Shown here piece after piece: positions 1 through 64,000 of a stretch of DNA of 64,000 nucleotides. The stretch spans positions 225,787 to 289,786 of the forward strand of contig CAWGTN010000001.1 in assembly GCA_963825525.1 (NCBI GenBank). The letters are read 5' to 3'. Below the pieces are notes generated by a model. The model saw only the letters and a program-made list of their open reading frames with translations. It did not search any database and was not told where the DNA came from. The stretch's first letter is position 1; each line of letters begins with the position of its first letter. This DNA is from an uncultured Chloroflexia bacterium (GTDB lineage: Bacteria; Chloroflexota; Limnocylindria; QHBO01). Position numbers and translations under genes: made by a program.

Positions 1-26
1 GGAAGCTCAAGGACTACCTGGAGTAA
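1..26 (+). CDS. rpoD: 3' end of a CDS reading ..(R)KLKDYLE*, probably primary sigma factor RpoD/SigA
   Basis: AAG CTC AAG GAC TAC CTG GAG TAA matches the typical RpoD C-terminus (HPSRSRKLKDYLE). Only 8 codons are visible. Confidence 0.6.
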
Positions 27-129
27 CGCCGCGCGGCCACGGAGACGTCGGACGCCGCCGGGTCGAGTGGTACCGAACCCGGACGAATGGACGATGGCAT
101 CGTGACCCGCCACCCGCCACGATCGGTTC

Positions 130-2019
130 GTGCGACTCACGCTCGACCGCCGACCCCTGCGCCGCGCCCTGCTCGGCGGGGTGATCGGCCTTGCGGTGCT
201 CGCGATGCTCATCGGCGCCGTGCTCTCCATCGTCATCGGTGGCTCTCTTGGCCAGATGCACCAGTCCATCTCGCGTGCCGACGAGCTGGCCGATGAGGCG
301 GCCAACCTGCGGGCAGCCCTCCTGGACCAGGAGACCGGGCTGCGGGGTTACCAGCTCACCGGTGACGACGCGTTCCTGCAGCCGTATCGCGTCGGCCTGC
401 GCGCCGAGCAGGGCGCGCTCGATGGGCTGCTGCTGAACGCGAAGGGCGAAGGGCTGGTGCTGGCCGTTCGCGAGGTCACCCAGAAGGCGGAGGAGTGGCG
501 GGCCTCGTGGGTCATACCCCAGCTGGCGCTCGTCGCGACTGACGATCTCGACGCCGTGGCCGAGCAGGTCGGCACCGGTGAAGGGAAGCGAAGATTCGAG
601 GCCATTCGTGGCGCGCTCGGTCGCGTGGACCTCGCGATCGGCGAGATCCGATCATCGGCTCTCGCCTCGGTCGACCAGGTGCAGCGGCTCATGCTGCTGC
701 TCATCGGCAGTGCGGTCGTGATCTTCGCTTCGGCGCTCGGCGCCGGGGGATGGTGGATGTTCCGACGCATTGCGGCTCCGCTCGATCGACTCGTCGGCAC
801 TGCCGAGGCCCTCGAGCGTGGAGCCGAGGTGAAGTTCGTGGCAGCACGTGACGACGAGCTCGGCACGCTGGCGGAGACGCTGGAACGGCTGCAGCAGACC
901 ATCAAGCAGCGATACGAGACGGCAGCCGAGCTGGCCGATCGATCGACCGTGTTCAACCGGCTCTCGGAGCTGATCAGCTATGCCGCCGACGAGGCCGCGA
1001 TCATCCGCGCCGGCAGCGCCGCCTTCGAGCGGCTCGTCCCCAATCGCGGGGGCGAGGTGCTGCTCGTGAATCCGTCCTTCGACCAGCTTCACGTCAACTC
1101 GGTATGGGGCGACACGAAGGCCCCGGCGGGGGGACGTCTCGCGGTCGATCGCCCGACGGCGTGCCCGGGCATTCGTCGCAACACCGTCCACCTGACCCGA
1201 TCGGCCCTCGATGCCTTCTCGCTGACCTGTGAGGTCCACCCGCTGCGCAGCGGCTCGCTGATCTGCGTGCCGATGGTGTCGCTCAACGAGATCATGGGTG
1301 TCATCCACCTCGAGCGGGAAGAGGAGGACGCCTTCGATGACGAGGACCTCCGCTCCGCCAGTCGGGTGGCGGAGCACATTGCCCTGGCGATGGCGAACCT
1401 GCGGCTGGTTCGGCGCATGGAGGCGCAGGCGATGACCGATCCGCTGACCGGACTCGCCAACGCGCGGTTCTTCGACCCGCTGGTCGAGCGCGAGCTCGCG
1501 AGCACGATCCGGGAGGGTCGACCGGTCGGGTTGATCATGCTCGACATCGACCACTTCAAGCAGTTCAACGACAGCCATGGCCACCCCGCCGGCGACGAGG
1601 CACTCCGGGCGTTCGCCCGCGCCGTTCGCGGCAGCCTTCGCGAGTCGGATACGGCAGCCCGCTACGGGGGCGAGGAATTCGCAATCCTCCTGCGGAACAC
1701 CGACCTGCAGGGGGCCCAGGCCGTGGCAGAGAAACTGCGCAGCGCGATCGAGCTGACGCCGATCGAGATCGGCCCGAACCGCTTCGCCAGGATCAGCGCG
1801 TCGCTCGGCGTCGCCGCCTCGGATGTCCACGGGACCGACCGGATGCAGCTGATGCGGCTCGCTGATGGTGCGCTGTACGACGCAAAGGGTGATGGGCGCA
1901 ACCGGGTCGTGGCGGCCCCCGGGGCCGTGCCAGGGCAGGACGCGTCTGGCGCCCGGCCCACCCGCCTCAAGCCGCGAGCGAAACCCGTACGCGTCCGCGC
2001 GGCGGCCCGCGGCCGATAG
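130..2019 (+). CDS. Membrane-bound diguanylate cyclase (TM-CHASE3-TM-HAMP-GAF-GGDEF)
   Basis: CHASE3 motif LLDQETGLRGYQLTGD, HAMP-like RDDELGTLA, GAF region, MTDPLTGLAN / DIDHFKQFND / RYGGEEF, and RxxD I-site (RESD). Confidence 0.92.
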   Translation: MRLTLDRRPLRRALLGGVIGLAVLAMLIGAVLSIVIGGSLGQMHQSISRADELADEAANLRAALLDQETGLRGYQLTGDDAFLQPYRVGLRAEQGALDGLLLNAKGEGLVLAVREVTQKAEEWRASWVIPQLALVATDDLDAVAEQVGTGEGKRRFEAIRGALGRVDLAIGEIRSSALASVDQVQRLMLLLIGSAVVIFASALGAGGWWMFRRIAAPLDRLVGTAEALERGAEVKFVAARDDELGTLAETLERLQQTIKQRYETAAELADRSTVFNRLSELISYAADEAAIIRAGSAAFERLVPNRGGEVLLVNPSFDQLHVNSVWGDTKAPAGGRLAVDRPTACPGIRRNTVHLTRSALDAFSLTCEVHPLRSGSLICVPMVSLNEIMGVIHLEREEEDAFDDEDLRSASRVAEHIALAMANLRLVRRMEAQAMTDPLTGLANARFFDPLVERELASTIREGRPVGLIMLDIDHFKQFNDSHGHPAGDEALRAFARAVRGSLRESDTAARYGGEEFAILLRNTDLQGAQAVAEKLRSAIELTPIEIGPNRFARISASLGVAASDVHGTDRMQLMRLADGALYDAKGDGRNRVVAAPGAVPGQDASGARPTRLKPRAKPVRVRAAARGR

Positions 2020-2024
2020 CGACT

Positions 2025-2054
2025 TTGACCCGCCTGAAGATGCGCCCGTATAAT
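2025..2054 (+). promoter_or_regulatory. Sigma70-type promoter of tRNA-Asn
   Basis: TTGACC (2025-2030), 18-bp spacer, TATAAT (2049-2054). Confidence 0.7.
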
Positions 2055-2091
2055 CCGGACCCGATCTGAGGCTCCGCCTCGCACTCTTCGT

Positions 2092-2166
2092 TCCGGCGTA
2101 GCTCAGTGGTAGAGCGGGCGGCTGTTAACCGCTTGGTCGTAGGTTCGAGTCCTACCGCCGGAGCCA
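2092..2166 (+). tRNA. tRNA-Asn (GTT)
   Basis: Acceptor stem TCCGGCG/CGCCGGA, D arm GCTCAGTGGTAGAGC, anticodon loop CTGTTAA, T loop GGTTCGAGTCC, encoded CCA. Confidence 0.97.
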
Positions 2167-2303
2167 CGTTCACCCCTGATCGGGCCGAGCCTCGGGCGCC
2201 CCTACCGCGGTACACCCGTGCGCTGCGTCACGCGGCCACCTTCGACGACCGATGAGCTTCGGACGACTGCGCTGTCTACAGGACATCAGCAGAGGACAGG
2301 ACG

Positions 2304-3662
2304 ATGCCCGTGACGATCCCAGGGTTCGAGGGAGCGCTGTTCGGCCCAGGTGACGACGCCTATGACGCTCATCGCGAGGTCTGGAATGCGATGGTCGATC
2401 GCCGCCCGGCCGTGATCGCGCGCTGCACGAGCGCGGCCGACGTGGCGGCCGCAATCCGCCATGCGCGCGCTGCCGGCCTCGAGATCGGGGTCAAGTGTGG
2501 AGGCCATAGCGTGCTCGGCCTGTCGGTTCCGCACGACGGCCTGATGATCGACCTGACGCCGATGGCAGGCGTGCGCATCGACCCGCAGGCCAGACGGGCG
2601 ATTGTCGGGGGCGGTGCGCTGCTTCGGTTCCTCGATGAGGCGTCCCAGGCACACGGCCTGGCGACCACTGCCGGCAATGTGTCGCACACGGGCGTCGGCG
2701 GGCTCACGTTGGGCGGCGGAATGGGTTGGCTGGCACGCCAGTGCGGCCTGGCGTGCGACAACGTCGAGGCCTACACGCTGGTGACTGCCGACGGGACGGT
2801 TCTCCGTGCCACCGCCGACCAACACCCTGATCTGTTCTGGGGGCTCCGGGGCGGCGGCGGCAATTTCGGCGTCGTCACCGAGTTCGCGTTTCGGCTCCAC
2901 CCGGTCGCCGGCCAGACCACGGTCGTCGAGCTCGCCTTCGACGCGGACGACGCCTACGAACCGATGCGACGCTGGCGGGACCTGTTGCCCGATGCTCCCC
3001 GCCAGGCGACGCTGACCGCCGACGCGGTCACCCGGGGTGGGAGGCCGAGCGTCGTCATCGGGTTCGTCTGGGTCGGGGATCCGGACGGTGCGCGCAGCTA
3101 TGCGCGGACGATGGGAGCGATCGGCTCAGCTCGCGACGCATCCATCCACGAGATGACCTACCTCGAGCTGCAGTCGGGCGGCGACGCCGGGCACCATCCC
3201 GGCAAGCGGCGCTACGCGGCTGGCCACTACCTGCGCGAGCTCAGCGACGCCGCGATCGGAGCCTTCCTGGCGCGCGGCGTCGACCCGCGCAGCGCCGACC
3301 GGGGTGCCGCGCCGGGCGGCGGCTTTCAAGCCTATGGTGGTGCCATCGCCGATGTGGCGAACGACGACTCGGCCTTCAGTCACCGCGACGCGGTGGTCGA
3401 GTTCTTCGCCGGGCATTCGTGGATCGATCCCGCAGAAGACGAGCAACGAATGTCATCTGCGCGTGCGTTCGGTGCCGCCCTCGCCCCCTTCGCGAGCGGC
3501 GTGTACGTCAACGCACTGTCGGATGAGGGTCAGGAGGGTGTGCGGCGAGCCTATGGCGACGCCAAGTTGGCCCGCCTGGCCGAGCTGAAGGGCCGATACG
3601 ACCCGGAGAACATCTTCCACCTCAACCAGAACATCCTGCCCGCTCGCGGGACGGCTGGTTGA
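2304..3662 (+). CDS. FAD-binding oxidoreductase (VAO/PCMH type with BBE domain)
   Basis: KCGGHS covalent-FAD motif, GVGGLTLGGG, DLFWGLRGGGGNFGVVT, C-terminal LAELKGRYDPENIFHLN. Confidence 0.92.
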   Translation: MPVTIPGFEGALFGPGDDAYDAHREVWNAMVDRRPAVIARCTSAADVAAAIRHARAAGLEIGVKCGGHSVLGLSVPHDGLMIDLTPMAGVRIDPQARRAIVGGGALLRFLDEASQAHGLATTAGNVSHTGVGGLTLGGGMGWLARQCGLACDNVEAYTLVTADGTVLRATADQHPDLFWGLRGGGGNFGVVTEFAFRLHPVAGQTTVVELAFDADDAYEPMRRWRDLLPDAPRQATLTADAVTRGGRPSVVIGFVWVGDPDGARSYARTMGAIGSARDASIHEMTYLELQSGGDAGHHPGKRRYAAGHYLRELSDAAIGAFLARGVDPRSADRGAAPGGGFQAYGGAIADVANDDSAFSHRDAVVEFFAGHSWIDPAEDEQRMSSARAFGAALAPFASGVYVNALSDEGQEGVRRAYGDAKLARLAELKGRYDPENIFHLNQNILPARGTAG

Positions 3663-3707
3663 AACCGCGGAACGGCGCGCCGGCGGCACGGATGGACAAC
3701 ATGCGCG

Positions 3708-3734
3708 GAAACCTTTCACGGGGCTCGTGACGTC
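3708..3734 (+). promoter_or_regulatory. Putative ECF-sigma promoter
   Basis: GAAACC-N17-CGTC ending 9 nt before the ATG at 3744. Confidence 0.5.
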
Positions 3735-3743
3735 AGGTCCCGC

Positions 3744-4133
3744 ATGGTGTCGTCACTTCGCCTCGTGGCCCTTGCCATTGTCCTGGCCGCGTGCCAGCAG
3801 CCGGCGAGCTCATCGGCCGCCCTGGTCAGGGTCGATGGAGTAGTCGAGGCCGGGCCGGTCTGTCCGGTCGAGCGAGTCCCGCCCGATCCGGCATGCGCCC
3901 CGCGCGCGGTAGGCGGAGCGGAGATCGTGGTGGTGGCGGGGGACGGGTCCGTTGTCGCCCGGGTATTGAGCGACGAGGACGGTGCGTTCGTGGTCGAGGT
4001 GGTGCCGGGCAGGTATGACCTGGCGGGGCAGCCCGTCGAGGGCCTGATGGGGGTACCGGCGCCCGTCAGCATCGACGTTGGACCCGCTGGCGTCGGCGGA
4101 ATCGTGCTCGCCTACGACACCGGGATTCGATGA
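3744..4133 (+). CDS. Lipoprotein with carboxypeptidase regulatory-like (beta-sandwich) domain
   Basis: Lipobox LAAC, GPVCPVE..DPAC Cys pair, SDEDGAF..PGRY, C-terminal YDTGIR. Confidence 0.75.
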   Translation: MVSSLRLVALAIVLAACQQPASSSAALVRVDGVVEAGPVCPVERVPPDPACAPRAVGGAEIVVVAGDGSVVARVLSDEDGAFVVEVVPGRYDLAGQPVEGLMGVPAPVSIDVGPAGVGGIVLAYDTGIR

Positions 4134-4173
4134 GGGGCTAACGCTGGCGACGTGCCGGCGTTACTACCAATGA

Positions 4174-4229
4174 GCCGGGCACTGCGTTGGCGGCTCTGCC
4201 GCCAGGGCAGCCGCAGTGTCCGGCGTTTT
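4174..4229 (+). terminator. Hairpin with T-tail between convergent genes
   Basis: GCCGGGCACTGCG...CGCAGTGTCCGGC followed by GTTTT. Confidence 0.5.
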
Positions 4230-4256
4230 CGTGCCCGGATTCGCCGATCGAGAACG

Positions 4257-4466
4257 TCAGGACTCTCGTTCGTGCCAATCGGGATCGACGGGCGCCGTCG
4301 GCCCGACATCGCCGACGGTGGGAACCAGGATCCAGCCCATCAACGCCATCGCGATCGCGAAGATCACGAGCAGCGCAGCCCCTGCGGCCTCGTACGAGAG
4401 GAACCAGTAGGCAACGCCGACGGCGAAGATCACGATCGGAATCGACATGTACTTCACGAGGGTCAT
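4257..4466 (-). CDS. Small two-TM membrane protein (69 aa)
   Basis: Two hydrophobic helices and an acidic tail; ATG at 4466 lies 6 nt after a TATCAT -10 box. Confidence 0.65.
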   Translation of the reverse strand: MTLVKYMSIPIVIFAVGVAYWFLSYEAAGAALLVIFAIAMALMGWILVPTVGDVGPTAPVDPDWHERES

Positions 4467-4556
4467 GGGCGAATGATAGCGCGCGGATGAGCCTCGTCTC
4501 GTCATTGCCGCGCCATTGCAGGAAACTACGTAAATCTCCTGGAATCTGTGTAAGCC

Positions 4557-5120
4557 TCAGACGATCCAGCCACAATCGGTTCGATCAACCTGCGTCCTGG
4601 TCTCGGTGGGTTCCGGCCTGAGGCCGTCCTCCGGGGCGTGGGCATTGACGAGAGGACGGGTTCCGAGGCGCCGGTCGGCCGTGACCAGTGAAGCACGACG
4701 AACCTGTGCGTCGGTCACCGGCGACCCGACCTCGGATGGATCGGCAGGGGCGGGGAGCGTGCCCGCCGAGCCGGAGCTGGATCGTGCGGTGACGACGCTC
4801 CCGTCGGGGTAGCTCAACCAGAGGCCACGCAATCTCGCGATGAAGTGCTCCGCCATTCCAGGCACGAGCAGGTCGACCATGCCCCGTCCGGATCGACGGT
4901 AGCCACGCGGGCGCTCATCTGCCTGGACCCGGTCCACGAAGCCACGGGACAGCAGCTCCTCAATGGCGACCCGGACCGCATCCGGTGCCTCGATCTCGGA
5001 GTGGCCATCGCGGAACGTCGCGCGGCCGACGACCTCCGGCTCCGTGGCGCCGCGCGCCGTGCTGAGCAGCTCGAAGACGAGGGTATCCTCGGTTCGCGGA
5101 TCGGCGCTTCGGTCGAACAT
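4557..5120 (-). CDS. Hypothetical protein
   Basis: 187-aa ORF with protein-like composition; TATTCT 6 nt upstream of the ATG. Confidence 0.65.
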   Translation of the reverse strand: MFDRSADPRTEDTLVFELLSTARGATEPEVVGRATFRDGHSEIEAPDAVRVAIEELLSRGFVDRVQADERPRGYRRSGRGMVDLLVPGMAEHFIARLRGLWLSYPDGSVVTARSSSGSAGTLPAPADPSEVGSPVTDAQVRRASLVTADRRLGTRPLVNAHAPEDGLRPEPTETRTQVDRTDCGWIV

Positions 5121-5230
5121 GGGTCGAGAATAGCGCAGCGCAAGGCACTCGCGTGGCCCCCGCGACGCACGCCGACCTCCGCTAGAATCGGTCCTCGAGC
5201 GAGGGTTGGCAGCGACCGGATGGAGGCAGC

Positions 5231-5587
5231 GTGAGCGAGATCGAAGAGAAGGGCTACCGCGAAATGGTGGCCGCGCAGAACGACGCGCAGGTGGATACCT
5301 GGGCGGCGGATCTGTTCATCGACTTCGCGAAGCGCCTCGGCGTGGGCACGGCGATCGCCGCGTTCTGCCAGGCGGGCGGTCTCGATGCGCGCTCATTCCA
5401 GCGTGCGTACCTGGTCGGCGGCGGGCCGGATCACACGGTCGGCATCGACACGGCCGGGGCACTGGCCGCCCCGATCTTCGAGTTGCCGAGGGCGATCGCC
5501 GGCCTGCGACGGATCGATCCGGATGCGCGCGCCAAGCTCATCGACTTCCTCGTGCAGCACCGCGAGGTCATGTCGTACACCGCCTGA
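5231..5587 (+). CDS. Hypothetical protein
   Basis: GGAGG RBS before a GTG start, high-GC3 codon usage, upstream TAGAAT. Confidence 0.75.
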   Translation: MSEIEEKGYREMVAAQNDAQVDTWAADLFIDFAKRLGVGTAIAAFCQAGGLDARSFQRAYLVGGGPDHTVGIDTAGALAAPIFELPRAIAGLRRIDPDARAKLIDFLVQHREVMSYTA

Positions 5588-5599
5588 CGGCGGGCGGCG

Positions 5600-6598
5600 C
5601 TACTCGGCCTCGTCCTGGGACGAACTGCCGGATCGCATCAGTGCGATGGCGTTCTCGATCTTCAGCTTGGTGATGGTCAGGTGCTTGGCAAAGTTCGCCC
5701 GGTTGACCTCGCCGATCTGATCCATCATGTCAGGCTGTCGGAGGATGTCGACCAAATCGTCGACGCCCTCGGCAAGCTTCGAGCGGGCGCCCATCAGGGC
5801 ATCGTCAGCAGCCTTCTTGGCCTGGACCTCACCGGCAACGGTCCGCGCTCGTCTGGGCGACTTGCCGGCAGCGAGATCGGCTTCCTCGGGTTTGCCACCG
5901 CCGGTGATCACCCGCAGCTTCGCGAGCGACAGCTCACCCGCGGCGATCCGCTTACCGAGTCGACGGCGCTGGCGTTCGTCGCCGATCTTCATCAGCTCAT
6001 ATGCATGACTGATCGTGTCTTTGCGCAACGACACGAGCTCCCGAATGTCGGCGGGCGCATCGGACAAGCGCAGACGGTTTTCGATGTAGCCCTTGTCCTT
6101 GCCGACCTTCTGCGCCAGCTGGCGCACGGAGTATCCGAATGCCTCCGTCATGCGACGGAACATCGCTGCCTCTTCGAGCGGCGACACATCCTCGCGCTGA
6201 AGGTTCTCGATGATGCTGACTTCCAGGGCGGTGGATTCGTCGAAGTCCACCACGATCGCCGGAATCGTCTCGCGTTCTGCCATGCGGGACGCACGCCAGC
6301 GTCGCTCACCGGCGATCAGCTCGAACTGCGCGCCGCTCGGCCGCACGAGGATCGGCTGGAGCACGCCGTGCTCGCGGATTGAATCGGCCAGCTCCGTCAG
6401 CGAATCCTCGTCATAGGACAGTCGCGGCTGCGCCGGGTTCGGAAGGATCTTGCCGACCGGGACCTCGCGGATCTGTGCGTGGGTCGCGCGTGACTCGATG
6501 AGTGACACGATCCCCGGAGCAAGGTCGGTGTGCTGCGCCTCGTCGAAAAGCCGGTGAATGTTCTCTTTGAACGCCGGCCGCTTCTCAGCCAAGTTCAA
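5600..6598 (-). CDS. parB: ParB/Spo0J partition protein
   Basis: PNPAQPR, GVLQPILVR, IAGERRWRA, ENLQREDVSPLEEA, HTH. The start may be the TTG at 6592. Confidence 0.95.
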   Translation of the reverse strand: MNLAEKRPAFKENIHRLFDEAQHTDLAPGIVSLIESRATHAQIREVPVGKILPNPAQPRLSYDEDSLTELADSIREHGVLQPILVRPSGAQFELIAGERRWRASRMAERETIPAIVVDFDESTALEVSIIENLQREDVSPLEEAAMFRRMTEAFGYSVRQLAQKVGKDKGYIENRLRLSDAPADIRELVSLRKDTISHAYELMKIGDERQRRRLGKRIAAGELSLAKLRVITGGGKPEEADLAAGKSPRRARTVAGEVQAKKAADDALMGARSKLAEGVDDLVDILRQPDMMDQIGEVNRANFAKHLTITKLKIENAIALMRSGSSSQDEAE

Positions 6599-7352
6599 TC
6601 ACCTCCTGCGCTAGATCGCGGAAGGCGCGCGCTGCGGCCGATCCGGTCGCGTATTCCGTCACCGGCTTTCCGGTGAGCGGTGCCTCGCCAAGCTTCACGG
6701 TCTGCTTGATCATGGTGTTGAAGACCCGATGATCACCGAGCTGGCGCAGGTTCTCGAGCATCTCGCGCGCGAGGACTGTTCGCCCATCGAAGAACGTCGG
6801 GAGCAGGCCAAGCACCTCGAGATCGTGATTCAGCTTGATCTTGATGGTGTTGATGACCTTGATCAGGGCGGTGAGTCCCTTGATCGCGTAGTACTGCGTC
6901 TGCACCGGGATGATCACGCGATTGCTGGCAACCAATGCGTTGATCGTCAGCAGGCCGAGCGTCGGGGGACAGTCGATGATGATGACGTCGAACTGTCGTT
7001 CTGCCCAACCGGCCAGCGAGTCGCGTAGCACCATCTCCCGACCGATCGCGGTGAACAGCTCAACCTCGGTGGACGCGAGCTCGAGCGTTGCCGGAGCCAC
7101 CCACAGCCCATCGGTCTGGGTGGCGCGCACCACGTCGTCCAGTGAGACGCGGTCTTCGGAGAGGACGTCGGCCATCGACTGGCGAACATCCGAGAGGGAG
7201 ATGCCCAAGCCGACGGTGAGATTTGCCTGGGGGTCCATGTCGACGCACAGGACGCGATATCCGCGCTCAGCCAGTGCCCCGCCCAGGTTGATCGAGCAGG
7301 TCGTCTTGCCGACTCCGCCCTTCTGGTTGGCGATTGAGATTACCTTTGTCAA
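6585..7352 (-). CDS. parA: ParA/Soj ATPase
   Basis: Deviant Walker A IANQKGGVGKTT, DMDPQANLT, DCPPTLG. TTG start chosen after a GAAGGTG RBS; the ORF is open to 7451. Confidence 0.95.
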   Translation of the reverse strand: MTKVISIANQKGGVGKTTCSINLGGALAERGYRVLCVDMDPQANLTVGLGISLSDVRQSMADVLSEDRVSLDDVVRATQTDGLWVAPATLELASTEVELFTAIGREMVLRDSLAGWAERQFDVIIIDCPPTLGLLTINALVASNRVIIPVQTQYYAIKGLTALIKVINTIKIKLNHDLEVLGLLPTFFDGRTVLAREMLENLRQLGDHRVFNTMIKQTVKLGEAPLTGKPVTEYATGSAAARAFRDLAQEVIELG

Positions 7353-7443
7353 CGCGTCACCTTCGTGCGGTTGGGCGGGGGGTTCCGTCGCGGTTTGCGA
7401 CGCGATGATGATAGGCCGCGGACCGGGCCGCGGTCCATCGGAG

Positions 7444-7513
7444 TTGTCCACAACGTGGAGAAATCCGGCTGTCGTTGTGCAAAGACATCCGTCTATACTC
7501 GAAGTTGTCCACC
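7444..7513. promoter_or_regulatory. Cluster of DnaA-box-like 9-mers upstream of parA
   Basis: TTGTCCACA 7444-7452, reverse TTCTCCACG 7454-7462, TTGTGCAAA 7475-7483, TTGTCCACC 7505-7513. Confidence 0.55.
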
Positions 7514-7524
7514 GTCGGTCCTGC

Positions 7525-7600
7525 GGGCCCGTAGCTCAATGGTCAGAGCAACCGGCTCATAACCGGATGGTCGCAGGTTCGATTCCTGCCGGGCCCACCA
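7525..7600 (+). tRNA. tRNA with CAT anticodon, most likely tRNA-Ile2 (lysidine-modified)
   Basis: GGGCCCG/CGGGCCC acceptor, CCGGCTCATAACCGG anticodon arm, encoded CCA. It lacks the initiator C1:A72 mismatch and 3GC stem and resembles Ile2 tRNAs. Confidence 0.9.
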
Positions 7601-7627
7601 GCCGCACACAGCGAAGGAGTCCCTCGC

Positions 7628-9178
7628 GTGTCCACCGCCGATAAGCTTGATCGCCTGCGGCAGCTGCGCGAGGAGTCTCGCTTGGGTGGGGGAGCGCGGC
7701 GGCTGGAACAGCAGCACGCCCGGGGCAAGCTGTCCGCTCGAGAGCGACTCGAGTTGCTGCTTGACGACGATTCGTTCACCGAGCTGGACGCATTCGTGAC
7801 GCATCGGGCCACCGATTTCGGTCTGGACGAGGAGCGGTACCTCGGTGACGGCGTGATCACCGGGTTCGGGCGGATCGACGGACGTCCCGTGTACGTCTAC
7901 AGCCAGGACTTCACGGTCTTCGGCGGATCGCTCTCCGAGGCGCATGCCGAGAAGATCTGCAAGGTGATGGACCTCGCGGTGGAGAACGGGGTGCCGATCA
8001 TCGGTCTGTCGGACTCGGGCGGCGCCCGCATACAGGAAGGCGTCGTCAGTCTCGGCGGGTACGCCGACATCTTCCTTCGCAACACGCTGGCATCTGGCGT
8101 GGTACCCCAGATCTCGTTGATCATGGGCCCGTGTGCTGGAGGAGCCGTGTACTCACCGGCGATCACCGACTTTGTCGTGATGGTGGAGGGCACGAGCTAC
8201 ATGTTCGTGACCGGCCCGAACGTCGTGAAGACGGTGACCCATGAGGAGATCGACTTCGAGGGCCTGGGCGGCGCGCAGATTCACAACGAGACGAGCGGTG
8301 TCGCGCATTTCCTTGCCGCGGGAGAGCCGCAGGCGCTGCAGCTTGCGCGAACCTTGTTCGGGTACCTCCCAGCGAACAATGTGGATCTGCCGCCGCGCCC
8401 CGACGCGTGGGAGTCGCCATCAATCTCCAGCGACGCACTCGATAGCCTGATTCCAGATTCACCGAAGCAGTCCTACGACATGCATACGGTGATCGGTGGA
8501 ATCGTCGACGCCGAATCATTCACCGAGGTGCATGCGCAGTTCGCGCGCAACATCATCTGCGGGCTCGGCAGGGTCGAAGGACGGACGGTCGGTATCGTGG
8601 CGCAGCAGCCCGAGGTACTTGCCGGTGTGCTGGACATCGACGCGTCCGACAAGGCCGCGCGATTCGTTCGCACCTGCGACTGCTTCAACATCCCGTTGGT
8701 GACGCTTGTCGACGTCCCCGGATTTCTGCCCGGTGTCGAACAGGAGCACCGAGGAATCATTCGTCACGGTGCAAAGCTGCTGTACGCGTACTGCGAGGCG
8801 ACCGTTCCGAAGATCACGGTGATCACGCGCAAGGCGTACGGCGGCGCATATGACGTCATGAGCAGCAAGCATGTCCGGGGCGACATGAACTTTGCATGGC
8901 CCACGGCCGAGATCGCGGTCATGGGTGTCGAAGGTGCCGTCAACATCATCTTCCGTGACGAGATCGGTGCAGCCGCGGACGAGGTCGCGGAGCGCGCGCG
9001 ACTGGTAACGGAGTACGAGGAGCGGTTTGCCAATCCTTATGTCGCCGCGGCCCGCGGCTACGTCGACGAGGTGATCCTTCCGTCGGAGACGCGGGCTCGG
9101 ATCTCCGGTGCGTTGACGATCCTGGCGAACAAGCGGCAGTCGGTGCCGCCCAAGAAGCACGGCAATATTCCGCTCTGA
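7628..9178 (+). CDS. pccB: Acyl-CoA (propionyl-CoA) carboxylase carboxyltransferase beta subunit
   Basis: [45 protein letters not shown]. Confidence 0.93.
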
Positions 9179-9185
9179 TCGATCA

Positions 9186-10706
9186 GTGTCTTTGCGCACG
9201 GACAGACCGTCCCCACCATTCCGTCGTCTGCTCATCGCGAACCGCGGCGAGATCGCCATCCGCGTCATTCGGGCCTGCCGGGAACTGGGGATCTCGCCGA
9301 TTGCCGTCCACTCGGACGCTGACGTGGACGCGCTGCACGTTCGACTGGCCGACGAGAGCCACCGGATCGGGCCGCCCCCGTCGGCCGACTCCTACCTCTC
9401 GATCGAAGCGATCCTGGCCGCCGCCCGGGACGCGGGTGCTGAGGCAATCCATCCCGGCTATGGGTTCCTTTCCGAGAACAGCGACTTCGCCCGGGCAGTG
9501 ACCGACGCCGGCCTCGTCTTCGTCGGTCCGCCCCCGGAGACGTTGGCGGCCCTGGGCAACAAGCTCGCGGCTCGTCGCGGCGCGGAGGCAGCGAGTGTCC
9601 CGATCGTCCCTGGTACGACCGTCGCCGTCGAGGACGGATCGGTGGACCTGGAGTCGGTGGGCTTCCCCTTGATGCTCAAGGCCGCGGCCGGCGGTGGCGG
9701 GCGAGGGATGCGTCGGGTGGATGCAGCGGCCGACGTCGAGGCAGCCCTGACCGCCGCCCGGCGCGAGGCCATTGCCGCGTTCGGCGACGGGACCGTCTAC
9801 GCCGAGCGACTGCTGGCGCCGGCACGACACGTGGAGGTTCAGCTGCTCGGTGACCGGCACGGCCGCCTCGCGGTCCTGGGAGAACGTGACTGCAGCATCC
9901 AGCGGCGACACCAGAAACTGGTCGAGGAGTCGCCATCGCCGGCTGTCGACGAGGTGACTCGCCAGGCATTGTTCGAGAGCGCCCGGCGTGTCGCCGCGAC
10001 CGTTGACTTCCACAGCGCCGCCACCGTGGAGTTCCTCGTCGACGCCGACCGCCAGCACTATTTCCTCGAGATGAACACGCGGCTGCAGGTGGAGCACGGC
10101 GTCACCGAGCTGGTGACGGGCTTCGATCTGGTGGCATGGCAGATCCGAATCGCGGCCGGCGAACCCATTCCCGACGACATGCTGGACGCGCCGCGGCGGG
10201 GCCACGCCATCGAAGTCAGGCTGTATGCCGAGGATCCCTACGACGACTTCCGACCCAGCACCGGCAGGGTGACCGCCTGGCGGATGGCGGACGGACCCGG
10301 GGTCAGGGTCGATGCCGGCGCCGAGGCCGATATGGACCTGCGGACCGAGTACGACCCGCTGCTGGCCAAGCTCCTGGTCCATGCCGAGGACCGCCAGTCC
10401 GCCATCGCACGACTGCGTCGAGCGCTTGACGAGACCCTGATCGGTGGCGTGCAGACCGATGCCGGATTCCTCCGCTGGCTGGCGGACCAGCCCGAGTTCA
10501 CCTCGGGCGACTACGACACCGGGTTCATCCCTGACCGCTGGACGGCGGGTCGACGCCTGGGATTGGAGGACGCAGCGCTGGCTGCCACGGCCGCCGTCCT
10601 GGCCCGTGCCGCGTCGCGACCCTCGGCGGCGCCAATCAGCACCGGACCCGCAGACACGGGCAATGCCTGGGGCCGTGTCGGTCGCGTCGAGGGCCGCCGA
10701 GGATGA
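9186..10706 (+). CDS. Biotin carboxylase subunit of acyl-CoA carboxylase
   Basis: LIANRGEIA, HPGYGFLSEN, GGGGRGMR, RDCSIQRRHQK, EMNTRLQVEH. Confidence 0.93.
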   Translation: MSLRTDRPSPPFRRLLIANRGEIAIRVIRACRELGISPIAVHSDADVDALHVRLADESHRIGPPPSADSYLSIEAILAAARDAGAEAIHPGYGFLSENSDFARAVTDAGLVFVGPPPETLAALGNKLAARRGAEAASVPIVPGTTVAVEDGSVDLESVGFPLMLKAAAGGGGRGMRRVDAAADVEAALTAARREAIAAFGDGTVYAERLLAPARHVEVQLLGDRHGRLAVLGERDCSIQRRHQKLVEESPSPAVDEVTRQALFESARRVAATVDFHSAATVEFLVDADRQHYFLEMNTRLQVEHGVTELVTGFDLVAWQIRIAAGEPIPDDMLDAPRRGHAIEVRLYAEDPYDDFRPSTGRVTAWRMADGPGVRVDAGAEADMDLRTEYDPLLAKLLVHAEDRQSAIARLRRALDETLIGGVQTDAGFLRWLADQPEFTSGDYDTGFIPDRWTAGRRLGLEDAALAATAAVLARAASRPSAAPISTGPADTGNAWGRVGRVEGRRG

Positions 10707-11170
10707 CGGAGCTGAAGGCGTGGATCGATGGCGAACTCGTCGAGACCGAAGCTGATGAGGTTCGCCTGGACCTGGATGACGAACGTCACGGTGCCGGGCG
10801 GCTCATCGCCGGCGGGTCCGTCATGGCGGTGATCGTCGAGGGCTCGGGCAGCGATTGGGTCGTGACCCTGCGCGGCCGGCGGATCCCGGTCACGGTGCGC
10901 TCCTGGAGGGAGGAGGTTCTGGCCGCCGCCGAGACCGCCGCATCGACCCACTCCGGGCCGATCGAGGTCAAGGCGACCCTGCCGGGAATGGTGGTGGCAG
11001 TCAGCGCGACGGTGGGCCACGACGTGAGCGAGGGTGACTCGCTCGTGACCATCGAGGCCATGAAGATGCAGAACGAGGTTCGCGCCCCGCGCGCTGGTCG
11101 GGTGATCGAAGTCTCGGTGGTACCCGGTCAGACGGTCGCCACCGGGGCGGCGCTGCTTCGGCTCGAGTGA
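10703..11170 (+). CDS. Biotin carboxyl carrier protein
   Basis: EAMKMQNE biotinylation motif. Confidence 0.92.
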
Positions 11171-11195
11171 TCGCGGCGCGTACAATCGGTGGCCG

Positions 11196-12790
<1,595 letters not shown>

Positions 12791-12794
<4 letters not shown>

Positions 12795-13240
12795 GCGACT
12801 CGGCGGCGGGGCCGGGGATCGGTCCGATTCATCACGTGGCCGTGGTCGTGCGTTCGATCGAGGCCTCGTTGGAGCGCTACCGCGGGCTGTTGGGTCTTGT
12901 TCCCGAGAGCGAACCCGTGATGTTCGCGCCCCAGGGCGTGCGTCTCTGCTTCCTTCGCAGCGGTCCGTCGCCCGCTGCCATGATCGAGCTCATCGAGCCC
13001 GTCGATCCCGATGGCGGCGTAGCTCGCTTCCTCGAGGCGCGCGGGGAGGGGCTTCATCATGTCTGCTTCAGCACGTCCGATCTGCCGGCCGAGCTCGAGA
13101 GGCTCGCCCTGCACGAGGCCGAGCTCATCGATCGCCACCCGCGGCCCGGTGCCCATGGATCGGTGGCGTTCATCCACCCCCGCACGCTCAACGGCGTGCT
13201 CTGGGAGCTCCTGGCTCAATCGGAGCAGGTGAAGCCGTAG
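12791..13240 (+). CDS. mce: Methylmalonyl-CoA epimerase
   Basis: VOC fold motifs [34 protein letters not shown]; adjacent to the mutase. Confidence 0.9.
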
Positions 13241-13830
13241 CGAGCGTTGGCCAACTGGTCGTGGCCGATGTCATTCACCTCGCGGGCGATCTCGAGATCA
13301 ACGGATGCGTCGCCGTCGCGCAGCACGGCGGCGCCGTTCGTCAGGGTGATGATCTGTGAACCGAGCAACTCATCCAGCGAGCGACCCGGGTCCCAGGCGG
13401 GCAGGTCGGTGAGGACGGCATCGGCATCGGCGACGGCGTCCACCACCTCCCGCCACGCTTCGTTCCGCTCGGCGGCTGAGGTGGCCGCAACGCCTCGCTC
13501 CAGCGCCTGGGTGCCCTGCTCCAGGGAGGAGAAACCGGCGCACACCGCCTCGCGATAGCCCGCGGGCGCCGGATTGCGCCCCGGGTCGTCGCGCAGGTAG
13601 CCGATGGCGATGACCACGCCCACCAGCAGCACCAGCGCGAGCGTGACACCCAGCCCGCAGCCCGCGAATCGGAACACCCCCACGCCCCGATGTGGCTCGG
13701 GCTCTCGTCCGCGTTCCGATGGCGGCTTCGGGGCATATCGGCTCCCGTCCCGCTCATCGGGATGCAGCGGCTCCCGGACGGGGCCCTTGGGTCCCTGTCC
13801 GCCCGCCCCGGCCGGGAACAGGCTTGTCAC
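13216..13830 (-). CDS. Hypothetical single-pass membrane protein
   Basis: One TM helix followed by a helical domain with two Cys; immediately downstream of sucD. Confidence 0.65.
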   Translation of the reverse strand: MTSLFPAGAGGQGPKGPVREPLHPDERDGSRYAPKPPSERGREPEPHRGVGVFRFAGCGLGVTLALVLLVGVVIAIGYLRDDPGRNPAPAGYREAVCAGFSSLEQGTQALERGVAATSAAERNEAWREVVDAVADADAVLTDLPAWDPGRSLDELLGSQIITLTNGAAVLRDGDASVDLEIAREVNDIGHDQLANARYGFTCSD

Positions 13831-13839
13831 GCCGGATCG

Positions 13840-14721
13840 CTACCGGACGCCGGCGTCGCGCAGGAGCTGCGGGATGTGGCTGGGCGAGTCGGCGACCCGG
13901 ATGCCGGCCGCCTCGAGGGCCTGGCGCTTCGATTCCGCCGTGCCTCCACCACCGGTCGAGATGATCGCCCCGGCGTGGCCCATCCGGCGGCCGGGTGGGG
14001 CCGTCCGACCCGCGATGAACGCGGCCATCGGCTTGCGGACCTCCCGCGCGCAGAAGGCCGCGGCCTTCTCCTCCTCCTCGCCGCCGATCTCGCCGATCAT
14101 CACGATCGCTTCGGTCTCGTCGTCCTGGTTGAACAGGTCGAGGATGTCGATGAAGTTCGTCCCGATGATCGGGTCGCCGCCGATGCCGACGCAGGTCGTC
14201 TGACCCAGTCCCGCATCGGTCATGGCCTGCACCACCTCGTAGGTCAGCGTTCCCGATCGCGAGACGAGGCCAACCGGCCCGCGGGCGTGGATGTCGCCCG
14301 GGATGATCCCGACCTTGGCCTCTCCGACGGTCGTCAGGCCGGGGCAGTTCGGCCCGATGAGCCGCACGCCCTTCTGCTTGAGCACGTGGTAGACGCGCAG
14401 CATGTCGAGCGCGGGGACGCCCTCGGTGATGCAGATGACGAGCGGCACGTTGGCGTCGGCCGCCTCGAGCATGGCGTCCGGGGCGAAGGCGGCGGGAACG
14501 AAGATGCACGTCGCATTGGCGCCCGTCTGCTCAACGGCCTCGGCCACGGTGTCGTACACCGGCACGCGCCCGTCGAGCGCCTTCTGGCCACCCTTGCCCG
14601 GGGTCACGCCTGCCACGATGTTCGTGCCGTACTCGAGCATGGCCGTCGAGTGGAATTCGCCCTCGCGCCCCGTGATGCCCTGCACCAGGAGTCGCGTCTC
14701 GGCGTTGACGAGAATGCTCAT
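13840..14721 (-). CDS. sucD: Succinyl-CoA synthetase alpha subunit
   Basis: [28 protein letters not shown]. Confidence 0.97.
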
Positions 14722-15857
14722 GCCGCACCTCGCACGGCCGCGACGGCTTTCGCGGCGGCATCGTCCAGCGAGTCGGCGGTGATGAGATTCGCCTCGGCCA
14801 GGATCGGCTTTGCCTCCTCGGAGTTGGTGCCGACGATCCGGACGACCATGGGCACGTCGCGGGTCAGCGCCGCCCGCGCCTCGACGATGCCGCGGGCCAC
14901 CTCGTCGCCGCGGGTGATGCCGCCGAAGATGTTGATGAGGATCGCCTTCACGTTCGGATCGTCGAGGATGATCCTGAATGCCGCCGTGACCTTGTCCTGC
15001 TTCGCGCCACCGCCGATGTCGAGGAAGTTCGCCGGCTCGCCACCGGCGAGCTTCACGAGGTCCATCGTGGTCATGGCCAGCCCTGCACCGTTGACCATGC
15101 AGCCGATGCTGCCGTCGAGCTTGATGAAGCTGATGCCGGCCTCGCGCGCGGCGATCTCGGAGGGTTCCTCCTCGTTCAGGTCACGCATCTCCTCGAGGTC
15201 GGGATGGCGCGGGAGCGCCGAGTCATCCAGCACGATCTTGGCGTCGAGGGCCTGCAGCTGGCCGTCATCGGTGACGACGAGCGGGTTGATCTCGGCGAGG
15301 TCCGCATCGGACGCGATGAAGGCGGCATACAGGCCGCGCATCACCTTCGCGAAGTCCTTGCGCAGCTCGGCCGGAATGCCCAGGAAGAAGCCGATGCGAC
15401 GCGTCTCGTGCTCCTGCAGCCCGATGAGCGGATGGAGCGGCAGGCGGAGGATGGCCTCGGGATTCGTCTTGGCCGTCTCCTCGATCTCGACTCCGCCCTC
15501 GGCCGATGCGATGACGGTGATCGCCTTCGTCGCCCGATCGAGGATCAGGCCGAGGTAATACTCGTGCGCGATGTCCGCGGCCGGTGCCACGAGCACGGTC
15601 TTCACCGTGGTGCCCTTGATGTCGAGGCCGATGATCTCGCCCGCCCGTTCGGCTGCCTCGTCCGGGGTTGCCGCCAGCTTCACGCCGCCGGCCTTGCCGC
15701 GGCCTCCCACCAGCACCTGCGCCTTGACGACGACCGGTCCGCCGATCTGCCTCGCGGCGTCGCGCGCCTCGTCGGGGCTCGTCGCGGTGATGCCCGCCAG
15801 CAGTGGGACCCCGTGGCGGGCGAGGATCTCCTTCGACCGATACTCCTGGAGCTTCAA
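14718..15857 (-). CDS. sucC: Succinyl-CoA synthetase beta subunit
   Basis: [42 protein letters not shown]. Confidence 0.97.
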
Positions 15858-15962
15858 ACGTCTCTCCTGATGCGGATCGATGACCGGGGCGCTCGGACCG
15901 GGGCCCTTGCGGGCGACCCGATTCTACCGGGGTTGATGGACGCGACGGTTAGGCTTGGGCAG

Positions 15963-17612
15963 ATGGAAGCTCCCGAGAGCTCGGTCAAGCGTCTGCGCAC
16001 CGCCCTGCGCCAGGTGGCCGCGAACCGCCAGCTGCGGAAGGTCGAGGCGGGCTGGTTGATCGGCGTCGCCGCAGAGTGGGCCTACCTGGTGAGTCTCCTG
16101 GTCTACGCCTATGACGTGGGAGGCGTTCTCGCCGTCGGCCTGGTGAGCACCCTGCGGATGTTGCCGGCCGCGATCCTCGCCCCTCTCATGACGTCGTTCA
16201 CCGACCGGCTTCCGCGTGGACGGGTGCTGGTCGCCGTGCATGCCGGTCGCGGGGTCGCGGTGGCGTTGGCGGCGCTCGCCGTCGCTGCCGATCTGTCCGT
16301 GTTCGTCATCGCCGCCGCCGCCGTGGCGGAGGGCACGGTGGCGACCCTCCATCGACCCACCACGATGTCCCTGCTGCCGGCACTCGCGCGGTCGCCGGAG
16401 GAGCTGATCGCCAGCAACGCGGTGACGAGCACGGGAGAGGCGATCGGGCTGCTCATGGGTCCGGCGCTCGGCGGCGTGCTGCTGACGATCGGCGGCCCGT
16501 CGCTGGGCCTGGCGGCGCCGGCCCTGGCGTTCGCGGCGGCATCCGTCACGGTGATCACCGTTCACGCTCGATCCGCCGCGCCGATCGAGACGGCGCGCGC
16601 CTCGCGCTCGTCGCGGGTCCTGGCCGGATTCGTCGCCCTGCGCTCCTACCCGTCGGCCGGATCGCTTGTCGCCATCTTCATCAGCCAGACGTTCGTGCGC
16701 GGCATCCTGACCGTGCTGCTGGTGGCAGCGTCGGTCGAGCTGCTCGGGCTGGGACGCTCGGGGGTCGGATACCTCAGCTCGGCAATCGGGGCCGGCGGGT
16801 TCATCGGTGCCATGGTCGCCTTCGGCCTGGTCATGCGTCGGGATCTCGCGCTTCCCTTCAGCCTGAGCCTGGCGCTGTGGGGACTGCCGATCGCGTTCAT
16901 CGGCCTGGTACCGGAGTCGATCCTGGCCTTCGCGTTCCTGGGCATCCTGGGCATGGCGAATGCGGTTCTCGATGTATCCGGCTTCACGCTGCTCCAGCGC
17001 TCGGTTCCCAACCACCTCCGGGGGCGCGTGTTCGGCGCGTTGGAGGCACTGGTTGCGCTGAGCGTGGCCGCCGGCTCGTTGATCGCGCCGGTCGTGGTGT
17101 CGCTGGTCGAGCTCCAGCCGGCGATGGTGGGCACCGGACTCCTGCTTCCCTTGCTGGCGCTGGTCACGAACCGGGTGGTGCGGAAGGCCGATGCGGCAGC
17201 CGTGGTCCCGCATCGCGAGCTTGCGGTGCTGCGGAGCGTCCCGATGTTCTCCTCCCTGCCGCTCACGGCGATCGAGGGGCTGGCCGGTGGAATGGTCGCT
17301 GTGCACGTTGCCGCCGGCGTGCCGATCGTCCGCGAGGGCGAGACGGGCGACGATTATTTCGTGATCAGGACCGGCAGCGCCGAGGTGCTGCAGGGGGCAC
17401 GTCGCATCTCCGTCATGCGCGAGGGAGACGGGTTCGGCGAGATCGCGCTGCTGCGAGACGTGCCGCGCACGGCGACCGTGGTCGCGCTCGAGGAGGTGGA
17501 CGCCTATCGTCTGCCGCGGGCCGTCTTTCTCGAGGCGGTGACCGGCAATGCGGCGAGCGCAGAGGTCGCGGATCGCGTGGTGCGCGAGCGGTTGGCGACG
17601 ACTGCGCGGTGA
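15963..17612 (+). CDS. MFS transporter fused to a C-terminal cyclic nucleotide-binding domain
   Basis: About 12 TM helices, then IVREGETGD..FGEIALLRDVPRTATV. Start placed 7 nt after TAGGCT. Confidence 0.88.
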   Translation: MEAPESSVKRLRTALRQVAANRQLRKVEAGWLIGVAAEWAYLVSLLVYAYDVGGVLAVGLVSTLRMLPAAILAPLMTSFTDRLPRGRVLVAVHAGRGVAVALAALAVAADLSVFVIAAAAVAEGTVATLHRPTTMSLLPALARSPEELIASNAVTSTGEAIGLLMGPALGGVLLTIGGPSLGLAAPALAFAAASVTVITVHARSAAPIETARASRSSRVLAGFVALRSYPSAGSLVAIFISQTFVRGILTVLLVAASVELLGLGRSGVGYLSSAIGAGGFIGAMVAFGLVMRRDLALPFSLSLALWGLPIAFIGLVPESILAFAFLGILGMANAVLDVSGFTLLQRSVPNHLRGRVFGALEALVALSVAAGSLIAPVVVSLVELQPAMVGTGLLLPLLALVTNRVVRKADAAAVVPHRELAVLRSVPMFSSLPLTAIEGLAGGMVAVHVAAGVPIVREGETGDDYFVIRTGSAEVLQGARRISVMREGDGFGEIALLRDVPRTATVVALEEVDAYRLPRAVFLEAVTGNAASAEVADRVVRERLATTAR

Positions 17613-17699
17613 ACCCGCACGGGCGGAGCGAGCGTCGAGGTTCTAGACTTCCGTCCGGAATGCCGGCGCTTTGACCGGCCACAGGCGAGGTGTGATCCG

Positions 17700-18713
17700 T
17701 TGAGCTATGCCGTGACCCTGATCCCCGGTGACGGGATCGGCCCAGAGCTGTCCCAGGCGACCCGGTCGGTCCTCGAGGCGACGGGGATCGAATTCGAATG
17801 GGACATCCAGGAGGCGGGCGAGGCCACCATCGCCAGCGAGGGGACGCCGCTCCCGAATCGTGTCATCGACTCGATCCGCGCCAATGGGGTGGCCATCAAG
17901 GGGCCGATCACCACGCCCGTCGGATCCGGCTTCAGGTCGGTCAATGTCGGGCTGCGCCAGGCGCTGGAGCTGTACGCCAACGTCCGGCCGGCGCGGACGA
18001 TGCAGGGCGTGGCGACGCGCTACGAGGATGTCGATCTCATCATCGTGCGCGAGAACACCGAGGACCTGTACGCCGGGATCGAGCACCGCGTCGGGCCCGA
18101 CGCTGCCGAGAGCATCAAGATCATCACGCGGGCGGCATCCCAGCGCATCGCGCGCTACGCGTTCGACTACGCGGTCAAGAACGGGCGCCGCAAGGTGACG
18201 GCGGTCCACAAGGCCAACATCATGAAGCTGTCGGACGGCCTCTTCCTCGAGAGCTGCCAGCAGGTGGCGGCCGAGTACGACGGACGGATCGCGTTCGAGG
18301 ACCGCATCGTCGACAACATGTGCATGCAGCTGGTCCAGAAGCCGGAGCTGTACGACGTGCTCGTGCTGCCGAACCTGTACGGCGACATCGTGAGTGACCT
18401 TGCCGCCGGCCTGGTCGGTGGCCTCGGGGTCGCCCCTGGCGCGAACATCGGCGAGAAAGCCGCCGTGTTCGAGCCCGTTCACGGGTCGGCGCCGAAGTAT
18501 GCCGGGCTGAACAAGGCGAACCCAACCGCCCTCATCCTGTCCGGCGCGCTCATGCTGCGCCACCTCGGCGAGATCGACGCGGCCGACGCGGTCGAGCGCG
18601 CAACGCGGGGGGTGATCGCGGCCGGTGAGACGGTCACCTACGACCTGGGCGGGTCGGCCGGGACGAGCGAGTTCGGCGAGGCCGTTGCCGCACAGGTGCG
18701 CGCCGCCGCCTGA
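17700..18713 (+). CDS. icd: Isocitrate dehydrogenase (isocitrate/isopropylmalate DH family), probably NADP-dependent
   Basis: [47 protein letters not shown] (K-Y NADP determinants), TYDL; TCA-gene context. Confidence 0.82.
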
Positions 18714-18795
18714 GGGCCGGCACACGCGATAGAATCGGGAGGCCGCAAGTTCGCACCGCCCGGCGGGCCGGTGCCCGTGGAGAGGTGAATCGCGC

Positions 18796-19167
18796 TTGAT
18801 CAACCTGTTCGGCTATCGCGTCTCGTGGGCGCAGCTCGCGTGGTTCGGCCACCGCGCGAGCGGTCTCGGCGTGCTGCTGTTCCTCTTCCTGCACATCGTC
18901 GAAACCTCCACGGTGCTCCTCGGCCCGGAGGTCTACGACTTCACGCAGACCTTCTATCAGAACCTCCCGGCCAAGCTCGGGGAGGTGCTGCTGATGGCGG
19001 CGCTCATCTACCACTCGCTCAATGGCCTGCGCGTCATCGCCATGGACTTCTGGCCGTCGCTGACCGTGTACTACCGCCCGCTCACCTACGGGGTGATCGC
19101 GGCCACCGTGGTGAGCATGATTCCGCTCGGCCTGATCATGACTCGCGGGTATCTGCCGTGGGGATGA
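18796..19167 (+). CDS. sdhC: Succinate dehydrogenase cytochrome b556 subunit
   Basis: HRASG, FLHI, YHSLNGLR; three TMs. Confidence 0.92.
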   Translation: MINLFGYRVSWAQLAWFGHRASGLGVLLFLFLHIVETSTVLLGPEVYDFTQTFYQNLPAKLGEVLLMAALIYHSLNGLRVIAMDFWPSLTVYYRPLTYGVIAATVVSMIPLGLIMTRGYLPWG

Positions 19168-19171
19168 GCCG

Positions 19172-19621
19172 ATGACCACCTCCGTGCGGCGGCCCCGCGT
19201 CATCTACACCAACCCCAGCCGGGCCGCGCTGCCGAAGCCCGAGGCATCAGGGCGCGAGCGGTTCTGGTGGTACTTCATGCGGTTCTCGGGCCTGGCGCTC
19301 GTCATCCTGGCCCTCGGGCACATGTTCATCATGCATGTGCTGGTCGTTCTGACCGGTGACGAGATCAACTTCGCGTTTGTCCAGAGCCGATGGGGGAGTC
19401 CCTTCTGGCGGATCTACGACTTCGCGCTCCTTGTGCTCGCGTTCCTGCACGGGGTGAACGGGGCCAGGGTCGTCGTCCGCGACTACATCAAGCACGGAAT
19501 GGCGCGCAGCCTCGTCCTGGGCACCCTGCTCGTGATCAGCGGGATCTGGCTGATCCTCGGCATGGCGATCATCCTCTTGTTCGACCCGAGCGCCCAGTCC
19601 GTGGCCGGGCCGCTGTCGTGA
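19172..19621 (+). CDS. sdhD: Succinate dehydrogenase membrane anchor
   Basis: MRFSG, LGH, HGVNGAR..DY; three TMs. Confidence 0.9.
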   Translation: MTTSVRRPRVIYTNPSRAALPKPEASGRERFWWYFMRFSGLALVILALGHMFIMHVLVVLTGDEINFAFVQSRWGSPFWRIYDFALLVLAFLHGVNGARVVVRDYIKHGMARSLVLGTLLVISGIWLILGMAIILLFDPSAQSVAGPLS

Positions 19622-21405
19622 CCCTTGCCACGGGTCGGCCGGTGATCCCACCCACCCGCGTCCACGAGATGGACGCGGTCGTTGTCGGCGCGGGCGGCGC
19701 AGGCCTGTACGCCGCGCTCGAGCTCAAGCAGGAGCTCGGGCCGGAGGCCCGCATCGGCGTCATCAGCAAGCTGTATCCCTCCCGTTCGCACACCGGGGCG
19801 GCCCAGGGCGGCGTGTGTGCCGCGCTCGGCAACACCGAGGAGGACCACTGGGAGTGGCACTGGTTCGACACCGTCAAGGGCGGTGACTATCTCGTGGACC
19901 AGGATGCGGCCGAGGTCATGTGCCACGACGCCGTCGAGACGATCATCAACCTCGAGCATCTCGGACTGCCGTTCGACCGCACCGAGGATGGGCTCATCAA
20001 CCAGCGCCGCTTCGGTGGCCACACGCGGAACTACGGCGAGGGGCCCGTGCGGCGCAGCTGCTTCGCGGCCGATCGCACCGGGCACGCCATCCTCCAGACG
20101 CTGTTCCAGCAGTGCATCAAGCACGACGTCGCCTTCTTCGACGAGTACCAGGTCCTGGACCTGGCACTGCCGGACGGCCCGACGGGTCCGGTGAGCGGCG
20201 TCATCGCGCTCCAGACCTCGACCAGCGAGCTCCATGCCTTCCGCGCCCGGGCGGTGCTGTTCGCGACCGGCGGCTACGGGAAGGTGTTCAAGGTCACGAG
20301 CAACGCCCACACCCTGACCGGCGACGGCATGGCCATCCCGTACCGGCGCGGCCTGCCGCTCGAGGACATGGAGTTCTTCCAGTTCCACCCGACCGGCATG
20401 TACAAGCTCGGCTTCCTGCTGTCCGAGGCGATGCGAGGCGAGGGCGGCTTCCTCGTCAACGACGGCGGCGAGCGATTCATGGAGCGCTATGCGCCGACGA
20501 TGAAGGATCTCGCCTCCCGCGACGTCGTCAGTCGCAGCATCTACCTCGAGATCGCCGAGGGACGCGGGATCGGCGGCAAGGACTTCGTGCATCTCGACGT
20601 GCGCCACCTGGGCGCCGATGTCCTGAACAAGAAGCTTCCCGACATGAGTGGCTTCATCCGGACCTACTTTGGTCTCGAGCCCCTGACGGACCTCGTGCCG
20701 ATCCAGCCGACCGCCCACTACGCGATGGGCGGCGTGCCCACCGACATCGACGGCCGGGTCAGGGCCGACGAGGCCGGGCGCATCGTGCCGGGGTTCTACG
20801 CTGCCGGCGAGGTCGCCTGCGTGAGCGTGCATGGCGCGAATCGGCTCGGCACGAACTCCCTGCTCGACATCCTGGTCTTCGGTCGTCGTGCCGGGAAGAA
20901 GATGGCGGCCGAGCTCGCCAACCTCCCGGACCCCGTGCCCGATCACGCGGCGGAGGCGGCCGTCCAGTCCCGAATCTCGGAGCTGCTTGGTCGTGACGAC
21001 GGCGAGCGGCCCGCCGTCATTCGGGATGAGCTGCAGCAGGTGATGTTCGCGAAGTGCGGCGTCTATCGCACCGACCAGCTCCTGACCGAGTGCCGCGACG
21101 AGGTGGCTGCCCTGCGCGAGCGTTCGAGCAGGCTGGTGGTGGATGACAAGGGCCACCGATACAACACCGACCTCGGCGAGGCGCTCGAGCTCGGCTTCCT
21201 GCTCGACTGCGCCGAGGCGACGGTGGCATCGGCACTCGCGCGCCGAGAGTCACGCGGGGGCCACGCGCGGGAGGACTACCCCGACCGGGACGACGTCGAT
21301 TGGCTCAAGCACTCGTTCGCCATGCGACGGCCGGGCGGCGAGACCGAGCTCCGCTATCGGCCGGTGACGATCACGAAGTTCGAACCGAAGCCGCGGGTGT
21401 ATTGA
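19618..21405 (+). CDS. sdhA: Succinate dehydrogenase flavoprotein
   Basis: VVGAGGAG, RSHTGAAQGG, QFHPTG, HYAMGG, HGANRLGTNSL; GTG start overlaps the sdhD stop. Confidence 0.96.
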   Translation: MTLATGRPVIPPTRVHEMDAVVVGAGGAGLYAALELKQELGPEARIGVISKLYPSRSHTGAAQGGVCAALGNTEEDHWEWHWFDTVKGGDYLVDQDAAEVMCHDAVETIINLEHLGLPFDRTEDGLINQRRFGGHTRNYGEGPVRRSCFAADRTGHAILQTLFQQCIKHDVAFFDEYQVLDLALPDGPTGPVSGVIALQTSTSELHAFRARAVLFATGGYGKVFKVTSNAHTLTGDGMAIPYRRGLPLEDMEFFQFHPTGMYKLGFLLSEAMRGEGGFLVNDGGERFMERYAPTMKDLASRDVVSRSIYLEIAEGRGIGGKDFVHLDVRHLGADVLNKKLPDMSGFIRTYFGLEPLTDLVPIQPTAHYAMGGVPTDIDGRVRADEAGRIVPGFYAAGEVACVSVHGANRLGTNSLLDILVFGRRAGKKMAAELANLPDPVPDHAAEAAVQSRISELLGRDDGERPAVIRDELQQVMFAKCGVYRTDQLLTECRDEVAALRERSSRLVVDDKGHRYNTDLGEALELGFLLDCAEATVASALARRESRGGHAREDYPDRDDVDWLKHSFAMRRPGGETELRYRPVTITKFEPKPRVY

Positions 21406-22115
21406 TGCCGATGGACGTCCAGCTGCGCATTCGCCGCTACAACCCGGAGTCCGACGACGAGCCTCACTGGGAGGAGTACGCGGTGCAGGCCGAGCCCACG
21501 GATCGTGTGCTCGACCTCCTGCACCAGGTGAAGTGGTACCAGGATGGAACGCTGACCTTCCGGCGATCCTGTGCCCACGGCGTGTGCGGCTCGGACGCCA
21601 TGCTGATCAACGGCCAGAACCGGCTTGCCTGCGAGTACCTCGTCAAGGACGCCGGGACCGAGATCACGGTCGAGGCCATGCGCGGCATGACGATCATGAA
21701 GGACCTGCTCGTCGACATGGAGCCGTTCTGGGAGTCGTACAAGCAGGTCAAGCCCTACCTGGTGAACGACGAGATCCCGGCCGACGGCAAGGAGCGGCGC
21801 CAGTCCCAGGCGGATCGGGACCGATACGAGGACACGAGCCGCTGCATCCTGTGCGCGGCATGCACCACCAGCTGCCCCGTGTTCTGGGCCGACCAGGCGT
21901 ACGTCGGGCCCGCGGCGATCGTGAACGCGCATCGGTTCATCGTCGACTCGCGGGACGAGGCCAAGCAGGAGCGCCTCGAGATCATGGCCGACCCCGATGG
22001 TGTGTGGCGCTGCCGGACAACCTTCAACTGCGTCGAGGCCTGTCCGCGCGGCATCAAGATCACGAGGGCCATCCTCGAGGTCACGCAGGAGATCGGCAAG
22101 GCCGGGATCCGTTGA
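21405..22115 (+). CDS. sdhB: Succinate dehydrogenase iron-sulfur subunit
   Basis: SCAHGVCGSD..C, CILCAACTTSCP, CRTTFNCVEACP. Confidence 0.96.
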   Translation: MPMDVQLRIRRYNPESDDEPHWEEYAVQAEPTDRVLDLLHQVKWYQDGTLTFRRSCAHGVCGSDAMLINGQNRLACEYLVKDAGTEITVEAMRGMTIMKDLLVDMEPFWESYKQVKPYLVNDEIPADGKERRQSQADRDRYEDTSRCILCAACTTSCPVFWADQAYVGPAAIVNAHRFIVDSRDEAKQERLEIMADPDGVWRCRTTFNCVEACPRGIKITRAILEVTQEIGKAGIR

Positions 22116-22546
22116 GGCTGCTGATCTACACGGACGGTGCGGCCCGAGGCAACCCCGGGCCTGCGGGAGCGGGAGCGATCCTGCGGGACGCCGAAGGTCG
22201 AACCCTGGCTGAGATCGCCGAGCCGCTCGGCCATGCCACGAACAACGTGGCGGAGTGGACCGCCGTCCGGCTGGCCCTCGAGGAGGCCAGGCGGCTGGGC
22301 GCCACCCATGTCGACATGCGGATGGACTCCGAGCTCGTCGCACGACAGATCACCGGGATCTACCGGGTCAAGCATCCGGATCTCAAGCCGATCCACGCCG
22401 CGGTCATGGAGCTGCTGCGCGGGTTCGAGGGCTACACGGTCGGGCATGTCCCGCGTGAGCTCAACAAGGATGCCGACCGGCTCAGCAACGTCGCGATTGA
22501 TGGGGATACCGTCCGAGAGTCCCGAACCCGCCCGACGCCGCGCTAG
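22112..22546 (+). CDS. rnhA: Ribonuclease HI
   Basis: YTDGAARGNPG, TNNVAEW, DSELV, HVPRELNKDAD; TTG start overlaps the sdhB stop. Confidence 0.92.
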   Translation: MRLLIYTDGAARGNPGPAGAGAILRDAEGRTLAEIAEPLGHATNNVAEWTAVRLALEEARRLGATHVDMRMDSELVARQITGIYRVKHPDLKPIHAAVMELLRGFEGYTVGHVPRELNKDADRLSNVAIDGDTVRESRTRPTPR

Positions 22547-22584
22547 ACCTTCGGAGCTCGCGATGGAGTCGGGTACACTCAGCC

Positions 22585-22918
22585 TCCCTGGAGGCGGCTG
22601 GACGGTCGCGGACGCATCGGTCGAAAGGCCGCGTTCGAGGAAAGTCCGAGCTCCTCAGAGCAGGCTAGCGGGTAACACCCGTCCGCCGTGAGGCGAGGAC
22701 CAGCGCCACAGTGACGATGCCCATCGGTTCGCCGGTGGGAGTGAAACGGGCAAGCTCTAGCCGGAGCAAGACCGAATAGGGGAGCGCAACTCGACCTTCG
22801 GGCCGAAGCAGGTTGCTCGCTCAGCTCCCGGGTAGGTCGCAGAGATGGATGGCCGTCCATGAGCCCGATGCGAATCGGTCTCGGGACAGAACTCGGCTTA
22901 CAGGCCGCTCTCCAGGGA
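22585..22918 (+). ncRNA. rnpB: RNase P RNA
   Basis: GAGGAAAGTCCGAG (22637), GGAGCAAG, GGGTAGG, GACAGAACTCGGCTTA (22885); terminal P1 TCCCTGGAG/CTCCAGGGA. Confidence 0.96.
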
Positions 22919-23155
22919 TCAGTCCTCGTCCTCGCGCCAGACCGACCGCGCCGTGCATGCGTTGCAGATGAGCCGCGCCTCGTCCATGCTGCCGAGCGGG
23001 AGCGGGTGTTCCATGCCGCCGAGCAGGCAGTCGACCTGGACACTGGCAGGCTCCGTCGGAAGGATGCTGACGTGCCGAACCGAGCAGCGGCGGATCTTGC
23101 CCGCGCGTGCGGTCGTCGGGCGCTCTGGGCTCCCCTCGATCGGGTTCAGCGCCAT
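22919..23155 (-). CDS. Small four-Cys protein (78 aa), possible metal-binding
   Basis: MALNPIEG..C..C..CNAC..WREDED, with a purine-rich GGAGCAGAGG upstream. Confidence 0.6.
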   Translation of the reverse strand: MALNPIEGSPERPTTARAGKIRRCSVRHVSILPTEPASVQVDCLLGGMEHPLPLGSMDEARLICNACTARSVWREDED

Positions 23156-23349
23156 GGGTTCGCCTCTGCTCCGGGTGGTCCATGCGGGGTTTGGAGCACT
23201 CAGCCTATCGCCGGGTGCATTCAGGCAACAATGGGGCGTTCGTACCATCCGCCCGCAGGCGACCGGCGCGTCGCGCCCAGGTGCGGGGTCACGCTAGACT
23301 CACGCGGTCGCGCATCGAACGCGCGGACGTGCACTGACGAGGAGATACG

Positions 23350-24279
23350 TTGTTCGGACGTCGCAAGCGCGAGGAGGCAGAGGCCGCCGAGGTCCAACGC
23401 GAGGAAGAGCGTCGTGCGCTGTTCGCCAGGCTGGCCGAGCGACCCGAGCAGATCTGCCCATTCCTGGGCCTGGCCGACGACCGGACCGGATTCGTCGACG
23501 GCGTCAGCGCCGATCACCGCTGCTTTGCGTTCGGTGATCCGGCCGTCATCTCCGCCGAGCAGCAGACGCAGGTCTGCCAGGAGCGCGGCTACGGCAACTG
23601 CCCGCGCTACCTTCGCGGTGTCCTCGTCATCCCCACCGAAGAGCTCGAGGCGCTGCGTCGGCCCCGTCCGGCTGCAGCGGCGGGCGCGGCCGCCGTGCCA
23701 CCCGCGTCTGCAGCCTCGGCTCGTCGACGGGCGCCGATCCTCATCCTGCTTCTTCTCCTGCTGGTCGGCGGCGGAGCGGGGGCCGCATACCTGGTGTTCG
23801 GCGGCGGCCTCGGTCCGGTGGCCAACGAGACCCCGACGCCCTCGGTGACGCCGCAGGCTACCGCGTCACCGGTCCCGTCGGCCTCCGCCTCGGTGATCGA
23901 GACGGCCAGCCCGTCGTCGCTCGCCAGCCCCACGCCGGAGCCGACCCCGGAGACCGGGGACTCGTTCGCGTTCTACGAGGTCTCGGTGAGTCCCGACACG
24001 TACACGCTCTACGAATTCGACGACGGGAACGTCCTGGGCACCCGGACCGTCGCTTTCGACCAGTTCTCGTTCGCACAGGTCGAGCCGAGCCTCGGGGACG
24101 ACGGCGACGTGTACTGGATCACCCGTGACGGCGATCTCAGCGGGTTCGCCTACCGTTCGCCGTCGTCCGGCGACTTCCGGATCCGGTCTGTCTTTCTGAA
24201 CGACGCGGGTGATCGTCGATCGGCATTCCTCGAGCCCGAGCAGCTGGAGCGGATGCCGGAGGCCACGCCCTCCCCCTGA
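23350..24279 (+). CDS. Single-pass membrane protein with N-terminal Cys/His domain and Pro/Ser/Thr linker
   Basis: GAGGAG RBS; CPFLG..HRC..C..CPRY; TM ILILLLLLLVGG; TPSP-rich linker. Confidence 0.8.
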   Translation: MFGRRKREEAEAAEVQREEERRALFARLAERPEQICPFLGLADDRTGFVDGVSADHRCFAFGDPAVISAEQQTQVCQERGYGNCPRYLRGVLVIPTEELEALRRPRPAAAAGAAAVPPASAASARRRAPILILLLLLLVGGGAGAAYLVFGGGLGPVANETPTPSVTPQATASPVPSASASVIETASPSSLASPTPEPTPETGDSFAFYEVSVSPDTYTLYEFDDGNVLGTRTVAFDQFSFAQVEPSLGDDGDVYWITRDGDLSGFAYRSPSSGDFRIRSVFLNDAGDRRSAFLEPEQLERMPEATPSP

Positions 24280-24309
24280 TCCGGCGTCTCGCCCTGCTCA
24301 CTGGCATGG

Positions 24310-24335
24310 AACGCCGGCCCTGGGGCCGGCGTTTT
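24310..24335 (+). terminator. Intrinsic terminator
   Basis: AACGCCGGCC-CTGG-GGCCGGCGTTTT. Confidence 0.7.
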
Positions 24336-24419
24336 CGCGTGCCCCGGGCTGGTACGGACGGCTGAGGGTCGCCGACCCAAGGTCCCCCTCATTCGGGCCG
24401 ATGCAGTGCGGAAAACCCC

Positions 24420-24490
24420 TTGACGGGTGACGGACGGCCTGTATAGTGGCGCCCTGTGGTTCCAAATGGGGCCATATGGGGAGTAATGGT
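24420..24490 (+). promoter_or_regulatory. dcw promoter with five MraZ-binding repeats
   Basis: TTGACG-N16-TATAGT; (G/A)TGG motifs at 24446, 24456, 24466, 24476 and 24486, an exact 10-bp period. Confidence 0.8.
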
Positions 24491-24504
24491 GAACGACAGG
24501 CAGG

Positions 24505-24954
24505 ATGGAGCGGGTGTCATTCCTCACCGGGGAGTTCCGGCACGCTCTGGACGATCGGGGACGCGTTGCGGTCCCGGTCCGCTTCCGAGCGCGCCTGGCC
24601 CAGGGTGCGACGCTCGCTCGCTGGCTGGACGGATGCCTGGCGATCTTCCCCGCGGAAACGTGGGAGGAGCTGGCGGCCAAGATCCAGAGCCTGCCGACGA
24701 CAAACGCGGCGGCCCGACAGTTCGGCCGCTTCATGAGCTCGGGTGCGGTCGAGGTCGAACTCGATCGCCAGGGACGAGTCCTGGTCCCGAGCTATCTGCG
24801 CGAGTACGCCGGCCTGACCAACAGCGAGGTGGTCGTGGTCGGTGCGCTGAACCGGCTCGAGGTCTGGGCACCGACGCGGTGGCAACCGTATCGGTCCCAG
24901 ATCGAGGACGAGCCGGAGGCGCTCGCCGAACACCTCGCCGACCTGGGCATCTGA
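24505..24954 (+). CDS. mraZ: Division/cell-wall cluster transcriptional repressor MraZ
   Basis: GEFRHALDDRGR, ELDRQGRVLVP, GALNRLEVW. Confidence 0.96.
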   Translation: MERVSFLTGEFRHALDDRGRVAVPVRFRARLAQGATLARWLDGCLAIFPAETWEELAAKIQSLPTTNAAARQFGRFMSSGAVEVELDRQGRVLVPSYLREYAGLTNSEVVVVGALNRLEVWAPTRWQPYRSQIEDEPEALAEHLADLGI

Positions 24955-25012
24955 CGGTGCCTCGGCCATTCATGCGTCTCCGGGCCGGTCGGCCCGCCGT
25001 CCGACAGATGAG

Positions 25013-25972
25013 GTGCAACACCACATGGGAGAAGGGCACCTGCCGGTGCTGGTCGACGAGGTTCTCACCTCGCTGGCCGTCGGTGCCGGCAGCTCCGTGG
25101 CTGATTGCACCGTCGGCGGCGGTGGGCACGCCGAGCGGCTCCTGGAGGCCACGTCCCCGGATGGCCGCCTGCTCGGCATCGATGCCGATCGGGCGGCCAT
25201 CTCGGAGGCGAAACGCGTTCTCGAGCGCTTCGGCACGCGGGTCACGCTGCGCCACGCCAACTTCGAGTCGATCTTCGACGTCGCGAGTGAAGCCGGCGCC
25301 GTTCCGCTCGACGCGATCCTCTTCGACCTCGGGCTCAGCAGCTACCAGCTCGCCGATCCGGCTCGAGGATTCAGCTTTGCGGCCGATGCGCCGCCGGACA
25401 TGAGATTCGATGAAACGAGTGGTCTTTCGGCCCTTGAGCTCATCGAGCGCTCCTCGGAGCGAGAGCTCGCCGGAATCCTCGCGACGTTTGGTGAAGAGCG
25501 CCGTGCAGGCCGCATCGCGAAGGCGATCCTGGCGGCGAGTGCGCAGGACCGGCTCGTGACCGCCGCCGATCTCGCCGAGGTGGTCGCGGCTGCTGCTCCC
25601 GGGCGCCCCGGCGGCCCCGATGCCGGACGCATCCACCCCGCGACGCGCACGTTCCAGGCACTGCGCATCGCGGTGAACCGTGAAGTCGAGGTCCTCTCCG
25701 CCGCCCTCTCGGGAGCGCTCGCCGCCCTCGGACCGGGAGGCCGGATGGCCGTCATCAGCTACCACTCCCTCGAGGACCGCATCGTCAAGCGGTTCATCGT
25801 GCGTGAGAGCCGCGACTGCATCGAGGAGCCGCTTCCGCCGGCGTGCACGTGCGGACATCGAGCGCAGCTGCGCGCGATCACGAAGGGCGTCATCACGGCA
25901 GGCCCCGACGAGGTCCGCCGCAACCGTCGCGCACGCAGCGCAAAGCTGCGCGTCGCCCAGAAGCTCGCTTGA
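25013..25972 (+). CDS. rsmH: 16S rRNA C1402 N4-methyltransferase
   Basis: HLPVLVDE, DCTVGGGGH, DLGLSSYQL, HPATRTFQALRI, SYHSLEDR, RARSAKLR. Confidence 0.96.
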   Translation: MQHHMGEGHLPVLVDEVLTSLAVGAGSSVADCTVGGGGHAERLLEATSPDGRLLGIDADRAAISEAKRVLERFGTRVTLRHANFESIFDVASEAGAVPLDAILFDLGLSSYQLADPARGFSFAADAPPDMRFDETSGLSALELIERSSERELAGILATFGEERRAGRIAKAILAASAQDRLVTAADLAEVVAAAAPGRPGGPDAGRIHPATRTFQALRIAVNREVEVLSAALSGALAALGPGGRMAVISYHSLEDRIVKRFIVRESRDCIEEPLPPACTCGHRAQLRAITKGVITAGPDEVRRNRRARSAKLRVAQKLA

Positions 25973-25998
25973 GCCGAGCGCAGGAGGAGGGTCGATCC

Positions 25999-26211
25999 AT
26001 GAGCAAGGGACACTCACGACACCAGGCCAGCCGGCGCCGCATGTACTCGGCGCGCCAGCGCGACCTTCGCGAACGTCGCGCGCACGCCGCACGCGATGAG
26101 CAGCACTGGCTGAGCGACGAGGTCGCGGCGTTCGAGATCGAAGAGGGTCTGGACTTCGAGGCGCCGACCAGCTTCGCCGGCTCCCTGCGCAACCGCGCAA
26201 CCGCGGCCTAG
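25999..26211 (+). CDS. Small hypothetical protein (70 aa) inside the dcw operon
   Basis: Strong AGGAGGAGG RBS; fills the rsmH-ftsL gap; basic N-half and acidic C-half. Confidence 0.7.
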   Translation: MSKGHSRHQASRRRMYSARQRDLRERRAHAARDEQHWLSDEVAAFEIEEGLDFEAPTSFAGSLRNRATAA

Positions 26212-26233
26212 GCAGTCGAGGAGCTACGAGCAG

Positions 26234-26650
26234 ATGGCAATCGTCGGCGCACGGCCAGCAGCGACTCCCTGGTTCCTGGGGCGTCGCAGTCGTCCGCGCC
26301 CTCGCACCCGCCCGCAGCCTGCCGGACGGCCGCGCCGCTACTCGAGTGGGCGACGGGTCGCAGCAAGGGTCGACATTCGACCACTGCTGGTGGGAATCCT
26401 CGTTGCCGCGGGCCTCGCCATCTTTTACCTGAGCCAATCAACCCACGTGGCAGCCACCGGATATGAGATCGACGCGCTCGAGGCATCGCTCGCTGAGAGC
26501 CACGCCGAACAGCAGCAGCTCGTCTGGGCGATCGGCCGGGCACGCTCGCCCGCCGAGATCACGGAGCGAGCCCGGTCCGACCTCCACCTGGTTCCACTCG
26601 AGGAAGGCGCGGTGACCTACGCCTCGCCCGCCGCCCAGCCAGCCGATTGA
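26234..26650 (+). CDS. ftsL: Cell division protein FtsL-like
   Basis: Basic cytoplasmic N-terminus, one TM, coiled coil, SPAEITERARSDLHL; canonical position before ftsI. Confidence 0.75.
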   Translation: MAIVGARPAATPWFLGRRSRPRPRTRPQPAGRPRRYSSGRRVAARVDIRPLLVGILVAAGLAIFYLSQSTHVAATGYEIDALEASLAESHAEQQQLVWAIGRARSPAEITERARSDLHLVPLEEGAVTYASPAAQPAD

Positions 26651-26694
26651 CCTAGCACCGCGGCCGAACAGACGGCCGCCGCACGGAGACCAAC

Positions 26695-28485
26695 ATGCTC
26701 GCCAGGACCGACAGTCGTGCCCGCGCCTTGGTCCTTCTCATCGTCGTCACGTTGCTGGCGACGCTGGTCGGCGCCCGGCTCGTGTGGTGGCAGGTCGTTG
26801 AGCAGTCGGCCCTGGCGGAGATGGCCCTCCACCAGCTGGCCCAGAACCAGGAGCTGCCGGCGCAGCGCGGCGAGATCACGGACCGCAACGGCGAACTCCT
26901 GGCAACCTCGGTGGAGGTCCAGTCTGTCTTTGCCACGCCGCCATCGATCGACGATATCGGGCTGACGTCCGCGCTCCTGGCATCGGCGCTTGGCATGTCC
27001 GCGGCCGATGTGCGGGATCGGCTCGATACGGACAAGCCGTGGGTGTATCTCAAGCGGCGGGTGAGCGTCGAGGTTGCCCAGCGGGTGAGTGATCTGGGGC
27101 TGCGGGGCATCGGGCTGCTGCCCGAGACGAAGCGGGTCTACCCCATCACCGGCGTTGCCTCGGAGACGACGCTGGCTGCCCAGCTGCTCGGGTTCGTCGA
27201 CAGCGATGGCGTCGGCCGGTACGGGGTGGAGGAGGCCGAGGACGCGACGCTGGCGGGCACGGCCGGCAAGGTCAGCGCGCAGGAGGACGTGATCGGCCGC
27301 CGGATCGCGGATTCGGTGACGCTGCTCCAGGAGCCGGTTGACGGGCGAAACCTTCGCCTGACCATCGACGCCGGCGTGCAGCACCTCCTCGAAGAGAAGA
27401 TCCAGGAAACGTTCCGAACAAACCGCGCAGCGGGGGCGACCGGCCTGATCATGGACGCCGAGACCGGCGCGATCCTGGCGATGGCCAGCTACCCGTCCTA
27501 CGACGCGAACCAGTTCGCGACCACCGAGGGCGAGCGCTTCGCCAATCCGGCCGTTTCGCGCCAGTACGAGCCGGGTTCGGTGATGAAGGCATTCACCATC
27601 GCCGCCGCCCTGGACGCGGGGGCGATCACGACCTCCACGACGGTCGAGGACGACAACAACCTCCGCATCGGAAACGTCCGAGTCCAGAATGCAGATCGCT
27701 ACGAGCATCCGTACGGTCACGGCAAGATCACCGCGGGCGACGTCCTGAAGCTCTCGAACAACGTCGGAGCCGCGAAGATCGGCCTCAAGCTGGGTCGGAC
27801 CGCGCTCTATGACGCCTTCCGTCGCTTCGGCTTCGGCAGCCCGACCGGGGTCGAGCTCAGTTACGAGGCCAGCGGGGTGATCTGGGACCCGGACGGCCCC
27901 AACGCCTCGGGTGACCTGACGGCAGCTCAGAACTCCTTTGGCCAGGGGCTGAGCCTCACGGCCGTGCAGCTGGCGGCGGGCTATGCATCGTTCGCCAACG
28001 GTGGCGAACTCGTGACGCCGCACGTGGTGGCGGGATGGACGGACCCGGACGGCACGTACCACTCCGCGGAGCAACCGCCCCGCGAGCGGGTGATGCGGCC
28101 GGAGACCGCCGCCACGATGGTCGAGCTTCTCACCGGAGCCATCGACGAGGGGATCGCGAATCGTGCATCCATCCCTGGCTACACCGTGGCCGGCAAGACC
28201 GGCACCGCCCAGATCGCGGGCCCGGTCAAGGTGAAGAACGACGCGGGCGAGATCGTCGAGCAGTGGCAGTACATCGACGGGTGGGTCGACTCGAGCTTCG
28301 TGGGCATCCTCCCGGCGGGCGATACCAAGCTCGTGACCCTGATCCTCATCAATCGCCCCGCGGGAGCCGGTGGACGGCACATGCCGGAGCGCCCGGAGTG
28401 GGTGTTCGCCGACGTCATGCCGCAGGTTCTCAACTACCTGGCGATCCCGCCCGACCGCCCGCTGCAGCCGGTTGCCCAGCCGTGA
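26695..28485 (+). CDS. ftsI: Class B penicillin-binding protein (FtsI-like)
   Basis: RGEITDRNG, RVYP, LTID, YEPGSVMK (SxxK), SNN, KTG. Confidence 0.9.
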   Translation: MLARTDSRARALVLLIVVTLLATLVGARLVWWQVVEQSALAEMALHQLAQNQELPAQRGEITDRNGELLATSVEVQSVFATPPSIDDIGLTSALLASALGMSAADVRDRLDTDKPWVYLKRRVSVEVAQRVSDLGLRGIGLLPETKRVYPITGVASETTLAAQLLGFVDSDGVGRYGVEEAEDATLAGTAGKVSAQEDVIGRRIADSVTLLQEPVDGRNLRLTIDAGVQHLLEEKIQETFRTNRAAGATGLIMDAETGAILAMASYPSYDANQFATTEGERFANPAVSRQYEPGSVMKAFTIAAALDAGAITTSTTVEDDNNLRIGNVRVQNADRYEHPYGHGKITAGDVLKLSNNVGAAKIGLKLGRTALYDAFRRFGFGSPTGVELSYEASGVIWDPDGPNASGDLTAAQNSFGQGLSLTAVQLAAGYASFANGGELVTPHVVAGWTDPDGTYHSAEQPPRERVMRPETAATMVELLTGAIDEGIANRASIPGYTVAGKTGTAQIAGPVKVKNDAGEIVEQWQYIDGWVDSSFVGILPAGDTKLVTLILINRPAGAGGRHMPERPEWVFADVMPQVLNYLAIPPDRPLQPVAQP

Positions 28486-29924
28486 GGCTGCTAGACTCGC
28501 CGGTAGTCCGCAGCGTGGTTCGCGTGCCTCCCACGATCCGCCTCGACGACCTCCTGGCCGCCACCGGCGGCCGGCTCCTCCGGTCCACATCGGTCGATTC
28601 CATCGTCGGCGCCAGCGTCGATTCTCGTCGCGTGAGCGCGCTCAGCTGTTACGTGGCGATCCGAGGGGAACGGGTTGATGGCCACCGGTTCGTGGAAGAG
28701 GCCCTGCGGGCCGGCGCATCGGCCGCCCTCGTCGACCACCCGATCGACCTGCCTCCCGATCTCGATCGAGCCGTGGTCGTGGTCCGTGATCCCCTCATCG
28801 CTCTCGGCGACCTCGCGGGCTGGTGGCGCGGACGGCATGCGGTCCGAGTGGTCGGCATCACGGGGTCGACGGGTAAGACGATCGCCAAAGAGATCACGGC
28901 CGACGTCCTCTCCCGGACGACGAAGACGCTTCGCAACGAGGGCAATCTCAACTCGGAGACCGGATTGCCGATGACCCTCCTTCGCCTGGAGCCCGATGAC
29001 CAGGCGGCGGTACTCGAGATGAGCATGTACACCACCGGCGAGATCGCTCGCCTTGCCGAGATCGCCCGTCCCGAGGTCGGGGTCGTCCTGGCAGTGCATC
29101 CGGCCCACCTCGAGCGGGCCGGGAGCATCGAGCGCATCGCCCAGGCAAAGGCTGAGCTTCCGCAGGCGCTGCCGCCGGAGGGGCTGGCCGTTCTCAACGC
29201 CGATGACGCTCGAGTCGCGGCCATGCGCGACGTCACGAGGGCCGAGGTGCGGACGTTCGGCCTCGGTTCCGGGGCCGAGGTCCGGGCGAGCGAGATCACG
29301 TCACTCGGCCTGGACGGAACGACCTTCACCATCCAGGCGCCGTGGGGTACACGTCGAGTGACAAGCGCCATGCCGGGCCGTCACCTCGTGCACCACGCGC
29401 TTGCCGCCGCCGCCGTCGCCGAGCGATTCGACATCCCGATGGACGACGTGGCAGAGGCGTTGGCCGCCGGGAGCCGCGCCGCCCACCGGATGGAGATCGT
29501 GGATTCGCTGGCCGGCGCGCGGGTCGTCGATGACACGTACAACGCTTCACCCATCAGCGTGCGCGGAGCACTCGAGTTCATTGCCGAAACGCCGGTGGCG
29601 TCGGGACGCCGCCGCATCGCCGTTCTCGGCGACATGCTCGAGCTCGGCCCGGACGAGGAACGGCTGCACCGCGAGATCGGTTCGCTGGCGGGGGAGACCG
29701 TCGATGCCGTCGTGGCGGTCGGGCAACGGGGTCGGTGGATCGCCGAGTCGGCACGGGCATCCGGAAACGCGCGCGTCTTCGAGGCTGCTGACGCCGACGA
29801 GGCCGCCGAGGTCCTGGAGCGCGAGCTGGCGCCAGGCGTCGGCGACCTGGTGCTGGTCAAGGCGTCGCGCGGGATCGGCCTGGACCGCACCGTCGACCTG
29901 CTGCGGGACGGTGATGCGCCATGA
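28482..29924 (+). CDS. murF: UDP-MurNAc-tripeptide D-Ala-D-Ala ligase
   Basis: VDSR, DGHRF, GITGSTGKT, DDTYNASP, LGDMLELG, KASRG. Start is uncertain. Confidence 0.93.
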   Translation: MRLLDSPVVRSVVRVPPTIRLDDLLAATGGRLLRSTSVDSIVGASVDSRRVSALSCYVAIRGERVDGHRFVEEALRAGASAALVDHPIDLPPDLDRAVVVVRDPLIALGDLAGWWRGRHAVRVVGITGSTGKTIAKEITADVLSRTTKTLRNEGNLNSETGLPMTLLRLEPDDQAAVLEMSMYTTGEIARLAEIARPEVGVVLAVHPAHLERAGSIERIAQAKAELPQALPPEGLAVLNADDARVAAMRDVTRAEVRTFGLGSGAEVRASEITSLGLDGTTFTIQAPWGTRRVTSAMPGRHLVHHALAAAAVAERFDIPMDDVAEALAAGSRAAHRMEIVDSLAGARVVDDTYNASPISVRGALEFIAETPVASGRRRIAVLGDMLELGPDEERLHREIGSLAGETVDAVVAVGQRGRWIAESARASGNARVFEAADADEAAEVLERELAPGVGDLVLVKASRGIGLDRTVDLLRDGDAP

Positions 29925-30907
29925 CGATCCTCCAGATCGTGATCGCGCTGCTCCTGGCCTTCATCGGCATGGTGCTTCTCGCGCCGATCTACATCAGCCT
30001 CCTTCAGCGCCTCGGATTCGGAAAGCAGATCCGCACGGACGGCCCCGAGGCGCACTACGGCAAGGCGGGGACGCCGACCATGGGCGGGATGCTCGTCGTG
30101 GGCGTCGTCCTGTTCCTGGCCATGGCGCTGCGGATCGAGGACGCCGCGACCCTGACGCCGATGCTGACGCTCGTGGGCGTGGGGATCCTGGGTGCCATCG
30201 ATGACTTCGTGAACGTCCGAACCGGCATCGGCATGCGTGGGCGCTGGAAGCTGGTGTGGCAGACGGTCGTGGCGGTCCTGGCGGGGTACTACATCCAGCG
30301 CCACTTCGAGATCACGGCCATCAACATCCCGTTCGTTGGCGAGATCGTGATCGGCTCCCTGCTCTTCCTCATCTTCGTTGCCTTCGTGATCGTCGGCGTC
30401 AGCAATGCTGTGAACCTGACCGATGGCCTCGACGGCCTGGCAGGGGGAGTCCTCATCTTCAGCTTCGTCGCCTACCTGCTCATCAGCCTCGTGCCGGTCG
30501 AGGGCGTCAAGGCCGAGCAGCCGAACCTGGCGGTGTTCTGCGCCCTCGTCATCGGGGCGCTCATGGGGTTCCTGTGGTTCAACGTCCACCCGGCGCAGAT
30601 CTTCATGGGCGACTCCGGCGCGCTGAGCCTGGGTGCCACGCTGGCGGTGGTCGCGACCGTCAATGGCCAGCTGCCGCTGCTGGCCGTCATCGGCATCGTC
30701 TTCTTCGCCGTGATCATGAGCGTCGTGGTGCAGGTGCTCAGCTACCGCCTTCGGGGCCGGCGCATCTTCCGCATGACGCCGCTCCACCACCACTTCGAGC
30801 TCATCGGCTGGGCGGAGGAGAAGATCACGGTCCGCTTCTGGATCGTCGCGGCATTGGCCGGCCTGCTGGGCGTCAGCATCTTCCTGGCCGGCGTGAGCGG
30901 GTTCTAG
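29921..30907 (+). CDS. mraY: Phospho-N-acetylmuramoyl-pentapeptide transferase
   Basis: KAGTPTMGG, NAVNLTDGLDGL, FMGDSG, PLHHHFEL. Confidence 0.97.
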   Translation: MTILQIVIALLLAFIGMVLLAPIYISLLQRLGFGKQIRTDGPEAHYGKAGTPTMGGMLVVGVVLFLAMALRIEDAATLTPMLTLVGVGILGAIDDFVNVRTGIGMRGRWKLVWQTVVAVLAGYYIQRHFEITAINIPFVGEIVIGSLLFLIFVAFVIVGVSNAVNLTDGLDGLAGGVLIFSFVAYLLISLVPVEGVKAEQPNLAVFCALVIGALMGFLWFNVHPAQIFMGDSGALSLGATLAVVATVNGQLPLLAVIGIVFFAVIMSVVVQVLSYRLRGRRIFRMTPLHHHFELIGWAEEKITVRFWIVAALAGLLGVSIFLAGVSGF

Positions 30908-30915
30908 CCGAGCCG

Positions 30916-32340
30916 ATGATGACGACCGCCCACGACCCCATCCGGTCCATCGACCAGTTGCGCGGCCTGCGAACCGTGGTGCTCGGCCTGGCACGCTCGG
31001 GAGTCGCCGCTTCCCGATTCCTCGCCGAGGCCGGCGCAGTGGTGGCCGCCTACGATCGCCGCCCACTGGCCGAGCTGCCCGATGCGGCGAGCGCGCTCGC
31101 CGGCCTTCCGGTCCGGCCTGTCACGGCCGTTGACGAGGCCGAGGTTCGGGCGCTGCTGGATCACGCCGAGCTGCTCGTCACCAGCCCCTCCATCTCGCCG
31201 CACTTCCCCACGACGGAGCCCTGGCTGCGCGAAGCGCTCCTCGCCGCAGAAGCACGAGGCGTTGAGCTGGTGAGCGAGGTCGAGCTGTTCCTCCGCCTGA
31301 CTCGCGCGCGGATCGTGGGCATCACCGGCACCAAGGGCAAGACGACCACCGCGTCGCTGGTCGCCGCCATCTTCCAGCAGGCCGGCATGCCGAGCGTGCT
31401 CGGCGGAAACATCGGCACGCCGCTGATCGAGCGGGCTGACGAACTGTCGGCCGATGACTGGGCGATCCTGGAGCTCAGTGAGCTGCAGCTTCCGACGATC
31501 AGCCGCGGTCCCGACCTGGCGCTCTACACGAACGTCGGGGCGGATCACCTCGACCGGCATGGATCGGTCGCCGCGTACCGGGCCGTCAAGGCTCGGCTCG
31601 CGGAGCTGACGGTTCCGGGCGGACGTGTGGTCCTCAACCATGACGACGAGGGCTGCCGGGATATCGGGGCAACCATCCCGACGACGAACAGCGCGTGGTA
31701 CGGGCTGACGCGGCCCGGCCGCGGTCCGGACGAGGCGTGGGTCGACGACGACGGTTGGATCCTCGTGGCGGGGGAGCGGCTCATGCCCGCGGCGGACGTG
31801 CCGCTCCCCGGCCGCCACATGCGAGGCAACGTCCTGTGCGCGGCGCTCGGCGCGTGGCTGGCCGGCGCGCCCCTGCCCGCGATCGCCGAGGCAGTGGCGG
31901 CATTCGGCGGCGTGGCGCACCGCCTCGAGCCTGTCGCCGAGCAGGCCGGGGTTCGCTGGGTGAACGACTCGCAGGCCACCATTCCGGCGGCGGCCATCGC
32001 CGCCCTCGAGGCGTTCGATGCGCCGATCGTGCTCATCACCGGCGGGCAGGGCAAGGGACTGACCTACGACGCCTTCGCGGACGCCATCGTCGAGCATGCT
32101 CGGGCGGCCATCCTGATCGGGGAGACGGCGGCGGAGCTCGCCGAGCTCATCGCCGACCGGGTGCCGGTCGAGCTGGCCGGCGACATGGCCGCGGCGGTGG
32201 CCGCGGCCGCCCGGCGGGCCGTGCCCGGGGACGTCGTCATCCTCGCCCCTGCTGCCGCCAGCTTCGACATGTTCGCCGACTACGCGGCGCGCGGCGACGC
32301 GTTTCGCGATGCCGTCCAGGCCCTGGTGACCGGTCGATGA
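30916..32340 (+). CDS. murD: UDP-MurNAc-L-Ala D-glutamate ligase
   Basis: LGLARSG, ITGTKGKTTT, GGNIG, DHLDRH, HRLE, NDS, PAAASFDMF. Confidence 0.94.
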   Translation: MMTTAHDPIRSIDQLRGLRTVVLGLARSGVAASRFLAEAGAVVAAYDRRPLAELPDAASALAGLPVRPVTAVDEAEVRALLDHAELLVTSPSISPHFPTTEPWLREALLAAEARGVELVSEVELFLRLTRARIVGITGTKGKTTTASLVAAIFQQAGMPSVLGGNIGTPLIERADELSADDWAILELSELQLPTISRGPDLALYTNVGADHLDRHGSVAAYRAVKARLAELTVPGGRVVLNHDDEGCRDIGATIPTTNSAWYGLTRPGRGPDEAWVDDDGWILVAGERLMPAADVPLPGRHMRGNVLCAALGAWLAGAPLPAIAEAVAAFGGVAHRLEPVAEQAGVRWVNDSQATIPAAAIAALEAFDAPIVLITGGQGKGLTYDAFADAIVEHARAAILIGETAAELAELIADRVPVELAGDMAAAVAAAARRAVPGDVVILAPAAASFDMFADYAARGDAFRDAVQALVTGR

Positions 32341-33602
32341 GCACCGCGGCGGCGGCCATGACCACGCGCCGCACCGCGAGCCGCGGAGGCGTCAGACGCG
32401 AGCGCCACGAGCCGGCCTACGCCCTCCTGCTGGCGGTCATGGCACTGACCGCGATCGGGATCGTGATGGTGTATTCCGCGTCGAGCGTTCGGTCGTACTT
32501 CAGCAGCGCCGATCCGGCCGCCCAGGGCATGGAACAGATCGTGTGGGCGGCGATGGGGGTGGCCGGCCTGCTGGTCACCAGCCGCCTCGACTTCCGCATT
32601 CTTCGCTACCTGGCGATACCGATCTTCGTCATCACCCTCGCGCTGCTCGTCGCCGTCCTGATCCCCGGCATCGGGTCGGAGATCAACGGTTCGCGGCGCT
32701 GGATCGTGGTCCCGGGGGTGGGATCTCTCCAGCCCGCCGAGTTCGCGAAGCTGGCGGTGGTCCTGTACCTGGCGCACTGGCTCGATCGGCGCGGCAAGGA
32801 GGCTCGGACCCTGTGGAACGGGCTGGTGCCGTTCGGCCTTCTCATCGCTCCCGGGTTCGTGCTGATCGCGATGGAGCCGGACCTCGGCACGGCCGGCGTT
32901 TACGTCATCGCTGCCGGCAGCGTGTTCTTCATGGCGGGGGCGAACCTGTTGTACATCAGCGCCATCTCCTCGGCCGTGCTGACGGGGGCGTGGCTCATGA
33001 TCAGCGGGACGAGCTACCAGCTCGAGCGCATCCAGACGTTCCTCGACCCGTTCAAGGATCCGCTGGGCGCGGGCTACAACACGGTCCAGGGGCTCTTCGC
33101 GCTGGCGCTCGGCGGGATCACCGGTCTCGGGCTCGGGATGAGCAAGCAGAAGTACCTCTACCTGCCGGCGCCGTCAACCGACTTCATCTTTGCGATCATC
33201 GGCGAGGAGTGGGGATTGGTCGGCACGTTGACCGTCGTGGCGCTGTTCGTGGTCATCGCCTACCAGGGCTATCGGATCGCGATCACCGCGCCGGACACGT
33301 TCTCCGGCCTCCTGGCTTGCGGAATCACGACCTGGCTGGTGGTCCAGGCCCTCATCAACATGATGGTCGTCACGGCGCTGCTGCCGGTGACGGGCATTCC
33401 CCTTCCATTCATCAGCGCCGGCGGTTCGGCGCTGACCATCAACCTCGCGGCCGTGGGCATCCTGCTCTCGATCAGCCGCGAAACGTCCCAGACAGGATCA
33501 TTGCGCGATGCGGTATTCGGTATCGGGCGGCGGGACCGGCGGGCACATCTACCCCGCGCTGGCCGTCGCACGGGCCCTGCGCGACGCACGACCCGACGCT
33601 GA
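32337..33602 (+). CDS. ftsW: SEDS peptidoglycan polymerase FtsW
   Basis: MVYSASS, NGSRRWI, QPAEFAK, EPDLGT, TDFIFAIIGEEWG, PFISAGGS. Confidence 0.94.
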   Translation: MSTAAAAMTTRRTASRGGVRRERHEPAYALLLAVMALTAIGIVMVYSASSVRSYFSSADPAAQGMEQIVWAAMGVAGLLVTSRLDFRILRYLAIPIFVITLALLVAVLIPGIGSEINGSRRWIVVPGVGSLQPAEFAKLAVVLYLAHWLDRRGKEARTLWNGLVPFGLLIAPGFVLIAMEPDLGTAGVYVIAAGSVFFMAGANLLYISAISSAVLTGAWLMISGTSYQLERIQTFLDPFKDPLGAGYNTVQGLFALALGGITGLGLGMSKQKYLYLPAPSTDFIFAIIGEEWGLVGTLTVVALFVVIAYQGYRIAITAPDTFSGLLACGITTWLVVQALINMMVVTALLPVTGIPLPFISAGGSALTINLAAVGILLSISRETSQTGSLRDAVFGIGRRDRRAHLPRAGRRTGPARRTTRR

Positions 33603-34638
33603 GCTCGACTACATCGGCGGCGTGCGCGGCTTCGAGAGGAATCTCGTGGCCAGTCATCCGCTGCGCAGCGCCCTGACCTATCACGAGCTCACGGTCCGCT
33701 CGCTCCGCACCTCCGGACTCTCCGTCCACACGGCCCTCGACCCGGCGCGCCTGGCGGCTTCGGTGCCACAGGCCTGGTGGCTGCTCGGGCGAATCCATCC
33801 GGCGGCGATGTTCACGACCGGCGGGTACCTGGCCCTGCCCCTCGTCCTCGCGGCGCGCGCGCGTGGCATTCCCACCCTGGTCTGGGAGGGCAATGTCCTC
33901 CCCGGGCGTGCGACGCGGGCGATCGGGCGATTCGCGACCCGTGTCGCGGTCAGCTTCCCGCCGACCCTCGATGCCTTCCCGGGCAACAGCTTCGTCTCCG
34001 GCACGCCGATCCGCTCGTTCGAGGGCATCGACCGTGGCGCGGCTCGCCACGCGTTCGGGCTCGATCCCGATGACCGTCTGCTCCTCGTGTTCGGCGGATC
34101 GCAGGCTGTGGCACGCCTGAACCGCGCAACCTTTGCGGCGCTCGAGCGCCTGCTGGTCGACTGGCACGTGCTGCACCTGGCCGGCGAAGCGGGGATGGCC
34201 GAGGCCGGCGCGGCGCGGCAGTCACTTCCCGATGGACTCCGTTCGCGGTACACCGCCGAGCCCTTCCTGACCGATCGCATGGCCGATGCGCTCGTCGCCG
34301 CGGACCTCGTGGTGGGGCGCGCGGGGTCCTCGACCTGCGCCGAGCTGGCGGCCGCGGGCCTGCCGTCGATCCTGGTGCCGTACCCGTACGCCGGTGCCCA
34401 CCAGCGCTACAACGCGTCGTACATGGCTGATCAGGGAGCGGCCGTCATGGTGCTCGATGAGGAGCTTGACGCCGACCGGCTCGCCGGCGAGGCCACCTCG
34501 CTCCGCGATGACGTGCGGCGGCAGGAGATGGCCCGGGCTGCGCGCGGCCTTGGCCGGCCGGATGCGGCCAATCTGCTGGCCAACGAGCTGCTGGCACTGG
34601 CCGAGGGCCGCGCCCTGCCGTCGGAGGCAGCAGGCTGA
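33508..34638 (+). CDS. murG: Lipid I N-acetylglucosamine transferase
   Basis: GGGTGGHIYPA, TGGY, FGGSQ, RAGSST, HQRYNA. Confidence 0.95.
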   Translation: MRYSVSGGGTGGHIYPALAVARALRDARPDAELDYIGGVRGFERNLVASHPLRSALTYHELTVRSLRTSGLSVHTALDPARLAASVPQAWWLLGRIHPAAMFTTGGYLALPLVLAARARGIPTLVWEGNVLPGRATRAIGRFATRVAVSFPPTLDAFPGNSFVSGTPIRSFEGIDRGAARHAFGLDPDDRLLLVFGGSQAVARLNRATFAALERLLVDWHVLHLAGEAGMAEAGAARQSLPDGLRSRYTAEPFLTDRMADALVAADLVVGRAGSSTCAELAAAGLPSILVPYPYAGAHQRYNASYMADQGAAVMVLDEELDADRLAGEATSLRDDVRRQEMARAARGLGRPDAANLLANELLALAEGRALPSEAAG

Positions 34639-35624
34639 TGCCGACCGGGACTCCCACACCCGAGCTCACCGAGCGCCTGGCGGCGATCGATCGGCTGGCG
34701 GCCGAGCGCGGAATCGACCTGGCAGCCGATGTCCCGGTTGGGCCGTTGACGACCCTGCGCGTGGGCGGAACCGCCGATCGGATGGTGGTCGCCGACAGCG
34801 TGGACGAGCTGGTGAGCGCGCTCCGATTGGCACGGGACTCGGGAGTGCCGGCGGGGGTGCTCGGCAAGGGGAGCGACCTGGTGGTGGCCGACCTCGGGAT
34901 CCGTGGGCTTGTCATTCGAAATCGAGCGGGAGCAATCCGGATCGACGGCGACGCGGTCCTGGCCGACTCGGGGACTGCAATGGCCGCCCTGGTCAAGCGA
35001 TGCGCGGCCGATGGTCTGGCGGGACTGGAGTTCGGCACCAGCATCCCCGGCAGCGTCGGTGGCGCGGTCTGGGCGAATGCCGGGGCGCATGACCGCGAGA
35101 TGCGAGACGTCGTCCGAGACGTGGCGGTGTGGTCGCCCGAGGACGAGGACGGCGTTCGGATGCTCGCCGCCTCCGAGTGCAACTTCGGCTATCGCGAGTC
35201 GCGCTTCAAGTCGAGCGGCGAGGTGGTGCTGTCCGCGACCTTCGCGCTCGATCATGACGACCCGGGCGCCATCCAGGAGAGGGTGCGTGCGCATCAGGAT
35301 CGGCGGCGTGCCACGCAGCCGCTCAAGGATCAGAACGCGGGGAGCGTGTTTCGGAACCCTCCGGGCGATCACGCGGGACGCCTGATCGAGGCCGCCGGCC
35401 TCAAGGGCCATCGCATCGACAGCGCGTCGGTCAGCACGGTTCACGCCAACTTCATCGTCGTGGACCGCGACGGTCGTGCCGTGGACGTTCGCGCGGTGGG
35501 CGACCACGTCCGGCGCGTGGTGGCGGAACGTTTCGCCGTTGAGCTTCGCTACGAGATCGAGTTCGTGGGGCAGTGGCCTGACGGCACCGACCCGCCGCCC
35601 TCGGCCATGGCGGGCGTCTCGTGA
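34638..35624 (+). CDS. murB: UDP-N-acetylenolpyruvoylglucosamine reductase
   Basis: TLRVGG, IPGSVGG..NAGA, FGYRES, AGSVFRNP, HANFIV. Confidence 0.95.
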   Translation: MPTGTPTPELTERLAAIDRLAAERGIDLAADVPVGPLTTLRVGGTADRMVVADSVDELVSALRLARDSGVPAGVLGKGSDLVVADLGIRGLVIRNRAGAIRIDGDAVLADSGTAMAALVKRCAADGLAGLEFGTSIPGSVGGAVWANAGAHDREMRDVVRDVAVWSPEDEDGVRMLAASECNFGYRESRFKSSGEVVLSATFALDHDDPGAIQERVRAHQDRRRATQPLKDQNAGSVFRNPPGDHAGRLIEAAGLKGHRIDSASVSTVHANFIVVDRDGRAVDVRAVGDHVRRVVAERFAVELRYEIEFVGQWPDGTDPPPSAMAGVS

Positions 35625-36727
35625 CCCGGCTGCGCGTCGGGATCTTCGCCGGCGGTCGCTCGGCCGAGCACGAGGTGAGCATTGCATCCGCCGAGTCGGT
35701 GCTGCGAGCCATCGATCGAGACCGCTTCGAGCCCTACCTGGTCTACATCGACCGCGCCGGGCGCTGGACCCTTCCCGAGGGGCCGGCCCCGCGTCTCGGC
35801 GGATCGGAGCGCCTGGCCGGACTGCTCGGCGCCGCGAGCCCGTCCGAGGAGGCGGCGAACCTGCGCCTCCATGCCGAACCTCCCGCTACCCGCGGGGGTG
35901 GGAGCGAGATAGATGCACGGAGTGCCGTCCGCTCGCTCGCCGAATCGATCGACGTTGCCTTCCTGGTGGTCCACGGGCCATTCGGGGAGGACGGGACGCT
36001 CCAGGGATTCCTGGAGCTCGCCGAGATCCCGTACATCGGCGCCGGGGTCCTCGCCAGTGCCGTCGCCATGGATAAGGTGGTCTTCAAGGACCTCATGCGC
36101 GGCCATGGCCTTCCGGTGGTCGAGTCGGTGTGGATTCGGCGCCGAGCGTGGGCCACCGATCCTGAACATGCGCTGCGGGTGGTATCGGACGCCATCGGCG
36201 CGAGGAGCGTCGTGAAGCCCGCACGCCTCGGAAGTAGCGTGGGCATGAGCGTGGTCCACACCGAGGCCGAGCTGCCGGCCGCCTTCGACGAGGCGTTCCG
36301 CTACGACAGCAAGGCCATCGTCGAGCGCTACGTGGAAGGTGCGCGGGAGCTGGAATGTGGCGTCCTGGGCAACGAGGATGTCATCGTCTTCGAGCCGGGC
36401 GAGGTCCGGTCAGCGCACGAGTTCTACGACTACGAGGCAAAGTACGTGGAGGGGCTGGCCGAGGTCCTGCCGCGGGCCGATGTCGACCCCGACCTGGCCG
36501 TTCGGCTCAAGGAGCTGTCTCTGGCCGCCTACCGCGCCGTGGACTGCGCGGGCATGGCGCGCGTGGACTTCCTCGTCGCCGGTGACGATGTCTACCTCAG
36601 CGAGATGAACACGCTCCCGGGATTCACCACCACGAGCATGTTCCCGAAGCAGGCCGAGCTTGCCGGGATCCCGTTCTCCGAGCTGATCGGGCGTCTCATC
36701 GAGCTGGCGATGGAGCGCGACCGATGA
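35621..36727 (+). CDS. ddl: D-alanine-D-alanine ligase
   Basis: GGRSAEHEVS, HGPFGEDG, GSSVG, FYDYEAKY, EMNTLPGFT. Confidence 0.96.
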   Translation: MTRLRVGIFAGGRSAEHEVSIASAESVLRAIDRDRFEPYLVYIDRAGRWTLPEGPAPRLGGSERLAGLLGAASPSEEAANLRLHAEPPATRGGGSEIDARSAVRSLAESIDVAFLVVHGPFGEDGTLQGFLELAEIPYIGAGVLASAVAMDKVVFKDLMRGHGLPVVESVWIRRRAWATDPEHALRVVSDAIGARSVVKPARLGSSVGMSVVHTEAELPAAFDEAFRYDSKAIVERYVEGARELECGVLGNEDVIVFEPGEVRSAHEFYDYEAKYVEGLAEVLPRADVDPDLAVRLKELSLAAYRAVDCAGMARVDFLVAGDDVYLSEMNTLPGFTTTSMFPKQAELAGIPFSELIGRLIELAMERDR

Positions 36728-37644
36728 AGCTGAAGCCACAGCCACGTCGCGAGACCAAGCGGACCGGTCGTGCTCCGCGCCGCGCCGCGCGGGTGAGCGG
36801 CGTATCCCGGTCGAGGGGCCGGCAGGCGCGGCGTCCCGGGGTGCCGCTGCGTCGCCGGATCGGGGCTCGGATGCCGTCGATCCGGCGCGCCCTGGCGGCG
36901 GTGGGGGCGGTCGCCGTGACCGCCGGCCTGGTCGCCATGCTCAACGGTCCCTGGCTGCGGGTCACCGAGGTTGCCTGGGCGGGCGACGTGTACACCTCGG
37001 AACGCGATCTTGGTCGTGTGCTCGATTCGCAACGCGGCGTGAGCGTACTGGCGGTCGACACCGGCGCGTTGAGCGAGCGCCTGGAGCGGCTCCCGGCAGT
37101 GGCCGATGCGGCCGTGAATGCCAGCCTGCCCGGCCGGGTCGACGTGACCATCGTCGAGCGTGAGGTGGCCTTCGTGTGGGAGACCCCATCGGCGCTGCTT
37201 CTCGGTGACGCCGAAGGCGCTCTCTTCGTGGCCCTGTCCCGGGATGCAACCCTGGCGCCCGAGCAGGCGATGCTGCCGAGGATCTCCGACCAGCGATCGT
37301 CAGCCCGGCTCATGACGGCGGGGGATGAAGTGCCTGACGCGCTGCTGGCGACCGCGCTGCGTCTGGCGAGCCTTGACCCGGCGTCCCTCGGGTCGACGGC
37401 CGAGGGATTCGGCGTTCGCCTCGACGAGGAGTATGGGTTCCGCCTGGTCGCCGCCAGTCCGGGATGGGAGCTGGCGCTCGGCGTCTACGGGCTCGACCCA
37501 CAGGAGACCGACGGCGAGGCGGCCGCGCGTCTCGACCGACAGGTCACCGCGGTCCGCACGCTGTTCGCGAGTCGAAACGAGTCCGACATCAGCTGGGTGG
37601 ATGCTCGGAACCCGGGGAAGGTATATTTCCGTGCCAAGGGGTGA
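36724..37644 (+). CDS. ftsQ: Cell division protein FtsQ/DivIB
   Basis: Basic N-terminus, TM, POTRA-like domain (LPGRVDVTIVER), C-terminal VDARNPGKVY; canonical position. Confidence 0.82.
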   Translation: MKLKPQPRRETKRTGRAPRRAARVSGVSRSRGRQARRPGVPLRRRIGARMPSIRRALAAVGAVAVTAGLVAMLNGPWLRVTEVAWAGDVYTSERDLGRVLDSQRGVSVLAVDTGALSERLERLPAVADAAVNASLPGRVDVTIVEREVAFVWETPSALLLGDAEGALFVALSRDATLAPEQAMLPRISDQRSSARLMTAGDEVPDALLATALRLASLDPASLGSTAEGFGVRLDEEYGFRLVAASPGWELALGVYGLDPQETDGEAAARLDRQVTAVRTLFASRNESDISWVDARNPGKVYFRAKG

Positions 37645-37703
37645 CGCAATCGCCGGAGCGCGGCGCCCCACCTGCCGAGATCCTCGCTTCGGGTCCTTCT
37701 CCC

Positions 37704-38027
37704 ATGTGGCTTCCGCTCGTCGGACTTGCGCTCGGAATCGCGCTCGGACTGGTGCTCAACGTCAACGTGAGCCCAGATCTGGCGCGCTACTCGGCCGTGG
37801 CGATCCTGGCCGGCCTCGACTCGGTACTCGGCGCGATCCGTGCCGAGCTGGATGCGCACTACGACAACCGCATCTTTCTCTCTGGGTTCATCACGAATGC
37901 TCTGGTGGCCGTCGCGCTCACCTTCGTGGGCGATCGGTTGGGCATCGACCTGTACCTGGTCGCACTCTTCGCCTTCGGCCTGCGCATCTTCCAGAACGTG
38001 GCCCTCATCCGGCGTCACTTCCTGTAG
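37704..38027 (+). CDS. Small basic protein (Sbp/DUF1290 family)
   Basis: YSAVAILAGLDSVLGAIRA..F..GF..N..RIFQNVA.IRR, located between ftsQ and ftsA. Confidence 0.88.
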   Translation: MWLPLVGLALGIALGLVLNVNVSPDLARYSAVAILAGLDSVLGAIRAELDAHYDNRIFLSGFITNALVAVALTFVGDRLGIDLYLVALFAFGLRIFQNVALIRRHFL

Positions 38028-38079
38028 GCTCGGACGGCATCCACCGGCGCGCTGTGGCGCGTCGCTAGCAGGAGGTAGC

Positions 38080-39315
38080 TTGGAACGCGAAGCGGTCCTC
38101 GTCGCGATCGACGCGGGGACGACGAAGGTCACGACCCTCATCGGCGAGGTCGGACGATCCGGTGACGTGAACGTCATCGGCTATGGCATCGCGCCGTCCG
38201 CCGGGATGAAGAAGGGGATGGTCGCCAACATCGACCAGACCGTGAACTCGATTGCCTCCAGCGTGGAGAAGGCCGAGCGCCTCTCCGGCTACAAGATCAG
38301 CTCGGCGTTCGTCAGCGTGGGCGGCAGCCACATCAGCAGCCAGAACTCGCGCGGCGTGGTGGCGGTCTCGGGCCACAAGCGAGAGGTGAGCCGCGAGGAC
38401 GTGGCCCGCGCGACCGAGGCGGCGAAGGCGGTCCAGGTGCCATCCAACCGCGAGATGCTGCACGTCGTGCCGCGCGGCTACATCGTGGACGGCCAGGAGG
38501 GTATCAAGGATCCGCTCGGCATGAGCGCGGTGCGCCTCGAGGTCGAAACCCACATCGTTGCCGGCGCGGCGACCTCCGTTCAGAACCTGAGCAAGTGCGT
38601 GATCACGTCCGGAGTCCAGATCGACGAGATGGTGATCAGCTCGCTGGCAGCGGCGGAGGCGACCCTGACCGATACGGAGAAGGAGCTCGGCGTGCTGGTC
38701 GCCGATATCGGCGGCGGGACGACCGACATCGCGATCTTCGTCGATGGCGCCGTCTACCACACGGCGGTCCTGCCGGTCGGCGGGATCAACGTCACCAACG
38801 ACGTGGCCATCGGGCTGCGCACCAGCCTCAACCTGGCGGAAGAGATCAAGATCAAGCACGGCACGGCCAACATGGCCGAGGTGGAGCCCGAGGAGCTGCT
38901 CAACGTGGCGGTCCTGGGCGAATCCGGCGGCCAGACGATCCAGCGCCGCAAACTGTGCGAGATCATCGAGGCCCGGATGGGCGAGATCTACAGCCTGATT
39001 CGCGAGGAGGTCAAGCGCTCGGGCCACGCGGGAATGCTGCCGGCCGGCGCGGTGCTCACCGGTGGAGGCGCGCGCCTGGGTGGCGCCGAGGTGCTGGCGC
39101 GCGAGACCCTCGAGATGCCGGTCCGCATCGGCAGCCCGCAGGGCGTCGGCGGCCTCATGGACCAGATCGGCAACCCCGCATTCAGCACCTCGATCGGGCT
39201 GCTGCTGTGGGGCGCCAACCACGTGAACGAGGAGCCGATCGGCTACGGCAGCCCGAACGGCGTCAATCCGCTGTCGCGTGTCGGTGAGTGGATTCGGAAC
39301 CTGTTCCCCGGCTGA
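38080..39315 (+). CDS. ftsA: Cell division protein FtsA
   Basis: AGGAGG RBS plus TTG; IDAGTTKV, DIGGGTTD, LTGGG; C-terminal amphipathic helix. Confidence 0.96.
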   Translation: MEREAVLVAIDAGTTKVTTLIGEVGRSGDVNVIGYGIAPSAGMKKGMVANIDQTVNSIASSVEKAERLSGYKISSAFVSVGGSHISSQNSRGVVAVSGHKREVSREDVARATEAAKAVQVPSNREMLHVVPRGYIVDGQEGIKDPLGMSAVRLEVETHIVAGAATSVQNLSKCVITSGVQIDEMVISSLAAAEATLTDTEKELGVLVADIGGGTTDIAIFVDGAVYHTAVLPVGGINVTNDVAIGLRTSLNLAEEIKIKHGTANMAEVEPEELLNVAVLGESGGQTIQRRKLCEIIEARMGEIYSLIREEVKRSGHAGMLPAGAVLTGGGARLGGAEVLARETLEMPVRIGSPQGVGGLMDQIGNPAFSTSIGLLLWGANHVNEEPIGYGSPNGVNPLSRVGEWIRNLFPG

Positions 39316-39331
39316 TCTCCAGGCAGACCGC

Positions 39332-40225
39332 CTAGGGCGGTCCCGCAATCGGTGCCTGGACGGTGAGCACCAGGCTGGCCCGGCACAGCAGCTGGCTCAG
39401 ACGCGGATCCGTCCGGATGATTCGGACGCCGTCATGCGTCTCGGTACGGCAGGTGGCCGCCGCCGGGTCATCGTGGTGACCGACCCATCGATACCATCCC
39501 GGCGCGCCGCAGATGCCGTCGACGGCTCCGTTTGGCGCAGCGCGAGCGCTGATCGAAGCACCCACGCTGAAGTCCGGCGGTTCGGGCTTGGCGTCGCCGA
39601 TGCTGACCGCGGTCCAGGTGCCGTTGAGCCACTCGGGAGTCCCGGTCCGTGGCGAGCTGCCGATACCGCAGCCGATCGGCGAGTACCCGACGAGCTCGAT
39701 CGCGTCTTCCCCGAAGCACGCGAGGCCCCCGAAGGTGCCGAGGGCGGCCGCCGCGGGAACGGTGACCGGTTGGCCCGGACAGTCGAGTGCGGCTGGCTCG
39801 GTGGTGCGAGCGCCGTCGACGACCTCCGGGAGCCACCCGAACAGCATGCCAAGTTCGCCCACCACGTGATTCGAGACCACCAGGTACCACGTTTCTCCCT
39901 GAACCTGCGTGCGGTCGGCAATCCATACGAGGTCGCCGGCCAGCAGCTGGCCCGGGATCAGCCCGCCTGGGTCCGACATGTCCGGGTGCGTCCCGACGGT
40001 GATATCGCCAAGCATGCGCACGAGCAGTTCGGAGACGCCACGATCCGCGGGCGGCGAGGGCGAGACGGACTGCTGGGGCGAGACGGACTGATCGGGCGTG
40101 CCCGACGGCGTGGTAGCGGCGCACCCGGTGATGAGAAGGCCAATTGCGGCGATCCGAAGCACGCCGATCGCACGACTGCCGCCACCGCCCCGGGCCTCAT
40201 AGGGGCCGACGGATCTCCCACCCAT
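39332..40225 (-). CDS. Putative lipoprotein on the opposite strand between ftsA and ftsZ
   Basis: Lipobox-like LLITGC, Ser/Pro linker, several Cys. Start is uncertain (40225 follows CATACT; 40162 is an alternative). Confidence 0.7.
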
Positions 40226-40268
40226 ACGCCGCAGTATGGCGCCTTCCCGCGGCAGAAAGAAGCACACG

Positions 40269-40341
40269 TTGTGCACCGCTGTCCACCTGGTCCACACCGA
40301 ATATGGGCCGATGTGGATAACTGAGGCAGAGATGTGGAAAA
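40269..40341. promoter_or_regulatory. DnaA-box cluster upstream of ftsZ
   Basis: Perfect TGTGGATAA (=TTATCCACA) 40312-40320, TGTGGAAAA 40333-40341, and TTGTGCACC, CTGTCCACC, TGGTCCACA within 40269-40296; TAGAAT -10 at 40370. Confidence 0.65.
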
Positions 40342-40442
40342 ACGCCCGACGCGGCGACGGGGGGATGGCTAGAATCGGTCAGACCCGTCGAAGCCCTCGG
40401 GTTGACGTTCCAGCCACCTGCCGAGCAGAGGATCACCCGATT

Positions 40443-41693
40443 ATGCCGCTCCGATCCGACTCCGAGAATTTTGCCCTCATCAAGGTCATCGGCGTGGGCG
40501 GTGGCGGCAGCAACGCCGTCAACCGGATGATCCGCGCCGAGATGATGGGTGTCGAGTTCATCAGCGTGAACACCGACGCCCAGGCGCTCCTCCAGAGTGA
40601 CGCGCCGCACAAGATCCGCATCGGCGACAAGATGACGCGCGGCCTGGGGGCCGGCGCCGATCCGCAGGTCGGACAGCGAGCGGCCGAAGAGGACTCGGAG
40701 AAGATCTACGAGGCTCTCAAGGACGCGGACATGATCTTCATCACCGCGGGCATGGGTGGCGGCACCGGTTCGGGCGCCGCCCCGGTCATCGCGGAGATCG
40801 CGAAGGACCTGGGTGCGCTGACCGTCGGCGTGGTCACGAAGCCCTTCAGCTTCGAGGGCATGCGTCGCAAGCTGGTGGCCGAGCAGTACACCGAGCTCCT
40901 CAAGGAGAAGGTCGACACCCTCATCACCATCCCGAACGACCGGCTGCGCGAGGTCGTCGACAAGAAGACGAGCATCGTGGACGCCTTCCGCGTGGTGGAC
41001 GACGTGCTGCGCCAGGGCGTCCAGGGCATCAGCGACCTGATCACCGTCCCCGGCCTCATCAACCTGGACTTCGCCGACGTCAAGACCATCATGCGCGAGG
41101 CCGGCAGCTCAATGATGGGCATCGGCATGGGGACCGGCGAAAACCGCGCCGTCGAGGCCGCCCGGGCCGCCGTCATGAGCCCGCTGCTCGAGGTCAACAT
41201 CACCGGGGCCCGCGGCATCCTCTTCAACGTCACCGGTGGCTCGGACCTCGGCCTGTTCGAGGTCAACGAGGCCGCCGAGGTGATCAAGGAGGCCGCCGAT
41301 CCGGAGGCCAACATCATCTTCGGCACCGTGATCGACGATCGGATGCGCGACGAGGTCAAGGTCACCGTCATCGCCACCGGCTTCGACGCCAGTCGCAAGC
41401 CGAAGCAGCAGAGCCGGTTCGCCGCCGATGCGGCCGGCGGCGTCGAGCAGAGTCTCGACGAGCGCAGCCGCGAGATCCTGGCCGAGATCGAGCGTGATCG
41501 GGAGCAGCGACAGAACCTCGAGGACCAGATGGGCACAGAGTCGCCCTTCGCGCGTCCATCCGAGCGTGAGGCGACCGAGATCAAGGCGCCGGACCGCCAG
41601 GCGGTGCCGGTACGCCCGGCGAACCTCGATCGTCCGTCGTACAGCGAGACCGACCTCGACATCCCGAGCTTCCTGCGCCGCAAGAACGACTGA
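40443..41693 (+). CDS. ftsZ: Cell division protein FtsZ
   Basis: [30 protein letters not shown]-terminal DIPSFLRR. Confidence 0.98.
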
Positions 41694-41713
41694 CGCTCGC
41701 CGGCGAGGGCCAC

Positions 41714-42415
41714 GTGGAGATCGTCGGGGCCGATGCACCGACCGCCGATCGGATTCGCGCGCGCCACGACCACTACCTGTCGCGCCTCCGCGAGGCCGCC
41801 TCGGCCAACGGGCATGACCCTGACCGGCTCCGGATCGTCGCGGTCACCAAGGGATGGCCGGTGGAGGTCGCCCGCCGGGCATCGGCCTCCGGCCTGACCG
41901 TTCTCGGCGAAAGCCGCGTCCAGGATGCCGAACCGAAGATCCTGGCGCTGCCGGATGTCGAGTGGCATTTCATCGGTCGACTCCAGTCGAACAAGGCGCG
42001 GCGAGCCATTCGGGGTTTCCACACCATCCACTCCGTCGATTCGGTTGCGCTGCTCCATCGGCTTGTCGACCTGGCCGCAGAGGAGGCGCGCCGCCCGCGG
42101 CTCCTCATGCAGGTCAACGTGAGCGGTGAGGACGCGAAGGCGGGCCTGGCACCGGACGAGCTGCTCGAGGTGTGCCCTGACCTCGTGCCGGATGCGATCG
42201 TCGGGTTGATGACCATGGCGCCGATGGGTGCCTCGGCCGAGGATGCGCGGGCGATCTTCAGCAAGCTTCGCGAGCTGCGTGACGCGGTCGAGCAGCTGGC
42301 CGGGTTCGCCCTCCCCGAACTGTCGATGGGGATGACCGCGGATGCCGAATCGGCGGCAGCCGAGGGCGCCACGCTGGTGAGGATCGGCACCGGTCTCTTC
42401 GGGCCTCGACCCTAG
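41714..42415 (+). CDS. yggS: PLP homeostasis protein
   Basis: IVAVTK, WHFIGRLQSNK, GLMTMAP, LSMGMT, GATLVRIGT. Confidence 0.94.
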   Translation: MEIVGADAPTADRIRARHDHYLSRLREAASANGHDPDRLRIVAVTKGWPVEVARRASASGLTVLGESRVQDAEPKILALPDVEWHFIGRLQSNKARRAIRGFHTIHSVDSVALLHRLVDLAAEEARRPRLLMQVNVSGEDAKAGLAPDELLEVCPDLVPDAIVGLMTMAPMGASAEDARAIFSKLRELRDAVEQLAGFALPELSMGMTADAESAAAEGATLVRIGTGLFGPRP

Positions 42416-42433
42416 ACCCTGTATTCTCGGCCG

Positions 42434-42685
42434 ATGACCGCCATGCTCGTCAACTTCATCCAGCTCCTTGCCTTCGTGCTGTGGTTGCTGCTCATCACCC
42501 GCGTGGTCCTCAGCTGGACGAACCCGCGCGGCGGTGGGGGACTGGTCGCCTTCATCTACCAGGCCACGGAGCCGATCCTTGCGCCGATACGCCGGCTCCT
42601 GCCTTCGTCAGGCGGAATGGATTGGTCGCCGCTGGTCGCGATGCTCATCCTTGGCCTGATCGTCCGCGTCGTCGTCCGCCTGTAG
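42434..42685 (+). CDS. yggT: YggT family membrane protein
   Basis: VLSW, TEPILAPIRRLLP..GMDWSP. Confidence 0.92.
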   Translation: MTAMLVNFIQLLAFVLWLLLITRVVLSWTNPRGGGGLVAFIYQATEPILAPIRRLLPSSGGMDWSPLVAMLILGLIVRVVVRL

Positions 42686-42788
42686 CGCGCTGTCTCGGCC
42701 GGATGCAGAACTTCCAGCCGTGCAGCGGCAACCCCGTCGGCCGATTGATGGGCCGCGCGGACGGCCGCTATACTGCGACCCCTTCCGA

Positions 42789-42865
<77 letters not shown>

Positions 42866-42887
42866 ACTTCGCCCCTCTGAGCGACGC

Positions 42888-43622
42888 GTGATCCCGCCCC
42901 GCGACCGGTCCGCCGCCGGCAACCCCGTCCCACCGTCCGAGATCAGGACGATGTTCGACCGGATCGCCCCGATCTACGACGCCATGAACAGCGTCATGAC
43001 CGCTGGCCTGGACGCCCGATGGCGTGCGGCCGCGGTTGCTGCCTGCGGCCTGCGCCCCGGGGACGCGGCGATCGACGTAGCGTGCGGGAGCGGGGCACTC
43101 ACCCGACTCCTGGCAGCGTGGGTCGGACGGGACGGGCGGGTCATGGGCGTCGACGCTTCGCGACCGATGCTGCGCGTCGCGAGACGTCGGCGAGCGGCCG
43201 CCGGAGCGGCACCCATCCGGTACGCGGCAGGCGACGCGCTGGCGCTTTCAGCGGCCGACGCGGAGTTCGACGCGACGACCATCGCCTTCGGCCTTCGCAA
43301 CGTGTCGGACTACGCGGGCTGCATCCGCGAGATGCGTCGAGTGACGCGGCGCGGCGGCCGGGTCGTGGTGCTGGAGCTGGCGGCGCCCGCGCGCGGGGTT
43401 GGGCGTGCCGTGGCGTCGACCTGGTTCGACCGAGCGGTGCCCATGCTCGGGCGGGTTGCCGGAGGTGGTGGCGCGTATCGGTACCTGCCGGCGAGCGTCC
43501 GTGGCTATCCGGCTCCCGACATCATTGCCACGATGATGCGCGAGTCCGGCCTCGAGCAGGTCGGGTGGCGACGACTGTGGCCGGGCCTCGTGACCCTCCA
43601 CGTCGGTCGTGTCGGCCCGTGA
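42888..43622 (+). CDS. menG: Demethylmenaquinone methyltransferase (UbiE/MenG family)
   Basis: MFDRIAPIYDAMN, DVACGSG, AFGLRNV, AYRYLPAS. Confidence 0.88.
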   Translation: MIPPRDRSAAGNPVPPSEIRTMFDRIAPIYDAMNSVMTAGLDARWRAAAVAACGLRPGDAAIDVACGSGALTRLLAAWVGRDGRVMGVDASRPMLRVARRRRAAAGAAPIRYAAGDALALSAADAEFDATTIAFGLRNVSDYAGCIREMRRVTRRGGRVVVLELAAPARGVGRAVASTWFDRAVPMLGRVAGGGGAYRYLPASVRGYPAPDIIATMMRESGLEQVGWRRLWPGLVTLHVGRVGP

Positions 43623-44839
43623 CGCTGCGGATCCTGCTGACGAGCGAGACCTACCTTCCGTACCTGTCCGGCGTGACGGTATCGGTCGATGCGCTGGCAC
43701 GCGGCCTCGGGGCGAGGGGTCACGAGGTCATGGTCGTAGCGCCGCGACCGTCGCGCGGCGACGATCCGGAGAGGGCCGGCTCGCCCGGTCCGGCCCCACG
43801 CTATTCGTGGGCGCCGTCGTACGCGCTGCCCAGGATCGCGCCACCCGGCCACCGAATGCCGTGGCCCGTTCCGTGGCACGCGGGCTGGAGGGAAGCTCGT
43901 CGATTTGCGCCCGACGTCGTCCATGCGCACTCGCCGTTCGTCAGCGGCGTCATGGCCCGCGGCATGGCACGGTCGAGCGGCGCGCCGCTGGTGTTCACGC
44001 ACCACACTCGCTTCGGCGATTACATGCACTACCTCGGACCGTTCGCCATCCCCGGTCGCGCGGTGACGAACGCGTGGCTTCGGGCATGGTGGCGTTCCTG
44101 TGCCGCGATCGTCGCCCCGTCCGAGGACCTTGCCGCCTCCATTCGCGCGCAGCTCGAAGGCAGGCAGTCGGACGCCGTGCACGTCGTTCCGACCGGGGTC
44201 GACGTTGCCGGCATCCGTTCGCTTGATCCACCCGACGTGCGCGCGATGGCCGGATGGCCGGCCGATGCGGTGGTGGTCGCCTCGCTCGGTCGGCTGGCAC
44301 CGGAGAAGAGCCCCGTCCTGTTGGTGGACGCCCTTGGACACGCAGCGCGTACGGATCCGCACCTGCACCTGATGGTCGTCGGCGGCGGCCCGCTGCTCGG
44401 GAGACTTCGGGAGCGGGCCGAGGCCACCATCCCGGGTCGTTCGTGGTTCACCGGCCCGTTGCCACGACTCGAAGCATTGGCCGCCGTGGCGGGCGCCGAC
44501 CTCTTCATCTTCACATCGCGATCCGAGACGCAGGGGCTCGTGCTGGCCGAGGCGCTCAGCGCGGGTCTGCCGGCCGTCGCGATCGATGGCCCCGGCGTCC
44601 GCGACTCCGTCCGTGACGGCGTCGATGGCGTGATCGTCTCGCCGACGCCCTCGGGCGACCTCCTGGGGCGGCTGAGCGCAGCGCTCGGTCTCCTGGCGGC
44701 CGATCCGGCGATGCGGTCGCGTCTCGCCCGTCGCGCCTCGGAAGATGCCGATCGGTTCGACGTCAGCCGACACGTGGAGCGAATCGAGGCGGTCTACCAC
44801 GCGGCCCTGGGCCGCGGAACGCCCCGCGTCGCCGGCTGA
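43619..44839 (+). CDS. GT4 glycosyltransferase (diacylglycerol glucosyltransferase-like)
   Basis: ETYLP..SGV, VHAHSPF, FTHHT, GRLAPEK, SRSETQGLVLAEA. Confidence 0.9.
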   Translation: MTLRILLTSETYLPYLSGVTVSVDALARGLGARGHEVMVVAPRPSRGDDPERAGSPGPAPRYSWAPSYALPRIAPPGHRMPWPVPWHAGWREARRFAPDVVHAHSPFVSGVMARGMARSSGAPLVFTHHTRFGDYMHYLGPFAIPGRAVTNAWLRAWWRSCAAIVAPSEDLAASIRAQLEGRQSDAVHVVPTGVDVAGIRSLDPPDVRAMAGWPADAVVVASLGRLAPEKSPVLLVDALGHAARTDPHLHLMVVGGGPLLGRLRERAEATIPGRSWFTGPLPRLEALAAVAGADLFIFTSRSETQGLVLAEALSAGLPAVAIDGPGVRDSVRDGVDGVIVSPTPSGDLLGRLSAALGLLAADPAMRSRLARRASEDADRFDVSRHVERIEAVYHAALGRGTPRVAG

Positions 44840-44853
44840 GATATCGTTCGCAC

Positions 44854-45978
44854 GTGCTCCACCGCGTTCTCGCCGTTGCGACATATCCCGGATACCTGCT
44901 CAACCGCCTCTTCGCCGGCCCGCTCGGCCGCGTGGGGCTCGGCAGGCTACCGGGGGCGGTGCCCATCGGCCTTGCCCTGGCCGCCCTGGCGATCAGCACG
45001 GGCCTCGCAACCGCGACGGCATACGAGGCTCGCCCCCGGGCGCTGCCCACCTCGGCGACCCAGATCGAGAGTGGCGACCTTGCCTCGGGGCTGTGGGTCG
45101 CGTTCGACGCCCTGTTGGTGGACGGACCGCACACGGCGACCGTCGAGGTCTTCTCGGGGCCCGAATCCAACTCGGTGCAGCGCGTGTACTACCTGGTGGT
45201 TGACCCCGACGCGCCCGACCGCGGGGTCATCGTCCGGGCACGAGGCCCAATCGAGTCTCTGCCGGCGCCCGGGTCGACGGCCCGCATCGACGGGACGATC
45301 ACCGAGGACGCGTTCAACCTCGGGAGCCTCCTCGAGGGATGGAACCTCGCGGCGACATACCCGGACGTTCGCTTCGGCGCGACGCGCGCGATCGCGTTCG
45401 GATTCTCGACCCCATGGGTGGAGCCGTCGTACGTCGCCACCATGGTCCTCGCCATCCTCGCGCTCGTCGCACTCGCCGGGGCACTCGTCCGACAGCCGAT
45501 TCTGCGCGCGTCCGCGGGCGGCGCCGGCACGACCGGCCTGACACCGATCTCCGCGCACGTCCACGGGTCCCTGCCGACCCCGCGTGGCGCGGTGCGCCTC
45601 GACGGGACTCCGGCCGAGCTGCAGTGGATGGATGTCGAGCAGGTGGCCAGGATCCGGTGGCGCTACTGGGGAGCCGCGCTCGGGGACATGCGGACCGCTG
45701 TTGAAACCGCGGTCCAAACCAGCGGGGCGGCCCGCGACAGGCTCATCCTCCACGGACCGACGGGATCACTGCTGTGGCCGATCGAGCGACCCGAGGGGCT
45801 CCGGGTGACCGCGGGCGATGCCTACCACGGCCATCGGCGCCGGGCCGCCATCGGCATCCGGGGTGACGACGCGGACGTGGTGCTCACCTTTGATGACGTG
45901 AGCGCCCGTGACGCCGCGCTGGCCGAGCTGCGCGCAGCTGGGGCAATCGGGCGCTCGGCGACAGACGTCAACGGATGA
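44854..45978 (+). CDS. Hypothetical membrane protein (two TMs flanking an extracytoplasmic domain)
   Basis: 374-aa ORF with two hydrophobic segments; TATCGT 6 nt before the GTG. Confidence 0.7.
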   Translation: MLHRVLAVATYPGYLLNRLFAGPLGRVGLGRLPGAVPIGLALAALAISTGLATATAYEARPRALPTSATQIESGDLASGLWVAFDALLVDGPHTATVEVFSGPESNSVQRVYYLVVDPDAPDRGVIVRARGPIESLPAPGSTARIDGTITEDAFNLGSLLEGWNLAATYPDVRFGATRAIAFGFSTPWVEPSYVATMVLAILALVALAGALVRQPILRASAGGAGTTGLTPISAHVHGSLPTPRGAVRLDGTPAELQWMDVEQVARIRWRYWGAALGDMRTAVETAVQTSGAARDRLILHGPTGSLLWPIERPEGLRVTAGDAYHGHRRRAAIGIRGDDADVVLTFDDVSARDAALAELRAAGAIGRSATDVNG

Positions 45979-46028
45979 CATGCGGCGATGGCCTTGCGCC
46001 GGCAGTGCGTCGGCGTACAATGCCGGCC

Positions 46029-46298
46029 ATGCGTGTGAGTCTGGTGGCCCGCTACGTGTCCCACCCAACCATCGACTTCGGAACGGCGCGCCGCACCGCG
46101 CACCGATCGCGCCTCGGCCTGCCCGTGGCGAACACGGTGTATCACCGCTCGAAGAGTGCGGTGACCTCGATGGCAACGGTGCAATCGCTCCGGTCACAGA
46201 CGAGCCGGTTCCGCTTCCCGGCGGTCGGTCACGCCCCGCGGCTGCCGGCCCGCCGTCCTGCGCTCCCGTTCGGGGTCCCGCGCGCTCGCCGCTCGTAA
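46029..46298 (+). CDS. Putative leaderless basic small protein (89 aa)
   Basis: TTGCGC-N16-TACAAT, then ATG 7 nt later; the ORF stops 9 nt before the NUDIX gene. Confidence 0.45.
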   Translation: MRVSLVARYVSHPTIDFGTARRTAHRSRLGLPVANTVYHRSKSAVTSMATVQSLRSQTSRFRFPAVGHAPRLPARRPALPFGVPRARRS

Positions 46299-46307
46299 CC
46301 GGTCCGG

Positions 46308-46760
46308 GTGCCCGCCCTGCGCAGCGCACGCGCCACATCGGCCGGCGGTGTCGTCTTTCGATTCATCGGCTCCCAACCCGAGGTCGTGATCGTCCATCGG
46401 CGACGCCCGTTGCTCTGGGCTCTGCCGAAGGGCACGCCGAACTCCGGCGAGACCATCGAGGAGACTGCACTCCGCGAGACGCGCGAAGAGACAGGGCTGG
46501 AGGTGGCCATCGAGGCGCCGATCAGCGCCATCCGCTACGTCTTCATCCGTGGCTCGACGCGATTCCACAAGACGGTGCACTTCTTCCTCATGCGGCCAGT
46601 CGGCGGCGATACCGAGCTGCATGATGCGGAGTTCGACGAGGTTCGCTGGGCACCGGGTTCCGAGGCCCTGGCGCTCCTCACCCATGAGACGGAACGCTCG
46701 GTACTCGAGCAGGCACTGACCATGATTCCCTCTCTCGGCAGCACGGAGGCGACCCGATGA
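46308..46760 (+). CDS. NUDIX hydrolase
   Basis: SAGGVV, WALPKG..GETIEETALRETREETGL Nudix box. Confidence 0.9.
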   Translation: MPALRSARATSAGGVVFRFIGSQPEVVIVHRRRPLLWALPKGTPNSGETIEETALRETREETGLEVAIEAPISAIRYVFIRGSTRFHKTVHFFLMRPVGGDTELHDAEFDEVRWAPGSEALALLTHETERSVLEQALTMIPSLGSTEATR

Positions 46761-47875
46761 CCGGCGATGACGCGACAACCCTGAAGCGGACGCCGCTCCA
46801 CGATCTGCACCGGTCGCTCGGCGCGCGCCTCGTGCCGTTCGCCGGCTACGAGATGCCGGTGCAGTACGACTCGATCATCGAGGAGCATCGCGCGGTTCGG
46901 TCGAGCGTCGGACTCTTCGACCTGTCGCACATGGGCGAGATCGAGGTCCGGGGCGAGGAGGTCGTCTCGTTCCTCCGTCACGCCCTGGTGAGCGATCCCG
47001 GTGCCCTGGAGCCTGGCCAGGCCCAGTACTCGATGGCGTGTGCGGCCGATGGCGGGATCATCGACGACCTGATCGTCTATCGGCGCAGCGATCACTTCCT
47101 GGTGGTGTGCAATGCCTCCAATCGATCCGCGGTCCTGGATCATCTGTCGGGCCTGCTCGAGCGCGGCGACTTCGCCGTCGAGATCGCGGATACGTCCGAC
47201 GGGACCGCGCTCGTTGCGCCGCAGGGTCCCCATGCGGCAGCGCTGCTGGCCGAGCTGACGGACGTCGATCTGGCGGCGATCGGCAACTATCGATCGGCCG
47301 AGGGAGACGTCGCCGGCGTCGCCTGCCTGATCGCGCGGACCGGCTATACCGGGGAGGACGGCTTCGAGCTGTTCTGCGAGGCAAAGAAGGCCCGGCAGGT
47401 GTGGGATGCGCTGACGACCCACGGGGAGCCGCACGGTCTCCGTCCCTGCGGGCTCGGGGCGCGCGACACGCTGCGCCTCGAGGCCGGCATGCCGCTGTAC
47501 GGAAACGAGCTGAGCCGCGAGACGAACCCGTTCGAGGTGAACCTCGGACGCGTCGTGAAGCTCGACAAGGGCGATTTCGTCGGTCGCGCCGCTCTGGCGG
47601 CGGTTCAGCAGACGGGACCCGAGCGCAAGCTCATCGGCCTTCGCATGGTCGAGAACGCCATCCCTCGCTCGGGGTATCCGGTGCTGGCCGACGGCGAGGT
47701 GGTTGGAGCGGTGACGAGCGGCACCCTGTCGCCGACCTCGGGCGAGAAGATCGCCATGGCACTCGTGCTCGCCGAGAGGGCTGGAGTGGGGAATCCGTTC
47801 GCGGTCGTGGTGCGCGAACGCCCGTACCAGGCGGAGCAGGTAAAGTTGCCGTTCTATCGGCGCCCGCGCGACTGA
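46757..47875 (+). CDS. gcvT: Glycine cleavage T protein
   Basis: KRTPLH, FAGYEMPVQY, FDLSHMG, RTGYTGEDGFE, GARDTLRLEAG. Confidence 0.96.
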   Translation: MTGDDATTLKRTPLHDLHRSLGARLVPFAGYEMPVQYDSIIEEHRAVRSSVGLFDLSHMGEIEVRGEEVVSFLRHALVSDPGALEPGQAQYSMACAADGGIIDDLIVYRRSDHFLVVCNASNRSAVLDHLSGLLERGDFAVEIADTSDGTALVAPQGPHAAALLAELTDVDLAAIGNYRSAEGDVAGVACLIARTGYTGEDGFELFCEAKKARQVWDALTTHGEPHGLRPCGLGARDTLRLEAGMPLYGNELSRETNPFEVNLGRVVKLDKGDFVGRAALAAVQQTGPERKLIGLRMVENAIPRSGYPVLADGEVVGAVTSGTLSPTSGEKIAMALVLAERAGVGNPFAVVVRERPYQAEQVKLPFYRRPRD

Positions 47876-47916
47876 GCCGCGGCAGCGCGCCAACACTGAG
47901 GAGGATCGACTCGCCG

Positions 47917-48294
47917 ATGGCCTACCCCGACGATCTGCGCTACTCAAGGGAGCACGAGTGGGTCCGCGTGGACGGCACACGCGCCACGATCGGGATCACG
48001 AGCTTCGCCGCCGATGAGCTGGGCGACATCGTGTTCATCGAGCTCCCGGAGACCGGCACCGCGCTGACCCAGTTCGCGACGTTCGGCGTGGTCGAGAGCG
48101 TCAAGGCCGTCAGCGACCTGTACTCGCCCGTGTCGGGCGAGGTCGTCGAGGTGAACGACGCGCTCCGCGACGCGCCCGAGCTCCTCAACGCCGATGCCTA
48201 CGGAGAAGGGTGGATCGCGCGGGTCGAGCTGTCGGACGTCGACCAGCTGGACGCGCTGATGGATGCCGCAGCCTACGCCGACGAAACCGGCTGA
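47917..48294 (+). CDS. gcvH: Glycine cleavage H protein
   Basis: GAGGAGG RBS; YSREHEWV, lipoyl motif VESVKAVSD. Confidence 0.96.
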   Translation: MAYPDDLRYSREHEWVRVDGTRATIGITSFAADELGDIVFIELPETGTALTQFATFGVVESVKAVSDLYSPVSGEVVEVNDALRDAPELLNADAYGEGWIARVELSDVDQLDALMDAAAYADETG

Positions 48295-48307
48295 AGGCCA
48301 CAGGCCC

Positions 48308-49645
48308 ATGAGCTACTCGCCACACACCGACGCGGATCGGCAGCAGATGCTCGACGCGATCGGCGTCGATTCGGTCGAGGACCTGTTCGACGACATCCCG
48401 GCATCAGTACGGGCCTCGACCTGGAGCGTGCCGCCTCCGCTGACCGAGCAGGAGGTTCGCGCTGAGCTCGCGCGCCTGGCCGGCCGCAACCACATCCCTG
48501 ACGTCAGCTTCCTCGGAGCGGGCGTCTACCGGCACCTCATCCCGGCCGTGGTGGGCGAGGTCATTGGCCGCCCGGAATTCGCGACGGCGTACACGCCGTA
48601 CCAGCCGGAGGTCAGCCAGGGCACGCTTCAGAGCATCTACGAGTTCCAATCGCTGATCTGCGAGCTCACCGGGATGGAGGTCGCGACCGCTTCGCACTAC
48701 GACGGGGCAACCGCGACCGCCGAAGCGGCGCTCATGGCGTGCCGCCTGACCCACCGGGACCGGGTGGCGGTGTCCGCCGGCGTGAGCCCCGACTACCGTC
48801 GCGTGCTCGAGACGTACTGCTCGGGTCCCGAGATCGAGGTCGTCACCGTGCCGGTCGACCTTGCGGACGGTGGGAGCGGAACCACGGATCCGGCGCTGAT
48901 CGGCGACCTCGGGGACGTGGCCTGCCTGATCGCGGCCCAGCCGAACTACTACGGGCAGCTCGAGCCGATGGAGCAGCTGGCCGACGCCGCCCACGAGATC
49001 GGAGCGCAGTTCGTGGCCGTGGTCGAGCCGACCTCGCTGGCGATCCTGGAGGCTCCGGGCGCGTACGGCGCGGACATCGTCACCGCCGAGGGACAGCCAC
49101 TCGGCATCCCGGTCAGCTTCGGTGGCCCGTACGTCGGGCTCATGGCCGCGCGCATGGCGTCGGTGCGGCAGATGCCTGGTCGCCTGGTCGGCGGGACGCG
49201 GGATGCGGAGGGCCGCCGGGGCTATGTCCTCACGCTGCAGGCCCGCGAGCAGCACATCCGGCGTGAGAAGGCGGCGAGCAACATCTGCACGAACCAGGCG
49301 CTGATGGCGCTGGCCGCCACGGCGTACCTGACCGCGGTCGGGCCGCAGGGGCTGCGCGAGGTCGCCGAGCTCTCGATGCAGCAGGCACGCCATCTCGTCG
49401 GCGCGCTCGAGGGGGCGGATCTGGCTCATCGCCGATTCGGCGGGGTGTACCTCAACGAGGTCGCGCTGCGTGTCCCGGATGCGCGGCGCCGCCACGCGGC
49501 GCTGGCCGAGATGGGGATCGTCGCCGGCCTCGCACTGGAGGTCGATGAGCCCGCGCTCGAGGACACGCTCCTCCTCGCCACCACCGAGCTCACCACGGAC
49601 GACGACATCGCGCGGCTGATCGCCGCGCTCGAGGAGACACGATGA
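48308..49645 (+). CDS. gcvPA: Glycine dehydrogenase subunit 1
   Basis: SFLGAG, YTPYQPEVSQG, REQHIRREKAASNICTNQAL. Confidence 0.95.
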   Translation: MSYSPHTDADRQQMLDAIGVDSVEDLFDDIPASVRASTWSVPPPLTEQEVRAELARLAGRNHIPDVSFLGAGVYRHLIPAVVGEVIGRPEFATAYTPYQPEVSQGTLQSIYEFQSLICELTGMEVATASHYDGATATAEAALMACRLTHRDRVAVSAGVSPDYRRVLETYCSGPEIEVVTVPVDLADGGSGTTDPALIGDLGDVACLIAAQPNYYGQLEPMEQLADAAHEIGAQFVAVVEPTSLAILEAPGAYGADIVTAEGQPLGIPVSFGGPYVGLMAARMASVRQMPGRLVGGTRDAEGRRGYVLTLQAREQHIRREKAASNICTNQALMALAATAYLTAVGPQGLREVAELSMQQARHLVGALEGADLAHRRFGGVYLNEVALRVPDARRRHAALAEMGIVAGLALEVDEPALEDTLLLATTELTTDDDIARLIAALEETR

Positions 49646-51309
49646 GCGCCGCCGAGGCTCCGCCACGAGGCGACGGCTCGGGTCGCGGTGCGGCCTTCTC
49701 GGGTCCAACCTCGGGCGATGAGCTCACGATCGTGGAGCCGCTGATCTTCGATCGATCGCGGCCGGAGCGCCGCGCCGTGCGGTTTCCATCGGCTTCAGAC
49801 GAGGCGCGGCGCGCCGCCGATGGCCAGCCGGCCGTACCGGCCGCGCTGCAGCGCGCCACCCAGCCGCGTCTGCCCGAGGTGAGCGAGCTCGACATGCTGC
49901 GTCACTTCAACCGGCTCGCCCACCTCAACCAGGCCATCGATCTCAACTTCTATCCCCTTGGGTCGTGCACGATGAAGTACAACCCGAAGGTCAACGAGTG
50001 GGCCGCCCGACTTCCCGGTCTGGCGGAGTCGCACCCGTGGGATCCGCAGGCCCTGAGCCAGGGCAGTCTCGAGCTCATGTGGTTGCTTGCCGAGCTGCTC
50101 GGTGACATCAGCGGCTTTCCGGCCATCAGCCTCCAGCCGGCGGCGGGGGCCCACGGCGAGCTGACCGGGATGCTCATGACCCGGGCCTTCCACCGGGCCA
50201 ATGGGGAGGGGGCGCAGCGCACGAAGGTGCTCGTGCCGGACAGTGCGCACGGCACGAACCCGGCGACGGCCACCATGGTCGGCTACCAGACGGTCACCAT
50301 CCGCTCCAACGAGCGTGGCGGGATCGACCTGGACGCGCTGCGATCGGCGCTCGGCCCGGACGTCGCGGCGCTCATGATCACGAATCCGTCGACGCTCGGC
50401 ATCTTCGAGGATCAGATCGACCAGGTCATCGCGGCGGTCCGGGATGCCGGCGCGATCTCGTACATGGACGGCGCGAATCTCAACGCCATCCTGGGCCGCT
50501 TCCGGCCCGGCGAGGCAGGATTCGACGTCATGCACTTCAACCTCCACAAGACGTTCAGCACGCCACATGGCGGCGGCGGCCCGGGGGCGGGCCCGGTCGG
50601 GGTCAGCCGTCGGCTCGAGCCATTCCTCCCGAAGCCGATGCCGGTGCTGGTCGAAGGCGATCCGGCCACGGTGCGCGCCAATGCATGGGCCGGGCGCTCG
50701 ACGCCGGGGGCCAGGTTCGCACTCGACGACGATCGGCCGCAGAGCATCGGCAAGGTGCGTTCGCTGTTCGGCAACTTCGGGATGTTCGTGCGTGCCTACA
50801 CCTACATCCGCAGCAACGGCGACGCGGGCCTGCGTGCGATCAGCGAGGACGCCGTGATGGCGGCGAACTACCTGCGGGTCCGGCTCCACGACGTCTACGA
50901 CCTGCCGTACGACCGCCTGAGCAAGCACGAGGTGGTCTTCAGCGGCCGCCGCCAGAAGCGGGAGCACGGCGTCACCACGCTCGACATCGCGAAGGCCATC
51001 CTTGATCGCGGGATCCATCCGCCGACGATCTACTTCCCGCTCATCGTCGAGGAGGCCCTCATGATCGAGCCCACCGAGACGGAGAGCGTGGAGACGCTGG
51101 ACCACTTCGTGGGGGTCATGCGCGACATCGCCGAGCAGGCCGCATCCGATCCCGCTGCGCTGAAGCGGGCCCCCGTCACCACCCCGGTCGGACGCCTGGA
51201 CGAGGCCGGGGCCGCTCGGCGGCCTGACCTCCGCTACGGTCATCCCGAGCTGACCGGTGAAGCATCCGACGCTTCTCGACGGCCTCCGACAGGCGGACCG
51301 ACCACCTGA
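49642..51309 (+). CDS. gcvPB: Glycine dehydrogenase subunit 2
   Basis: PLGSCTMKYNP, SAHGTNPA, HFNLHKTFSTPHGGGGPG, MIEPTETES. Confidence 0.95.
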   Translation: MSAAEAPPRGDGSGRGAAFSGPTSGDELTIVEPLIFDRSRPERRAVRFPSASDEARRAADGQPAVPAALQRATQPRLPEVSELDMLRHFNRLAHLNQAIDLNFYPLGSCTMKYNPKVNEWAARLPGLAESHPWDPQALSQGSLELMWLLAELLGDISGFPAISLQPAAGAHGELTGMLMTRAFHRANGEGAQRTKVLVPDSAHGTNPATATMVGYQTVTIRSNERGGIDLDALRSALGPDVAALMITNPSTLGIFEDQIDQVIAAVRDAGAISYMDGANLNAILGRFRPGEAGFDVMHFNLHKTFSTPHGGGGPGAGPVGVSRRLEPFLPKPMPVLVEGDPATVRANAWAGRSTPGARFALDDDRPQSIGKVRSLFGNFGMFVRAYTYIRSNGDAGLRAISEDAVMAANYLRVRLHDVYDLPYDRLSKHEVVFSGRRQKREHGVTTLDIAKAILDRGIHPPTIYFPLIVEEALMIEPTETESVETLDHFVGVMRDIAEQAASDPAALKRAPVTTPVGRLDEAGAARRPDLRYGHPELTGEASDASRRPPTGGPTT

Positions 51310-51326
51310 CATGCGGCGGCCGAGAC

Positions 51327-51352
51327 TGAACCAATCTGGACATCGGCGCGTA
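51327..51352 (+). promoter_or_regulatory. Putative autoregulatory ECF promoter
   Basis: TGAACC-N16-CGTA directly upstream of the ECF sigma gene. Confidence 0.55.
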
Positions 51353-51354
51353 CT

Positions 51355-51984
51355 ATGACAAACCGCCACGCCCATCGAGCGGCACAGGTGCCAGTGGAAC
51401 CTCAAGAGACGGATAACCTCGTCGAGCGGATGCAGGATGGGGACCTCGACGCGTTCGAGGAATTCTTCACGACGTTCAAGCGCCCGGTCTACGCGACGGC
51501 GCTTGCCATCACGCGCGACCCGTTCCTGGCCGAGGAGGTCCTCCAGGACTGCTTCGTGAAGGCGTACCGGGTCCGCGAGCGGCTGGACCCCGCCCGCTCA
51601 CCGCTGCCGTGGCTCCAGCGCGTGACGATCAACCTGTGCTACAGCCGGGTGAGCCGCCGAAAGAGCCTTGCCGAACCACTGACCAGCCTCATCACGAACC
51701 TGGTGGTCGACCTTGCCGCACGACCCGACCAGGTGGTCGAGAGCCGCGAGGTGCTGGAGGTTCTGCAACGAGGGATCGACTCGCTGCCGCCGAAGCAGCA
51801 GACCGCGGTGATCCTCTACTACCTGCATGGCTACTCGTTGGCCGAGGCGGCCGAGATCGCCGACTGCAACGTCGGCACCATGAAGTCGAGGCTGCACTAC
51901 GCCCTCAAGGCGCTGCGCGTGCGGCTACCGGTCGAGCGCAGGCTGCCCGTCGGGACCGTCGCCGCCGTCAGGGTGTCGCGATGA
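51355..51984 (+). CDS. ECF-family RNA polymerase sigma factor
   Basis: GDLDAFEEF, AEEVLQDCFVKAY, WLQRV..N, region 4 YSLAEAAEI..NVGTMKSRL. True start may be the GTG near 51388. Confidence 0.92.
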   Translation: MTNRHAHRAAQVPVEPQETDNLVERMQDGDLDAFEEFFTTFKRPVYATALAITRDPFLAEEVLQDCFVKAYRVRERLDPARSPLPWLQRVTINLCYSRVSRRKSLAEPLTSLITNLVVDLAARPDQVVESREVLEVLQRGIDSLPPKQQTAVILYYLHGYSLAEAAEIADCNVGTMKSRLHYALKALRVRLPVERRLPVGTVAAVRVSR

Positions 51985-52724
51985 GGTGCCGGCGGATCTG
52001 CCGCGAGCTGCTGTGGCTGGCTCGGTTCGGGGAGTTCGGTCCGAGCTCGGCCCCGCACCTGGACCACCTTGCCGACTGCGGCCACTGCCGAGACGAGGTG
52101 GGGTTCGACCGTGCGCTCGTGCAGCAGCTGCGGATCGCGCTCGCCGCGCGGATCGCCGAGGAAGAGCCCAGCCCCCGGGCGTGGGAGGCGATTCTCGCGC
52201 GGGCGCAGGCGCCGGATCGGGGCATCTGGGCGTCGATCCAGCGTCATGTCAACGGCCTCGCGCTCAAGCTCAGAACGGCGACGGCCGTCACCGCCATGGC
52301 ACTCGCCGGCATCATCGCAAGCTCGACTCACATCGCCATCACCCATCCCGAGGCCGGTTCGGCGGAGACCGAGGTCATGCCGAGCGCGGCGGGCGAGCTG
52401 TATGAACGGCAGGCACTCGTGCCCCGTCCGCCCTCGGGCCTGGCGTCGCGGGTACCGGTCACCTATGTCGTCACCAGTGTCCCGACGGATCCGGAGGCGG
52501 CCTTCCTGGTCACGGCCTCGCTGGCCAGTCCGGGTGCGTTGGCCGCGAGCAGCCTGGTCGGTTCGGATGAGATCGGCTCGGAGACCGGCATTCTCACCGA
52601 TATCACGCTCGGTCAGCACGCCAGCCGCCAGAGCCCGGTCGATCCGGTCGGTGCTGGACGAGATACCTCGGCGGGTCGATCGGCGGATGCCGGCGTCACA
52701 ACGGCGGCCGGTGAGCCCTTCTAA
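51981..52724 (+). CDS. Zinc-binding anti-sigma factor (ZAS)
   Basis: ATG overlaps the sigma stop; N-terminal Cys plus HLADCGHC (HxxxCxxC); putative TM; low-complexity tail. Confidence 0.8.
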   Translation: MRCRRICRELLWLARFGEFGPSSAPHLDHLADCGHCRDEVGFDRALVQQLRIALAARIAEEEPSPRAWEAILARAQAPDRGIWASIQRHVNGLALKLRTATAVTAMALAGIIASSTHIAITHPEAGSAETEVMPSAAGELYERQALVPRPPSGLASRVPVTYVVTSVPTDPEAAFLVTASLASPGALAASSLVGSDEIGSETGILTDITLGQHASRQSPVDPVGAGRDTSAGRSADAGVTTAAGEPF

Positions 52725-52871
52725 CCGATGCGGGAGTGTGCAAGACTAGCGAGCCCCTGAATATCAGCACCTGCGCGCAGGGCTGAGCCGCGGATGACCT
52801 GAGCGGTGGATGTCATCACGGAGCGGAACAAGACACCGAGCAACTGATCACCACATTGTGGAGGAGAGTGG

Positions 52872-54614
52872 ATGCGAACCTGGAGATGGGTCCCGGTCCT
52901 CGCCACGCTCGTGCTTGTGCTCGCGGCGTGCGGGCAGCAGCAGGGCGAGAGCGCGAGCCCGAGCTCAACCGAAGGCGGATCGCCGACGGTCGCGCCGTCA
53001 GACGGCGGGACGTTCGAAGGCCTGGCATATCCGGAGGACGGTGCCGCTGAGTGCGAAGCCGACAACAACCCGACCAATATCAGCTCGATTGTCGCCGAGG
53101 ATGCGCAGACCGTGGTCTTCACGCTCTGCACCCCGGACGTCGCATTCCTGTCGAAGATTGCCTTCAGCTCGTTTGCGATCGATGACACGGCGTATCTCGA
53201 GGCGCATGCCGCGGACGGTTCGATCGTCGACCAGCCGAACGGCACGGGCCCGCTCAAGCTCGATGCGTGGAACCGCGGTTCCGACATCACGCTGAGCCGC
53301 TTCGATGACTACTGGGGCGATCCGTCGGTTGCCTCGAGCGTCATCTTCCGATGGAGCGCAGAGGCCGCACAGCGGCTCGTCGAGCTCCAGGCCGGAACGG
53401 TCGACGGCATTGACAATCCCGGTGCCGATGACTTCCAGACCATCGAGGACGACGCGAACCTCGCGCTTTATCCGCGCGAGGGCCTGAACGTCCTGTACTT
53501 CGGGTTCAACAACAATCCGAAGACCGAGGGCTTCGACAACTCGGCCAACCCGCTCGCCAACGAAGAGGTGCGCCAGGCAATTGCCATGGGCATCGATCGC
53601 GAGCGGATTCTCAACAGCTTCTACCCGCCAGGGTCGGAAGTTGCCACCCACTTCACGCCGTGCGCCATCCCATTCGGATGCGAGGGCGAGGAGTGGTACG
53701 AGTTCGACCAGCAGGCAGCGATCGACATGCTCGCTGATGCCGGTTACCCCGACGGCTTCGAGACGACGATCCACCTTCGCGACGTGGTGCGCGGCTACCT
53801 GCCGGCCCCGCAGCAGGTGGCGGCCGACCTCCAGGCGCAGCTCGCTGACCTGGGGATCACCGCATCGATCGACGTCCAGGAGTCGACCACGTTCATCGAC
53901 AACGCGGACCTCGGCGTCCTCGAGGGGATTCACCTCCTCGGCTGGGGTGCCGACTATCCGGACACCACGAACTTCCTCGACTTCCACTTCGGTGGTGGAG
54001 CGTCCGACCAGTTCGGCGACAAGTTCGACGACATCACCGCGGCATTGGCCGAGGGTGCGTCGAGCGCCGAGGATGCAGATCGCGCGGCCGCCTACGAGAC
54101 GGCCAACAACGCCATCAAGCAGCACGTCCCGATGATTCCGGTCGTGCATGGTGGATCGGGCGTTGCGTTCCAGGCTGACAACGACGGCGCACACTCGTCG
54201 CCGCTCAGCAACGAGAACATGGCGGTCATCAGCCCCGGATCCGACGATCAGCTGGTCTGGATGCAGAACGGCGAGCCGGGTGGCCTCTACTGCGCCGACG
54301 AGTCGGACGGCGAGGCGCTTCGGGTCTGCGAGCAGATCAAGCAGTCGCTGTACTCGTACGAGGTCGGTGGGACTGCCACCGAGCCGGCGCTGGCCGAGGA
54401 ATGCGCGCCGAACGACGATCTGACCGTGTGGACCTGCTCCCTCCGCGAGGGCGTCCAGTTCCACGACGGATCGACGTTCGATGCCAACGACGTTGTCCTG
54501 AGCTACGCCGTGCAGTGGGATGCGGATCATCCCCTCCATGTCGGTCGCGACGGCAGCTTCACGTACTTCTCCGCCCTGTGGGGTGGATTCCTGAACCCGC
54601 CGCCGGCCGAATAG
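52872..54614 (+). CDS. Peptide ABC transporter substrate-binding lipoprotein (family 5, DppA-like), apparently circularly permuted
   Basis: GGAGGAG RBS, lipobox LAAC, PNGTGP..W, DYWG, VRQAIAMGIDR; the LREGVQFHDG signature lies at the C-terminus. Confidence 0.92.
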   Translation: MRTWRWVPVLATLVLVLAACGQQQGESASPSSTEGGSPTVAPSDGGTFEGLAYPEDGAAECEADNNPTNISSIVAEDAQTVVFTLCTPDVAFLSKIAFSSFAIDDTAYLEAHAADGSIVDQPNGTGPLKLDAWNRGSDITLSRFDDYWGDPSVASSVIFRWSAEAAQRLVELQAGTVDGIDNPGADDFQTIEDDANLALYPREGLNVLYFGFNNNPKTEGFDNSANPLANEEVRQAIAMGIDRERILNSFYPPGSEVATHFTPCAIPFGCEGEEWYEFDQQAAIDMLADAGYPDGFETTIHLRDVVRGYLPAPQQVAADLQAQLADLGITASIDVQESTTFIDNADLGVLEGIHLLGWGADYPDTTNFLDFHFGGGASDQFGDKFDDITAALAEGASSAEDADRAAAYETANNAIKQHVPMIPVVHGGSGVAFQADNDGAHSSPLSNENMAVISPGSDDQLVWMQNGEPGGLYCADESDGEALRVCEQIKQSLYSYEVGGTATEPALAEECAPNDDLTVWTCSLREGVQFHDGSTFDANDVVLSYAVQWDADHPLHVGRDGSFTYFSALWGGFLNPPPAE

Positions 54615-54634
54615 GCTGACGACGGTCGACCGAC

Positions 54635-54670
54635 GCGAAGGGGCGCCGCCCACGGGCGGCGCCCCTTCGC
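54635..54670 (+). terminator. Perfect 17-bp inverted repeat after the SBP gene (terminator or mRNA stabiliser)
   Basis: GCGAAGGGGCGCCGCCC-AC-GGGCGGCGCCCCTTCGC. Confidence 0.7.
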
Positions 54671-54699
54671 TATTCCCGACCGCTAGGATGTCGCCCTAG

Positions 54700-55776
54700 A
54701 TGCTCCAGTTCGTCCTTCGTCGACTCCTCCTCGCCATTCCCGTGCTGTTCGGGATCGTGTTCCTGGTCTTCGCCATGGCACGGCTGCTTCCGGGCGATCC
54801 CTGCATCGCCGCGCTCCAGGAGCGTGCCACCGAGGCCGCGTGTGCGGCGTTCAACCAGCGCTACGGGCTCGATCAGCCGCTTCCGCTGCAGTTCGCCACG
54901 TACCTGGGCCAGCTGGCGACCGGCGACCTCGGCAACTCGATCCGCCAGGGCCGTCCGGTGGCCACCATCCTCGTCGAGCGCATGCCGGTCACGCTGGAGC
55001 TGACCCTGTTCGCCCTGACCTTCGCCGTGATTGTCGGCGTGACCCTTGGCCGCCTTGCCGCTCGCCGCCGCAACTCTCCGCTGGACGTCGCGACCATGTT
55101 CTTCGCGAACCTGGGCGTCTCGATCCCGGTCTTCGTCCTCGGGCTGCTGTTCGCCTACGTGTTTGCCGTCACGTTGCGCGGGACCCCATTCGCGCTGCCT
55201 CCGTCCGGTCTGCTGTCGGCCGGTGTGCAGCACCAACCCCTTGCAGTGGCCTGGGGGATCCCGGACCTCGACGGCTTCCCGCGTGCACTGCTCGACTTCG
55301 TCTCGAACATGCGGATCACGTCGTCGCTCATCTCCGGGCAGTGGGAGCCGTTCGTGGACGGCCTGCGGCACATGATTCTGCCCATGGTGGCGCTCGGAAC
55401 GATTCCGACCGCGATCATCGCCCGGATGACGCGGTCGAGCATGCTGGACGTCCTCGGCCTGGACTACGTCAGGACCGCCCGCGCCAAGGGCGCATCTGAG
55501 CGGATCGTCAACGGCCGGCACGCGTTCCGCAACGCGGTGCTGCCGGTGGTGACGGTCATCGGCCTCTCGCTGGGAGCGTTGCTGTCGGGCGCCGTGCTCA
55601 CCGAGACGATCTTCCTGCTGCCGGGGATGGGCCGAACCCTGTTCGAGGCGATCACCGGCCGGGACTACATCGTCATCCAGGCCTTCACCATGGTGATCGC
55701 GGTCCTGTACGTCGTGATCAATCTCATCGTCGATGTCTCGTACGCGTACCTCGACCCGCGGATCCGGCTGCGATGA
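54700..55776 (+). CDS. Peptide ABC transporter permease (DppB/OppB)
   Basis: GLDQPL..Q, GDLGNS, DYVRTARAKG, HAFRNA, DPRIR. Confidence 0.93.
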   Translation: MLQFVLRRLLLAIPVLFGIVFLVFAMARLLPGDPCIAALQERATEAACAAFNQRYGLDQPLPLQFATYLGQLATGDLGNSIRQGRPVATILVERMPVTLELTLFALTFAVIVGVTLGRLAARRRNSPLDVATMFFANLGVSIPVFVLGLLFAYVFAVTLRGTPFALPPSGLLSAGVQHQPLAVAWGIPDLDGFPRALLDFVSNMRITSSLISGQWEPFVDGLRHMILPMVALGTIPTAIIARMTRSSMLDVLGLDYVRTARAKGASERIVNGRHAFRNAVLPVVTVIGLSLGALLSGAVLTETIFLLPGMGRTLFEAITGRDYIVIQAFTMVIAVLYVVINLIVDVSYAYLDPRIRLR

Positions 55777-56720
55777 CCGCCACCAGCAGCGCGGTGCGTG
55801 CCGTGCCGCCCGCCACAAGCCTGTGGCGCGACACGCTGAGCCAGATCCTGCGCCAGAGGTCCGCTGTCATCGGGCTCAGCCTGCTCGCGATCATTCTGCT
55901 GGCCGCACTGCTTGCCGACGTCCTGACGCCGTACGGACCGCTCGACCAGCTCTTCGACGTCGAGGGTGCCCAGCGCCTCTCCGGGCCGTGCATCCACGTC
56001 CTCGGCTGCCCGGAGAGCCGGCCGCAGTTCGTCATGGGCCTCGACCAGAACAACCGTGATGTCTTCGCCCGCGTCCTGCACGGCGCCCGCCTCTCGCTCC
56101 AGGTGGGCGTGGTGACGGTGGGGCTGGCCATCGTGGTCGGGACCCTCATCGGCGCCGTGGCGGGCTACTTCCGTGGATGGATCGACAACGTCCTCATGCG
56201 CATCATGGACGTGCTGCTCGCGTTTCCGGCGCTCATCCTGGCCATCTTCCTGACCACGGCCTTCGCCACCCTGGAGCTGCCATTCCTGTCGGACCGCCTG
56301 TTCAATGCGATGCTCGCCATCGGCTTCGTCGCCATTCCGGTCTACGCGCGCGTCATGCGCGCATCGGTGCTGTCGATCCGCGAGCGTGACTTCGTGACCG
56401 CCTCCCGCGCACTGGGTGAGTCGGACCGCGGCATCCTGCTTCGGAGGGTCCTGCCGAATGCGCTGACCCCGCTCATCGTGCAGGGCACGCTCGGCATTGC
56501 GACGGCCATCCTCGAGGTCGCCTCCCTCTCGTTCCTGGGCCTCGGGGCGCCGCCGCCGGTTCCCGAGTGGGGCGCGATGATCGGCGATGTCCGCAACCAG
56601 ATCTTCGCCGCACCGCACCTCATGATCTTCCCCGGCGGCGCACTGGCCCTCAGCGTGCTCGCGTTCAACCTGCTGGGTGACGGCATTCGCGACGCGCTCG
56701 ATCCGAGGCTCAACCGATGA
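55773..56720 (+). CDS. Peptide ABC transporter permease (DppC/OppC)
   Basis: GLDQNNRD..R..HGARLSL, LSFLGLG..PEWG, GDGIRDALDPR. Confidence 0.93.
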   Translation: MTATSSAVRAVPPATSLWRDTLSQILRQRSAVIGLSLLAIILLAALLADVLTPYGPLDQLFDVEGAQRLSGPCIHVLGCPESRPQFVMGLDQNNRDVFARVLHGARLSLQVGVVTVGLAIVVGTLIGAVAGYFRGWIDNVLMRIMDVLLAFPALILAIFLTTAFATLELPFLSDRLFNAMLAIGFVAIPVYARVMRASVLSIRERDFVTASRALGESDRGILLRRVLPNALTPLIVQGTLGIATAILEVASLSFLGLGAPPPVPEWGAMIGDVRNQIFAAPHLMIFPGGALALSVLAFNLLGDGIRDALDPRLNR

Positions 56721-57793
56721 CGATTGCCGACCTGAACGCACCACCGCGCCGCGTGGGTCGGTCCGGGGACCGCCTGTTGGACGTCCGCGGCCTCCAGACG
56801 AGCTTCCACACCACGGATGGCGTCGTGCGTGCCGTGACCGGCCTCGACTTCCACGTCGACCGCGGCGAGGTCATGGGCCTGGTCGGCGAGTCCGGCTGTG
56901 GGAAGAGCGTGACCAGCCTCTCCATCCTGCGGCTCATCTCGCCCCCCGGCCGGATCGAAGCCGGTGAGGTCATCTTCGACGGTCAGGACCTGCTCAAGGT
57001 GCCCGAGGCAGAGATGCGCGCGCTGCGGGGCGACCGGATCAGCATGATCTTCCAGCAGCCCACGAGCAGCCTCAACCCGGTCTACGACGTCGGGATGCAG
57101 CTCGGCGAGGTCCTCGAGATCCATCGGGCGATGAAGCGCAAGGCAGCGCGCGGACGGGCCGAGGAGCTGCTGGCCATGGTCGGCATCCCGGATCCGCACC
57201 GACGCATCGAGGCGTTCCCGCATGAGCTGTCGGGCGGCATGGCGCAGCGCGTCATGATCGCCATGGCGCTGGCCCTTGAGCCGGAGCTCCTGATCGCCGA
57301 TGAGCCGACCACGGCCCTCGACGTCACGATCCAGGCCCAGATCCTGGACCTGATGCGCACGCTCCAGCGGGAGACGAACACCGCCATGATCCTGATCACC
57401 CACGACCTGGGCGTCGTCGCCGAGATGTGCGATCGCGTGGCGGTCATGTACGCCGGCGAGATCGTCGAGCAGACCACGGTCAACGACCTGTTCGAGGACC
57501 CGAAGCATCCATACACGCGCGGCCTGATCGGCTCGGTGCCGGTCCTCGGCGAGGAGAGGGAGAGCCTGGTCACCATCCCGGGCAGCGTCCCGAACCTCAT
57601 CGAGCTGCCGGCCGGATGCCGATTCGCCCCGCGTTGCCAGGCGCGCATCGAACGCAACGTGACGGAGGCGGAGGAGTTCCATCCCGAGCTGCTGCCGGTG
57701 ACCGAGGGCCATGCCGTTCGCTGCTTCATCTACCACGATCGCGACGGCGAGCTCCGCCCCGAGCCGCTCGCCAAGACGGCGGAGGCCGGATGA
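56717..57793 (+). CDS. Peptide ABC transporter ATPase (DppD/OppD)
   Basis: [33 protein letters not shown]. Confidence 0.94.
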
Positions 57794-58986
57794 CCACGAA
57801 GGTGGCGCAGAACGGCTCCCCGCTGGTCGAGGTCGAGAACCTCAGCCAGTTCTTCCCGCTCATCGGCGGCGTCCTGCAGCGGACCATCGGCCAGGTCAAG
57901 GCGGTCGATGACGTCAGCTTCACGATCCAGCGCGGCGAGACGTTGGGCCTGGTGGGGGAGTCCGGATGCGGAAAGACGACGGTGGGTCGGACGCTTCTGC
58001 GACTCATCGACCCGACCGGTGGACGGATCACGTTCGACGGGACCGATATCACCGGGCTGTCGGGCCGCAAGCTGGCGCCGTTCCGCCGCCGAATGCAGAT
58101 CATCTTCCAGGACCCGTATGCATCGTTGGATCCGCGGGCCCAGATCGGGAGCAGCATCGCCGAGGGACTGCGCATCCACGGGCTGGGGAACGCCTCCGAA
58201 CGCCGGGCCCGTGTCGCCCGCATCATGGAGCTCGTCGGTCTCCAGCCCTACCATGCCCGGCGCTATCCGCACGAGTTCTCGGGCGGTCAGCGCCAGCGCA
58301 TCGGCATCGCCCGGGCCCTTGTGCTGGAGCCGGACCTCATCGTGTGCGACGAGCCGGTGAGCGCGCTCGACGTCAGCATCCAGGCCCAGGTCCTCAACCT
58401 GCTGCGCGGGCTCCAGGCCGAGTTCGGGCTGACGTACCTGTTCGTGGCGCACAACATGGGCGTGGTCGAGCACATCAGCGACCGGGTGGCGGTCATGTAC
58501 CTGGGCGGCATCGCCGAGCTGGCCGATGCCAAGGAGATGTATCGCACGCCACTCCACCCGTACACGATCGCGCTCCTGTCGGCGGTGCCCGTCTCGTCGC
58601 CGCGTGAGCGCGACAGCCGGCGGCGCATCATCCTGCTGGGCGACGTTCCGTCCCCGGTCAACCCTCCGTCCGGATGCCGATTCCACACGCGATGCTGGCT
58701 GCGGCGACAGCTCGACAACCCCGAGCGCTGCGTGGCGGAGCGGCCCGAGCTGCGCGTCATCGAGGGCTTCGGCAGCCACCAGGTGGCGTGCCACTTCGCC
58801 GAGAACCTCGTGCCCGGGCCGGAACGCGACCGGCTGATCGACGACGCGGCGCGTGCCTCGTCGGCATTGCGGATCGGCGCGGAAGAGGCGACGGGGCCGA
58901 GCGTCGCAACATCCCCGGATCGTGGCGGGCTGTTCGGCGCCCCGGACGGCGAGGTAGCCGGAGAAGAGGGCCAGAGCCGGGTCTGA
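57790..58986 (+). CDS. Peptide ABC transporter ATPase (DppF/OppF)
   Basis: [34 protein letters not shown]. Confidence 0.94.
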
Positions 58987-59013
58987 CCGGCGAACCTGCG
59001 TTACGCTGCGCGC

Positions 59014-60807
59014 GTGGAGTACCGAATCGGCCTCGCCCAGGTCGCGCCGCGCCTCGGGGAGGTGGACGCCAACCTCGAGCTCGTGGCCGCGTCGCTGGCG
59101 GTCGCGCAACGCGAGGGTGCGCAGCTCACCGTCTTCCCGGAGCTCGCGCTCACCGGCTACCTGCTCCAGGACCTCGTGCCGGAGGTGGCGATGTCGGCCG
59201 ACGATCCGCGCCTGCTGGCCATCGGCCGCGAGGCGCCCGAGATGCTCGTCGCCATCGGCTTCGTGGAGGAGACCGAGGATCACCGCTACGCGAACAGCGT
59301 GGCACTCCTGCGCGGCGGCGAGCTCATCGGCCTCCATCGCAAGGTCTATCTGCCCACCTACGGCCTGTTCGACGAGGGGCGGTTCACGAGGCCGGGGGAT
59401 CGGGTGCGCACGGTTGAGGCGGGGGACCCGATCGGGCGCATCGGCCTCTCGGTGTGCGAGGACTTCTGGCATGCCAGCCTGCCGATGATCCAGGCGCTCG
59501 ACGGAGCGCAGCTGCTCGTCAACATCGCGGCCGGCCCCTCCCGTGCGCCGGGCAGCGCCGCCGGCCTGGTGGCGATCGGTGGCTGGCACAAGATGCAGGA
59601 GACATACGCGCTGCTGGGGACGGTGCCGATCGCCTTCTGCAACCGGGTCGGGAACGAGGAGGGACTGACATTCTGGGGTGGCTCGCGCGTCCTGGGGCCG
59701 GACGGATCGGTCATCGTCGAGGCGCCGCTGTGGGACGAGGCGTTCGTGGTCGGCACCATCGAGACCGATGACCTGCGCATGCAGCGCTACGGGCTGCCGC
59801 TCCTCGCCGACGAGCGCCTGGAGCTGACGCGCCGCGAGATCGACCGCATCATCGCGCGAGCGCGCGGGGCTGGCGGGGCCCGAAGAGTCGTGAGCGAGTC
59901 CGAGCTTCCGCCGCTTCCCGCCATCGAGCCCGCGCAGGCGGTCGAGGTCATCGTCGGCTTCATCCGGGCCCAACTGGAGCAGACCGGGTTCAAGCGCATC
60001 GTGCTCGGTCTGTCGGGTGGGGTTGATTCCGCGACCGTCGCGTACCTCTGCGCGCGCGCCGTTCCTGCTGAAAACCTGCTCGCGCTGCGCATGCCGTATC
60101 GGACCAGCTCCGATGCCTCGGAGACCGATGCCATGCGCGTGGTTGAGACCCTCGGCTGCCAAACCGAGCGCGTGGACATCACGCCGATGGTCGAGCCGAT
60201 GCTCGAGCTCATCGGTTCGCCCGAGGCCGACGCCGGCGGTGACGAGCTCAACGTGCGGCGCGGGAATGTCATGGCCCGCCAGCGGATGATCGTGGTCTAC
60301 GACCGCTCGGCCGCGTTCGACGCCCTGGTGGCCGGCACGAGCAACAAGACCGAGGCCCTGCTGGGCTACGGCACGCTGCACGGCGACATGGCGGCCGCCT
60401 TCGCGCCGATCGGCGACCTCTACAAGACCCAGCTGCGCGACGTGGCGCGCGAGCTCGGGGTGCCGGACGAGATCCTCGCCAAGCCGCCGTCGGCCGATCT
60501 GTGGCCGGGCCAGACCGATGAGGGGGAGCTGGGCCGTTCGTACGACATGCTCGACCGGACGCTGTTCGCGCTGGTGGATCGGCGCTGGACGGTGGATCGG
60601 TGTGTCGCTGCCGGGCTCGAGCGAGAGCTCGTCGAGTGGGTGGCGCAGCCGGGTGGCCCGCATGGAGTTCAAGCGCCAGCAGCCGCCGGTCGCCAAGGTG
60701 TCGCTGCGGACGCCGGGGATCGACCACCTCTACCCGCGACGCCGGCCGGGATCGCGGCGCGAGACCCGTCCGTCCTGACCGATACGCCGGGCGTAATCGG
60801 GCGGTAA
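59014..60807 (+). CDS. nadE: Glutamine-dependent NAD+ synthetase (nitrilase-type glutaminase plus NadE); probably two genes distorted by frameshifts
   Basis: E-K-C triad (FPEL, HRKVYLP, VCEDFW); GLSGGVDS, GNVMARQRM, GTSNKTE, PSADLWPGQTDE. The conserved-looking C-terminus is in another frame, ending at 60778. Confidence 0.85.
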   Translation: MEYRIGLAQVAPRLGEVDANLELVAASLAVAQREGAQLTVFPELALTGYLLQDLVPEVAMSADDPRLLAIGREAPEMLVAIGFVEETEDHRYANSVALLRGGELIGLHRKVYLPTYGLFDEGRFTRPGDRVRTVEAGDPIGRIGLSVCEDFWHASLPMIQALDGAQLLVNIAAGPSRAPGSAAGLVAIGGWHKMQETYALLGTVPIAFCNRVGNEEGLTFWGGSRVLGPDGSVIVEAPLWDEAFVVGTIETDDLRMQRYGLPLLADERLELTRREIDRIIARARGAGGARRVVSESELPPLPAIEPAQAVEVIVGFIRAQLEQTGFKRIVLGLSGGVDSATVAYLCARAVPAENLLALRMPYRTSSDASETDAMRVVETLGCQTERVDITPMVEPMLELIGSPEADAGGDELNVRRGNVMARQRMIVVYDRSAAFDALVAGTSNKTEALLGYGTLHGDMAAAFAPIGDLYKTQLRDVARELGVPDEILAKPPSADLWPGQTDEGELGRSYDMLDRTLFALVDRRWTVDRCVAAGLERELVEWVAQPGGPHGVQAPAAAGRQGVAADAGDRPPLPATPAGIAARDPSVLTDTPGVIGR

Positions 60808-60882
60808 TCGCGCATCCCTAGCCTTCTCTCGCAAGCGGCCGAACTCGCCCCCGGTGCGCTGTTGATGGAAGGAGCCATCGGT

Positions 60883-61308
60883 ATGAACAAGGTGATGCTC
60901 GTCGGTCGATTGACCCGTGACCCGGAGCTTCGCTCGCTGCCCTCGGGAAAACACGTCGCGACGTTCACGGTCGCCACCAACGAGTACCGCGGTGGGAACG
61001 GTGAGCGGACCGAATACCACCCCTGCGTCGCCTGGGATCGGCTTGCCGAGATCTGCGGCCAGTTCCTGTCCAAGGGCCAGCTGGTCGACGTCGACGGGCG
61101 GCTGCAGACTCGCCAGTGGGACGACGACGCCGGAAAGCGACACTGGAAGACGGAGGTGGTCGTCGGATCGCTCGAGATGCTGTCGGGACGATCGAAGAAG
61201 GAGTACGCCCGGGAAGCGGAGGCCGTGGCCAATGCACCGGATGAATCGGCTCCGGTGGCGGCCAATGGCGCTGCCACCAACGACCTCGAGGCGGCCATCG
61301 CGATGTGA
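60883..61308 (+). CDS. ssb: Single-stranded DNA-binding protein
   Basis: AAGGAG RBS; MNKVMLVGRLTRDPELR, KGQLV.V.GRLQTRQW. Confidence 0.94.
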   Translation: MNKVMLVGRLTRDPELRSLPSGKHVATFTVATNEYRGGNGERTEYHPCVAWDRLAEICGQFLSKGQLVDVDGRLQTRQWDDDAGKRHWKTEVVVGSLEMLSGRSKKEYAREAEAVANAPDESAPVAANGAATNDLEAAIAM

Positions 61309-61314
61309 TCCGTC

Positions 61315-61348
61315 GGGCGGCGGGGCTCGTCCCCCGGTCCCGTCGCCC
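61315..61348 (+). terminator. GC-rich hairpin after ssb
   Basis: GGGCGGCGGG...CCCGTCGCCC; no T tract. Confidence 0.45.
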
Positions 61349-61496
61349 TGCACGCGAATCCGCGAGCTCCGCGTCACCGCCAGCGGTCGCACCCTGTTCT
61401 AGCTGCGCTTCCCGCGACCGCACTCGCTGCTCCAAAGTCTGGTAGCCCCAACGCGGCAAGTACCTGGCAGCAGATGAGCCCGACAGTGAGCCTTCC

Positions 61497-61517
61497 TCAT
61501 ACCCGCCCGACTGGTCT
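61497..61517 (+). repeat. Direct repeat A, copy 1
   Basis: TCATACCCGCCCGACtGGTcT; 15-nt exact and 19/21 match to 63576-63596. Confidence 0.7.
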
Positions 61518-61538
61518 AGACGGTCGGATCGATGCTCG

Positions 61539-61554
61539 GGGATAGCGGCGGCTT
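61539..61554 (+). repeat. Direct repeat B, copy 1
   Basis: GGGATAGCGGCGGCTT, identical to 61988-62003. Confidence 0.75.
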
Positions 61555-61565
61555 CCTCGCTCCCC

Positions 61566-61952
61566 TTACATGCAGGCCTCGGGCTCCGGAAGTTCCTCGA
61601 GCCGATGCAGGAAGAGGGGCACGCCCAAGCTGCTCTGATAGCCAGCCTCATCGGCATCGATCCGGACGATCCAGCCCTGGTCGAATGGGTTGCCGAATCC
61701 GGCCGGCGGGTTCCCTGATCCGTCGTTGAGTGGCCCCGGCCCTCTCGCCTCCCAGTGCTCGCCATCGAATTCGATGACGGTACCGTCGAGCCCGCAGTGC
61801 GTTAAGAGCTCGAACCGAACCCAGTCCCCGCCGCCTTCAATTGGCGGCGGCGCGGCCACGCTCGGACCGACGGCGGGTGGTGGCCCGGCCGAGCACGCTG
61901 CTAGCACGACCAGGGAAGCTGCAAGATATAGCAGGACAACCGGTGGCCTCAT
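61566..61952 (-). CDS. Lipoprotein (128 aa)
   Basis: Lipobox LAAC, LLTHCG..C-terminal Cys; TATAAC 6 nt upstream. Confidence 0.75.
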   Translation of the reverse strand: MRPPVVLLYLAASLVVLAACSAGPPPAVGPSVAAPPPIEGGGDWVRFELLTHCGLDGTVIEFDGEHWEARGPGPLNDGSGNPPAGFGNPFDQGWIVRIDADEAGYQSSLGVPLFLHRLEELPEPEACM

Positions 61953-61987
61953 GCTGCAGTTATATCCGACAGTCGCGAATATGTGTC

Positions 61988-62003
61988 GGGATAGCGGCGG
62001 CTT
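61988..62003 (+). repeat. Direct repeat B, copy 2
   Basis: GGGATAGCGGCGGCTT, overlapping the right arm of TATCCGACA..TGTCGGGATA. Confidence 0.75.
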
Positions 62004-62018
62004 TCGTATGCTCCGCGT

Positions 62019-62405
62019 ATGGACCATACGAGTCCGCGAGATGTTGCCCTCGCAGCGATTGACGAGCTGTGGGAGGGGCCCGCAGCGGCGTTCCTCGCAA
62101 TGGGCCGAGAGTCCGCTGCGCTTGATTGGGCCGCGCTTATCCCACTCTTTGTCGATATCGAAACGATTGCGCGGGATGCCCGAAAAGCACTCGAGCAATC
62201 TGCCGACCACGGCGAACCAGAACCGCTGCGGCAGGCCCGCCTCATCTTTCGGATGCTCGAGGCTGCGTCCGGCGTGATTCGGTACGCGTGGATTGGTGGG
62301 GACCATGGCTACGGGGACGACGTCGAGCCCTGGAGCTCCCTGGGGGGCCAAACGATGGGCATGCTCCCGACACTTCGCGAGTTCGTCGCGTCAGTTCCCG
62401 AATAA
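62019..62405 (+). CDS. Hypothetical helical protein (128 aa)
   Basis: Protein-like ORF; TATGCT 6 nt upstream of the ATG. Confidence 0.6.
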   Translation: MDHTSPRDVALAAIDELWEGPAAAFLAMGRESAALDWAALIPLFVDIETIARDARKALEQSADHGEPEPLRQARLIFRMLEAASGVIRYAWIGGDHGYGDDVEPWSSLGGQTMGMLPTLREFVASVPE

Positions 62406-62421
62406 TCCCGTGGCGCCACAG

Positions 62422-62444
62422 TTGACAGTGGCGCAAGCGCCACT
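62422..62444 (+). repeat. Direct repeat C (TTGAC plus hairpin), copy 1
   Basis: TTGACAGTGGCGCAAGCGCCACT; 22/23 match to 62827-62849. Confidence 0.85.
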
Positions 62445-62486
62445 CGATCACCAAGGCGCCGCGAGGGCTTGGTGTACCGTCGCCGC

Positions 62487-62813
62487 ATGCGCCGACGAAT
62501 CGCGGTGGGACCCGTGCTTGCGGTCTTTGTGCTGGCGCTTGCCGGGTGTTTGGTGTGGAAGCCGCGTAACACTGACGGCGTGATGATTGTGAACGCGACG
62601 TCCGAAACGGTGACCGTCGTCGTGTTGTATCCCTCTGGAGAGAGCGATCTCGTGACGTACCGCCCTGGAGAGTCGTCAGTAGAGAACAACATGCTCAACG
62701 CGGCCGACGGCTGCACGCGATTCGCGATGGTTGCTCGGGCCGAGGACGGGCGCGAGCTCGATCGACAGCCAGCTCCGATCTGCGTTGATGACGAGTGGCG
62801 CATCGAGGGGTGA
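62487..62813 (+). CDS. Lipoprotein (108 aa)
   Basis: MRRR, hydrophobic core, LAGC lipobox, Cys pair; TACCGT 6 nt upstream. Confidence 0.72.
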   Translation: MRRRIAVGPVLAVFVLALAGCLVWKPRNTDGVMIVNATSETVTVVVLYPSGESDLVTYRPGESSVENNMLNAADGCTRFAMVARAEDGRELDRQPAPICVDDEWRIEG

Positions 62814-62826
62814 CCGTGGGTCAAAC

Positions 62827-62849
62827 TTGACAGTGGCGTAAGCGCCACT
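62827..62849 (+). repeat. Direct repeat C, copy 2
   Basis: TTGACAGTGGCGTAAGCGCCACT. Confidence 0.85.
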
Positions 62850-62865
62850 GGAGCGCCGCGGCGGG

Positions 62866-63324
62866 TCAGAGGTATCCGGAGAGCCACAACACCAGAGCAA
62901 GCCCTCCGAGCCCACCTACGACGGTCAGGACGGAGCTCCACGACAGGTCCCAGTCCTCGCGACGGTACTTCAGGAAATCGTCATCAACTGATATGGACCC
63001 GGACTCTCGCGTGTTGGCCACCTTCGTGATCGCCAACCAGGCCAGGAGCAGGCCGCTCGCGAGAAGGAAGCCGCCGTACAGCCACTCCCATCCAGCGCGG
63101 CATCCTCGTACCCCGGTGCTGTTGCATTCATAGAACCCGGTCAGAATTCCGGCGCCGACGAGCATAAAAACGGCCGCGAAGGTGAGGAGAGCATTCCGCT
63201 GCCCGATTCGTCGCTGGAGCCATGCTGTGCCCTCGTATCCGACGCGGCGCGCCTGCCAGACGAACCAAAAGAACAAGCGGAAGGGGGCGGAGACCACCCA
63301 CCAGGCGAATCTGACAATCGGCAC
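62866..63324 (-). CDS. Hypothetical multi-pass membrane protein
   Basis: Three to four hydrophobic segments, Cys pair in a loop; TATTCT 6 nt upstream of the GTG. Confidence 0.68.
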   Translation of the reverse strand: MPIVRFAWWVVSAPFRLFFWFVWQARRVGYEGTAWLQRRIGQRNALLTFAAVFMLVGAGILTGFYECNSTGVRGCRAGWEWLYGGFLLASGLLLAWLAITKVANTRESGSISVDDDFLKYRREDWDLSWSSVLTVVGGLGGLALVLWLSGYL

Positions 63325-63575
63325 GGCCGGAGAATAACGCCCGGGACAGGCATGCTCCTACTTGACTGCGCCAACTCGTCGAAGCGCCTGAGGGAGGAAC
63401 TTAGCAGTGTCCCAAGCGCCGGTCGGAATCCCCGATGATCCCCCATGCCAGTGCTACGGTGATCCAATGCGTCGACTCCTTCGGCCCTTGGTCACGGCCG
63501 CTCGGCTACCACTCGCCTCGATAAGCGCGTGGTAAGCGACTCCGCCTAGCATGGGTTGAGCCGTCGCGATCCTCG

Positions 63576-63596
63576 TCATACCCGCCCGACCGGTGT
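63576..63596 (+). repeat. Direct repeat A, copy 2
   Basis: TCATACCCGCCCGACcGGTgT. Confidence 0.7.
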
Positions 63597-63649
63597 GAGG
63601 TACGCTCCGCGAGCTCAAGTCCCGAGCCGCTTTGGGGGAGATCAGCTCG

Positions 63650-63988
63650 ATGTTCATTCGGATCGTTTCGATGGTCGTCCTTGCCCTGCTCTTTGCAGGC
63701 GCCGGAGGCTCCGTTCGCGCTGGCTCAGTTGCCAATCGGCTTGAGGGCATTGATCGGTTCGAAACGGCTCAGCAGATCTACTTGACGCGGTATCCGGGTG
63801 GGTCTGTCCCGTTCATTCATGCCGTCTCGGGATTTAGCTGGCCAGATGCCCTCGTCGCCGGACCCGCCGCCGCGACAAGTAACGGGGTCATGCCAGGAGG
63901 CCCCGTCATCCTGACCTCAGAGACCAACAGCAAGTGGCTTTCGAAGATAAGCAATAGGTGGTGTTCTCCATCTACTGGTTCAGGTTGA
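63650..63988 (+). CDS. Secreted protein with one cell-wall-binding repeat 2 (CWB2)-like unit, possibly truncated
   Basis: GGGGAG RBS, signal peptide, RLEGIDRFETA, SGFSWPDALVAGPAAA..PVILT. Confidence 0.6.
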   Translation: MFIRIVSMVVLALLFAGAGGSVRAGSVANRLEGIDRFETAQQIYLTRYPGGSVPFIHAVSGFSWPDALVAGPAAATSNGVMPGGPVILTSETNSKWLSKISNRWCSPSTGSG

Positions 63989-64000
63989 GGTCTTGCTCTA

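Follow-up and report, generated by a model that had tools for sequence, protein, structure and literature searches.

What kind of locus is the row of small genes that follows ssb in this uncultured soil bacterium, and do its units move as cassettes? An earlier note on this DNA had read the row as a gene-cassette system other than an integron, in which single-gene modules integrate site-specifically at short repeats, and this reading was followed here in the window (the whole stretch of 64,000 nucleotides analysed), in the genome of 2.58 Mb, in relatives and in soil contigs. The part of the window from 61349 to 64000 is the proximal portion of a hypervariable accessory-gene locus of soil Limnocylindria (Chloroflexota) that reaches from ssb to a metG-groESL block. 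The synteny of nadE and ssb is kept across the genus, the similarity of relatives to the window ends at about 61348-61352, just past ssb, and the GC content is lower from position 61400 onward (0.59-0.65) than upstream of it (0.68-0.73), a fall that had been noticed earlier. The conserved right flank (metG, groEL) lies on another contig, C2, at 42129-47820; 6.5 kb ahead of it, a detached fragment of the ssb 3' end ('ssb) closes the island that ssb itself opens. A 1758-bp piece of the window (62191-63948) is found a second time on contig C2 at 28958-30711, with 99.2% identity, and this copy begins within the helical-protein gene. The window ends where its contig ends; the contigs of all four soil runs link it there to a continuation of the contig C2 type, and the last 52 bases are probably an assembly artefact. 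Four hotspots were seen in all, namely ssb-metG, lepA-hemN, rseP-infB and a site upstream of an addA-like helicase.

The four short genes of mixed orientation described earlier are present in the array, two of them coding for lipoproteins (lipoboxes LAAC and LAGC, read off the translations), one for a helical and one for a membrane protein, and none of the four has a Pfam match. Behind them starts a gene for a CWB2 protein, which is full in the contig C2 copy (340 aa; Pfam CW_binding_2, E 2e-53). The gene maps are the output of a crude custom caller. Each of the four small genes does carry a -10-like hexamer exactly 6 nt upstream of its start codon (TATAAC, TATGCT, TACCGT and TATTCT), as had been claimed; at the same spacing, TANNNT occurs in 5 of 233 well-scoring genes of contig C1, for which the start calls are approximate. 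The modules of the array are single genes with leaderless-type promoters of their own. A homologue of the first lipoprotein (LP1), 69% identical, sits in a different hotspot of genome G008 (locus L132, 9067-9339), and a paralogue of the second (LP2), 72% identical and followed by a copy of repeat C, lies at 34828-35136 of contig C2.

Three repeat pairs had been reported as nested brackets around these genes, and all three are where they were said to be: A at 61494-61515 and 63573-63594 (22 nt, 91%), B at 61539-61554 and 61988-62003 (16/16), and C at 62417-62458 and 62822-62863 (42 nt, 81%, with an 18-nt palindrome within). The pairs are real and non-random; the region holds two exact direct repeats of at least 15 nt, and among 1000 Markov-1 simulations 15 held at least one and none held three or more. 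The nesting itself did not survive, because A and B together form a single hairpin element of about 80 nt, here called E, in which A is the 5' arm and B the 3' arm; the full-length copy of E contains the first copies of both, and their second copies, once taken for partner sites, are truncated copies of E; the supposed brackets are therefore three successive module boundaries. C, for its part, shows a relationship to a stretch inside ssb. Searched through the whole genome, the repeats have other copies only in the contig C2 duplicate and at two C-like sites (contig C2, 33213 and 35116), so that the elements, being few outside the array, are something other than genome-wide REPs. It is very improbable that chance similarity or an assembly fault at the contig end accounts for all this: the window does stop where its contig stops, its last 52 bases lack support and another contig holds a near-identical second copy, but the repeats exceed the simulations, dozens of other genomes carry these elements too, and independent soil contigs of run X1 are identical to the window over 61334-61682, 62291-62537 and 62904-63371, inside the array. 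The boundaries of the modules carry one of two lineage-specific elements, E or C, which usually follow, at a short distance, the stop codon of a small gene with the same orientation.

Table 1. Features of the ssb-linked array in the window (nhmmer positions are those of element E).
Feature	Position	Strand	Evidence or remark
ssb (SSB family)	60883..61308	+	Pfam SSB, E 9.9e-34; conserved left anchor of the variable locus
ssb-internal segment colinear with C	61104..61149	+	alignment of C copies to ssb
ssb 3' segment	61116..61348	+	detached copy ('ssb) at contig C2 35364-35596, far end of the inner island; 92.7% identical over 233 nt
E, full length, degenerate 5' arm	61472..61568	+	covariance model R1 62.3 bits, E 1.2e-11; nhmmer positions 5-78
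LP1, small lipoprotein gene	61566-61952	-	ORF; stop codon abuts the E 3' end
Truncated E, 3' part (B copy 2)	61946..62017	+	weak match: nhmmer positions 39-81, E 0.03; R1 20.2 bits, E 0.074
Small helical protein gene	62019-62405	+	ORF
C copy a	62417..62458	+	hairpin z -2.6
LP2, small lipoprotein gene	62487-62813	+	ORF; C copy on each side
C copy b	62822..62863	+	hairpin z -3.9
Membrane-protein gene	62866-63324	-	ORF
Membrane-protein unit (gene and upstream DNA)	62866..63501	-	missing in a population variant
E 5' arm alone (A copy 2)	63564..63595	+	nhmmer positions 5-37, E 0.0018
CWB2 cell-wall-binding protein gene, 5' part	63650..63948	+	cut off by the contig end
Contig-end sequence	63949..64000	.	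52 bases; unlike the contig C2 copy; contradicted by contigs of 4/4 soil runs

E is a new structured element, an imperfect hairpin with four helices. None of the window's copies folds better than shuffled sequence when folded singly, including the lone 5' arm, which lies inside a shorter hairpin (63558-63616), and the case for structure consequently rests on covariation. In an alignment of 25 E sequences, 90.1% of the cells are paired versus 30-46% when the partners are slid, and 48 cells have changed on both sides versus 19.4 in shuffles, a value that none of 500 shuffles reached. The element also has conserved unpaired bases, and three conserved G.U pairs point to a single folding strand, which would be the sense strand of the genes. 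Rfam 15 gave no match on the window up to an E-value of 5 and returned just chance-level miRNA and sRNA rows (E above 1) for two good copies of E. Another short repeat family, F, is present in the genus, and Rfam gave nothing credible for it. As for its distribution, E occurs in 29 of the 61 genus genomes, with 1-13 copies each, and in 9 of 121 genomes of the class, all within one family. Nine matches were found in 80 ssb loci, every one downstream of ssb and on its strand, and in 46 of 56 cases the gene upstream of E points the same way, the median distance being 75 nt. In some copies, the E 3' end is followed by a -10-like box and a leaderless start (62007-62021 in the window, where TATGCT and 6 nt separate the truncated E from the ATG of the helical-protein gene; position 6095 in locus L021).

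Could E simply be a selfish repeat of the MITE or REP kind, inserting itself into intergenic DNA by a transposase that is now absent, with the modules as a by-product? Its outer stem of 9 bp resembles terminal inverted repeats, its inner-hairpin subtypes are partly genome-specific, genome G010 holds two 95%-identical gene copies whose E copies differ in the interior, and the genus has the further family F. Against this stand the bias in orientation towards the neighbouring genes, the lack of any target-site duplication visible by eye in the flanks of 25 copies, the absence of Y1, rve and serine transposase genes from five genomes, and the low copy number, and we regard a selfish origin as improbable. 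At the one locus compared for an insertion of E alone (G053), the homology of relatives ends before the intergenic region. REP/BIME repeats (with RAYT), ERIC and Correia elements are intergenic hairpin repeats, and E is like them: a short imperfect palindrome of intergenic DNA, frequently placed at the 3' side of a gene, that may affect transcripts. REP/BIME repeats, however, come in hundreds of copies along with a Y1 protein (RAYT), whereas PF01797 is found in none of the five genomes, and E differs from all three families in its very low copy number (1-13), its strong orientation bias and its restriction to variable loci.

The second element, C, is a motif of about 40 nt that runs colinear with ssb except for 12 missing nucleotides, a gap that creates the palindrome in this window. 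The copy of locus L143 aligns to ssb with a score of 29, reached by none of 500 shuffles, while the window's own two copies align weakly (15 and 55 of 500 shuffles score as high). Most copies of C show no hairpin in the conserved portion. There are 31 matches in 21 of the 61 genus genomes and none for the reversed control, and by manual count 17 of 25 copies of C come after a gene with the same orientation. It was also tried as a promoter and rejected, TANNNT standing 16-18 nt past its TTGACA in 0 of 30 copies. Other hotspots hold arrays of C as well, such as four same-strand copies with one gene each (L140) and a single gene between two copies (L134). At an identical junction, C is joined to 3' fragments of ssb in loci L013, L014 (twice), L015, L099, L041 and L145; L014 has these fusions at 8225 and 9510, and a further C at 8546. 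The fragment of genome G013 is 95% identical to the intact ssb of G019 and 91% to its own ssb, as expected of a displaced native end. The protein-coding gene ssb is a well-defined insertion hotspot, and we infer that the fragments fused to C mark insertions into it; one old duplication, kept alike by gene conversion, could have produced them instead of repeated insertions.

Gene content does vary, both among relatives and inside the soil population. The DNA after ssb differs in genes and size in about 20 relatives, and one of them (L032) offers an empty site, with ssb directly before an EamA gene that in the genome studied here sits at 38511 of contig C2. Throughout the genus, E and C form same-strand arrays at several chromosomal hotspots. 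G013 and G019 have three modules in common, which are arranged differently in the two and whose ends are in E or C, and G010 keeps module copies at three loci. E or C marks the ends of the modules that different genomes share, some of them with 94-97% identity; the one shared by G016 and G008 reaches 97.1%, compared with 86.7% in a stretch close to it in these two genomes. For the population, the evidence comes from the contigs of a single study, whose depths are 2.8-7, and stretches without contig cover in some runs (62814-63483 in X2) were not counted as absence. A contig of run X4 lacks the membrane-gene unit, joining 62865 to 63502, and a loose end of run X3 at 62867 continues in the same way; the indel measures 636 nt, has its right end at 63502 and shows 2 nt of microhomology. 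A second soil variant diverges after the E 3' end. The motif taken from a loose end of run X1 had no match in 111 loci.

The breakpoints themselves agree with the earlier claim in part. Among 303 homology ends, 26 lie within 25 nt of an element, when random points gave 6.3 +/- 2.4 and at most 15 in 1000 trials; part of the enrichment is expected in any case, since elements and homology ends both tend to be intergenic. The ends are enriched at the elements, but their places vary: some follow the E 3' end, some fall on the tip of its inner hairpin, and others lie outside the elements. Likewise, the cassette-like description holds in that single-gene, self-promoted modules vary and have a short element at nearly every boundary, and fails in that no single nucleotide is fixed as the breakpoint. 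The locus is a genuine cassette-like accessory-gene array, and site-specific integration of its modules is unproven.

A rival view makes E and C functional boundary elements and not recombination sites: a 3'-UTR hairpin acting as terminator or stabiliser, or a promoter-proximal or protein-binding motif, would travel with horizontally moving genes, and the rearrangements would stem from common illegitimate or homologous recombination at a locus that tolerates them. The short distance of E from the co-oriented gene before it, the G.U pairs that suit a transcribed strand, the promoter-like box and leaderless start after some E 3' ends, and an indel with just 2 nt of microhomology all agree with it. 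A terminator of 80 nt that is 80-90% identical on unrelated genes of different loci and species would nevertheless be unexpected unless it were spreading, either along with the genes or by itself; most copies of C are hairpin-free in their conserved part, both elements are low in copy and patchy among the genomes, and Rfam has no such family. On balance we think this explanation unlikely.

If the elements are recombination sites, an enzyme is wanted. As the earlier note had stated, the window contains no recombinase: PF00589, PF00239, PF01797 and PF00665 are unmatched in it, and the gene calls of the island itself hold no recombinase gene. Five genomes searched whole, among them G010 with its 13 copies of E, have no integrase, serine recombinase, Y1 or rve gene; PF00589 finds in each of them two conserved tyrosine recombinases, a probable XerC/XerD pair, together with fragments. 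Two sets of neighbouring proteins of relatives (117 and 114) yielded no recombinase except for two candidates, and both were set aside. The RepSA/G2P-type Rep of G017, considered as a general catalyst, is present in one of five genomes, and the truncated integrase of G060, considered as an enzyme specific to E, abuts tRNA-Glu and hence marks an ordinary tRNA-linked island that holds E-tagged genes. A family of small proteins, SP70 (70-74 aa), has 9 of its 17 best matches within 5 kb of E and an AlphaFold model with a pLDDT of 93.3; it was dropped as a functional lead, as it has no Pfam match and no fold match in the PDB at E 0.001 or better (best, DUF3055 at E 0.3). A scan of the genome for a dif-type motif (of the ATAA-N6-TTAT type) found none, the motif being a narrow one from which the true dif of this lineage may differ.

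A dedicated, integron-independent cassette system, in which E and perhaps C would be sites folded from one strand and a site-specific enzyme acting in trans would excise and insert circles of a gene plus its site, must be weighed against these searches. The layout is that of ORF-plus-attC arrays, with same-strand sites after co-oriented single genes; the helices of E covary, it has conserved unpaired bases and its G.U pairs belong to one strand; many homology ends fall at its 3' end; the genes near the elements (GNAT, glyoxalase, SnoaL, SRPBCC and lipoproteins) are typical cassette cargo; and SP70 is often close by. Yet the five genomes have only their two conserved tyrosine recombinases, SP70 has no Pfam match and no significant fold match in the PDB, the breakpoints are heterogeneous, and the strand that suits the G.U pairs is the sense one, which lets a role in RNA account for the covariation equally well. 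This system we consider rather unlikely, and the same modest weight goes to its more specific form, a genuinely new Limnocylindria system in which E and the ssb-derived C would be strand-specific folded sites tagging self-promoted single genes, a non-IntI enzyme (the host Xer pair or an unrecognised protein, possibly with SP70 as a helper) would carry out excision and insertion, and hotspots such as ssb-metG would be the platforms that collect the genes.

The comparison with integrons bears on this point. CALINs are described as clusters of attC sites without an integrase (Cury et al. 2016, PMC4889954), and as far as that account goes, both they and integrons share with our locus the same-strand arrays of structured sites (about 60-140 nt), each after one small and mostly co-oriented ORF, the small accessory genes as cargo, and arrays that may lack a nearby integrase. 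At least two same-strand structured sites with single ORFs between them are found here as well. The R'' (RYYYAAC) and R' (GTTRRRY) boxes, however, are missing from both strands of all 25 copies of E and from the surroundings of the window's repeats, as the earlier note had said; no IntI was found in the window or in the five genomes, although CALINs by definition may lack one; and the genes have a -10-like box each, in contrast to integron cassettes, which are mostly promoterless and share a common promoter. Two unrelated families of sites in one array, the G.U-favoured strand being the sense strand, and heterogeneous breakpoints set it further apart. Sites of the pdif type are 28-bp XerC/XerD sites in alternating orientation. 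The pdif modules of Acinetobacter plasmids are, as outlined in PMC7399989, non-integron single-gene modules with short sites, moved by host recombinases encoded elsewhere, and so far as described there they resemble our modules in being bounded by short elements. E and C differ from them as direct repeats of another form. In the literature searched on attC sites and integrons of Chloroflexi, on mobile elements of Limnocylindria, and on gene cassettes, dif modules and XerC, no account of such elements came up, and a term search of the accessible text of PMC13212565 found none of the words integron, cassette, repeat and genomic island.

A further parallel is with integrative elements, which undergo tandem accretion at target-gene 3' ends and whose remnants, once the integrase is lost, are cis-mobilisable elements (CIMEs). 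Like these, the island is flanked by direct repeats of a target-gene 3' end (ssb and 'ssb), a relative keeps the empty site, att-like copies stand in tandem (in L014, and in the window at 62417 and 62822), and the inner units are without recombination genes. Unlike in them, a unit may comprise no more than one gene (0.4-1.3 kb), the att-like C is also found at other hotspots, and no integrase is seen in the ssb-linked islands examined (our own calls and the 117 proteins of relatives, with the Rep of G017 only).

Our preferred explanation, which we hold to have about an even chance of being right, combines accretion in the 3' half of ssb with exchange of E- and C-tagged units at their tags, by a catalyst outside the locus. 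DNA would enter by recombination within the ssb 3' half, bringing C and a 3' segment of ssb, by which ssb would be restored and its former 3' end displaced downstream as a C-'ssb fragment. Repeated events of this kind, followed by deletions, would leave rows of gene-plus-tag units, that is, tandem accretion. Copying and exchange may then carry the tagged units from one hotspot or species to another, through recombination at the tags or next to them, with E and C as portable anchors. The locus does not encode the catalyst, and candidates for it are recombination by the host, whether RecA-type or illegitimate, the probable XerC/XerD pair and an enzyme acting in trans; E may also serve as the 3' hairpin of the upstream transcript.

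To our knowledge, integrons are so far the sole well-understood system for stockpiling single genes behind structured sites. The host lineage comprises abundant uncultured soil bacteria with genomes of 2-3 Mb. Classical mobile-element genes are almost lacking in the five genomes searched whole, and despite so few of them, rows of tagged accessory genes are shuffled among hotspots and are near-identical between species. If the tags are recombination sites, they would represent a second, independent solution to cassette capture, one that could be put to the test with two short DNA elements; should they be mere anchors or transcript elements, the locus would still show how such genomes trade accessory genes.

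The three direct-repeat pairs (A, B and C) that the earlier note had placed downstream of ssb were all found where it had located them. The region holds two exact direct repeats of at least 15 nt, and among 1000 Markov-1 simulations of it, 15 contained at least one such repeat and 0 contained three; an artefact is exceedingly improbable. The lower GC past ssb was likewise borne out (0.68-0.73 falling to 0.59-0.65), as was the existence of four small genes, two for lipoproteins (LP1 and LP2), one for a membrane protein and one for a helical protein, none of which has a Pfam family. Upstream of each start codon, at a spacing of exactly 6 nt, stands a -10-like hexamer (TATAAC, TATGCT, TACCGT, TATTCT), as had been claimed, and since TANNNT occurs at this spacing in just 5 of 233 well-scoring genes of the same contig, C1 (with crude start calls), leaderless-type self-promotion is a trait of the array genes and not of the genome at large. 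There are indeed no integron boxes beside the repeats and no recombinase in the window, tyrosine, serine, Y1 and rve matches all being absent. A and B, which had been taken as separate site pairs, instead form the two arms, 5' and 3' respectively, of a single element, here called E and about 80 nt long.

Short pieces of the window occur repeatedly in relatives, and their alignment yields this element, a four-helix hairpin of 25 pairs that fits 25 copies. Pairing holds in 90.1% of alignment cells versus 30-46% with the partners slid, and changes on both sides of a pair were observed in 48 cells versus 19.4 in shuffles, the observed value being reached by 0 of 500. Because three pairs are conserved as G.U, E folds on one strand, and its covariance model strongly favours that strand (103.5 versus 15.4 bits at L013, a relative's locus). 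Folded singly, the window's copies were no better than shuffles, and an Rfam search gave nothing resembling E. It was detected in 29 of 61 genus genomes, with 1-13 copies each, frequently in same-strand clusters spaced 0.5-1.5 kb; a class-wide draw returned it in 9 of 121 genomes, all from one family, and that E is a MITE-like repeat is improbable. Among 80 ssb loci, nine E matches fell in five loci, all nine downstream of ssb and on its strand. E shares the orientation of its upstream gene in 46 of 56 cases (median distance 75 nt) and of its downstream gene in 41 of 57. The data on E as a whole are compatible with a role in anchoring recombination, with one in the transcript, or with the two combined; we find it rather unlikely that E and C are purely functional boundary elements.

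Coordinates of E copies, flanking genes and the small-protein family SP70 (C2 and C3, other contigs of the same genome; L-numbers, loci of relatives)
Feature	Position	Remark
E full copy, degenerate 5' arm	61472-61568	own genome
E 3' part, weak match	61946-62017	E-value 0.074
E 5' arm	63564-63595	own genome; duplicated in C2
Right-flank genes	C2:42129-47820	conserved oxidoreductase-like gene, metG, tatD, groES, groEL
SP70 gene	L013 3930-4139	
SP70 gene	L015 5551-5742	
SP70 gene	L017 5908-6129	
SP70 gene	L119 10654-10872	
SP70 gene	L132 6297-	
SP70 distant paralogue	C3:53080-53367	own genome
SP70 distant paralogue	C2:640446-640718	own genome

The conserved part of C measures about 40 nt and extends beyond the palindrome; allowing up to two mismatches, a 21-mer from it has 31 matches spread over 21 of 61 genomes, versus 0 for the reversed control. 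C runs directly into an ssb 3' fragment at one shared junction in L013, L014 (twice), L015, L099, L041 and L145. Its right part is ssb-like in nearly all 30 copies, whatever the locus, and the whole of C is colinear with ssb 61104-61149, minus 12 nt. The best copy scores 29 in this alignment, a value that none of 500 shuffles attained, and the window's two copies align weakly (15 and 55 of 500 shuffles reach their scores). In genome G049 (L140), four same-strand C copies with one gene each lie between lepA-side genes and hemN, and L134 (G002) displays C-gene-C. By our own count the gene preceding C has the same orientation in 17 of 25 cases; as a usual promoter it was ruled out (0 of 30 copies). 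In the simplest history, DNA with C and an ssb 3' segment would have inserted into the 3' half of ssb, such insertions being repeated and afterwards eroded. Detached ssb fragments resemble the intact ssb of their own or nearest genomes. Since that of G013 is nearer to the ssb of G019 (95%) than to its own (91%), a displaced native ssb 3' end fits; the fragments may also reflect an old duplication with gene conversion. Fragments are also present at other hotspots, so ssb pieces move with modules: L145 2391-2754 (G074), flanked by lepA-side genes and hemN, holds a C-ssb junction together with another ssb piece, and L123 4698-4886 (G054) a 63-aa SSB-family ORF.

All 80 ssb loci are titled Chloroflexota, chiefly 'Candidatus Limnocylindria' MAGs, and the conserved genus order is oligopeptide ABC genes, nadE, ssb, a variable region, metG and groESL. 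Similarity of the relatives to the window ends at 61348-61352. L032 is an empty site, with the EamA gene (own counterpart C2:38511) directly after ssb and identities of 93% for ssb DNA and 84% for the flanks; other relatives carry 1-12 kb of differing small genes there, as mapped with our own, crude codon-usage gene caller. The window makes up the final 64 kb of C1, and own counterparts of the genes beyond the variable region lie on C2. The same contig has a second copy (C2:28958-30711, 99.2% identity) of the 1758-bp stretch 62191-63948, which begins within the helical-protein gene and adjoins a nuo operon, and an ssb 3' fragment (C2:35364-35596) 92.7% identical to 61116-61348. Past 63948, contigs of all four soil runs follow the C2 copy and not the last 52 bases of C1, which means that the window end is artificial and the locus extends into C2-type sequence. 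These bases (63949-64000) are low in GC and, as neither the second copy nor any soil contig examined contains them, are probably adapter or assembly debris. The C1 end and the C2 copy may be two strain haplotypes, or else a true duplication; should both belong to a single locus, about 7.3 kb of inner island would separate ssb from its fragment, with another 2.9 kb of extra DNA beyond. A one-base deletion at 62806 in contigs of two soil runs (X3, X4) is the point where the C2 reading frame of LP2 leaves the window's. A distant SSB-family match (C2:215612-215938, 35% identity to a relative's ssb) makes the window ssb one of two SSB genes.

SP70 is a family of 70-74 aa found in Chloroflexota metagenome proteins only (38 clusters, all hypothetical). 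In 9 of 17 best genus hits its gene is no more than 5 kb from an E element, in many cases divergently oriented upstream of the array. A confident AlphaFold model (pLDDT 93.3) comprises helices and a sheet of four strands; no PDB structure matches it significantly. Another short repeat, F, about 105 nt long, makes a third family and was noticed at L112 6665-6779 (G053) and in many copies in other genus genomes; copies are clustered and some adjoin E. Its first 37 nt, 100% conserved over many genomes, look to us like a tRNA 5' half, and ARAGORN and Rfam gave nothing for the repeat. Our own genome has no F copy at an E-value of 1e-10 or better. The tallies take in unpublished genomes G006, G050, G075 and G146, which bear on the E, C, outside-genus and SP70 counts and on no other claim: minus G050 and G075, E is found in 27 and C in 19 of 59 genomes and SP70 lies near E in 7 of 13 cases, and one of the two E hits outside the genus is in G146.

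Modules recur between genomes. G013 and G019 have three in common, 87-94% identical and in changed order, with homology ending within E or C; G010 carries module copies at three loci, and LP1 has a 69% homologue at a different hotspot of G008. A 449-nt module common to G016 and G008 is 97.1% identical, compared with 86.7% in a stretch close by in these two genomes, and the 1.1 kb common to G041 and G060 is 97.3% identical and stops 30 nt away from a C. Over 81 blocks of 150-1500 nt, leaving out L001 and unpublished L137 and L138, 26 of 303 homology ends are no farther than 25 nt from an element versus 6.3 +/- 2.4 random points (maximum 15 in 1000 trials), the true excess being smaller than counted because elements and homology ends both prefer intergenic DNA. 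At nucleotide level the ends vary, falling just past the E 3' end, just past a bare 3' core or at the inner-hairpin apex. In soil, one X4 contig (depth 2.8) joins 62865 to 63502, a variant without the membrane-protein unit; on the left the joint falls 2 nt past the C repeat, and on the right it coincides with no element and is ambiguous by 2 nt. A loose end in X3 has the same continuation, and an X1 contig departs from the window directly past the E 3' end.

No recombinase appears among our gene calls for the own island or among 117 proteins of relatives' islands; these include one RepSA/G2P-type replication protein, present in 1 of 5 genomes. This RepSA / REP_ORF2-G2P-type rolling-circle Rep (L014 198-953, G017:C25) and an Ltp-type lipoprotein both lie in the island, upstream of its two C-ssb junctions, which suggests a former insertion of a plasmid- or phage-like element at this gene. 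Another 114 proteins encoded near E and C include one truncated phage-type integrase, 3.2 kb from an E in G060. Its gene abuts tRNA-Glu(CTC) (L122 4760-5498, G060:C7), with E-tagged small genes 3-4 kb off, and thus marks an ordinary, classical tRNA-linked island with the same kind of modules inside. Five whole genomes, including G010 with its 13 E copies, have two conserved tyrosine-recombinase genes each, putative xerC/xerD by conservation, with fragments besides in G000 (our genome) and G012, and searches for serine recombinases, Y1 transposases and rve matches were negative in all five; for the genomes of L112-L116 the negative rests on the whole-genome family searches. Because an enzyme, a fixed crossover and circles (which contigs cannot show) are missing, the dedicated new cassette system of the earlier note is unlikely, and we give accretion with tag-anchored exchange, whatever the catalyst, about an even chance. 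The cassette-like anatomy itself is real and genus-wide: self-promoted gene-plus-tag units stand in same-strand rows at hotspots and are exchanged between genomes.
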